A DNA stretch of 63,995 nt, counting the filler, from Dugesia japonica (taxonomy: Eukaryota): NCBI GenBank assembly GCA_001938525.1. It is 5 parts of 5 records of this genome, joined end to end, with 100 filler letters (N's around TTAATTAATTAA, not from the genome) between each part and the next. Parts side by side here need not be neighbours in the genome. Positions count along the whole stretch, not along the records: positions 40,795 to 55,490 come from MQRL01607059.1; 4 more parts are not named here. The stretch is one strand, 5' to 3'. Of this stretch, positions 1-63,995 are shown one piece after another; position 1 is the stretch's first letter; each line of letters opens with the position of its first letter. The notes under the pieces were generated by a model. The model was given only the letters and a program-made list of their open reading frames with translations. It made no database searches and was not told the origin of the DNA. The position numbers and the translations under genes were made by a program.

Positions 1-1988
1 AAAATTCAATAAAATAAATTAATTCCAAAAAAATATTTCTATTTCAACAATAAATATTGAACAAATCAAAAAGTGAATTCCCGACAAATACCAAATCGAA
101 AATTCAAAGTACAATTAAAACAAAAAAAATATAAAAAAGAAAGACAATATTTTGATAGAAGCTTTCAATTCCTCAAGCTAGGATCCACAAATTGGTGGAT
201 TACTTTCCCGAGATACTTTGCCAACAACTTCGCGACCTTTTGTAAATCAGCTACTCCGAGATATCTCTCTTAACTAAATACGAAGATTAGGCATTCATTC
301 ATTCCCCCGATGGTGCATATGTTGGTGTAAAATACACAAAATCTTTACTTATTAATAGACTACAAAGTTCAACGCTCTAGTCTATTCTAAAATCAAAATA
401 CGGAACAAAAATCTGCGATTTCCGATGTTAATTTAAATAGTAAATTTTAAGTGTCCGCCACTAAAGAAATCCTAAAAAGTTTGACATGCATAAAAATTCT
501 ATTGAAAGCTCAAACTAAAAATTATATAACATTTCCATTTATAGAAACTTTGATAAAATTAATCTTCAACCTGAAATAAATAAATTTGATAAAATATTTA
601 TTTCACCAATTTCTGACCTACTTTTTTGCTGAATAAATTACTATGGAAATGACCTTATAATAGCGAATGAAAATTTCAGTAGAAATATTTTTTAGCGTCA
701 AATTTTCTTACTATTTCAAATGAAATTATCAATAAATTGTGAATGAATTTAAATGAAGTTCAATTTCAGATATATATTAGTTTTACTCATAGTGATAATA
801 TATTACGGATTGAGTAAATTTTATGGGAGAATAAATAATTCATCAGAATGTAAATATCGAAAGTATTCTTCTATCTCTGAAAATTCCGATAGAAAAATCA
901 ATTGCCGATTTACAGCTGGGCATGTGATATATTTTTCTAAATCCAATCAGACTGAATTTCAATATGACATTCTTGTGAGTTAATAATTTCTCATAATTAT
1001 TTATTTATTATTTATTTATTAATTTCGACGTATAATAAATTAAATAAAAAATAATTTAACTTTGATTAATTGACGGATACGTTAGAAAAAAGATTTCAAT
1101 AAATTCACACCCTTGAGTTTATTTATTTTATTATTTTCTTTACTTTAAAATGATAATCTTAGAAAGAAATAAAAGTTAGTGTTATAATATGAAAAGACTG
1201 AGAAATGACAACACGTTTTTTTTCTTACAAAGCTTTGTAATAAAAATTATGATAATATATTTATTAATTATATTATTTAAATAGTAATATATATTGAAAT
1301 CACATGTTGACATTTCCAAAAATAAGTGATTAATTAACTTATTAATGGTTTTGCTTAAATGAACATCAGAAATGCACAGATAATGATTTTTCTGTATGTT
1401 TTAATAATGAATAACAGAACCATATTGATAATTATTTTAATGTCTCAAAAATTGAATTCTCCAGAAAATTAATTTGTATTATTAGATATTTACTCTCATA
1501 CAGTTTCAGATCATTCTAGGTCTGTTCTATGACATAAGTTCACATGGATAAAAGCCCACATTTTTGCATTTATCCGACATTTTAATATTAATTTTGTCTT
1601 GTTTTGTAGGGTTGATTGAAATAGTGTTAATTGATGATTTCTTGTTTTTGTGATAAAGATGTTGAGNNNNNNNNNNNNNNNNNNNNNNNNNNNNNNNNNN
1701 NNNNNNNNNNNNNNNNNNNNNNNNNNNNNNNNNNNNNNNNNNNNNNNNNNNNNNNNNNNNNNNNNNNNNNNNNNNNNNNNNNNNNNNNNNNNNNNNNNNN
1801 NNNNNNNNNNNNNNNNNNNNNNNNNNNNNNNNNTAATAATAATAATAATAATATTTTATAATAACATTTTATAACTAATATGTATTTCATGATTGCGTAG
1901 TTTTTTAATATTCAAAATAATTTCATTTTTATTAAATAAACATAAATAACTCACAAATTTCTATTAAATTTTAATAAAGTGTCTACTC

Positions 1989-2320
1989 CATGGGTGGCCA
2001 AAACGAGACCCGTTGGCGCATTCAGCTTGCCTTGAACATTTTTCAGGCCAGCGAGATAAACAGTTAAAGTAAATTACTAGTGTTATATATTTCTTTACAA
2101 TGTGCGTTTAATATCATTATTATTATATTATCCATGTTTACATGTAAGAATAATAGTAAAGACAATAATAACTCATTTTGTTACAATTTTTAACTCTAAA
2201 AGAAATGTCTATAGATTTAGACTCTAAATTTAATGTGTGATTACAATTTTATATGCGGCCCGCGGAGTTATGATACATATCCAAAGTGACATTTAAGATC
2301 ATTTGGGTTGGTCACCCATG
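1989..2320. mobile_element. hAT-type MITE
   Basis: TIRs CATGGGTGGCCAA / TTGGTCACCCATG (12/13 match); perfect 8-bp TSD GTCTACTC at 1981-1988 and 2321-2328. Confidence 0.9.
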
Positions 2321-2482
2321 GTCTACTCATTAAATGTCATCCAATCCAGATATTCTTATAATAATTTTTAAATATGAAATATTTAAATACATTAATTCCA
2401 TTTTTAGTAATATTTTTATACATATTCTTTAAAATAGCAATTTTTCTGGGTATCCCTATATATTTGATATTTGATAAAGTTA

Positions 2483-2584
2483 ATATTATTATTATTATNN
2501 NNNNNNNNNNNNNNNNNNNNNNNNNNNNNNNNNNNNNNNNNNNNNNNNNNNNNNNNNNNNNNNNNNNNNNNNNNNNNNNNNNNN

Positions 2585-2641
<57 letters not shown>
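2483..2641. repeat. (ATT)n microsatellite spanning a gap
   Basis: ATT tracts on both sides of an N gap; similar tracts at 1834-1852 and 54913-54973. Confidence 0.9.
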
Positions 2642-3829
2642 GTCTGATAAATACAAAAATGTGGGGTTTTATTAGGTGGGGTTTCTAAATATAAATATAT
2701 AAATCAAGTAAAATATTTTACAAGAAACTCAATCGATACAAGATTTTGATCCGAATTTATTATTAAAAACAAACGAAATTTATCTAGCAGTAAATATACT
2801 GAATTTAGGTGAAATTATTATTTAATGAAAGTTTAAGAAATAGCTCGAGAATTAAATACAAGTATATGATTCCTCAAGACAACTTTAAGAGAACTTAGAT
2901 TAAGAAAACTACCTAAAACACACAAATACAAATATATTTAATAAAAAAGAAAATAAATCTCTGACCGATCAATATGAAAAAAAGAGATTTTCTGAAAGAG
3001 AGGAGGAATTCGTTTTAATAAAAAATCAACAAAAATCAAACTTTTAGTGAAACTAGAAACCAGTTACATAAAAAAAACATTAAGGTTCATAAAAGGGATA
3101 TAAAATCGTCACAAAAAGATGTACCATTCTCGCAAAAACACATTATAAAAAAGACAACAAGAGAGGACACTGAAGATGATAAAATTAGAACATTGAAATA
3201 AAAACATTAATGATGCAAACAATTAAGTAAAATAAAGAATGATGTATAAAATTCCTTTAGACATTCGAAAAGTAAAAAGTGAAAGATTGTTTTGAACTTG
3301 TTTAAAATCCAAAATTTCTAAAACGAATTTCAAAAACAAAATCTATAAATGATTTAAATCTATAATCAAAAGAACAAAAAATTGTATTAGAAAATATTTA
3401 CCCAAAACTAAAATTATATGAAGAAGTAATAACGGACAAGAACAGTAAGAAAAAATGAAGATAAAAGAGAACACAAACCTCAAATACAACCGAGAATTTA
3501 AGAATTATTTTACCAATAATAAAATCATTGATGAAGCAATTAACAACAATGAACGTCTATTAAGATTTGAAATCGAAACCAAGAAATCTGATAATTTTCT
3601 TAATGTTTCATATTTTGGTTTAAAAACATAATTTTTGTTTAACTACTAATTTTACTGGAAATTTTTAAAATGAACAAGGAACCTTCGTATAATGTTCTGT
3701 GGCTAAATAATTATTGGTAGGATCATGTCAAATTATTGAATTAGTAATATTCTAGAATAGGAATATAAAATAAAATACTAATTATTCAATAAAATTTCAT
3801 TATACATTTTATTATTTTATGTTTAATTA

Positions 3830-3995
3830 TTCACTTTTTAAAAATTTTTAATCATCGATCTGTGAATTAAAAAATTTTCAAAATTACGAAAATAAACTAA
3901 GCTCAGATCAAAAAAATTGTTTGCTTAAAAGTTTTTATTAAAGTTAAAAACATTTTTTCAAAAAAATAACGTTTTGATTTTTCCTCAAATTTTCC
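3830..3995 (+). repeat. Dispersed repeat, second copy at ~58066-58250
   Basis: Shared TTCACTTTTTAAAAATTTTTAATCAT(C/T)GATCTGTGAATTAAAAAATT...TTTTCAAAATTACGAAA...AGATCAAAA. Confidence 0.7.
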
Positions 3996-4529
3996 ATTTG
4001 ATGATAATAATAAAGTTGATAATAATTTTACATGATTAGACGAACAATTTTTCGTTCTAAATAAATTCAAGTGTAATTTTTCTTTCATTAATATTTATTT
4101 GTTTTAATTTTGTTTAAATTTTGTTTTAATTTATTCAAATGACTTATAGGATTATTAAAATTATTCTTATTCGAAAAATTGATTACATTTTGGTATTGAC
4201 TTGAATAGAATCAATACTTATTTCAGTGTTTCCTAAAGTGTGTTCCTTTGCACACATAAAATATTATATTGTATCATAATTATATCATAAAACTTTTTAA
4301 TTAAATTCATTAAATTTATTTGTTACATTAATTACATTCATTAAAATGTCATTAAACTGTTGTTTTAATAATGAAACTTTAGTTACTATAGTTTCATTAA
4401 ATCTTGATGCAATTTAAATGTTTAAATAACAATAAAAATATAAAATAAAATCATATTTTTGTCGTTATTTAATAATCTAATATAAGGTGGCTTTTAATTA
4501 TTAATTATATTTAATAATTATATTAATTA

Positions 4530-5150
4530 TAAAAACTCGCGACAATTTTCAGTATCATTCTCAAATCTCCGAATTCAACTATTTGCAGACTATTTTTTTC
4601 GATAAAAGATTTGTGACAGCACTGTATCCACGTGTTTCTAAGTATGATGAATAAAAAGAAAACAAATATTTTCTTGTAACAGACCACAGACCAAGATAAA
4701 GTGGTAACTGCTTTTGCAACCAAAACTTTTGATATCCGAGTTTCAGCTGAAATTTTAATTCTGAATTATTAAACTATTCTATTAATGATTCTTCCAAATA
4801 TTTATTTGTATCATTACTATTTCAAAATGGGTCAAATATCCAATCGGGAATACTTATTGTAAGGATATCTTTAAACCTATTGTTAAAATCTACACATAAA
4901 AACTGTAAATATTAACAATAAATCATAATGCCATCATCATATTTTTCTACTAATGAGACATTCGGAGAGTATTAAAATTCTGTGTTCTAGATTTTATTTG
5001 TATAATACTAGTTTTGCCACAAATGAAGAAATTACAGCCTTTGTTTTAATTAAATTCAAGTCATCTCCTTTTAATTGTATATTACAATCATTAAACTTAT
5101 TATTTATCTGTTAAATATGCCACATCACACTTATATTTCTTTGGTTTTCT
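4530..5150 (-). pseudogene. hAT (Buster/Charlie-like) transposase C-terminal remnant
   Basis: Decayed translation QLKGDDLNLIKTKAVISSF...DFNNRFKDILTISIPDWIFDPF...GYQKFWLQK...SSYLETRGYSAVTNLL...GDLRMIL resembles the hAT dimerisation region. Confidence 0.75.
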
Positions 5151-5279
5151 CGTGCAGTATTCGTACTTTCTAAAAATTGAATCACAGAGTCAGAGAATAT
5201 AAAACCGATTTAAACACGAAAGTAGGTAGATAGATCGGCATGACATCACTAAATCGATTGTTCAATTTTCCTGCAATCT

Positions 5280-5890
5280 TATTGGTCCATTTCATTTGAC
5301 CTTGAATTTTGATTGCTTGAAAATAATTTTGTCTATCCAAACCCTGCTCTCGCGAAAATAGATGACAGTGTTATGAATTATTGTGGATTTATTGATTACT
5401 GATTTTTAATCAAATCTAATTTTTGATCGGATCAAATTAAAAAATATTTTTTGTTTTAATTCATGGGAGAAGTAAAAATTGTTGCGTAATCTTTAATAAA
5501 ATTATGGTAGTAATTTGTCAATCCAAAGAAGGTTCGAATTTGGATTGCACATTTTGGAATAACATCCTCTTTTACTTTATTAATAATGTTATCATTTGTT
5601 GACACCTTTGGAACTGAATGTACAAAGAAACTAAATATACAATTTTCAGGATTAATTTGGAGACCAGAATGCTCAATTAGTTCCAACACATTTTGTCAAT
5701 GTTTATCATGAATTTCTTGTGTCTGATCAACAATTAAAATGTCATTATGATAAACTAGCACTCCTGTAAATAACATCTTGCTGAAAATTTTATGCATTAA
5801 TTCTTGAAATGTCGCAGGAGCGATGCATAGTCTGAACAATATGCGATTGAAACAAAATTGTCCCATTTTTGTGCTGAAAACTGTTTTTAA
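5280..5890 (-). pseudogene. Ty3/Gypsy reverse transcriptase fragment
   Basis: IAPATFQELMHKIF...GLQINPENC...IPKCAIQIRTFFGLTNYYHNFIKDYA; homologous to the 17874-18293 ORF. Confidence 0.8.
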
Positions 5891-5959
5891 TTATTTAAAT
5901 GCTTTTGGTTTTTGTTTCAATCACCATAAGTTCATTGAATTTTCAGATGATGCATCCTG

Positions 5960-6270
5960 TATGATTATAACTATCGATTATTTTCGGTAATACATGAATC
6001 TTTTATTTCTAGTATGTATAAAGTACTTTTTCAATTCATCTCTCAATCTTTGATTAAATCTTTCAACATATGTTGCTTGGTTTTGTGAAAATTCAGAATA
6101 ATAGTTAATTTTTAGATGATTAATAATATTCTTGACTTTTGAATTATAGAATTATTTTTCTAAATCAGTTTATATCTGGATGACAATCTTGAAACATTGA
6201 CTTGGTTGTAGTTTGCATTTCATTAGAAGATTTAGTTTTGACTNGAATAGGTCTTGCAAATCTGCAAAAT
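5960..6270 (-). pseudogene. Maverick/Polinton-type integrase fragment
   Basis: VKTKSSNEM...FYNSKVKNIINHLKINYYSEFSQNQATYVERFNQRLRDELKKYFIHT...VLPKIIDSYNHT; related to copies at 21.8-22.7 kb and 56.6-57.0 kb. Confidence 0.7.
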
Positions 6271-6284
6271 AAATCGATACATAT

Positions 6285-9200
6285 TATAAGATATATATTA
6301 AATTTAAAATAAGATATATTTAAATTTTTTATTATTGAGAACGGAATTTATTAAAATCAAAGTATTTTTAAAATTGTATAAATTAAAGATTTTTATTTTA
6401 AGGTATTTTTTTAAAAATTAAATATATTTTAAAAGAATAAAATATATCTATTTTAGTGTAATTTTTTAAAATTTGTTTGTTTAAAAAATTTATGATGTTA
6501 TAGTTTTTATTTTTTAAGCGTTTTAATGAATTCAAATTTTGATATTGATGATACGATGAGTTTTCCAAACTAAACTAACATAGTGTGCAGCGATAAACAT
6601 CGATGCAATCACAGAAAGATTGTTGCCAAAATGTTTTTGCAGAGGTGTGGATCTAGAGAAGTTTGTCAAACGGTGTGATATCTACTTTGAAGCAAAGAAC
6701 ATGGTTGTTAAGAAAGATCAGGAACGTTGGGTAACATGTATGCTTCATGAAGATTTAATGGAAGCATATGTAAAGACATTGAAGAAAGNNNNNNNNNNNN
6801 NNGAGAGATTGCGATTAGCTTTTGAGAGCAAGAGAGACATAATAAAAGATTTACAGAATCTTGTAAGCTATCAACGTAATGATGAAAATCTTGAAGTGTA
6901 TTTTAAAAAAGTGGAAGATTTGATCGATAAAACTTTAGCAAATGGAGAGTTGACGAAAGAAAAACTCTTATCAAAAATGCTAATAATTTGTGCAAGTAGT
7001 AAAAAAGCAGAAGAAGAAATTATCATGCAAAAATTAGAAAAAGTAGAAGATATAAAAGAAACGTTATCATTAGTTGAAAAAATACAAAGAAGAGAACCTA
7101 TTAGCGTAGTAAAGAGTTACGCTGGTGTAACACGTCGAGAACGTTTTAAAGAAAGGAGACAAAATATTGAGGGAGTTACAAAAAGAACAGAACCACAGTG
7201 TTGGACATGCCAGAGTTATGGGCATACAAAAAGAGTGTCCGAAAAATTCTCATCTGGAATGTTGGACTTGTCACAAAAAAAGACATTTAAGTAGAAATTG
7301 CCCAGAAAAGAAACCACCAAAATGTTTTGTTTGAAGTAAGATTGGTCATATCAAAATGATGTGCACAGAAATTGTATGTGTTAGATGTAAAAGACTGGGA
7401 CACAGAGCAGAAGAATGTTATTCGAACATTAATAAACCTAGACTAGAAGAGAGAAAATACAATTTTAAAAGCGGACAACAAACAAAAGATTAGAGTTGGA
7501 CCAAACCAATTCATGCCCTTCAAGAAGAATTTGATGACAAGAATGAAGAGAGATTTTCTGAGAGCATAATAAAAAATAAAGATCCAAGAGGAGAATACCC
7601 AAAAGGCAGGGTTCCATCAGTAGAGGAGTTGATCGGAGCCATCAATTAAATGAGATACTGTTAAAACATGCTCAAGAGGCCGAGAAATAAGATGAGACGA
7701 GTAAAGTGGGAGAAAAGGTTTATAGATTCCTTAAAAGAGAAAGTTTCAATGATGCGTAAGTTATCAAAGCAGAACTGATATGAATAATTGAAGAGAAACA
7801 GAATGCAGAAATTTCTTATGATAAAATGCAAGGGAGACCCAGCATTTCAGTGATGATAAATGGTGAACAGTTTGATTGTTTCTTAGATACAGGAGCAAGA
7901 ATAAATGTGATGAGCATGAAAGGATTTAATAGAATCGGAGAAACAGTGTTATAGAAATGCGAGGAACGGTTACATTGAGCGAATAACAGCTCATTGGAGA
8001 CAATTAAAAAAGATACGTGTCGAAGTTGTAGTTTCAGAGGTGTGCAAGGAAGTAAAATTTATAATAGTAGAGAAATTAATANCAGGTCTAATTGGTGGAG
8101 TGGAATTTCAGAATACTTTTGGGTACTATCTGCAAAACAATTGCAGGGTAGACATCAATAATCATCGAGAAAAATTTATTTTGCAACATTGAGACAAAAT
8201 TTGGAAGATAAAAACAGACGGGTGAACGATTGAGACATCGATATTCTAGAAATTAACAAAGATCATAAATTGACTGCGATTATTAAAAATAATGAGAATG
8301 TATTTATGGCGGATAAATGGGACATTGGATGTACACACTTAACGAAGCATCGAATAATCAGTAAATGAGGTCCAATCAACATAAAATCGTATCGCCAACC
8401 AATGAATCTAGAGAAAAAGATTGAAGACGCCATCAAGAATCTATATGATATTGGTATCATCCGGAAGTGTAATTCGCAATGGAATACGCCATTAATCTGT
8501 TTTTGGAAAAAGGAAAAAAAGAATATACGATTATGTATAAGAGGTCAGAAAAAATATGTTCTCGGTATAATAGATCAATGCAGTAAGTAAGTATCCGTGA
8601 CAGCAATGATAAGATAAGATAAAGATACCATACGGAAAGCAATATTTGAGAAGTGAATATTAAAGTTCGGGTGTCCGATAGAAATTCAAGTTGATTGTGA
8701 AAGAGCATTTGAATCCAAATTAATGACAAAAAAGAAAGCACATGGAATTGCCCTCAGGTTTTTGAGACCATATCCTCATAACACAAATAGGCAAATCGAG
8801 AGGCAGTTTAGAACTATGAGGGATATGATTAATGCAACGCTTAAAGAAAAGAAAACTTCAGATTGTGTAGATCTATTGCCAGAGATAAAATTTACTTTGA
8901 ATGCTACAAAACAGAAAACTATCGGGAAAAGCTCTGCTGAAATCGTATTTGGCAAGAGAATAAGCAGAGAAAATGGTATGAAACCAATACTTAAAGAGTG
9001 CACAAAGAACAAGAAGAAGAAATATTAACCAAAAGACAATTCGAGATCGGTGATGAGGTCTTAGTGACAGCTGAAACAAGAAACAAGAGCCAAGATCGTT
9101 ATGAAGGACCCTTTAAGATCAAGTGGAAGATTCATGACAGACGTCACATTCTGGAAGATACAAACGGAAAAAGTCTTGAAAGAAACTTAGAGAAGATCAA

Positions 9201-9800
9201 AATATTTTTTAAAAATGGGGATATGAGATAGTTTTTTTAAAAGAACAGATTTAAAATTTTTTATGTTTAAAAACGGAATTTAGTAAAATCAAAAGTATAT
9301 TTAAAATTACATCAAGAAAATAAACTATAAAACAAATTACTAAAATTTAGGGATTTTTTAAAATATAAAATGAAATGAAAAAAGATTTTTCTTTAATATA
9401 TTTTTTTAAAATCAAGTATATTTTAAATATAATAAAATATAAAATTAAATTTACATTGTAATGTATTTTTGTAAAAAAAATCAAATATATTTTAAGAATA
9501 AAATATAAAATTAAATTTCTATTGTAACGTATTTTTTTAAAATTAAATATAATTTAAAAAGAATAATATGAAATGAATAAAAAATGTTTATTTAATATAT
9601 TTTCTTTAAAAATCAAATAAAATTTAAATATAATAAAATGTAAAATTAAATATTTGATTTTTCCGTTTTTGAATATGATTTTTTAAATTTGTTTGTTTAA
9701 TTAACTAATGATGTCATAGTTTTTATTTGTTAATAAATTGTTGNNNNNNNNNNNNNNNNNNNNNNNNNNNNNNNNNNNNNTTTTCAAAACTCAACTAACA
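6285..9800 (+). mobile_element. Internally deleted Ty3/Gypsy LTR retrotransposon (family A)
   Basis: Related AT-rich LTRs 6285-6580 and 9222-9800, both ending ACTAACA; PBS-like TAGTGTGCAGCG at 6581; gag with CCHC-type knuckles; protease FLDTGARINVM (~7880); RT start (CNSQWNTPL) joined directly to integrase (RQIERQFRT, YEGPFKI); PPT AAAAATGGGGA before the 3' LTR; no matching TSD seen. Confidence 0.88.
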
Positions 9801-10574
9801 GTTAGCATTATAATTACACGAAATTATTTTTTCTGAGGTATGCCTTATTTTTAATAAAAAGCGGAAATAAGTATGTCAATGAAAAAGTATGATTTTGATT
9901 TTTTCGAGGAGCGAGTTTATGTGTAGGATTTTTAAAAATCACTTTTAAAGAGGTTTTAATATATAAACTTTTGTTTTATGTTTTCTTTTTATGTGATAAT
10001 AGATAAATTTTCTTTGAATTTTAAATTTTGTTTTGAATTTTTTAAAATTTTGTTTATTTTTAAAAAAATTGTGTGAAGTGGTATGGCGTGTGCTTATATG
10101 TGAATAGTGTAAATGTACATTTAAGTGCAATTGTTTTGATGATGGTGTGTGTGCAATGGTATCTTGAAAAAAAACCTTGACTCAAATGTTTTTGTGTGTG
10201 TTCACTTTGAGGTTTTAAAGATTGATTTGAAACTAGGTATTAATATTAGGTAGACGAAACATTTTTTCCTTAAGTGCCTTATTTTTATTAGAAAGAGGAA
10301 AGAAAAAGAAATATGAAAAAGTATGGTTTCGATTTTTCCGAGGTGTGGATGTCTGTGTATGAATTTTTAAAAATCAAGACGGAAGAGTGGTGAGATTCTT
10401 TTAGATAAATATTCGGACAGTCTTAATGCTTTCTGTCAGTTTGGACGTTTTGCCTTTGTTCGGACAGTCTTTGTGTATGTGTGTTGCATGGTTGATGCAA
10501 TCATATTGCAAAAGCTAGTTATATGTCATTTAATGCTCGGCGCAGTCTAAAAATCACCAGTCATATGATTTTAC

Positions 10575-10755
10575 TATGACATAACATTGTTGCAATTTTT
10601 GTAAAATTTGCTTGACATTATTCAGATTTTATAAAATTTACATAACATTGTTGCAATTATTTTATTACTTACATAACATGATTGAAATTTTTTTAAAATA
10701 TATATAACATGATTGAAATATTTGTAAACTTTACATAACATGATTTCAATTTTTA
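10575..10755. repeat. ~30-bp tandem repeat (ACATAACA(T/C)..TTG(C/A)AATTTT core)
   Basis: About six imperfect units visible. Confidence 0.7.
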
Positions 10756-12410
10756 TTTAAATATTTTTGATCCAATAAAAAATCTTCAAATTCACGATAA
10801 CTAGTAGGCCAATTTGTAGGCTATTTTATATTTTTTCGATAGGATGAAGGGGGGCTGCCCTAGTGCGCTCAGATTTACCTATTATTACAATAGCATTGTA
10901 AACTTCATTTCAAATTATATATTTACTTGTTAATAAAGTCTTATAAGGTATTTATTATCCTTTAAAGAAAGTTTCCACTTTTTATGAATTAATTTGAAAA
11001 ACGTTTCACATTTTATGATTTTTTAAATAGAAAATAAACAAAGGCTCTTAAGAAGAATGTACAATTAAGAATGTATAATTTAGATAAAACAATAAAATTT
11101 TGATAAAAATAAAATAATTTTGTAACCAAGATTTATTATCCAATTGAATCTATCAACAAGTCATCATATTCCTGAAGAAGATTATTGTCGAAAATTGGAA
11201 TTTCTTTACAAAAATACATTTTATTTTGATACAAGCTTTTTCTTTAATTTAATGAAATCTCAAATGCGATCAATGGTCAAGTCCAACAATTCTTCTCACA
11301 ATAGTTGTAATTATAAAATAATAACCTTATTTATTGTATTCTGATTGGCTACCTATAATATAAGTAAAATAAATTTATATGCATATAAAACTTACTAAAA
11401 GCTTAATAAGTGCTTATATTATAGAAAAAAGATAGAGAAAATAATACACAGCAAGCACACACATAAGTACACATATTTTTGTTAAGGATTAGATGAAAAA
11501 CTTATTAAACCTTTAAGTCTAAACATTTCAGAGATTTTTCGATTTAATTAAAAAAATTTGAAATTTAAAATAAATTAAAAATGTATAATTTAAGACTATT
11601 GTCGAAAATTTGAACTTTTTTACAAATGCATTTTATTTCAATCGAAGCTTTTTCTTTATTTTTATGAAATCTCAAATGCAATCAATGGTTAAGTCCAAAG
11701 ATTATTCTCACAATAATTGTAATTATAAAACTTTAACAGTCTAGTTAGTTAATAGTTTCCAATAAAAAATTTAAATTTATTTTTCATTATTACTTGAAAT
11801 ATCCTGAATTCCACAACCTTTTACATAAAGAATTATTTAAATTAAGCAAAGAAATATTATTCAGAATATATCGATTCTTCATTTACAAATGGAAACAAAT
11901 TTTGACGATAAATGTGTCAAAGTTTATCGGGGCTTTGAAAGAAGCATGAAAAAATGGAAAATATGTTTCTAGAGAAATCATAGAGGTTCTGAACGACACC
12001 TTAAAAACTATATATTCTACTTTATTACCTAGTGAAAAATTATTTTCTTTTTCAGGAAACGTAATTGCAAAAAGTAGGTCACCAGTGGATATTTTGTGTG
12101 TTTTGTTTTCTGATAAAGAACACCAAATTTACTTGTTCGCATTTTTTGGTTACTTCCGATTACAGAAAAGACCTTACCAACGTTTTTTTATATTGTGAAA
12201 CGATTATAACCAATTCAAAGAATCTATCATAATCCTATATAAAATGATATTTTTGTTTCCAATTTCATAGGTTTCGTGAGGTTCACAAAATTCCACAATA
12301 GCCAAAAGAAATAATTCTCACCCTTCAACTGCAATATTCAAACAACACATTAACCTGAGTATTTCGACATCTGATATTTTAGTAACAAATTATTCACCAT
12401 ACAAAAATGC

Positions 12411-12784
12411 GGTTATAGTACTTATGATCATAGGTCGTTTGGTCATAGGATAATTGATCATGACCATATGGTCTTACGGACTGTTGGTCATAAAGTCAAA
12501 CGGTCATAGAATGTTTGGTCACAGTACTGTTATTACGATATAAAAAATAATAAAATTAATTTAATTTAAAAGTAATTTTTTTAATTAATTAAAAAAATAA
12601 TTAAAAAATTATTAAAAAAATAATTTTTTTAAATTAAAAGTATCATTGAAAGTACTTTTATTTACAGTTTACAGTAACCAAACATAATTTGATCGTTTGT
12701 ATTTATGGTCAGCAGTCCGTATTACCATATGATCATGATCAATTGTTCTATGATCAAACATCCTATGACCATATGTCTGTACAA
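12411..12784. mobile_element. Foldback/Mutator-like MITE
   Basis: ~120-bp imperfect TIRs built from GGTCATA sub-repeats around an AT-rich core; 9-bp flanks CAAAAATGC / CAAAAAGGC (one mismatch). Confidence 0.7.
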
Positions 12785-12919
12785 CAAAAAGGCAAACATT
12801 TGACATTTATCTAAATATTTTTTTTATTCTAAATATTGATTCCAATAATTGAAACGTTTTCCATCAAGGATAAAAAACTAGTTTGCTAAAAATTCGGATT
12901 TTCTAAAGGTCCCAACCTT

Positions 12920-13140
12920 TATCAACCCATGATTTTCTACGATTGGAATTCTCAAAATAAATACATTATTCATTGCCAATCGTACTTCGATCCAAAAAAA
13001 ACTATTTTTCGAGCCGTTAAAACAATATCTGACTGATGACTTTTTGGTTTTGTCTATTTCCCTTTCTTTTGCATTTCTTCAGTTACTTTTACTTTGCTAA
13101 ACGTTTGCCATGTTCAATTTTACTGAAAGATAATTTTGAG
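12920..13140 (-). pseudogene. mariner transposase fragment
   Basis: RKIVFLDRSTIGNE*CIYFENSNRRKSWVDKG resembles mariner FLxRIVTGDEKWIYFxNxxRxKSW. Confidence 0.55.
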
Positions 13141-13601
13141 TTCAACAAGCATATTTTCTAGTACATATTTGCTATTAATTTAATCGTAAATTTTCTATTT
13201 ATTCTCAATATTTATCGTAAAATATTCATTATATTCGGTATNAAAGCCTGAAGCTGATTTTCAATACATTAAATTGGCTTAAAAATCGAATTTTAAAAAA
13301 GTATAAAGAGAAATTTTCGGGGTTATTTCAAGAAATAATATTAGAAGCGTGTCGACTTTATAAAGATGGATAAAAATAATTAAAACTATTTAAAATATGT
13401 GTTTATTTAATTTATTTCAAATAATATTTAACTCAACAATAAATATAATTTTATATTTTCAAGGCCTCAGTTTAATAAAGTCTTGAAATAATTATGGGAT
13501 CCGATAAAATCAAGTAGNGGGTCGTAGATTGGCCATGTCTGACTTATAGCAAATGTTTTGTTGTGATTAGATAATTTATTAAAGAATTTTTAATATTTCA
13601 G

Positions 13602-14027
13602 TTTCATATCAGACACGATGGAAATTTTGGATTTTTCGGTGGCGCCAAGCGAGATGAAGAAGATATTTATGAATGTTTGAAACGAGAATTGAATGAAGAA
13701 CTCACAACAATTCCAAAATTTATCCCAAATAAAAAAGATTTACTTGGAATTTACCGCGAAAATCAATTCGAGTTTTGCGATTATTTATTTACTAAAGAAG
13801 TGGAAAATGCAGATATTATGATACTAATCAATGAAGCAACACAAAGTTCTTCGTTTGGAACTGAGATCTTGGGATTTTATATTTTCAATGTTAATATTAA
13901 TGAACCAATAAAATTATCACATATTTTTAATATTGAAATGATTGGTAACACACATCAACAATTAATTGATTTCTTAGAATCTAAGAAATTCATTCTNCCA
14001 AATTCTTTGAATAATTATTGTAAATAA
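13602..14027 (+). CDS. Nudix hydrolase, NUDT16 (U8 snoRNA decapping)-like terminal exon
   Basis: After a TTTCAG acceptor: FHIRHDGNFGFFGGAKRDEEDIYECLKRELNEEL (Nudix box GX5EX7REUXEE with an RxDG-GFxGG lead-in), then FGTEILG and IGNTHQQLIDFL, resembling the NUDT16 C-terminus; upstream exon not located. Confidence 0.7.
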   Translation, partial: FHIRHDGNFGFFGGAKRDEEDIYECLKRELNEELTTIPKFIPNKKDLLGIYRENQFEFCDYLFTKEVENADIMILINEATQSSSFGTEILGFYIFNVNINEPIKLSHIFNIEMIGNTHQQLIDFLESKKFIXPNSLNNYCK

Positions 14028-15974
14028 TATTTGTCAATAAAATATGTTGTAAATTGGTTTTCTTTTTACTCAATCGAAATTCTCAAAGTTAAAGTCGAAA
14101 ATAACAGATATCGAGAAAACAAATGAAAGCTGTTGAAGATATTACAAATGATCAACAATAAAATTGATCTTTTATAAGTGTAAGAAATGACTCATGCCTT
14201 ATGAAATTTTTAAATTTTTAGACCATATTAAACCTTTTCCTTAAAATTATTTAGTAAATTTTTATTTGAAAATTTAATTAAATGTATTAAAATTTAATTT
14301 TTAATTTATTGAAATATATTTTTGTAAATATATTATTTATATATTTTTTATTAGAAATTTACTTAACTGCATTACGATTTAATTTTAAAATTATGAAATA
14401 CTGAAATATCTTGATTATATACTGCCAGGTGGGTTTCAACTCCATAAATTTATTAAAATAAAAACTGGTTATAAACAAACAAATTAAAACTTCATACTTT
14501 AATTAGAAATTATTTTTTAGATTTAAAACTTGATTTAAATTAATTTGATAATTTTACAGAAAATAATTATTTTTTAATAACATATCCTTTAAAAAATTTT
14601 AGAAAATTTCAAAACAAAAAANNNNNNNNNNNNNNNNNNNNNNNNNNNNNNNNNNNNNNNNNNNNNNNNNNNNNNNNNNNNNNNNNNNNNNNNNNNNNNN
14701 NNNNNNNNNNNNNNNNNNNNNNNNNNNNNNNNNNNNNNNNNNNNGTCATTTCCAAAAATTTTAATTTATTTTAATTTCTTAATTAATTTGTGATTTTGAA
14801 TTTTCTTTAAAAAAGATTTTTTAAAACACAATTTCCAACCAGAACACAAAAGATTTTAACTCGCTTCTAAACTACTCACATAACTACATTATATTGTTCA
14901 CTTTTTCATTACGCATCTAACTATACCAAATTTGGTGCAATAATATTGAGAAAACTTTACAAATAAAAAAATACAAAAATTTAAAAGTTTTAAAAATATT
15001 ACAAATTAAATTTTAAAAATTTTTAAAAATATTCCTAGTCGAAAGGTGCCTGATTCGAAACCAAACACGCATTCTGATTAGTCGATATGTAGTAACTTTT
15101 GAAAAACTTTCTCGCCGAGGGAGGGTGGTGTGACTACATCCTCTACTATCTACTTACTAATATCAGTTCAATAACTGAATTTCAGTGAAAAATGATAACA
15201 TTAAATTTCAAACTACTGTACGATTTTAGATCTGCGTTACTAATTATTTAATAAATATTTTATAACTAATTATTATTAATATATAATGAATACATTATCA
15301 ATAACTTTTAAATCGATAATTATTCCTATCGACTCAAATTAATTACATTAAATTAAAAAAGTTAATGATTTTGCGAAATTTGTCAAAATTTTTTATTTTA
15401 ATTAAAATTGTCTAAACTTGTGGATTTTAACAAAAACAATTTCCGCGGATTTTATTGAAAAATTTTTAATTGTAAAATATAACCATATATTTTGTAAAAA
15501 TGAATTAGAAATGGATATAAATAACTTGACGACTTCATGAAATGTAATAAATTTATTATGAAAATTGAAATATTCATTGTTATAAACTTTTCAGTTCTGG
15601 AGGAGGGGTGCATTTTGATCCATTTCTATCCTTTGTTAAATATCGATAATACTTGGTTGATATTTATTATAATCTACAAAGATATCACAATGCATTAAAA
15701 ACCTGGAAAATATGAAAGATATTGACGATTTTACATGATAAATATGATAATCAGGCAAGACACACAGTTCGCGTATGCGTGTGTTGGTTGTATTTTTTGT
15801 TTGTTTTCATGTGTGTCCGAAGGAATATGATTATGAGATTAGTGCTGATTGGATCACTTCCACCCTGGTTTACGTGGTTTCTTGTTTTCCCGTTATTTAT
15901 CGTTGCGTATTTTTTATCTGGTAGTTAAATAATTACATTCAATTCAACAAAATTTAATATTATTTTTATGTAAT

Positions 15975-16460
15975 AAATGTTTCCAAAAGACAGAAATCGA
16001 GGTTAAAGACTCACTAATTATAATAAAACGAANGAGAAGCTAGTTAAGAAATCATCCGGCGCAAGATAATCACGGATGTCTCAGATGTAAAAGGGAAGAT
16101 GAAGGGATCGAATTATCAATACCAAAGACAGTGTTTTGGAAGTGGTGTTTAACATGTACAGAGATGATACGATATCAACTGGAGAAAACAGTTACTGAAC
16201 TGCATAAAGTAATGGCACAATGGAATATAGAAGAGACACCTTATCGCACAATATAACAACCTCGATTCGACTAGGACGTCGATTCTTTGAAAGAAAAAGG
16301 TGATTTGATGAATTTCATCTACGATAAAAATACATAAATTAAGGAACTAAACACGTCAAAGGAAGACGAACATAAAATCATAACAATGTGGAAACAACTC
16401 GAGACATTTACGAAGTTGAAGATTGAGATAGATAGCTACTATTTTTACAAACATTAAAAA
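15975..16460 (+). pseudogene. Decayed copy of an unidentified repeated ORF (homolog at ~62-63 kb)
   Basis: DNA match GGTTAAAGACTCACTAATTATAATA... to the reverse complement of 62440-62660; VKDSLIII..RS.LRNHP.QDN..LRCK. Confidence 0.7.
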
Positions 16461-16801
16461 TGGAGTGTCAGAAACTAAAAATGAAATTAGAAATTAAACA
16501 GAAAAAAGATGAAAACGATCAAAAAGAAGGTAACAACGATTCCAGACAGGAGCAAAGGGCAAAGAGACGAAAAAGAAAATATCGAATAAACAGAAATAAG
16601 AAGTGACAAGCAAAGAATCGGTATGATACAGACACTGAAATAAAATCTGAGGATAACAACCGTAATAGCAATTACGAAAAACTTATATTAACAAAACAAC
16701 GAGAAACGACATACTGGCTTAAAGCTATTCAAATGCATAGAGTAGATTTGATTAAAANNNNNNNNNNNNNNNNNNNNNNNNNNNNNNNNNNNNNNNNNNN
16801 N

Positions 16802-16813
16802 TTAATTAATTAA
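16802..16813. other. Artificial six-frame-stop scaffold linker (also 31604-31615, 40739-40750, 55535-55546)
   Basis: Identical TTAATTAATTAA embedded between equal-length N runs, four times. Confidence 0.95.
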
Positions 16814-16857
16814 NNNNNNNNNNNNNNNNNNNNNNNNNNNNNNNNNNNNNNNNNNNN

Positions 16858-19800
16858 TAACCGTCATATATTTTTTCTTTGATCGACCAATATCCATATT
16901 TGCTATATTCATAACGATTTGTTCCATAGAATTACTTACTTCGAGCCGAATAAATTTCTCTTGAACCTTTTCACTACTTATTTTTCTGTGCATGCCAAAT
17001 TGATATTGTCGTATTATATTTGGCCAGAAGAAATTATCTGATACATATTTTTCAGTTTTCTTCATTTTAACATGACATAAATCTTTGTGTACTTTATTAA
17101 CAAAGTCGTTTATTTCATTTGGTGGTACTGCAATCTTACGAACCCCATCACGATCAATGCTTATCAAATCGTCTTCTACAAAAAAATGATTCAAGTACTT
17201 TCTATAAATTGATTTGTTTAGATCTTTAAGAATATCTTTGTCTTCTCCAGAGAGGTATTTTTTCACTTTAATAAATAATCCGTTGCTCTTAAATCTGTTA
17301 ATATCGCTTTCCACATTGTCTACAGAATCATCTAAAACCCTCAAATATTTTACTTTAGACATCTTGACTTTAACATCTACATGTTCGGTTTGACATTGAG
17401 TACAATAACTTGAAAGAATACGAGACATTTCATATGCTTTTATACCTTTACTATATTTAAGCTCAAAATAATATTCTGCCAATTCGGTTATCCATGTTTG
17501 AAATTGTGGCGTTATTGGTTTATGTGAACGCTTAATAAATTCCAATGACTTGTGATCAGTTCGTGCTACAAAGTTTTTCCAATATAAATAATGACGAAAG
17601 TGTCTGATAAATTCATATAACGCCAGCCATTCTTTACGTGTCACGCAATAACATGTTTCATGAGCATTTAGTTGTCTTCAGCCATATGAAATTACCTTTT
17701 CACGACCGTTTTGAATTTGGCTTAATACTGCACCGATTTTACTAAAACTAGCATCAGTATCCAATATGAATTAGTTGCTTGAATCCGGAAAACCTAATAT
17801 TGCTGCAGTACATAAAGCCTGTTTGATCTCATTAAAGCTTGTTTTGCACTCTTCAGTCTATTGGATTTCTCGTTTATGGCCCTCTGTTGCAGCATATAAT
17901 GGTTTGCAAGTAACGAAATTTTTTAACAAACTTCCTGTAATAGTTTGCCATGCCTAAAAAGGAACGTAATTGCTTAGTGCATTTTGGTATTTCTGCTTTT
18001 NNNNNNNNNNNNNNNNNNNNNNNNNNNNNNNNNNNNNNGTCTTTGCTAACTGTATGGCCCAAAAATAAGAATTCACTTTGATATAATTTACATTTATTTA
18101 GATTGATTTTGAGACCAGAATTCTGAATTCTTTGAAATACATTTTCAAGTATTTTATCATGTTCTGATCGACTCTTTGCAAATATTAAAATATCTTCAAT
18201 ATACGCGATTACACCTTTAAATAAAATTCCATCCAAAATTGTATGCATCAATTTCTGAAAAGTAGCTGGAGCAGTTGATAACCCAAATGGCATAAAATTG
18301 TAGCAATATTTTCTCTTCTTTGTTGAAAATGCTGTTTTAATCTTCTTCGTCTAATTCTACTTGATAATAAGTTTTACCCACATCCAACGTTGAAAATATT
18401 GTACAACCACAAAGGTGATCAAACAAGGTTTATGGATCGGGCATTGGGAATGAAAACTTCATTGTAGAATCATTCAACATTCTAAAGTCTTGGCACATTC
18501 TCATCACGCCATTCGTTTTACCAACAATTACCATCAGAAAGTTCCAAGCACTTCTGCATTTTTTGATAATATCGATATCTATCAGTTGCTCAATCAATTC
18601 ATCAATCTTCTGTTCCAGATGTATTGGTTGACGTCGAGGTTGTTGTAGAATAGGATTACCAACTGTTGGAATGAAATGTTTTACTACATGTGTTTTTCCA
18701 AGATAAAAGTATCTGCCATAAATATATTTGAAAACTTTAGAAGCATTTCTTTTAAATCATTATATTTCGGTTTAAATGCTGCTAAGGCTGCCGTACAACG
18801 ATCATTATCAGTGAATTTGCTGTTAATATTCTCTGAGTCCAAATTATTAAGCATTTTAATTGAAAATTAAATGCATTAAACATATCAATTCTACCAATAA
18901 ATTGTGGATTTATTCCATCAACAATCACAATGTAAACAATTTTCTTCCCATTTCCAAATTNNNNNNNNNNNNNNNNNNNNNNTGAACAATTCACTGTTTC
19001 TTTTGAAAATGCACCACTCAATTTAATATTGCATTTATCCAATGGAAAAGATCCACACTCTCTCCATAACTTTGTATGCATCACTGATATTGAAGCACAT
19101 GTATCCTACAACATTTCGACCATTTTATTTCTAACTTTGACCATACTCCAAATTCTTCCATCATTCTTCTTATACATATCATAATTCCGATTTTCAGTTT
19201 TTATTGTATTGACTCCACCGATAATTGAAACAATAGAGTCTCTTTAGTTTAAATAGAATCATGTTTGATCATCTTTAAATTTTTACTTCTTTCATTTACA
19301 TTGTCATCTTCTAAAATGCATTTCACACAGTTATTGTTATGATATATATGATTTCCGAGTAATCGACAGTTTCTAAAACTGTGACCCGTTTTACCACAAA
19401 TTAGACAACATGATTTCAGATAGCAGTTATTATGTATGTGACCCATCAGACTACAACAAAAACATGAGCCTATTTTTAATTGTTCTTTGCGGAGGAAGTC
19501 TTTTTAATCTATTGTACAATTTCCTTGCAATAAACTTCATAGAAACTGTTTGCATATTTCTAAATTGACCTTCTCTACTGGTTTTGGAATCATTAAATTC
19601 TTCAGCAATTGAAATTGACTTTTCAATTTCATCATTCCTAGGTTTATAATAGTTAGAACCTTTTAAATCAGTTTTCTTAATTCTCGGATTGTAATTTGCA
19701 GCTGCCACTTCTGAGTAAGTCAACTTATTTATCTGTGACCCACCAAAAGTTTCATCGTTCTTCTCAAAATTTTCAGCCTCCTTTCGCATTTCATCTGGCT

Positions 19801-20525
19801 TAATTTCTGGTTTAAGAGCAAATGATTTTCTTAGTTCTTCGGAACCAAATCTTTTCTTGTTTATTTGCTGAGCAATTTCCTCCACAGTTAGTTCTGATTC
19901 AAATATTTCTTAGACTGATCTTAAAATTCTTAATTCAAAGTTTTCGAAACGTTCATTTTTTTTGTCGAATTCCAATACATTCTTCAATACATCGGAGAAA
20001 TGACTTTTTTCTAATAAATTTTCTTTTAAACCATTCGCTGGCCATTTTATCGTTATCATTTTGCCGGCTTCTAAATGCCTGCAACAGGTCTCTTGCATCA
20101 CCGTCTAATAAAAAATCAAAGGTTGATAATAAATCAAAACTGTTTGATTCTGCAAAAACTGAAATTTCATTTAACCATTTTGCTGGGTCTTCGTCATAGT
20201 TCCCAGAGAATTTCGTAATTTTAGGGGCTAATAATTTCCTAAACTCTTTAGGCAAAGCTACGTAGATTCCTTTGGCTTTGGTTTCCTGGTTTCGAGTTAT
20301 TGGGTTCAGCTGGGCTGGATCGCCAGTTAAATCAAAAGTCTTAATTTCCATAACAAGTTTATTTACTAAGTTNNNNNNNNNNNNNNNNNNNNNNNNNNNN
20401 NNNNNNNNNNNNNNNNNNNNNNCAGTTAAATCAAAAGTCTTAATTTCCATAACAAGTTTATTTACTAAGTTCAAAATATAACTGAATCTTAAAAAATAAT
20501 ATTTAAACAAATATTCAGTTTTTTT
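16858..20525 (-). mobile_element. Ty3/Gypsy LTR retrotransposon (family B), gag-pol with stops and frameshifts, truncated at the linker
   Basis: gag (KFSGNYDEDPAKWL; CLICGKTGHSFRNC), protease region, RT (MPFGLSTAPATFQ, AYIEDILIF), RNase H (DTDAS; TRKEWLAL, RTDHKSL), start of integrase (HKDLCH, FFWPN); PBS-like TGGCGATCCAGCC near 20313-20325. Confidence 0.92.
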
Positions 20526-20529
20526 AAAT

Positions 20530-21745
20530 ATTCAACTATGACGATGATACAGGTAAATACATTGGATTTTCAAGTATTACATTTACAACATCACCAAACG
20601 AATGCTTGTTACTATCAATCCCTATACTCTTATAAAATGGCACACGTACATCACCAACCAGAATTTGATAGATGAATAAATATATAGTTGTCTGATACCA
20701 AAATGTAATAACGATTTATGCAAACCCTTTGCCTTTCAGTAGACTTGTAGAATTTTGCAGAAGGAAGACAGAGTATTAGCAAATGACGCTCATACATATT
20801 CAACATTATCAAGTAATTTAAACATGAACAGTCCATACAAATTCTTTAAATATTTTGTGGCATAATTTTATAAACCAGATTATCCAGATTGGTAACCACT
20901 AAATCCCTTCCAAATTCAAAATAATTTATTTCTGTTTTGATTTAAGTAAATTTTAATTTAACATCAGTTTTGGCAATATTATCCAATATTTGAGTATCTC
21001 ATTCGATAAATGAATCCATCGGTTTGTTTACCGTCTTTTACAAATTAAACTCCAGTAACCGAGCATGAAACAATGAATTAAACTTCAATTCTATAATGCA
21101 AACAGATTTGATAATTCTTTTCTTTTCACCATTAATACTGATTTTGCAATTGGTTTTATTTTTCAATCCAGAAAAAACAGGTTTTCCATTTTTAATCTCA
21201 ACATTTGTATTTTCTTCAATTTTTTTATTCTAGCCTTTTCTTCCTCAATAGCATTAAACTTTAATTTTAAAGTTATTGATGAAATATTTTCCAGAATCAA
21301 TTACTCATCAGATTCAATTACTGAAACTAGCGGCTTTTTATTTTTGGTTTTGATTAAATTGATTCCAAAATTTTTAGCATCTGATAACGAATGAAACTCC
21401 ATTTTTACTTGACAATCTGTTTTTAATATTACATTCATTTCTTCGGACAATTTTTACCAATTATATGTATTGATAGGGACGGTCTTATTAAGTTGAAGAA
21501 TACCATCTACAATACTTAATTGAAATTCATCTTCACTTTCCTTAACCTCTCTTATTTTATACTCAGTTTTTGAACCTTTTCGTATGGTCTGCGGACAATA
21601 ATTGAAAACAAATTCTGTCATGAAAACTTCCAATGGTCATGTTTTAAATTAATGGCATTCTCATAGTCAACAAAATAATTTATCAGGTTGAATTTTAGGA
21701 CAACTATTGCTAGGCAAAAAACATATAGAAACTCATTATTGGATT
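20530..21745 (-). pseudogene. Maverick minor capsid (penton) remnant
   Basis: N-terminal FLYVFLPSNSCP...EVFMTEFVFNY and C-terminal ILVGDVRVPFYKSIG...FGDVVNVILENPMYLPVS. Confidence 0.7.
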
Positions 21746-21779
21746 TGATATACTTGAAGCCACGTAGGTTTTGAATACC

Positions 21780-22745
21780 TGTGCCATTCAACTAGATATT
21801 GTTTATATTATCCTTGACCTTTGGTTTTGAGAATTGATTTGATTCAATATATACTAGTTTTTTCGGCAGGATTTGTATTTGCTGCTCATAAAATTTATCT
21901 TGAATAATATTACCATCTTTATCACGTATTACATATATGACTAAGGTCTGTTTCGTGCTGGGTTCCGAGATTTGCAAAACATCACTCCAATTATTATCAC
22001 AGATTTTTATGAATGGCGTAGTACTAAAGTCGAGAAATCCGTACATGTTTACTAATTTTGTATTCGGTATTGGCTTGTTATTGATGAAATACTGTATATA
22101 ATCATCATCATCTGTAACATCAACTGGTGTCTTTCCTCATTCAATACTTATATGCTCAGAATGGTTTTAAGTCAAAATCATTTTTGGTAAAACATGTATC
22201 CATTTTTTTTACCTTGTTTGGTAAAGAACTTGTTTAATCGTGTGTGTAGTGTTTGATTAAAATCGCTCAACTAGTCTTGTACTGAGAAAATACTGAATAG
22301 TGCAATATTCAATATATTTTCAATAATGATTTAACCTGGGTATTATGAAACTTTTTACCCAAATCAGTTTGAATAGCTTTTGGTGAACATCTTTGAACAT
22401 TGCCAACAAAGTTAAAAACATATCTTTACCAGATTTCAGTTTTACTGGAGCTGCATGTGAAAATCAACTTAATACATCAACACATGTAAAAATATATATA
22501 TATATATATATATATAATCATTATTTATACTTGCATATGGAATCATTTCCATCAAATCCATTTGCCGTAGTCTATATACTATTTCCCTGTTGGAAACTGT
22601 TTTTGCTTTTGTCTATTCAAACTATATGTCAACTAATTACCTAACCATTTCTTCGTCTCTTTTATCAAAACATTTGCAGCATTTGCAAGCTTGGAAATAC
22701 CGGTATATCCAACCGGCTCTCTTGGATTTTACCATAGTTGTTCCA
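21780..22745 (-). pseudogene. Maverick integrase remnant
   Basis: PREPVGYTGISKL...QMDLMEM...CVDVLS...LVERF...VLPKMI...NNWSDVLQI...YVIRDKDGNIIQDKFYEQQIQ. Confidence 0.8.
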
Positions 22746-23139
22746 TCAATTTGATCGCGCGAAATTCAACAACGAATATTTAAGGAAATGTCTGGAATAT
22801 TAGAAGAAGGTGCAACACCCATTTATTGAAATATCAAAAAGAATTTAAATTGTTTATACAGAATCAATAATTTTATATGCATGTTGTGTGTATGTGTTGG
22901 GTGTTGGTGATTGTATCTTTTTTTAGGAAAAGCTTGTAAATACTCATACATATACATATACATACAGCATAGTCACACACATATAAGACATAACAATCAA
23001 CCAGCAACAACAACTCAAGATCAATTCAATCATTCGAACTTTATAACTTGCCAATCTATCGATCAATTTATCAAACAACTCAGGATTTTATAACTTTAAT
23101 TGATCCTTAGACTTAATTTTGTGATTTAATTTTGCATTA

Positions 23140-23590
23140 AGCAGCACCAAAAGCACCGGTTGCAGCAGCTTTACCCACCAATCTTAGAATCTGTAAAAAA
23201 GCAGCCCAAACAAATCTCTTTCCATTTCGTCCATAATGATCTTTTTTTCCTTCTTCTTGATTGTATTTTTTATAGGAAAATGTTTTCAATTATTCGATTC
23301 TTTGCGGTCAGATTCATTGCTTTCGTCATTTTTACAAGAGCTTCTAGATACTTTTTCAATCGATATTTTCAACTTTTGTGACCAACNTCGACTCGACCCA
23401 AAACAATTTTTTGCAAAACACTAATGAAATCATTCATTACAAATTCCGGCATTGAGTGCATAATTTGCCATCGAGAATTTGATGGAGCCCTCAAAATTGC
23501 GTTAAAGTATGGAATACTTCGTGAAAATCGTCTCAAATGACCACCATCACTACCTTTTTGTTTGATATCAACTTTTTTAAATTGATTCAT
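23140..23590 (-). pseudogene. Maverick basic pX-like core protein remnant
   Basis: Basic protein (LQKIVLG...RLKKYLEALVKM) ending in an amphipathic tail AFLQILRLVGKAAATGAFGAA. Confidence 0.5.
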
Positions 23591-23624
23591 TTCGTGTCTC
23601 TAATAATTACTAATTTTGATTATA

Positions 23625-24010
23625 CCAATGGTTTGTAAACTGTTATTCCTTCCGAATTGAATATATCGGTTTTACTCGTTCATCATCAGAACATAGTTGA
23701 GTAAAACCAATAAATAAATATCCATGTGGTTTTGTAGTAACATCGCGAAAGGCATCTGATGAAAATCTTTTATTGTGAGGAAATGTTTGACGGGAAATTT
23801 AATCAACCACAGTTTGATCTCGTAGATTTTTGAATAAAACCAAATAATGTAAATACATGTAAAATGCATGCCACCTTGATGAAAAAGATTTTGGGTGATA
23901 AAGGTAACTATAACATTACCATGATGACCAGTTTTTTCGATACATATTTAGATAATTGAAATGATTAGAATTATTGATTCGGTAATATCATTTGAATATT
24001 GATTAAGTTA
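23625..24010 (-). pseudogene. Maverick A32-like packaging ATPase, C-terminal remnant
   Basis: KTGHHGNVIVTFITQNLFHQGG...HYLVLFKNLRDQ...RQTFP...DAFRDVTTKPHGYLFI...RVKTDIF. Confidence 0.8.
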
Positions 24011-24145
24011 ATGAAATTTATAAAAATATTATTATAAAATTGTCTATAACAATGAAATTTAAAGATCTAATTAACGTTCTGAATAATTTATTGATTTAAG
24101 ACAAAAATAAAATAATTGTAGAAGTATTTTGTGATGAATATTTTT

Positions 24146-24736
24146 CTATATTTCACTATCGTTTGAAAACATAATATAAGGAGGTGGACTTTCGCCATAA
24201 ATTTCATGATTTGAATAAGGTGGCGGTAGAATATTGATTTTATTTGTTATTACCCACCCATAGCTGGGAGGATTATTATTCTCATCAGCAGTCGAATTAA
24301 TACAACTTGTTTGAATTGACCGATTTTCTGGTAGACTTCTTCCAGTCCTTTTCCATTTAAATTCAATAACAATCAAAATCAAATGGCATATAACTCCTAA
24401 AATTTCGAAATCGACCAATCCAAATTTTATTTTCATCATCACAGAATTAGAAATTAGTTTAGAATATTCAATTATCAATGAAAATATTAAAGTGATAAAT
24501 AATAATGTTTCCAATGGGAAACAAATTTTCAAATATTTTAAATTCGTACGAAAAGCTGAAATAAATAACACGCATGACACAGTAATCGATAAGAAACTAG
24601 AACCAAGCAAAGCATGCCATCCATCCTTTTTCATTGCAATTTCCATTAATTCTAAAGATACTAAAATAACTCCAATTATAAAAAATAAAATCGCTGCAAT
24701 TAAATGACTGATCCTATAATGGATAGATTGCAACAT
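24146..24736 (-). CDS. Intact intronless four-transmembrane protein with three C-terminal PPxY motifs
   Basis: 196-aa ATG ORF; four hydrophobic segments; PPSY, PPPY and PPPY in the tail; AATAAA downstream. Confidence 0.7.
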   Translation of the reverse strand: MLQSIHYRISHLIAAILFFIIGVILVSLELMEIAMKKDGWHALLGSSFLSITVSCVLFISAFRTNLKYLKICFPLETLLFITLIFSLIIEYSKLISNSVMMKIKFGLVDFEILGVICHLILIVIEFKWKRTGRSLPENRSIQTSCINSTADENNNPPSYGWVITNKINILPPPYSNHEIYGESPPPYIMFSNDSEI

Positions 24737-27455
24737 GTCGCAATTTTTATTGAACTGAAATTAATAAAATGATTTATTGTTATTCTTGTGTTTTTAATGA
24801 AACTAATCAATACTTAATTCACCGATGCATAACCATTGTACAATTTGTCATTGAAAAATTTCTAAATTTACATTTGTTTTATTGACCTGAAACACTTTAT
24901 CCGTGCATCATATTGAAAAAAAATTGTTTAATTAAGTTTTTGCAAAACAAAAGATAGCTTTAATGAATGTTTAAGTATTGTTTTATGATTGAAATTTTTT
25001 TAATATATTTAACAAATCAATGGATCGATACTTTTGATGAAAATGCAAACAAATTCTTGTGATCAGGGCATATCAGGAGGGGGAGGGCAGAAGGCTTGTT
25101 TAATAGAAGACGATAACATTAAAATATAAGTACATTTTTATAAAGCATGTGATATTGAGGATCTTAAATCGTAATTAATGAAATATAATTGGATAATGAA
25201 AATCAATCGTCTTGAGTTTTTTTTAAAAAATGAAAAAAAGATCCAAAAAAAAATTTGATCCAAAGTTCAAACTACCAATTAAATTATTTGGGTTTGAAGC
25301 ACAGCAGCTTATCAGAAACAAAAATTCTTTTAATATTTGAAATTATGTACATTTTTAAGATTTAATTTAAATCATTAAATATTTGTAAAGTGATTTCCAA
25401 TCTGTCAATAGATTTTTGGAACAAATTAGCAAATTTATAGTTTTTTAGAAGATGGAAACTTTTAAAAAAGCATTTATAAGGATATTCATAATTAACATTT
25501 CAAAAACAAGATGGTCTACCTGATTAGATGCAGTAAAACAGACTTGCTCTGTTCCATATGAGCTATATCCACTACGATTTGTTCTAAATAAAATTTTTAC
25601 TTCTCCATGTATAAGTATTTATTTTGTACGAGTTTCTACTACTTTTCTTTTGGCAATACTTTTGTAAATTGTCTCGTGCATCCCTGGCCATAAATGACCA
25701 TCTTGTACTTATGAAAATAACTTTTTCTTCCCACATGATATAAGTCTTTGTGAATTTCCTTTATCAACTATGCTTGTCGGAACCACTAATAAAAATTTAT
25801 TTCCTCTTTCCACCACTCACAAATCATCCACTATTTTCAATTCGTGCTTCATTTTATTCGAGTACAGTCGAATCTCCCTATATGGTACATCATTGGAAGA
25901 TAGTTTTTTATGGAAAATGTACTTTATAAACCTACGATGTACTTTATAATAATTTATGTTATCCCATCAAAAATTATTGGTAAATTTTTAACAATTATAC
26001 GTTTAAGCGATATTTAGTTGGCGTCAAAACGGTAGAACCGATACAAAAACAATTTAAGTATTTACAATAACTTTAAATTTAGTTCCGAAGAAGTGATATA
26101 TCTCTCTGATTATAAGCTTGGTTATATAAAAAAATATTTCCTAACAATACAGAATTCATAAAATCCTATGGGTTGTTATCTTTCCATTAAGAATAAATTA
26201 ATTTAAAACGGTAAAAAAACGCTGTTTTTAGAGAAAATTTTAATTTATCGATTTGACAATATATTTTCTTATAAATTGGAAACTAATCCTTTTTAATAAA
26301 ATCATCAAGAGTTGATTGCTTCGAATTTTCTCTCATTTTTTTTCAATATGTTCAAATAGTCCTAACAAATCCATCTCTGCGCAAATCAAATTCTTTTGGC
26401 GTGTATATTCGATAAGTTTCCTTTTTAAATTTAAGGCCTCTTTGTTCGTAATTTTATTAATTTTCTCATTAATTTCTGGCTTCGAAGTGTTAATCGAATG
26501 ATTTATACTAAATTCTTCGACATCACCTTCATCTAAAAAATCTTCAAAAACTTCATTCAATAGATCATTTTCGTTTTGATTTTCAAAAACGGCAATATTT
26601 TCTTCAAAGAAAAGGAAATCGTTTTCAATACCGATTTCCAAGACGATTTCTTTGAGTGAAATTACTTCCTTTTCTATTACTACTAAATCAATTTTGTTGC
26701 ACAATTCAGGATATTCACCAAATCCACATTTAGCAAAACATTTTACAAATGTATCTGTTTTATCATATTCCATACTTTGGAGATAAATTTCATTTCATCA
26801 AATATAGTTAAAGAATGTGCGAGGTTTGATGCCTGCATGTTTTTATCAATTTGCAGTATTAATTTTAAAAGTTTCAGCATTCGAGCATGCGCCTTTAAAC
26901 TTCTTATAATACCTACATCAAGTGGTTTCAGGTGGGATGTTAAATTCGGTGGAAAATACTGTACTTTCACGTGTGTGAAAATGGTATCACTATTGATAGT
27001 ATGAACTCTGGGGCCATCATTAAAAAGCAGTATTTTACGGTTTTTTCCTTTAAAATATTCATTCAATTCCTTCAAATAATTGTTAAAAATATTCTTTGTC
27101 ATACATGCCTTCGACGAACTTTCATATTTTGCATTCAATTCATAAAAACTACCACCATGTAAGCATCTCAGTTTTTTGTATTTACCGATAATCATAGGTT
27201 TTAATTTTTCACCAGTCACTGAAGCAGTCAACAAAACTGTAATCCTTTCTTTGGACTATTTACCCCCGCTACAATTTGAACCCTTAACACTAAGTGTATG
27301 ATCTTGTTATGCTTTTTAATAACCTTTCTTGTCCGCATTGAATATATTATCAAGTGTATATCCATCAATTAACTTTCCAAGATTAGCTTTTCATTCTTCG
27401 ACATCATTTAAATTACATGCTCCAGATTCACCAGACATGCAGTAATTTCTAATAT

Positions 27456-29030
27456 TGTTGGGGGGAAACACTTGAGAATGGAAAATAAACCCGTGATTAG
27501 GTACACCTGAAATTTGAAAGAATNTCACAAGAAAGAAAACGAAGAACACAAGAAGGAGTTAGACCAGTTATCGAAAGGAATAATTGAAGAAAAAACCGAA
27601 ATAAAGAAACTAAATATGGGAAATGATCCGTAACTTAGTGAGTTACAAAGGAAGAAAATAAATGTTGAAAGACAAAAACGGACTGAGAGAACAAAGAAAG
27701 GAAAATTAATAACGGAAGAAAGTAATTCATTAACTGAAAGAAAGAAAGTCAAAGGAAATGAATAATAAACTTACAGAAAATAAATTAAATGAATTAATTA
27801 GTAAAAGAAAATTAAATTAATTTCACATCAGAAAACAAAGAAATAAACATATAATTAAAAATTAAGAAGAAAATAAAATAAATTATTTAATTATTTAAAC
27901 AAAATAAATCATAGAAATTAAAATGATTTATTTTTAAAAGAAAATTAAATATTTTGTGAAATTTGGCATAAACGACGACTTCCCATGCTGAAAAAATTAG
28001 CAAATAAGAAAATTATGGTCAAGAAAAAATCGGGGATTTCGAAAATGCTAGTTAGAAAATCGTAACAAGATCCAGAAAGAAGTTACAAGGGTTTAAAGAC
28101 TGACCAATAATTTTGGAATCCCAAAATAACCACCAATAAAAAGAAATCATGTGACAAAAGTAAAATAATTAACCAGTAAAAACAACGAAAATGACGGTTA
28201 GCCAATAAAAGGCACAAGGGTGTGATGAGAAAGCGGTATAAATACCGATGCAATTTTCATCAAATTTAACCAAAAAAGCAGCTTAATCAATCGAAACCTT
28301 TACTTATCGAAATTTAATATTGGATTAAAATTTATCACAAGAGGTAATCATTGGTTTAGTATAAAAAAATGTGTTTGGCAACGGTTTCCGACTCCAAAAC
28401 TTATAAAAAATGAACGAATGTTAAAAACCAAATTCCATTTGGTTACCAGGCAGATTTTCTGCAGCTCGGTGTGCTTGCTCCGGATTGATTCGAGACTCAT
28501 GTAAGTTCTGACTATTATGTAACTTTAAAATTTTACTGTGCCCTATCTTAACAATATATGTTTATTAACAAAGTTTTGTATTATTAATTAGTTGCCTAAT
28601 TTTTCTTGACTTTTTNNNNNNNNNNNNNNNNNNNNNNNAATTCCCAAGGTTAATACATGTAATAAATGATTAATAAAATGTTCCAAAACCGCTAACTATT
28701 TAGTAATTCCTCCTGTCAAACCCATAAAAGTTGTTATTAATTAGGATTTGAGTCCAGATAATAAATTAAAAACTATTAAACGTCGCACAAAGAGGAAATG
28801 TAATAATTTAAGGGGTAATAAGAAAATGACTAATAAGGATATCTTGAGAATCAAGCGGGTATTATGAAATATGAACCAAAACCATATGAATGCGAGTCTT
28901 TACTTGAGTTTCGAGTGAACGGCTCCATTCCGAAGATCTGGATTTTTGGGACGCCAGATTAAATTCTTCGAGAAGTTTTATTAGGTCAACTACCCTAGAC
29001 TTGTCAACTCACCTAGATAAAACCCCAACA
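27456..29030. mobile_element. 1.6-kb solo LTR inserted in the Tigger transposase
   Basis: TGTTGGGG...CCCCAACA termini and 4-bp TSD ATAT; removing it restores the frame KTRNNI-RNYCMSGES; TATAAATA near 28236. Confidence 0.85.
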
Positions 29031-29217
29031 ATATTATTCCTGGTTTTGAATTTTTGCAACCAACCATCTGAAGCTGAAAAAAAATCCTCATTTATACCGA
29101 GTCTCGTTGATATTTCCTTTGCTTTGGTTTTTAATATTGGCCCAGATATTGTATTACCTAGTTGTCTTGCTGCTATGAACCACCTATGCAACAAAATATT
29201 TATATGCGAGATATTTC

Positions 29218-29370
29218 ACGGATGAAAATAAGAAACTAATAAAGAAGTCTACGGATGAAAATAAGAAAATAAAAAAGACTTCTACGGATGAAAATAAGAA
29301 ACTAATAAAGAAGTCTACGGATGAAAATAAGAAACCAATAAAGAAGTCTACGGATGAAAATAAGAAAAAA
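29218..29370 (+). repeat. 33-bp tandem repeat (reads DENKKLIKKST)
   Basis: ACGGATGAAAATAAGAAA recurs every 33 bp, about 4.5 units. Confidence 0.85.
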
Positions 29371-31659
29371 ACAGAAATTAAGAAAATCAAAACTGCAGAT
29401 AAAAAAATAATTGTTTCTTCAGTAAAAGAAACAAATGAAAATGATACGAAAAAGAAGTCCACTAAAAAGATTAGTATATAAAATGTGGGAAAATTGGATA
29501 ATGTTTCAAATGTTTTCAAACATTAAGAAAATTTTTAAACTCTGACGACTGTTCTATGGTTGTTCTTCGTATTCCATTCTAATCTCATTCATTTTCGCTT
29601 TACATGATTGAAGCGTCCCTTTTGACACTTTGAATTTCTTTGCAACATTTCTTATGCTGTTATTATCTTTTAACGAATTCATTATTTCCATTTTTGTATC
29701 AATATCTATCTCAATTTCTTTTTCGGGCAAAATATGGGGTTGAAACAAATTATTTTATTTGCAAAACTAACTTACTCCATTTAAAATACTCTTAATTTCA
29801 ATTGATTTTATATTGGCTATAGACAACAAAATAATTATATATGATTTTTTTGAACATTATTAATGCATCACATTATCATTAAATTACAATGTTCACTTTT
29901 AAAAATTAAACTGTACTTTATACCATGTATCTTATAAAAAATGAAAAAATAATATATTTATACGTAATCAAGTTTTTTGCGTGTTTATTTTAAAAATTCG
30001 TACTTTGTATCGCGTTGTACCTTATACAGAGTGTACCATATAGAGAGATTCTACTGTAGCTTCTTTGTTCACTATTTTCGGTCTCTAAATCTTCTTCTCC
30101 AAACATTGCTACATAACATTGTATTTCTGAATCTTCTGTTTGAGCCTGTCAACTCATTATAATTATATCGGTTTCATGTTGAATTCCATTGATATGTTTC
30201 ACTCTGGTTTTTTCTCCTTTTGTGTCTATGTGTTTTATGCCACACTGTGAACATAAACACTTCTTTAGCTTCGACAACCCACCAGCATTGTTGTGTTCTT
30301 CACCTTTTATATACTTTAGTTCAAAATCATACTCTCACAAATTCGCTATCTACGCCTGGAATAGTGGATTTATTGGTTTTTTGTGCTGTTCAGAAACACC
30401 GCCGCTTTGTGGTTTGTTCTTACTAGCAATATTCTCCGCAGCAATATTATTGTCTCTCTTGGAGTTTCTCTTCACGAGGTTCTAAAAAATTTTTCTGTCT
30501 ATTAAAATAACACCCTGCCAAATATTTCATCAATACTGTCGGTTTTGATCTCATCACCTGTGTTCTATCTTCCATTATAATTGGTTGGGTGTTACTCTCA
30601 TATACTCTTTTTACTGGCAAATTACTTACACGTATTTTCTGTATATCCTCTTCAACTCTATTTATGTATGGTTTCACTACATTTCTTAACTCATCTTTTT
30701 TTGTATCATACAGATTTTTTTACGGTGATTCGTTGATAATGTTCCTTGTCTTCGTAAATCTTCGCCAGGGATCTCATTTCCGTGATCTTGATGTTGTCAA
30801 TGTTTCTTTCAATTTTGTATTTTTCACCTTATTTGAGAGTACATTATTAATTTTTTCATTTTTACTTAGTCTTGAATTAATGACATTATTTATCAGATTT
30901 CTTACTCTGATTTTGAATGTTGCGAATTTTTCTCCAGTCTCTTGTTTTACCATTGCTAATTCTAAAATCAGCTCTGAAAACGATTTTTTTTTATCATGAA
31001 TGTGTCCGTAAACAATCTTTTGGCTTCATCCGTTGTGATCTCAGTCTTTTTTAAAATCTTTCCAAAGAATTCCTGCTTCGTCTGACAGTAGCAAATCAAA
31101 GATTTTCATCAAATTAAAATCGTTAACGATATCCTTCGTTATTCGATATCCTTCAACGATTTTGAAGCTTCTTCTGCACCTTTTTCATCATATTTTCCGA
31201 CATTAAAATATATTAATTCTTGCGCTTTCTTTGGTAACGCATCTAAAATTACCTTCCGTTAATGCTGTTGCCCTGTCACTACACTCCCAGTTCTGACGTG
31301 GTTTTCAGGTACAATATCTTGGCCTCTATCATACTTCAAGAATAACTAAGTTCTTAGAATATTTATTAAATTAAAATTATAACGTTAATTTGTTTTATTC
31401 AAACAATGTTATTTCGAATTTCCATAACTGAAAGAATGATAAAATGGGTAAAATTATAATGTTTGTAAAGAATATTTCAAATACCTAATTGTCATTGAAG
31501 TAGTTTGATAAAAAAAAAGAATGGAGATATGACTGTATTAACGGTGGAATTGTAAAGATNNNNNNNNNNNNNNNNNNNNNNNNNNNNNNNNNNNNNNNNN
31601 NNNTTAATTAATTAANNNNNNNNNNNNNNNNNNNNNNNNNNNNNNNNNNNNNNNNNNNN

Positions 31660-32957
31660 TTTGGTGGTTTCTTGTCTTGGCAATTTATACTTAAATGCTC
31701 TTTCTTGTGACAAGTCCAACATTCCACATGAGAATTTTTGGATACTCTCTTTTAGTATACCCATAACTCTGGCATGTCCAGCACCGTGGTTCTGTTCTTT
31801 TTGTAACTCTTTCAATATTGTTTCTCCTTTCTCCAAAACGTTATCCACGTGTTACACCAGCGTAACTCTTTATTACATTAATAGGTTNTCTTCTTTCTAT
31901 TTTTTCAACTAATGATAACGTTTCTTTTATATCTTCTACTTTCTCCAAATTTTGCATGATAATCTCTTCTTCTGCTTTTTTACTTTTTGCAGAAATTATT
32001 AGTATTTTTTAAAAGAGTTTTTCTTACGTCAACTCTCCATTTGCTAAACATTTATCTATCAAATCTTCCACTTATTTAAAAAACACCTGAAGTTCTTCAT
32101 TACCACGTTGATAGCTTACAAGATTCTGTAAATCTTTTATTATGTCTCTCTTGCTCTCAAAAGCTAATCGCAATCTCTGTTGATATCTTCCAGTTTTTTT
32201 CATTGTCTTTAGATATGCTTCCATTAAATCCTCATGAAGCATAAATGTTACCCAACGTTTCGGATCTTTCTTAACAACGATGTTCTTTTCCTCAAAGTAT
32301 ATTTCACGCCGCTTGATAAACTTCTCTAGATTATCACCTCTGCAAAATATTTTTGGCAACAATCTTTCTGTGATTGCATGAGTGTTTATGGCTGCCTTCA
32401 TGTTAGTTAAGTTTGGAAAACTCATCGTATCATCAATATCAAAATTCGAATTCATTACAACGTTTATTAAAATAAAAATTAAAACATCATTAATTTTTTA
32501 AACAAACAAATTTAAAAATTCACATTTTAAAACGGGAAATACTAAATATTTAATTTTATATATTTTTATATTATATTTAAATTATATTTTGAGTTTAAAA
32601 AATACAATAAAATAGAAATATTTTATTCTTTTAAAATATATTTGATTTTTAAAAAAATACATTAAAATAAACATCTTCTATTTATTTAATACTATATTTT
32701 ATTTTAAAATAATTTGATTTTAAAAAATACACTAAACTAGATATATTTTATTCTTTTAAAATATAATTGATTTTTAAAAAATATCCTAAAATAAACATCT
32801 TTTATTTATTCAATTTTATATTTTAACAATTCTAAAATTTTAGTAATTTCTTTATAAATTATTTTCTTTATACAATTTTAAATATACTTTTGATTTTAAT
32901 AAATTTCGTTCTCAAAAATAAAAAATTTAAATCTATATTTTAAAAAACTATCTTATA
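31660..32957 (-). mobile_element. Second copy of Gypsy family A (5' LTR 32401-32957 plus gag)
   Basis: Closely similar to 6285-7320: MNSNFDIDDTMSFPNLTN...ERLLPK.FCRG...RLRLAFESKRDIIKDLQNLVSYQR. Confidence 0.9.
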
Positions 32958-34009
32958 ATTACCATTTTTATTGATATTATTTTATTTAGTATTATTATTC
33001 TTATTATTGTTCACATCATTGATTTTATTAATGTTTACCATTATCGTAACTAATATCATTATTATCGCTACCGTAGTAATCATTATCATTACTATATTAT
33101 CATAATTTACACCACCCTCAGTGGTTCATAAATAAATCAAGAACATTTGACATCATTAATATTTAGTCTGCTAATTCTAGATATCATCAACGACACATAG
33201 TTAACAGCTTATCTTTCTCGTGTTGTCCATAATATGTTACAGATATTGTTCCCACTTTCAACATAATCACCAACATCACGCCGACAATAGATTTGACACT
33301 GTTTCGTTAACGAATAATGAAATTCACATTAAGCTTAAATTAATCTATTATATTTAGATGGAAGAAAACAGTCCAAAACTCCCACTCAATAAACAACTTT
33401 CCCAGCTCTGACCTAGTCGCACCTTTAGCTCAGATATGCTGCTCTCCGCTAGCATTGACGGTCAAATAGCTATCGCAGCTAACTGGGCTTGAATCTATCA
33501 ATCCCTTCAAGGGAATATTGCCATGCTGGTGATCAAAAGATAACAGTTAAGATAACAGAATATTGAGTATACCCGGAGAGACGAGTCTCAGGGTATGAAG
33601 ATTTGGGATTTTGAGTTGGAAGTTGAATAGCTCCGACAGGAGAATTAAAGTTTATGGAGGTTACGTCCATATCAGTTCCTCTACCCAAGAAGATTCTCAA
33701 AATATTTATCGATCTTAGCTTAGAAAACAATTAACCTATTGGTGATAGCATTGTGAATATTGGTGTTTACATTTGATCGTGAAAAATATTATGCTTTGAA
33801 TTTATTTATTTTCCTTTTGTATTTATAAAAAACATTTATTTATAAAAACATTTGTGGGTGAATACTTCATAATAAGTCAAGGATGATTCAAATAAATCCG
33901 AGATCATAAACTTTCGTTTTAATAAATTTGATTATCTAGAAAGAATTCAAAATTATCAAATCTTTGAGCATAGTGATCTAAACAGAGTTAAGTTTGGATT
34001 TGATTGAAA

Positions 34010-35040
34010 ATTTGCTTCATATGATCTAAGTAAATGTGGTGGCGCTCTTTAATGACTCTCTTAATTGAGATTTTTAAAATTTCATTTGTAGTTAGATCAA
34101 TTCTTTTTGAAAGCCTTTTAATTGAAGGGGTCTCACATGCTTAACGGTCAAAAACTAGAGCATCCAAAGTTGCTTCTTTTTGAAATTTTGAATTAATTTA
34201 TATTCTGAGGTTCTCATATTTTTTTCTGTTATCTTCTCTGAATTTTGCGAAGCCATGTATTGAATCACAAGTAGCCTTGGTGTCAAGAATGTGTATTTTT
34301 GCATTTCTGTGACTTTTAATAATGAGATCTGGTCTGAGCTTCAATGCGAAGTCTTGGGGACAGAAATCAATTTCTACATCACAGTTCCACTATCTAAGTT
34401 GTGCCGCAACATTTTCCATGATACGATTGGGTTTGTTGTATTTTTGATTTTTCATGGCTGAAAATGTGTTTTTGAATTTCGACTTCAGTACTGCATTGTT
34501 TACAGTTTAGATGGCATGTTGTTCTTTAGTCTGTATAAATTGTAATTAGTTTTCATAAGGTTGTTTCTAGTTCGGACTATGAAAAAGTAGTCACTTTTAG
34601 ATAAGTTCACGTTTTCCATAAATTTGTGAGCATAGTCTGATGAGGATAAAAAGGTTATTAAAATACCTTGTGTATATAGGCTTTTCCATTTTTGAAAGAA
34701 TGTCATACATGTTTCAGTATTGAGGACATTGAATAATTTAGATTTTAATTTATTATTGTTAAGGATATTAAGAGAGAAGTTGCAGTTATCCAGTCCAGTG
34801 ATTTTCTCATGGTTTATATTAATCTTGAATGTATAAACATTTTGTGTGCTTGATATTTTTTTGTGACGGAGGAAGATTGCTTTCCGTGATGTTTTTAAAG
34901 TCTTCTATTTCATTGTTGATGTCTTGAATATCATTTTTCTTAGCTCCCCCAAATGAGACTACCAAGTAATTGTACAACTTTTCGATATAAAAACCCACTT
35001 CTCCCTTCCAGTTTGAAAATCAATGAAATAAACCCTATGA
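34010..35040 (-). mobile_element. 3' remnant of an RLE-type (R2/NeSL-like) non-LTR retrotransposon
   Basis: YFFIVRTRNNLM followed by a decayed CCHC region, then LKLRPDLII...IHILDTK...KKYE (PD-D/ExK restriction-like endonuclease). Confidence 0.75.
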
Positions 35041-35059
35041 AAGTAATGAACAATGTACA

Positions 35060-35400
35060 AAGATTTATTTATTTTAGCAATCAAAGATTGACATCTTCTC
35101 GAGTAGTATTAACATCATCTTTGGAATCATCATAGATCCCTGAATAAGCTTCACAATATAAAGTATTGTATTTTCTTGAATTAATGATGGTATTTAACAT
35201 GTAAGAAATTATTCTAGGATTATTTACTCTCTACTTCTGTTGAACCTAATTTAAATCTCATTGATTTAAAAAGATTTGGGAAACTATTATATTCTAGTGT
35301 AATTTGCGTTATATCAGATGATTCAATTTCAATATTGTAATATAATTTTGCATTGGAGATATCTAATGGATTATTACTTTTATGACATAATATAATTTTT
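35060..35400 (-). pseudogene. Polinton major capsid protein N-terminal remnant
   Basis: NPLDISNAKLYYNIEI...LEYNSFPNLFKSMRFKLGSTEVES.NPRIISYMLN aligns with DPLATMTSFVLYYKIEI...LENDWFPSLFSSMRLKLGSSTIESIENPGIASTMLN of the 53-kb MCP. Confidence 0.8.
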
Positions 35401-35739
35401 GGTATTGGAAAAGATTGTTGCTTAAACGCACGATGGGATTTTTGTGGATTTTCAAAAAGTGTCATGATTTGGTAATGTTTCTTCCTTTTCAATTCAAGAT
35501 AATCAAATAGTGCATAGGGACCATAAAATCTCTTTAATGTTGATTTAATTCATTTCAGTATATCATTATTACTAATAATTTTAGTTTTTGTTTTAGTATT
35601 ATTATGTTTTATAGTGTCTTCATACATTACTAATGGTATGCGATTTCTAAAACATAATTTCTTGGTATAATCATAATATTATGGATGGGGAAATGTAATT
35701 TTTCCAGTCTTGTTTTGTAAACATGCTTTTGACGAGCTT

Positions 35740-35975
35740 TTAATTAATTTTCGATACCAATTTCGATGTTTTTAGTAGCCAAACGCAGTAAATTTGATAC
35801 TATATTTAGTATAGTATCTTCTATATTTAGATTTTATAAATTTCATTGTTGAAAAGTTACTTTCACAAAGATAAGTACTGCCGAGCATTGATGGCAAGTA
35901 AGATTTAACTTTTCATGAAATAATATATGTATTATGGAAAAATGATTCGCGGGCCGGGTTTTGGACAGCTTTGAC
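35740..35975 (-). mobile_element. Internally deleted hAT remnant
   Basis: SMLGSTYLCESNFSTMKFIKSKYR dimerisation motif next to a terminus-like CTGTCCAAAACCCGGCCCGCG. Confidence 0.65.
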
Positions 35976-36399
35976 TTACATTAGGTCTAGTGAAAATGAA
36001 TGGTAACCAATAAATTGTAATTTTGTATATTGCCTGCTAACATTCGTATCGAAACAAGTCTATACAAAACTCTACTATTACATTTTTACACCATCCTGAT
36101 TTTTGCGCTTCTATATTAAAAGTAAAATCATTTAGTCCATCTCATACTTTTTCTATAGATTTGTTATGTTATTGTTATTTTTAAAAATTAATTGTTGTAA
36201 AACTTGTAAGTTATTTCTTTATCTAATATTTGTTCATTATGTATCTTTGTATATTTTATTTGACAAAATAATCGATTTCCTATTTTATTGTAAATATAAT
36301 AATTATATCTTGTTATTCTTGCGAATAATAAAGAAGTTACATTTTTGAGTCAATAAAGCTTTAAGTTGTAGTTGTGGATAGATTTGAGATAACAAAAGC

Positions 36400-38230
36400 A
36401 TGAAACTAAGAGGGCTTTTCACAGGTTCCTGAACCCAAATAAAAAAAGAAATCTAGAACACTTTGCGAAGAGTAAAAAGAATTTCTCTAGGGACATAGGA
36501 CAAAAGTACTTGTGTTTCTAACAGACTTATCCTTAGCTCAAGATGAACAGCAAATGACAACATAGGTACAATCAAAGTCGTGTCAAAAATAGAGAGTTCC
36601 GTTGCTATTGATCGCAATCACAAAACATCGGTTATTTATACAAAAAAAAACAGCATGCGGCTTTTTAAGTTTAACCACTAAATATAAATTATATTTTGTT
36701 TTAGAAATTCTTAATATCATGTGTGCAATCACTCAAAATACTTCCATTTGTGAGGATATTACTAATAAAGTCTTCAAAATGTCATCAAGTAATGGAACGT
36801 AATCACGTAATAGAACTTGTTCACAAAGACTGCCAAAATAAGCTGCAAAAAATAAAGAATTTAATTATCAAAAAGAAGATTAAAGGAATTAAATTCATCA
36901 TCAGTATCGTTGAATGGTTTAGTCTCCGGCGTCGATGATACTTCAGTATTATATTACACGAAGGAGGAGGTAACAAAAAAATTAATCTTGGTTTGGTTCG
37001 TATGATAGGTTCATACAAGAGTGAAATTATAGCGTAAGCAATGAAAAAACATCTTGATAGTTACGGGCTAATTCTTGATCATGGTATTGTAGCTATAACT
37101 AATGAAGGAGCTAGCGTTTTTTTTTGGTTAAGTATGGAGGACTAATTCTTCAAATTTCACAGTTGTGTTTAAACCATCCGATTCATCTCTCCATCACTGA
37201 CAGTAGGTATTTGCAAAAGAAAATATCCAATAAAGACGATGTACATGACAACAGTAATGAAAATGATGACTTTAACAACCAATGTGATTNNNNNNNNNNN
37301 NNNNNNNNNNNNNNNNNNNNNNNNNNNNNNNNNNNNNNNGTAATGGAACGTAATCACGTAATAGAACTTGTTCACAAAGACTGCCAAAATAAGCTGCAAA
37401 AAATAAAGAATTTTATTATCAAAAAGAAGATTAAAGGAATTAAATTCATCATCAGTATCGTTGAATAGTTTAGTCTCCGGCGTCGATGATACTTCAATAT
37501 TATATTACACGAAGGAGGAGGTAACAAAAAATTAATCTTGGTTTGATTCGTATGATAGGTTCATACAAGAGTGAAATTATAGCGGAAGCAATGAAAATAC
37601 ATCTTGATAGTTACGGGCTAATTCTTGATCATGGTATTGTAGCTATAACTAATGACGGAGCTAGAGTTTGTTTGGTTAAGTATGGATGACTTATTCTTCA
37701 AATTTCACAGTTGTGTTTAAACCATCCGATTCATCTCTCCATCACTGACAGTAGGTATTTGCAAAGAAAATATCCAATAAAGACGATGTACATGACAACA
37801 GTAATGAAAATGATTACTTTAACAACCAATGTGATTGTCAATTCACTAAAATCATTGAAATCAGAATTTACTTTATTGAGAAATACCAGTCAACGAATAA
37901 AAAATCTTCATAGTTTACTAGATGCTTCAATGACAATTATACCAAAGTCAACTGATAATAAGTGTATGTTCTCAGTTTCATTTGCGTTTTGAATTTTATC
38001 TGTTAAATCTTTAAACGTATTGGCATTTCTTAAATATCACTATTAAAAATTTATAAAGTAAACGATTCTCATAAACAGTCTATTAAAACAAGCTTGAAAA
38101 AATCAAATTTGTTTAGTTATTTTTTTAATAAATTATTAAAATAACCGCAATATGCGAATAATCGCGGTTTATAAAAAATAATAACCGCAAACCGCTAATT
38201 CTGAAAAAGTGTGGTTTTCAGAACTCCCTA
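36400..38230 (+). mobile_element. Decayed hAT transposon with a duplicated segment around a gap
   Basis: INLGLVRMIGS...IVAITNDGA...QLCLNHPIHL...TIIPKSTDNKCMFS; AACCGC subterminal repeats; end GTTTTCAGAACTCCCTA. Confidence 0.7.
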
Positions 38231-39133
38231 GTCAAAACCCAACTATATTAATAATTATAATACAAAATAAATCAAATAAACAAGCGGTATTAGGATTCAT
38301 TTCAAATTCAACTGTCCTTTTCAACACTTTTCCCGTGATGTTCCCATAATATTTCATACCATACAATCAATATCCCTACCCAATCAGGTCACATTTCAAT
38401 TTACAACTTTTCTCTTTGATTTTATTCTGTATAAGCGCAACATATTTGAATGAAATTTTTATTCTTTCTGGACGACGGATCTTTATCTGATCAGTGGAAT
38501 TAGGCCAGTTTAGAAACAGTTTCTTAATTCAATATAATATAGAGAGCTTTTGCGCTGGAAAACCAAATACTTAACAGTTAATATAATACTGCATTGAATA
38601 TTAATTTCAGGTTTCTTTTGTTTTGGATTCATATAAACAAATTTACATAATTAGCATNNNNNNNNNNNNNNNNNNNNNNNNNNNNNNNNNNNNNNNNNNN
38701 NNNNNNNTAAAAATCCACAGTATAATCTTGTATTTTTTGCAAGTTCGAAACTAATATTTTAATATGTAACATTATTCCTGGTTTCATAAACTTTATAATT
38801 AATCATTTAAATAAAATATTAACAGCTCCATTTAGTTTTATTGTTCTGGAATTTNNNNNNNNNNNNNNNNNNNNNNNNNNNNNNNNNNNNNNNNNNNNNN
38901 NNNNNNNNNNNNNNNNNNNNNNNNNNNNNNNNNNNNNNNNNNNNNNNNNNNNNNNNNNNNNNNNNNNNNNNNNNNNTTTTGAAAGTTTCCATGTGGCTCT
39001 TGACCATTATCCTCTTTCATTATTTTATTATTATTGATTAATTATAATTCTATGATTTCAAACAGGGAATTAACTAGGATCTTAATGCTGAAAACCAATC
39101 TATTTATTTTCAACAATTACTCATTTGTTAAAT

Positions 39134-39494
39134 CAGAGGTCGGCAAGCTATATGGGTCAAAGGAACGTTGTCAAAAAAATTTTTCGATAACCGCATAGTT
39201 CAAAAATTATTATAAAATAATATTTTGTATTAAAATTAAAAAAAATTTGAATAATCCATTCTAATTCAAATTAAAATTTAATAAGACTTCTTCTACTGTA
39301 TCATTTTTGGAAATTCATTTAATTCAGGATTTCTTTGCCATTACAAAGGTTCTTAGAAATGTAAAAAAAGTTAATAAGTAGACTGAAATTTGATAAAAAT
39401 GTTTTATAAACAAATATTTTGAAATAAATTGTAACTTTATAACAATACTTGCATAAATATATAAATGTAAAATTGGTAGCATTGCCGACCCCTA
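39134..39494. mobile_element. hAT-type MITE
   Basis: TIRs CAGAGGTCGGCAA / TTGCCGACCCCTA; perfect 8-bp TSD TGTTAAAT. Confidence 0.88.
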
Positions 39495-40799
39495 TGTTAA
39501 ATCATCAAAATTTTATATTAAATCATTTTAACAATTTGTAAATTAAAATTAATTTCACGGCACATATAATATTTAATTAATAAAAGAGGAAATTATGTAT
39601 TTTAATACAAAAAACAAGAGATAATATTAATAAAGAATAACCGATAAATGGAGTTTATATAAAAAAAATATGTACAGTTTTCTTTTTCTTTGCTTTTGAC
39701 AACAAAAATATACTAATAATACAGATATAAAACCAATATTAAACGATTTCATTAGTTAATCTCAATTCTTCACGACCTGTTAAGTCCTGAAATTGAATAA
39801 TTAAATGCTAAAAGTACTTATTAATTAAAATTATTATTAACTCTTTGTTGCCGGGATGTATATTTACCTATTATATTTATAAGTCATTTTTATTAAATTT
39901 CTAATTAATTCTCTTAATTTATAAGTCTTTATAATAAAAATATACAAGATATAAATATAATGAATGTGATGTAGGATTGTGTGTTATTGCTTGATATAAA
40001 GATTTTCATACAATTCTTCGCTTTTAATTTAGCAAATAAAACATCTTTAAGAAAGAAAAATTTCTTCAAAGAATTTCCGGCATCAAAGAGTTAAACTTGA
40101 ATTATAATCAATGTTAAAGAAATTTATGAAAATTTGTATTAAATTAAATTGGTAAATGATAAGATGTTATAAATTAGTTTATTTTAATCAGTTCTCCGTA
40201 AGTAGTGGACGTGACGATGAAATAAAATTTGACAAGATCAACAGGCATAATATTCGTATTTACGGTAAACATAATTTTCATGCTAATGTTGAGCACACAA
40301 AAGATTGTGCAAACTGCAAGAATCGTCTCTGAAATACTGTTCTTGAATGAAAATGGGATTTAAAATTTTTGTCCATTTATCTTCCGAAAGGGCGTTGCTC
40401 TATTGTTTTGTAAGCTGACAGTCAAGACTTTTCTTAGTGAGAATCTAATGCCATTTAATAATGGCAGTGTACTGTTGAGATGACCATCATATAATTATTT
40501 TAGCAGGTCTAAAAGACTGGTTTATATCCTATTCTTCACAATTCTAGAGTAAATCAAGCAGCAAATTATCTAGACTTCGTAAAATGTTGTACAAGGCATG
40601 CTACAAAGTATTTAGCAAGAACTAACTTACCGATTGAAACATGTGCCGCATAACAGCATTACATGTATTGAATAATTGTAAAATCAGTTATAAANNNNNN
40701 NNNNNNNNNNNNNNNNNNNNNNNNNNNNNNNNNNNNNNTTAATTAATTAANNNNNNNNNNNNNNNNNNNNNNNNNNNNNNNNNNNNNNNNNNNNAATTT

Positions 40800-51231: not shown

Positions 51232-52621
51232 CTATAAATTAGTTTTTTGTAATTCATTATCATAAAATCTACCTAGAATCTTTTCATTATCCAAATCAGT
51301 AATTCCATAAGTAAATGGTTTTGTTTTGTATACTTTTGTAACAATAAATATTTCACTTGTCCACTTTGCTGTAAATCCTTTTTCAAATTTGTACTTGTAT
51401 TTAAAAATTCTAACTCGGTCTCCAATTTTAAATTTCTGTTTATATTCCAGATATTCATTTTCATTATTATGTTTATTAATAATTTCTTTTATTACATTTG
51501 GATTTTTAGATGCTTCTNNNNNNNNNNNNNNNNNNNNNNNNNNNNNNNNNNNNNNNNNNNNNNNNNNCTTTTATTACATTTGGATTTTTAGATGCTTCTT
51601 TTGGTGTAACTTTAATACTAGAATGAATTGTATTATTATATCCATTTACAATCTTTTGTAACAAATTATTATCCCAATTTTGATGGCCAATCAAGGTAAA
51701 ATGTTTAAATAATTTATTTTTTAGTGTCCTATTAAATCTTTCAACAAAAACTGCTTTTCCTTCATTTTCAGTAGAATACAAATTAATATTATTTTGTTGG
51801 CAAAAGGATTTGAATATTTTATNATAAAATTCACTTCCTTTATCTACCCATAAATTATTTGGTATTCTATTATTTTCTTCAATAATATTTTCAAATGAAT
51901 TTGTTATTTCTTGACCAGTTTTATTACTACATATTTTTACAAAACCAAATCTTGTATACAAATCTATTACTGCCAAAATTATTTTCTAGTTGGGCATAAA
52001 AATTAAATCTGCTGACCAAGTTTCATCCTTGTCAATTATTATTACTTTTAGAAAATGTTTTGGTTTTCTATATTCTTTATGTAATTCGTTTGCTAATATG
52101 GAGCGAACGGAGTGAGCTCCTTGTTCATTTAAACCACCACCAATCATTATTTTTCCCTTCATGGCCAACTTTACTAAATTTCTTTGAATCTTTTCTGTTA
52201 TAGTTGGATTTTCAATATTATTCAAATCATGTATTAAATTTACATCAGCAATATGGCGATCTCTAATGTCTGTTGAATTGTAACTAATATCATGTTTTAA
52301 AGCTGCTGCATCTACTCTATTAATTGGTTCTTCTCCTGGTTTGGGCTCATTGTTTTCATCTAATATTAAATCTAATCTAGTTCCTGGTCCAGTATAATTG
52401 TGTTTAAACAAGTGTCTTTCTCCTGGATATTTTTCTGTAGTAAATGGTTTTAAAATTGTTGATGTAAATTTAGAAGATTGTAAATCTACGGAGCCTCCAG
52501 CGCCTCCGGTAATGATTCCTCCAGTTGGTCTAGTTTTTTCACCTTTACAATATTTTATATGTCGTGATTTGTTACTTTTGCTCCTATCTTGATTACATTT
52601 AGGACAATTAAAAGTTTCCAT
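51232..52621 (-). pseudogene. Zinc finger - parvovirus-type phospholipase A2 - retroviral-type integrase fusion
   Basis: CPKC...HIKYC; NYTGPG...DAAALKHDISY...HIAD; LANELHK...WSADL, one in-frame TAG (51986-51988), VIDLYTRF...WVDKGSEF...VERFNRTLK...FKIGDRVRI...FEKGFTAKWTSEIF...GRFYDNELQ. Confidence 0.92.
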
Positions 52622-52697
52622 TTTTTATAAAAGATTTTTTATAAAGATTTTTAAAAAGTCTGTCACACAGTCACTACAGTCACATCAGTCTTTTTTT

Positions 52698-53845
52698 TTA
52701 CTTGATTTCAGTTCCTTTAATATTTTCTACAAACATTACTTTTCCATTAGATATTTTAAATTCTACATGTTTTTCTTGTAATATTAACACATATAAATCT
52801 CCAGTTAATTCTGTATCCTTTGTTATGTAACATGTAACATCTACATTATTAATAGTTAATTTATCATCTTGTGCTGAAGTATCAAAACAAAATATTGGAT
52901 ACAAACTTGTCCATTGGTTTATTGTCAATTGTGGTCTAGAATTAAATGCTACACACATGTCTATATAATTTTGATATGGAAATATTGTATTCTTACTATC
53001 AAATTCAATTCTAGTATTTGGGTAATATGTATTGTTTAATTGTAACTGTATATTTTTTAAATAATAAAAATCTGTATATTTTTTAAATAATAAATCTACT
53101 GGTGGAACTGCATTATTTTTTACTTTTTTAGTGATTGAACTACTTAGAGAAAACAAGTTATTATTTATTGTAAAACCAGGATTTGTTGATTTGAATCCTA
53201 CAATTACAAATCTTGGTCTATAGGGTAAATTTCCCAGTTTGATTGAAAAATTTGAACCATTAGATATTGAATTTTTATTTACATCTCGCTCAACAAAGGA
53301 AACTTGAATACCTTTATTTGTTGCTAGTCTTTCAAAATAGTTTAATTCTGTTCTAGGATTTAAAGTCCATTCTGCTATGTGTAGTTCCAAAGTTTTTACT
53401 TCAATTTTACCTCTTTTATTAAAAAATATCAACTCATCTTGAACATTTCTATTTAAATCTAATTGTATAAAAACATTAAATAACAATCTATTATAATTTT
53501 GAACAAATCCAAACAAATTACATAGAGGAAAATAACCAGATGAAAAGAATCCCTTTCTAATTTGAAAACTAGGATCATCATCTTTACCATTTTTAGTTTC
53601 AGGTGCCCATCCATATGCAATTGAAGATTTTAAACAGGCTTCATCTATTTAAATTAAATTTAACATTGTAGAAGCTATTCCTGGATTTTCAATACTTTCT
53701 ATTGTAGATGATCCTAATTTTAATCTCATACTACTAAATAAACTGGGAAACCAATCATTTTCAAGAATAGCATCCTTTGGATCTATTTCAATTTTGTAAT
53801 ACAATACAAAGCTTGTCATCGTAGCTAATGGATCCGATTGGATGA
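52698..53845 (-). pseudogene. Double jelly-roll major capsid protein, N-terminus truncated
   Basis: FPLCNLFGFVQNY...RPRFVIVGFK...QLNNTYYP...LYPIFCFDTSAQ; frame extends upstream past one TAA (~53650) to IQSDPL. Confidence 0.9.
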
Positions 53846-54537
53846 ATCACGAAACACTTGAGATATGGCTTTAGAAAATATAGAAGAGTTGAATTACTTA
53901 ACCTAAAAAATACCATGGAACCAGGATTCAAAAGTACCATCACTGCTTATATTTGATATGCATCGCTCATATCTCGTCACTTTTACCCTTGATAAAATTA
54001 ATAAAGAATCAAAAATTGCTATTATTCCGGCCGGATTAACATCAAAGATGCAGCATTTAGACCTTACTGTTAACCGATCGTTTAAGTCAAAATTGCGTAA
54101 GAAGTGGGAGAACAGAATCATCAAAGATTATGAAAATATTAAATATAAAGTCGGGGAATATGAAAAGCGCTGACTGGGATACTATTTTTGACTGGATTCT
54201 CTCCTCATTGAAAGAAGTTAACATTTCGACCATTTTGAATGGCTTTCGTGTTTCTTTCGGTGATAGTGACGATGTTCTTGAATTTGAAGAAAATTAAATG
54301 AATATGAATGAGTCTGATCAAAATATTCTTGACGTTCCTGAATTTATCGAATTGAAAGAAAATTTTACCGATATTGATGATGAAAACAATGATGGTTTTG
54401 AAGAGTGTGATGTTAAGAAAAAGAAGGTAAATAAATAAGTGTTTTCGAATCAGACTGTTTTTTATTCGTATTAGCTGCAACCCATAAATGTTGTTTTATG
54501 CACGTATATGCTGCAGTTTATACTCGGGAGTTTACAG
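53838..54537 (+). mobile_element. pogo-family transposon 3' remnant
   Basis: WMNHETLEIWL...SLLIFDMHRSY...IIPAGLTSKMQHLDLTVNRSFKSKLR (DDE_1); terminus TTATACTCGGGAGTTTACAG followed by TA. Confidence 0.85.
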
Positions 54538-54912
54538 TAATTATTTTTAATATTCGTTATTCGTAAAATAAATTTAACTTGACGGTTTAAGTCAAAATAA
54601 CCAAAAAAATTTAATTGCATTTTCGATGAAATTTTAAATGTACTACAATGGCTTCAGTTTAATTAGATTTCATCAGTAGAAGATAGTTAAACGTGATAAT
54701 TAATTTCTACAGTTAATAATATAAGTACCGTTATTATTCTGTGACCANNNNNNNNNNNNNNNNNNNNNNNNNNNNNNNNNNNNNNNNNNNNNNNNNNNNN
54801 NNNNNNNNNNNNNNNNNNNNNNNNNNNNNNNNNNNNNNNNNNNNNNNNNNNNNNNNNNNNNNNNNNNNNNNNNNNNNNNNNNNNNNNNNNNNNNNNNNNN
54901 NNNNNNNNNNNN

Positions 54913-54976
<64 letters not shown>

Positions 54977-55008
54977 TTGAAAAATTATTTAAACTAAATA
55001 TTACTCAC

Positions 55009-55490
55009 GGTTCATTAACTATGTCTTGATAATCCATTAAAATCTGTTTATTTTTATCTATTATTGAACTAGTAGTTGTCGGTAAAGTTGAATTGATAAT
55101 CTAAAATGCAGAAGAAAGGTGATTGAAATGTTAATTATTAAATTATCTACTAACATTGATTATTGGACAATGCCAAAACCGATTTTTATTTGAACCTGGA
55201 AAATAATAACATTTCAGAAATTTTCTCGTAAAAATAATGAAGATTCATAAAATAAAACCTTACTTATTTTACTACACTCATATTGATTATATGTTTCATT
55301 AATACAACTATATCCAATTGGCTTATCAACACAATTCTCACTGTTTGTGCATAATTTTGAACTGTATTCACATTCATTTAGATAAACCTAGAAATATTAT
55401 AAGCTCGTGAGATTATGCATATCTATTTACTAATTCATTAGGAATATTTTCAAATGACCATTGACCAGACCCAACAGACCCTTGAAGATA
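55009..55490 (-). CDS. Host gene fragment with an EGF-like domain (exons 55431-55490, 55264-55387, 55155-55195, 55009-55100)
   Basis: GT-AG introns of 43, 68 and 54 bp keep the frame: YLQGSVGSGQWSFENIPNEL/VYLNECEYSSKLCTNSENCVDKPIGYSCINETYNQYECSKI/SSNKNRFWHCPIIN/IINSTLPTTTSS... Confidence 0.75.
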
Positions 55491-55711
55491 NNNNNNNNNN
55501 NNNNNNNNNNNNNNNNNNNNNNNNNNNNNNNNNNTTAATTAATTAANNNNNNNNNNNNNNNNNNNNNNNNNNNNNNNNNNNNNNNNNNNNCAATTGAAAA
55601 TGTTCATACCAATATGGAAAAACGGTACTTTCCGGTTATCTCGACCTCATCAAAAATTTTAAATAAAAATTTAATAAATAAATAATAAAATTGTGTACTT
55701 TTTAACGATAC

Positions 55712-55932
55712 TTTTTTAATATCTCTATCAACGACAATTCCATCTTCAGAATTAATCATTAATCCGGAATTAAGTGTCGACAATTTGTCAGAAACAACAT
55801 AAAATCCATCGACAATCGATTTCTAAAATTATCCAAAATGAAAATTTTACATCTAATCAATATGAAATTAATTACTTTCACAGTTCGAACGTTTCCAATT
55901 TTGCTAGCTTCTTTATCATTTTCGGATTCCAT
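55712..55932 (-). CDS. Possible first two exons of a host gene (55876-55932, 55712-55822)
   Basis: ATG exon, 53-bp GT-AG intron, frame kept: MESENDKEASKIGNVRTVK/KSIVDGFYVVSDKLS...; no domain recognised. Confidence 0.4.
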
Positions 55933-56649
55933 TTACAATTAAATAATTAAAAAAAATAATTCGATTATTGTTTTCAGTTTAATTAAACTTAGAAGAAAAT
56001 CTAAAAAAAAATTATTGAAATCTATAAATTCTTTTGACAAAATGAAGGTTTTGTTGATTATTAAAAATGAAAAAATCATTTTATATAAGAAGAATGATAA
56101 TTTTATTCTAATTCAGTTTAAAAATAACAAAAAACCTTATTTATCGCAAAACGTGCTTTTTTCGAAAATATTTTAAATTTACTATTTTAAGCAGAATAAA
56201 TTTTTTAAATTATGCAAAATTTACCGTAGTTATACTTTTAATAAAACGATGTGTATAAAGAAACAATATTTTTAAAATAAAATAAAATTTATTTAATGAA
56301 AATGAAAATTTCTTACACAAAATTTGTATATTTTAACTGTGTGATAATTTTACAATTTTTTGTTAATTTTTTATAGAATTATTGATTATTAATGTTGATT
56401 TCTTATGATAATCATCTGCCATTTTCAATAAGAAATTATAGTTTTGATAAATTTACCAGTATTTCTTCAAATTCTATAAATAATTCTTTTATTTTATTGA
56501 TTTATATCAAAACATTTACTATAACATCCAATTAATTAAACAAAAAATAATTAATAACAGAATTAAAGGATTAAATTTGTCCGATTTCAACGATATCACT
56601 CATTTATTATGCTGGTTTTCGATGCGCTGAATAAAACATATAGATTAGA

Positions 56650-57050
56650 GATTTATAGCAAATGGATTTGATGGAAATAATACATTATTGTAGAATTAAT
56701 AAGGGTTACGAGTATATTTTAATACGTATCAAGGCTTTTAGTAGATTGACAAGAGCTGTTCCTATAAAATCAAAACCTGCTAATTAAAAAGACGTGGCAA
56801 TAAAGATAATGTTTTAAGATAGTCAACCAGATATTTCACAAACTAATATGGTTAAAGAATTCTACCATTCAAAAGTCAAGAATATTATTAATAATCTCAA
56901 GATCAACCATAATTATTTATTTTGACTATACATAGTAGTATTTGTTAAAAGATTGAATTTAAAATTGAAAGATGTATTCAAAAAGTACTTTGCACATACT
57001 GGTAATAAAATTTAGATAAACTTATTACCGAAAATAATTAATAGTTATTA
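56650..57050 (+). pseudogene. Maverick-type integrase fragment
   Basis: QMDLMEII...NKGYEYIL...FSRLTRAVPIKSK...EFYHSKVKNIINNLKINH...KKYFAHTGNK...LLPKIINSY. Confidence 0.7.
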
Positions 57051-57259
57051 TTAGTATCCAGAACTAAAATTAATTTAATAAAATTATATTATAATAAACC
57101 GTGCCAATTACTCACAAATTGCTATATTAAAAAAGTAAAAATAAGTGATGCAATTAGTCGAGAATTATGTTACATCATTCATTTTACAACGCTTTTACCA
57201 GACACATCAATCACAGCATACATATAGTAAAATCAATCATAGTACGCTTATAAGTCAAA

Positions 57260-57930
57260 TCAATATATAATTTTCAGATTAATATCGTACTCACATTTCT
57301 CCGTGCGATATGGTGTAAACCATTCGATATTTTGAAAATTTTCAGTACCATCAGTTTTTCTAATTTTATAGCTCCTTGTATGAAGTTTATAAATTACAGT
57401 ATATTGACCATAGTATATATTTTCTTGTTTATTTCTAACATCAATTTTATTCCAAACTTTGACACAAATTTGGAAACTTCTTTCTGTATTATTGTACATT
57501 TATGGGATTTACGTTTGATACGTATTTTTATAATCTTCATTTGATTCGATACATCATCATTGGTTTAAAATTTATTTGAGCTTTCAAATATATCTATACT
57601 TAGCTTTTTTCAATAATTATTTATGCAGGACTTATTTTAGTACTGTTATGAATGGTCAAATTTATAGCAAGTTCTATTTGAGGTAAAAGTTCTTATCAAT
57701 TTTTAAATAATTGATCTTCGACACAGCAATATCTCGTTTGAAATTGCCGTTCTGTTTGCCCATTTGCTTGATGGTGGTTTGGACTAGAATAATCTATTTT
57801 AAAATTAAACGCGTTTGCTACATCTTTGAAATTTGATCATAAAAAGCATTTTCCATGGTCAACATGAATCGATTTTGGTGAGCCAAACTTCACATACCAA
57901 CACTCACTTAAAATTTTGATTTAAGATCTA
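57260..57930 (-). pseudogene. Gypsy integrase remnant
   Basis: KFGSPKSIHVDHGKCF...SSPNHHQANGQTERQFQT and a GPY/F-like C-terminus. Confidence 0.8.
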
Positions 57931-58299
57931 TCATCTTGATATATATTTATTGTAACGATATTATAAAATTTTTTTTATTAATCTGTAACAGATTATTTAG
58001 ATTGATTTTATTTTTATTAAAAAACTTTTATTTTTGTTTATTGTGAAAACTACACTTTGCGTGTTTTTTCACTTTTTTAAAATTTTTAATCATTGATCTG
58101 TGAATTAAAAAATTAAATATTTTCAAAATTACGAAAGTTAACCAAGGCGTAGATCAAAATAGTTTCAAAAAAAATGTTTCTTTTTAAACATTTTTTTTTA
58201 AAATAACAAAATTTTTTTTAAAAAAACGTTTGTAGTTTTTCGCAAATTTTTGGCAAAAGAAATTTTATTTACACTAAAAACTGGAGATAGGAAAAATTG

Positions 58300-58653
58300 T
58301 CAAGATCCCAAAGTGTGTGTATACTTATCAATCATCAGGGGGTCCAATGGTTCCCTTTTACGTAGTTCTAACACATCGGTAATCAGATTATTTTCACGGT
58401 CGTGTAGGTACCGGATAGCATCGGAAAACGATTCCAATTGATTTTTCCAAAGGCATTTCTGTGAGTGCGAAGCCTCTGCTTCTAGCCAATATTCACGACA
58501 GCGTATCTTATTTCTCTGGACTTTAGCCTGGGTAGCAGCTATATCGGCCACCATTATTGGCAATACCTTTATTATGATGAACCCAATCATGACACTGCCA
58601 ACTGGATTTTTATTAACTTTCGTTCTGAGCATGCCTTCAAAGCTAAGGCGCAC
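58300..58653 (-). CDS. Orphan ORF divergent from the PolB remnant
   Basis: 117-codon, GC-richer ORF with one hydrophobic segment; non-ATG start (internal ATG available); AATAAA downstream. Confidence 0.3.
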   Translation of the reverse strand: MRLSFEGMLRTKVNKNPVGSVMIGFIIIKVLPIMVADIAATQAKVQRNKIRCREYWLEAEASHSQKCLWKNQLESFSDAIRYLHDRENNLITDVLELRKREPLDPLMIDKYTHTLGS

Positions 58654-58932
58654 CTTGCGAATGATTTATAAACAAAGAAATCCCGCCAGACTGAGACTGA
58701 TGATAGATCAGTAATGATAGAAGTAATGGATGGAGCAAGGTAGATAAGATGTCGGATGTTAGATGTTGGATGTGAAATGTGAGATGTGAAATGTAAGAAT
58801 ATATCGATTTAGATGGGAGCCAACGAATGGAGCAAGGTAGATGAGATGTGAAATGTGAAATGTTTCCTCTTAAAGATTTCACGATTTTAGAGGATAAAAA
58901 ATATAAATCTTATCAAATTGTAAATAAGAAAA

Positions 58933-59827
58933 ATGGTTGGTGTGAGATGCGGCAATTGTGGTAAAATATTTAAAAATGAAAAAGGTTTAAAAAGTCATCT
59001 TACATCAAAAACATGTACAAGACCAAAAATAAAAATATATGAATGTGTAAAATGTAAAGAAAAATTTGAAACTGCAATAGGTTTAAAAAGACATTAAATC
59101 TACAAAATGTGGAATATTAAATTTAAGATCTTTATATTGTGAGATTTGTAATAAAAGATTTGAAAGAGCAAACTATGCACGATTACATTTTACAAGTAAA
59201 GAACATATTGAAAAAGTTAATTTATTTTTAAATCCAATTGAAAAGAAAAAAGAAGTTGTAGATCCAAATCAAAAAATGAAAGATATGTTTGATGAATATG
59301 CTTATCCAGAATATGAAATTGTAACATGTTTAGAAAGTATATTAATAATGTCAAAAGATATTACTGAAGATGAAACAAAAATAATTTTAGATTATGAAAG
59401 TGAGATTACAAATATAATAAGAAAGTTTTACATGTTAAAAGGTCAATGTAAAATAAAAATAACTGGATATGGNNNNNNNNNNNNNNNNNNNNNNNNNNNN
59501 NNNNNNNNNNNNACATTTAATTCATATGCAACAAATCAAATTTATACAAAATATGGAATTAAGAAAAAAGTAATTAAGACATTAGAAAAAGTTCAAAAAT
59601 ATATGGAAGATGAAGATAAGAAAAAATCTAATTGGAATTTAGATTACATCAAAAGTTTTAAAATTGAAATGGTAAGATATAAATCTTTAGCTGGAGCTGA
59701 ATATGTAAAATTGCCATTTGTAAAACGTGGAGTGGTAAATATTGAAAATGATGATGATAAATGTTTTCTGTATTCAATCTTAGCTCACAAACATCATGTT
59801 GATGATCATCCAACACATGTTACATGA
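58933..59827 (+). pseudogene. N-terminal part of another Polinton pPolB (three zinc fingers plus pre-exonuclease region)
   Basis: CGNC..H..C, CVKC..H, CEIC..H..H; YEIVTCLES (cf. YEIKTCQET at 45 kb); SNW...YKSLAGAEYVKLP...VVNIENDDDKCFLYSILA. Confidence 0.85.
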
Positions 59828-61439
59828 TAAATACAAAATACAAAAAATAAACCATAATGATAAGCAAAGTGAAAATAATAAAATAAAAACTCCAAACATA
59901 AGGAAAACAAACAAGCACTAGAGCTGCGAAATTCGAGTCACTGCCTCCATTCAGAATATCTGTTTTAATTGATTGTCACCAAGGTAAATCCTCAACTCAA
60001 GTATTTCAAATATTATTTTATAATAAATTTTCAAACTTAAATTTTAAATTAATAATTTTATTTTTGAAAATGTTTCAAAAAACATTGAACTCTATTTGTG
60101 AATTTGATTCTTTTACTACTATAATGATCAACACGTATCATCACCATGAAATAAATTTCCAGATAATTGATTTTCCTCTGTAGGTAAAATATTTCTGTAT
60201 TACTTTTTTAAAAATTTAATCTTTTTATTTATAAATGTTTTATTATTACTAAGATAGATAGTGAAATCATAAATATTAAAACAAACATTCATTTTTCATG
60301 GATTGCCGATTCTCAAATTATTGATCTTAATTTCTAAATCAATATTTATAAATAATTTATCAAATAACGTTTTTAACAATGCTAGTTATGACCATTTATG
60401 TAAACAATTTTACCAAAATAAATAAATTAATTAATATGTTTTAACAGAATTCTCATAAACAAAAATATAAGAATCCTTCACAATCGGCTTAAGATCGAAA
60501 TGATCATAATTCTCTAATAACTCCTTCAAAAAATCAACGTTTGAGTTCAAAAAACCTGTAACTGCATTCGAAAATGCCACTTTTGGTATCAAATAATTAC
60601 CTAGAAAACATCAACAATATTAGAAATTTAAAAATATGGTTGAATTACATTATTTATTATATTTACTAATACTTTATTTTGAATTTTTTCGTTAAATATT
60701 ACGTTAAATATTCATAACTATACATAGGGCTTATACCAATACACAGTACTAGATCTAGCTACAAGCTGAGTAGACAGTTACATTACTTCTACTTTCAAAA
60801 AAACATTCTATAAATCAGAAAATCTACATTTGTATGGATTTTTTTGTGAGGATGAATAACGTTTTGATAAATATTTTACTTTAATTAAAATTTTTATGAA
60901 ATTTACCGTTAGATCGATTATTCATTTTCATAAATAATTGTAAATACAAGAAAATATCAATAAAATAATGCAGAAGAATATTGAGGATAATAATTTACGA
61001 AACGACAACAGTTTTCGTTTTGTATATAACCGCGGTGAAAAACAGAAATTCGATTGTAGCCACAACTAATAATAGTTCCTAAAGAAGGCATAGCCAAAAT
61101 ATTGAAAATAGAAGAACAACAATTTTGATCTTGCCTGGAAAGTTTTAAATAAAAAAATTTTCATGAAAATAAGTTAGTCATTTGTGGAGATATTCGATTC
61201 TGACAACAATTATTATCTTAAGCAAAAATGTGTTAATTTGATGATTTAAGAGCTTCACAAAGGATTAAAAGATTTAAAACTCCAATTTTTAATTAAATAC
61301 AAATAACTTTTAGATTTTTTTGAATAAAAAAATCGATTCTTCAAGCTATTTAGTTTGATCTGCAATCCGCTACAAATTATAGTTAAAATAATATTAGGTC
61401 ATTCAGTAAGTAATGGCGGATTTTTCAAAAGTTCAGAAT

Positions 61440-61930
61440 TTCAAGAATATCTCTAAAGAATAATCGCACCATTACTTGTAATAAAGTCCGTATCATAACC
61501 GTAAACGTTCTGCACAATAGTTATCAGTTGATGAGTCCATAAACAGTTGCCGAAAATGAAGCTCCATTTGAAAAAGTCGATGCTTACTGTGTGATGGTCA
61601 ACTGTGAGAGTTATTTACTTTTCTCACATCCAGCCTAGCCAAACAATCACTGCGATATTGTACTGTGAGTATTTGGAGGAATTGCACAAGAAATTGTGCA
61701 AAAACGCAGCTTTAGTAAATCGAAAGTGTCCAATAATCCTTACCTACAACTCACATCTCCACGTTTCATAAATGATCCCACCATATTCAGCGAACCTGAC
61801 TCCTAGAGATTTCCTATTAATTTAACATCTTGATCACTTCTTGAAGGATAAAGTGTTCAGAAATCAAGATTTTTTCAAATGGGAATCAATAAACTTTCAT
61901 GCCGATTCCAATGATGATTATTTTCTAGTT
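61440..61930 (+). pseudogene. mariner transposase remnant
   Basis: NRKRSAQ...QTITAILYCEYLEELH...LVNRKCPII...PPYSANLTPRDF...HLDHFL. Confidence 0.7.
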
Positions 61931-61979
61931 TCTCCATTAACTTTTGACATTCAACTTTTAATGTTTGTAAGAAAAGTAG

Positions 61980-63170
61980 CTATCCGTCTCGAGATTCAAC
62001 TTCTCTAAACGTTTCGAACCATCTCCACACTGCTACGATTTTCTGTCCGTATTCTTCTACCGTGTTGAGTTCGGTAATTTTTTCATCTGTGTCTTCCAAA
62101 AAATCCAACATATCGTGTCCTAATTTCAAAGAAACGACGTCCTCGTTGGTATTTGTTTGTAATTCCTTCTTAATTAATCTTTGGTATATTATTGCTTTTT
62201 GTGTTTCGTTAACTATCTTTTTTAATCGTTTTCGTAGAATCTCTGTACACGGCGAATGTGCTTCCTTTGTCCGTTTCACCTCATGATTCCCGTTTACTGC
62301 ACTTTTTACACCTTGTTGTACTTGATTTATTAGTGCTTCATCTTGTCTCTCTAAATCACCCTCTCTTTTCGAAAAATCGACGTCCTCGTCGATTCAAGAC
62401 TGCCACTTGATACGATAATGTTGCTTTTTCCTTTTCCGTTGTGTCATTACTTTATGTAGTTCGTTAACTGTTCTCTCTAATTGATGTCGCATTATCTCTG
62501 TAAATATTAAACACAACGTTTTGAACACATTATTTGGTATTGGTAACTCGATTATTTCATCGTCTGTTTTACATCGGAGATATCGCTAATTATCCTGGAC
62601 AGGATGGTTCCTCAACCAGCTTCTCTTTCGTGCTATTATAATTAGTGAGTCTTTAACCTAAATTTGTGTCTTTTGGAATAATTTATCACATAAATTCTTT
62701 AAGTCTTCCGCCACAATTGGACATTAAGTTGATTTCTTTGATATATATCGGTTACAATTCTGAGCATCTAGCTGTTCTGGATTCGTATCTATCATATCCC
62801 ATATTTTCTCTTCAGCTTCTTTCATTTGTAGTTCCATTATTTTTACACATTTCAGACATACCTCTTAAAACTTATTTTCAGTTATTACGATCTTGGTTTC
62901 TATTCGATTTTTATTACAATTATTGCATCTAATTTCACTTGGAGTCTGGTTTTCTGGTAGTTCCCATTTCTTTTGTTCCACTTTGACCCATGATGTCTGA
63001 ATCTATTTCCGTAGATAAATTTGACAATTTCCACATAATTTCTTTGCTGTTGTCATGTCAATTGGACATTTCTTAGGTCTGAAGTTTTAAAAATTTCCTT
63101 CCAAGTTACATGGTGAATGTGCTTCTTTGTTTTTGTCGATCTTGAATCGATTTGGTTTGTTGGGGTCCGA
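61980..63170 (-). pseudogene. Unidentified repeated ORF family, decayed
   Basis: Homologous to 15975-16460; internal repeat KEAHSPC at ~63120 and ~62260. Confidence 0.6.
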
Positions 63171-63406
63171 CCTAAAACGGGGAAAAGTGACTGGGGAAAA
63201 AACAGTCCTCAGGGGAACCCTTTCAAGAATTTAATACTACTGTCCCAAAAGTAGGCTTTCAGTCTGCTGCGGTTGACCTCACTCTTGAGGGGAGGTGCAC
63301 ACCAACAAACCTTTGGTTCGGGTTCTATATATTTTCCCTTATACTAATCTACGATAATTAAAACTCTTTATTTTACTAATATAAATATTTATTAACAATA
63401 GCACAT

Positions 63407-63790
63407 TTATAATAAATCCAGAGCATCCGGGTCTAGCCATTGGTCAGGGGTGGTGGTGATGAAGTTAAATGCAGCTATGTCGTCGTCTTCATCCCACTGA
63501 GATGTATTTGGGTTTCCAATTTGCCGTGACAAGTCAGCGATATATTGTTTTAAGAATTCTATCTTGCGTTGTAGGAGGAGTTTGGTTTCGGTTTCTAAGC
63601 TTTGAGTTTGGTTGGCTAAGTCAGCTTGTTTTCTTACAACCAGGCCAAGCTTCTTAATTAATCGTTTTTGCTGCCCCAAATGTTGCAGCAAAGCCCTTTC
63701 AGCTTTCCTCTTTAGATGACGTTCGACGAGGAGGCGACGCAAGAGGCGGTGACAACGCCTTAAACTAATGGGGAATTGAATTCTAGGCAC
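63407..63790 (-). CDS. Orphan basic/coiled-coil protein with an acidic tail
   Basis: 127-codon GC-richer ORF with a GTG start (ATG just upstream is in another frame); AATAAA directly downstream. Confidence 0.35.
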   Translation of the reverse strand: MPRIQFPISLRRCHRLLRRLLVERHLKRKAERALLQHLGQQKRLIKKLGLVVRKQADLANQTQSLETETKLLLQRKIEFLKQYIADLSRQIGNPNTSQWDEDDDIAAFNFITTTPDQWLDPDALDLL

Positions 63791-63995
63791 TGAAATGACA
63801 AGAATATTAGACGAGCATAGGTTAAAAATAAGTCATTCGCTTATTAGTGAAAATCAACAAAACAAAATAATCAAGTAACGAATAAGATGGATTTTTTATA
63901 TTTTTACAAAATTATGGACGAAGATTGTTTTTAGTTTGTGTACCCTTATCAATCATAAGGGGTTCGATATATGTTTTTGATCTAAGGGTGAGAAT

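What the first reader, a model, noticed from the sequence alone, without database searches (positions are those of the whole stretch)
51232..52621. Phospholipase A2-integrase polyprotein with protease consensus sites on both sides of the PLA2 domain
Seen: one frame carries a C2HC finger, ITGG|A, a parvovirus VP1u-type PLA2 (YTGPG, HD, D), MIGG|G, then the integrase. The only stop lies inside the integrase. Known: adenain cuts (M/I/L)xGG|x, and parvoviral PLA2 mediates endosome escape. Here PLA2 is not joined to the pX-like protein, which is a separate gene. Inferred: a virion-packaged precursor is cut by the element's own protease into an entry lipase and an integrase, coupling entry to integration.
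Basis: partly seen in the sequence, partly recalled or inferred. Interest (0 to 1): 0.82.

Follow-up and report, generated by a model that had tools for sequence, protein, structure and literature searches.

The report
Maverick virus lipase-integrase precursor protein
A dead Maverick (Polinton) virus in this genome carries its membrane-breaking lipase and its integrase as one protein with likely protease cut sites between them, and some relatives appear to make the same joined protein by ribosomal frameshifting, much as retroviruses load their integrase into particles.

Summary
In a decayed Maverick/Polinton, one minus-strand frame carries a zinc finger, a Gly-Gly cluster, an intact parvovirus-type PLA2, MIGGG and an rve integrase. 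It has one stop and, later, an assembly gap. The fusion is widespread: 66 of 120 listed homologues have both domains. The junction keeps GG|X or GX|G, the rule measured for the mavirus protease, in 36 of 40 non-redundant sequences. Canonical PLA2X proteins have the same flanks, so the sites belong to the PLA2 module, not to this fusion. The fusion is already labelled 'PLA2-Integrase' in a 2024 preprint supplement, with no discussion in its text. Not found in print: in 5 of 7 related loci with a PLA2 gene, the integrase overlaps it in the -1 frame behind an in-phase slippery heptamer, with no usable ATG. Three of these loci (two distinct junctions) have a covarying 12-bp stem. Best reading: Gag-Pol-like packaging of integrase on a PLA2 core precursor, released by the viral protease. 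Cleavage, packaging and frameshifting are all inferred.

The parts
51232..52621 (-). PLA2-integrase gene of a decayed Maverick/Polinton; broken by one stop and interrupted by an assembly gap
52547..52606 (-). C-x2-C-x11-H-x3-C finger in a basic 45-residue leader (net charge +6). Such a finger is in 9 of 40 non-redundant sequences; others have a C4 ribbon, a short leader or none
   Evidence: folded with pLDDT about 87-90
52493..52522 (-). Upstream Gly-Gly cluster (G34-G35, G39-G40, G42-G43), candidate cut site 1, just ahead of the conserved D-L-Q start of the PLA2 module
   Evidence: pLDDT below 50 for residues 28-45
52139..52486 (-). Parvovirus VP1u-type PLA2 domain (D46-G161): calcium loop YTGPG, catalytic H110-D111, D126; no break in this part
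   Evidence: PF08398 E 8e-10; H110 and D126 in 40 of 40; fold matches densovirus and entomopoxvirus PLA2s; best PDB match rice PLA2, Z 6.9
52133..52147 (-). Junction MIGGG, candidate cut site 2; family pattern K-x-x-hydrophobic-G followed by G|X or X|G
   Evidence: 36 of 40 non-redundant and 62 of 67 in all; 22 of 31 in a second set
51569..52102 (-). rve integrase, N-terminal ELH helix and catalytic core with D205, D260, E294
51986..51988 (-). In-frame TAG inside the integrase
51518..51567 (.). 50-N assembly gap with 32 nt duplicated on its flanks; the reading frame differs across it
51232..51516 (-). Integrase C-terminal part; ends without a chromodomain
52698..53834 (-). Double jelly-roll major capsid gene, broken; 5' end not located
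   Evidence: PF21738 E 2e-11
50372..51110 (-). Packaging ATPase, broken (Walker A and the rest lie in different frames; start approximate)
49662..50156 (-). Separate pX-like core protein with three candidate sites: HQGG|F, QSGG|I, QGD|G
   Evidence: Atlas look-alikes at 0.93 and 0.91 with PF05829 in about 20% of members, weak by the tool's own recognition value
48051..48768 (-). Penton-like gene, in two frames; named by position and by likeness to a gene of locus L001 (inference, no family hit)
47559..48050 (-). Adenain-like cysteine protease (HW, FDS, Q, CG motifs), broken by a stop at 47771-47769
   Evidence: read by eye; tblastn E 4e-10 to the L001 protease, which has a weak PF00770 hit; no Pfam hit of its own
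42912..45190 (-). 5' part of the protein-primed PolB with an endonuclease VII motif; truncated

Best explanation
This is the integrase gene of a Maverick/Polinton, built as the C-terminal extension of the PLA2 core precursor. SHOWN in sequence: order leader-GG-PLA2-G(G|X or X|G)-integrase, conserved across a broad clade; both enzymes keep their catalytic residues; this copy is dead. INFERRED: (1) the precursor is drawn into the assembling particle through the PLA2 module and its basic or zinc-finger leader; (2) the element's adenain/Ulp1-type protease cuts at both glycine sites during maturation; (3) the freed PLA2 breaks the endosomal membrane on entry, as in parvoviruses; (4) the freed integrase travels with the genome and can integrate it before viral genes are expressed. 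In the window's clade the two are joined in frame (1:1). In other lineages the same product is predicted to come from a -1 ribosomal frameshift just after the G-x-G site, giving much PLA2 and little PLA2-integrase, as with Gag and Gag-Pol. The gain is packaging and dosage of integrase, not a physical link between entry and integration.
For: Fusion: 66 of 120 listed hits; 31 of 148 further 50%-identity representatives, plus one in reverse order; three Atlas clusters of 184, 111 and 72 members; a named coral protein, Oculina patagonica ACROYT_G000057. Site 2: GG|X or GX|G in 36 of 40, against 1 such motif in 7,019 integrase-core residues and 0 in 2,899 further C-terminal residues of the same proteins. 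Bulky P1' (E, N, Q) occurs only where P1 is Gly: 4 of 11 against 0 of 29, Fisher p 0.004. Site 1: GG/GxG in 24 of 40; 6 more begin within 4 residues of the D-L-Q start. The closest free PLA2 proteins end at the predicted P1 (P0122 ...LIGQ, P0123 ...FLGG, on contigs of 6.5 and 5.5 kb). Four protease-integrase fusions (P0108, P0181, P0198, P0219) all have GG or GxG before the integrase. Both sites lie in segments with pLDDT below 50; pTM 0.52 fits two unlinked domains. Mavirus precedent: GG|X and GY|G cuts measured; integrase and two fragments of a predicted hydrolase in virions (PMC6048507). Frameshift form: L001, L002, L003, L006, L021 have the integrase in the -1 frame, overlapping PLA2 by 31-61 nt, with in-phase A_AAA_AAC (4) or A_AAA_AAA (1) 2-4 codons after G-L-G; the first ATG lies after the first catalytic Asp in L001 and L003, is at codon 50 in L006 and is absent in the L021 piece. 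A 12-bp stem begins 5 nt after the heptamer in L001 (z -4.7) and L003 (z -3.3); all 12 pairs are kept, with one two-sided and two one-sided changes.
Against: No cleavage, packaging, lipase activity or frameshifting was measured. G161 ends the last PLA2 helix in the model and is kept where the protein stops right after it (P0233, P0122), so this glycine may be a helix cap. GxG can be structural: the calcium loop GPG matches the pattern in 34 of 40, and 'FGG' occurs inside another integrase subtype's N-terminal domain. On the tree the P1/P1' pattern rests on 4 independent pairs, not significant. Exceptions: 4 of 40 lack the site (GM|S, GA|S twice, GA|A); in the second set 5 of 31 have the first Gly only and 3 have no anchor, and one true site was missed by the pattern; P0191, P0318 and P0320 have G-M-K and a long insert. 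Site 1 is absent in 9 of 40. Frameshift: L001 and L002 share one junction; L006 (z 0.0) and L021 (z -1.6) have no significant stem; lysine-rich tails follow G-x-G in ordinary PLA2X too, which raises the chance of A-runs above the 0.75 per 100 codons background; splicing or non-AUG starts are not excluded. 18 of 25 loci had no PLA2 hit and one had it 9 kb away.
Confidence: 0.62

Rival explanations
1. The protein works uncut. The first glycine caps the last PLA2 helix and the second gives a hinge; PLA2 is a permanent N-terminal domain of the integrase.
For: G161 ends helix 141-161; P3 and P5 are hydrophobic as in a helix end and P4 is often Lys; the K-x-x-L-G motif persists at true C-termini; some fusions lack the second Gly.
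Against: The G|X or X|G alternation matches the rule measured for the mavirus protease; other partners (protease, pX) are joined through the same kind of site; linker length runs from about 7 to over 200 residues, which argues against a fixed two-domain machine.
Confidence: 0.15
2. The precursor is cut, but by another glycine-directed protease: the vOTU domain of the element's PolB or a host Ulp/SENP/deubiquitinase, possibly in the cell and not in the particle.
For: Polinton PolBs carry a predicted active vOTU protease (PMC11161782, passages). That such enzymes cut after Gly-Gly is recalled, not from a call.
Against: Most junctions are GX|G (25 of 40), not GG|X (11 of 40); GX|G is the adenain/mavirus alternative. 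The element has its own adenain-like gene.
Confidence: 0.08
3. The fusion or frameshift is only a way to express two neighbouring genes from one mRNA, or PLA2 acts at another step (nuclear envelope, cell exit); the integrase is not packaged through it.
For: Many Mavericks encode a free integrase (116 of 148 representatives had no PLA2 match); mavirus packages an unfused integrase; fused and unfused states are interleaved on the integrase tree (19 changes, at least 10 forced by starred branches); PLA2 is also fused to adenain and Adintoc3 in the Buck supplement.
Against: The partners seen (PLA2, protease, pX) are all predicted particle proteins; Polinton lipases are proposed to be virion entry factors (PMC4642659). 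Part of the 'unfused' class may be frameshift-linked or mis-started gene calls.
Confidence: 0.13
4. The fusion is an accident of decay or assembly in a dead element.
For: The element is broken in most genes and the gene crosses a gap; single-base slips can join the two frames in frameshift-type lineages (L024 is ambiguous in this way).
Against: The junction is far from the gap; the nearest relatives on the tree (starred sets of 4, 6 and 13 rows among fused proteins; a 40-row group with 38 fused on the integrase tree, support 87) are fused in frame at 45-59% identity.
Confidence: 0.02

Closest known systems
'PLA2-Integrase' of Adinto15303 and Adinto6405 (Buck et al. 2024, PMC11071296, supplementary protein file; passages seen)
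   Same: Same architecture; both begin with a short leader and GG before D (AGG|DFV, NGG-KID).
   Different: A label only: the main text has no occurrence of 'PLA2' and no cleavage or packaging model for it. No frameshift-made form is labelled in the parts searchable here. The window's protein adds a finger leader and has no chromodomain.
Adintovirus PLA2X (Starrett et al. 2021, PMC8502044; passages and section 3.1)
   Same: Same PLA2 module; three examples seen with both ends show GG/GxG before and K-x-x-L-G-M-G after the domain (Buck supplement).
   Different: The C-terminal partner is the pX-like peptide there and the integrase here; here pX is a separate gene.
Mavirus virion: protease MVP, hydrolase MV13, integrase MV02 (Born et al. 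2018, PMC6048507; passages)
   Same: GG|X and GX|G cleavage; a processed lipase-like protein and an rve integrase both in the particle.
   Different: Separate genes; MV13 is a predicted alpha/beta hydrolase, not a PLA2; the integrase is not described as a processed fusion in the passages seen.
Adenovirus protease and core precursors (review PMC4246237; section 2 and passages)
   Same: (M/I/L)XGG|X and (M/I/L)XGX|G; both window sites fit; P4 can be relaxed to Gln or Asn.
   Different: In this family P4 is mostly Lys or Ala, outside the reported relaxation; adenoviruses have neither PLA2 nor integrase.
Retroviral Gag / Gag-Pol (recalled, not from a call)
   Same: Integrase made as the tail of a particle protein, often by -1 frameshift at A_AAA_AAC-type sites with a downstream stem, and released by the viral protease.
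   Different: DNA virus with jelly-roll capsid; the carrier is a lipase; cysteine protease on its own gene; analogy, not homology of the arrangement.
Parvovirus VP1u PLA2 (PF08398)
   Same: Calcium loop, HD and second Asp; best fold matches are densovirus PLA2s.
   Different: Attached to a capsid protein there; here to an integrase and flanked by glycine sites.

Membership tests
Maverick/Polinton (adintovirus) | rve integrase | tested here: met
Maverick/Polinton (adintovirus) | Protein-primed PolB | tested here: inconclusive
   Only the 5' part is present; tblastn E 8e-31 to the L001 PolB-sized gene; no PolB Pfam hit for either
Maverick/Polinton (adintovirus) | Double jelly-roll capsid and packaging ATPase | tested here: met
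   PF21738 E 2e-11; ATPase matches the L001 gene with PF04665; both broken
Maverick/Polinton (adintovirus) | Adenain/Ulp1-type cysteine protease | tested here: met
   H, D, Q, C motifs in order and E 4e-10 to the L001 protease; broken by a stop; no Pfam hit of its own
Maverick/Polinton (adintovirus) | Terminal inverted repeats and target-site duplication | tested here: inconclusive
   None found around the element; the copy is truncated
Maverick/Polinton (adintovirus) | Integrase with C-terminal chromodomain (Buck 2024 definition) | tested here: not met
   The gene ends without one; also absent from the 53 best hits
Maverick/Polinton (adintovirus) | Alpha or Beta class (group 2 or 1) | not tested
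   No reference PolB or hexon set was compared
Adintovirus PLA2X | PLA2 with a C-terminal pX-like domain in one gene | tested here: not met
   pX-like gene is separate at 50156-49662
Parvovirus-type PLA2 (PF08398) | Calcium loop (Y/F)xGxG, catalytic HD, second Asp | tested here: met
Parvovirus-type PLA2 (PF08398) | Calcium-dependent phospholipase activity | not testable with these tools
   Needs an assay
Adenovirus protease substrate (strict) | (M/I/L)xGG|x or (M/I/L)xGx|G conserved at the junction | tested here: not met
   Met in the window, but in only 7 of 40 non-redundant sequences
Virophage-type protease substrate | GG|X or GX|G in an exposed linker, conserved | tested here: met
   36 of 40 at site 2; 24 of 40 at site 1
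Virophage-type protease substrate | Actual cleavage in maturing particles | not testable with these tools
   Needs biochemistry
Programmed -1 ribosomal frameshift (related loci, not the window) | In-phase X_XXY_YYZ heptamer in the overlap, downstream ORF in -1 frame | tested here: met
   5 of 5 loci with adjacent out-of-frame genes; 4 distinct junctions
Programmed -1 ribosomal frameshift (related loci, not the window) | Stable RNA structure 5-9 nt downstream | tested here: inconclusive
   Met in L001 and L003 with covariation; not significant in L006 and L021; pseudoknots not tested
Programmed -1 ribosomal frameshift (related loci, not the window) | Measured frameshift product | not testable with these tools
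   Needs a reporter or ribosome profiling

The most novel reading that the evidence does not exclude
Mavericks arrived at the Gag-Pol solution on their own. Across many lineages the integrase is made as the tail of a particle protein (mostly the PLA2 core precursor, sometimes the protease), by -1 frameshift or by in-frame fusion, is packaged that way, and is freed by the maturation protease. Many 'stand-alone' Maverick integrases in databases would then be mis-started frameshift products, and glycine sites on an integrase would be sequence evidence that these elements make particles that carry their integrase.
Probability: 0.45. Interest if true: 0.78.

Novelty: new variant of a known kind. 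Interest (0 to 1): 0.6.

Why it matters
Particles of vertebrate Mavericks had not been observed according to the abstract listing of PMC8097293, and how these elements integrate right after entering a new host is open. An integrase that is made only as a cleavable extension of a predicted entry lipase points to a particle-borne integrase. It gives short, testable handles: the protease's specificity, a frameshift signal of about 50 nt, and expected PLA2:integrase ratios that differ between fused and frameshifting elements. It also affects annotation of Maverick integrase starts.

Tried and rejected
Strict adenovirus consensus as the conserved feature: rejected (7 of 40). Sites as special to this fusion: rejected, PLA2X proteins have them. 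Finger as a required part: rejected (9 of 40). Tree test of P1/P1' covariation: right direction, too few independent pairs. A general GG/GxG leader site on all integrases with long N-termini: not supported (15 of 43, many inside a folded 'FGG' motif). Number of origins of the fusion: not settled; the FastTree needs 19 changes, but unfused calls include fragments and possible frameshift forms, and no one-clade test was run. DNA context for the in-frame form: of 25 GTDB loci only L024 reads through in one frame, and there the G-L-G motif falls in another frame after an A-run, so it was left out of the counts. In one search my integrase query was out of frame; redone. In one search the 'W..D' position for L006 is a mis-match and was not used. 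Fold searches of the two-domain model returned only integrases; the PLA2 model alone gave rice PLA2 at Z 6.9 and bee PLA2 at Z 5.7, within the range of common helical matches. Terminal repeats not found. The cluster look-up for source names could not be made, so host range rests on the few named hits. No complex prediction was run.

Full report
Observation. The minus strand from ATG 52621 gives a 351-step frame to the assembly gap, with a single stop (TAG, 51988-51986) and one N (read with X). It holds a C2HC finger (6-25), three GG pairs (34-35, 39-40, 42-43), a PLA2 domain (PF08398, E 8e-10), MIGGG (159-163) and an rve core. The gap at 51518-51567 has the same 32 nt on both flanks and the last 94 residues are in another frame; this looks like a scaffolding overlap. 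Strict adenovirus-type sites occur only at 37, 159 and 160; 65 of 100,000 shuffles put one in each linker, with windows chosen after the fact.

Context. The gene lies between a double jelly-roll capsid gene and a packaging ATPase, followed by a pX-like gene, a penton-like gene, an adenain-like protease and the 5' part of a PolB. Capsid, ATPase, penton, protease and integrase are broken and no terminal repeats were found. It is a dead Maverick/Polinton. The PLA2 part itself is unbroken. The flanks suggest an AT-rich animal assembly; the host was not identified.

The fusion is conserved. Of 271 hits, 120 were listed and 66 of these carry both PF08398 and PF00665 in one protein, the best at 59% identity. 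A profile search of 50%-identity representatives listed 150, of which 148 were new: 31 have PLA2 before the integrase, 1 after it, 116 no PLA2. The Atlas has three clusters with both families (184, 111, 72 members; scores 0.82-0.85, leads only). Named carriers are the coral Oculina patagonica and remnants in Lottia gigantea. PLA2 H110 and D126 are present in 40 of 40 non-redundant sequences; integrase D205 and D260 are invariant and E294 nearly so in 60 aligned. A model of the PLA2 alone matches densovirus and entomopoxvirus PLA2s best.

The sites. I aligned the 66 with the window protein and reduced them to 40 at 70% identity. At the junction G161 is present in 67 of 67. It is followed by G|X or X|G in 62 of 67 and 36 of 40. 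P4 is M, I or L in only 7 of 40 (Lys in 16), so the strict adenovirus consensus (PMC4246237, section 2) is not what is conserved. The mavirus protease was shown to cut GG|X and GY|G, and mavirus virions hold the rve integrase and two fragments of a predicted hydrolase with GK|G between them (PMC6048507, passages). In the same 40 proteins such motifs occur once in 7,019 integrase-core residues and 38 times in 4,398 PLA2 residues, 34 of them the calcium loop. Bulky P1' residues occur only with Gly at P1 (4 of 11 against 0 of 29), but the tree gives 4 independent pairs and no significance. In the second set 22 of 31 match by pattern, one more by eye, 5 have the first Gly only and 3 have no anchor. 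Upstream, 24 of 40 have GG/GxG before the D-L-Q start, 6 begin within 4 residues of it, 9 have neither and 1 is gapped. Leaders vary: 9 of 40 have a C2H2/C2HC finger, 1 a C4 ribbon. In the model both sites are in segments under pLDDT 50, but G161 also ends the last PLA2 helix, so its invariance may be structural. The two closest free PLA2 proteins end exactly at the predicted P1. Four protease-integrase fusions have GG or GxG before the integrase. Three canonical PLA2X proteins whose two ends I could see have the same flanks. The sites therefore belong to the Maverick PLA2 module; the integrase has taken the place of the pX-like tail.

A frameshift form. The GTDB scan returned 25 loci, apparently mis-binned Maverick contigs. 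Seven have a PLA2 match. In five (L001, L002, L003, L006, L021; L001 and L002 share one junction) the integrase frame is -1 to the PLA2 frame and overlaps it by 31-61 nt. Each has a phased A_AAA_AAC (four) or A_AAA_AAA (one) 2-4 codons after G-L-G. The first ATG of the integrase frame lies after the first catalytic Asp in L001 and L003, at codon 50 in L006, and is absent in the L021 piece. A 12-bp stem starts 5 nt after the heptamer in L001 (z -4.7) and L003 (z -3.3); between them all 12 pairs hold, with one two-sided and two one-sided changes, while 3 of 12 loop bases differ. L006 (z 0.0) and L021 (z -1.6) have no significant stem. The integrases of these loci are 46-75% identical. Background phased heptamers run at 0.75 per 100 codons, but lysine-rich tails after G-x-G make this an underestimate. 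L024 is ambiguous and L015 has its PLA2 9 kb away.

Mechanism. Shown: architecture, conservation, catalytic residues, site pattern, frameshift signature. Inferred: packaging through the PLA2 precursor and its basic leader, cutting by the adenain-like protease in the maturing particle, PLA2-driven membrane breach on entry (proposed for Polinton lipases in PMC4642659, passages), and a particle-borne integrase. I put this at 0.62. Rivals: uncut fusion with structural glycines (0.15), co-expression without packaging or PLA2 acting at another step (0.13), another protease such as the PolB vOTU (0.08; PMC11161782, passages), accident (0.02). The likeness to Gag/Gag-Pol is recalled knowledge.

What is known. 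PLA2 genes in Polintons and the PLA2X fusion are published (PMC3671162, PMC5803895, PMC8502044, passages; 10.64898/2026.06.19.733378, passages). The supplement of Buck et al. 2024 (PMC11071296) labels two proteins 'PLA2-Integrase', while its main text never mentions PLA2 and discusses -1 frameshifts only for penton and hexon-adenain. Ten library searches and term look-ups in 10.64898/2026.10.13.758929, 10.1101/2025.02.07.637071 and PMC11131425 found no description of cleavage of this fusion or of a PLA2-integrase frameshift. The library lacks most subscription papers, three supplement files of PMC11071296 could not be read, others and that of PMC8502044 were cut when stored, and Repbase was not available.

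Verdict. A real, widespread Maverick gene architecture, already labelled once but not analysed in what I could search. The cleavage model is plausible with a corrected consensus; 'coupling entry to integration' is better read as co-packaging. The frameshift form in relatives is the most surprising and most easily tested part. New variant of a known kind; interest 0.6.

Noticed in passing
L001 9137-9211, L002 8792-8866, L003 2088-2138, L006 1359-1389, L021 150-201: PLA2 and integrase overlap in the -1 frame with a phased slippery heptamer; 12-bp covarying stem in L001/L002 and L003. L001 is a near-complete Maverick with a separate pX-like gene.
   Followed up: yes
window 52127-52133 (-): A phased U_UUA_AAU lies right after the junction; a -1 slip would stop at once and give free PLA2. 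It is 1 of 7 such heptamers in the frame; downstream fold z -2.3. Weak.
   Followed up: partly
proteins P0108, P0181, P0198, P0219, P0233: Four protease-integrase fusions with GG or GxG at the junction, and one integrase-chromo-PLA2 fusion in reverse order with G-D-G before the PLA2. Only P0108 has a (weak) protease Pfam hit; the rest were read by motif.
   Followed up: partly
proteins P0104, P0105, P0119, P0065-P0082: Integrase-only gene calls whose N-termini look like another-frame readings of a PLA2 end, or start a few residues after the junction of near-identical fused proteins. May be frameshift-type loci; DNA not available.
   Followed up: partly
proteins P0126, P0128, P0139, P0157: Free PLA2 proteins with GG followed by a conserved 27-residue basic tail (F-x-L-I-S-P-S), three with a DUF5679 leader.
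   Followed up: no
proteins P0191, P0318, P0320: PLA2-integrase fusions with a helical insert of over 200 residues and no G-x-G right after the PLA2.
   Followed up: no
Lottia gigantea gene models P0109, P0118, P0130, P0146, P0151, P0152, P0158: PLA2 followed by G-M-G and the first integrase helix, then unrelated sequence: remnants of the same fusion in a mollusc.
   Followed up: partly
window 42616-42794: 179-bp palindrome (88-nt arms, 91% complementary) just past the point where PolB is truncated.
   Followed up: no
window 59087-59827 (+) and 35226-35345 (-): A second PolB 5' piece with a C2H2 finger and a second capsid-gene fragment: other decayed Maverick remnants.
   Followed up: partly
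window 45200-45574 (-), 45586-46353 (-), 47041-47580 (-): Unassigned element ORFs: one with a C2H2 (jaz-type) finger, one with a hydrophobic hairpin, one with RFGG|T near its start.
   Followed up: no
window 13575-14027 (+), 26743-27255 (-), 6584-9028, 16802-20531, 41154-41594: Flanking host DNA: a Nudt16-like gene (E 1e-17), a pogo-type DDE_1 transposase (E 3e-28) and LTR-retrotransposon remnants. With many gaps and about 26% GC this fits an AT-rich animal assembly; host not identified.
   Followed up: no
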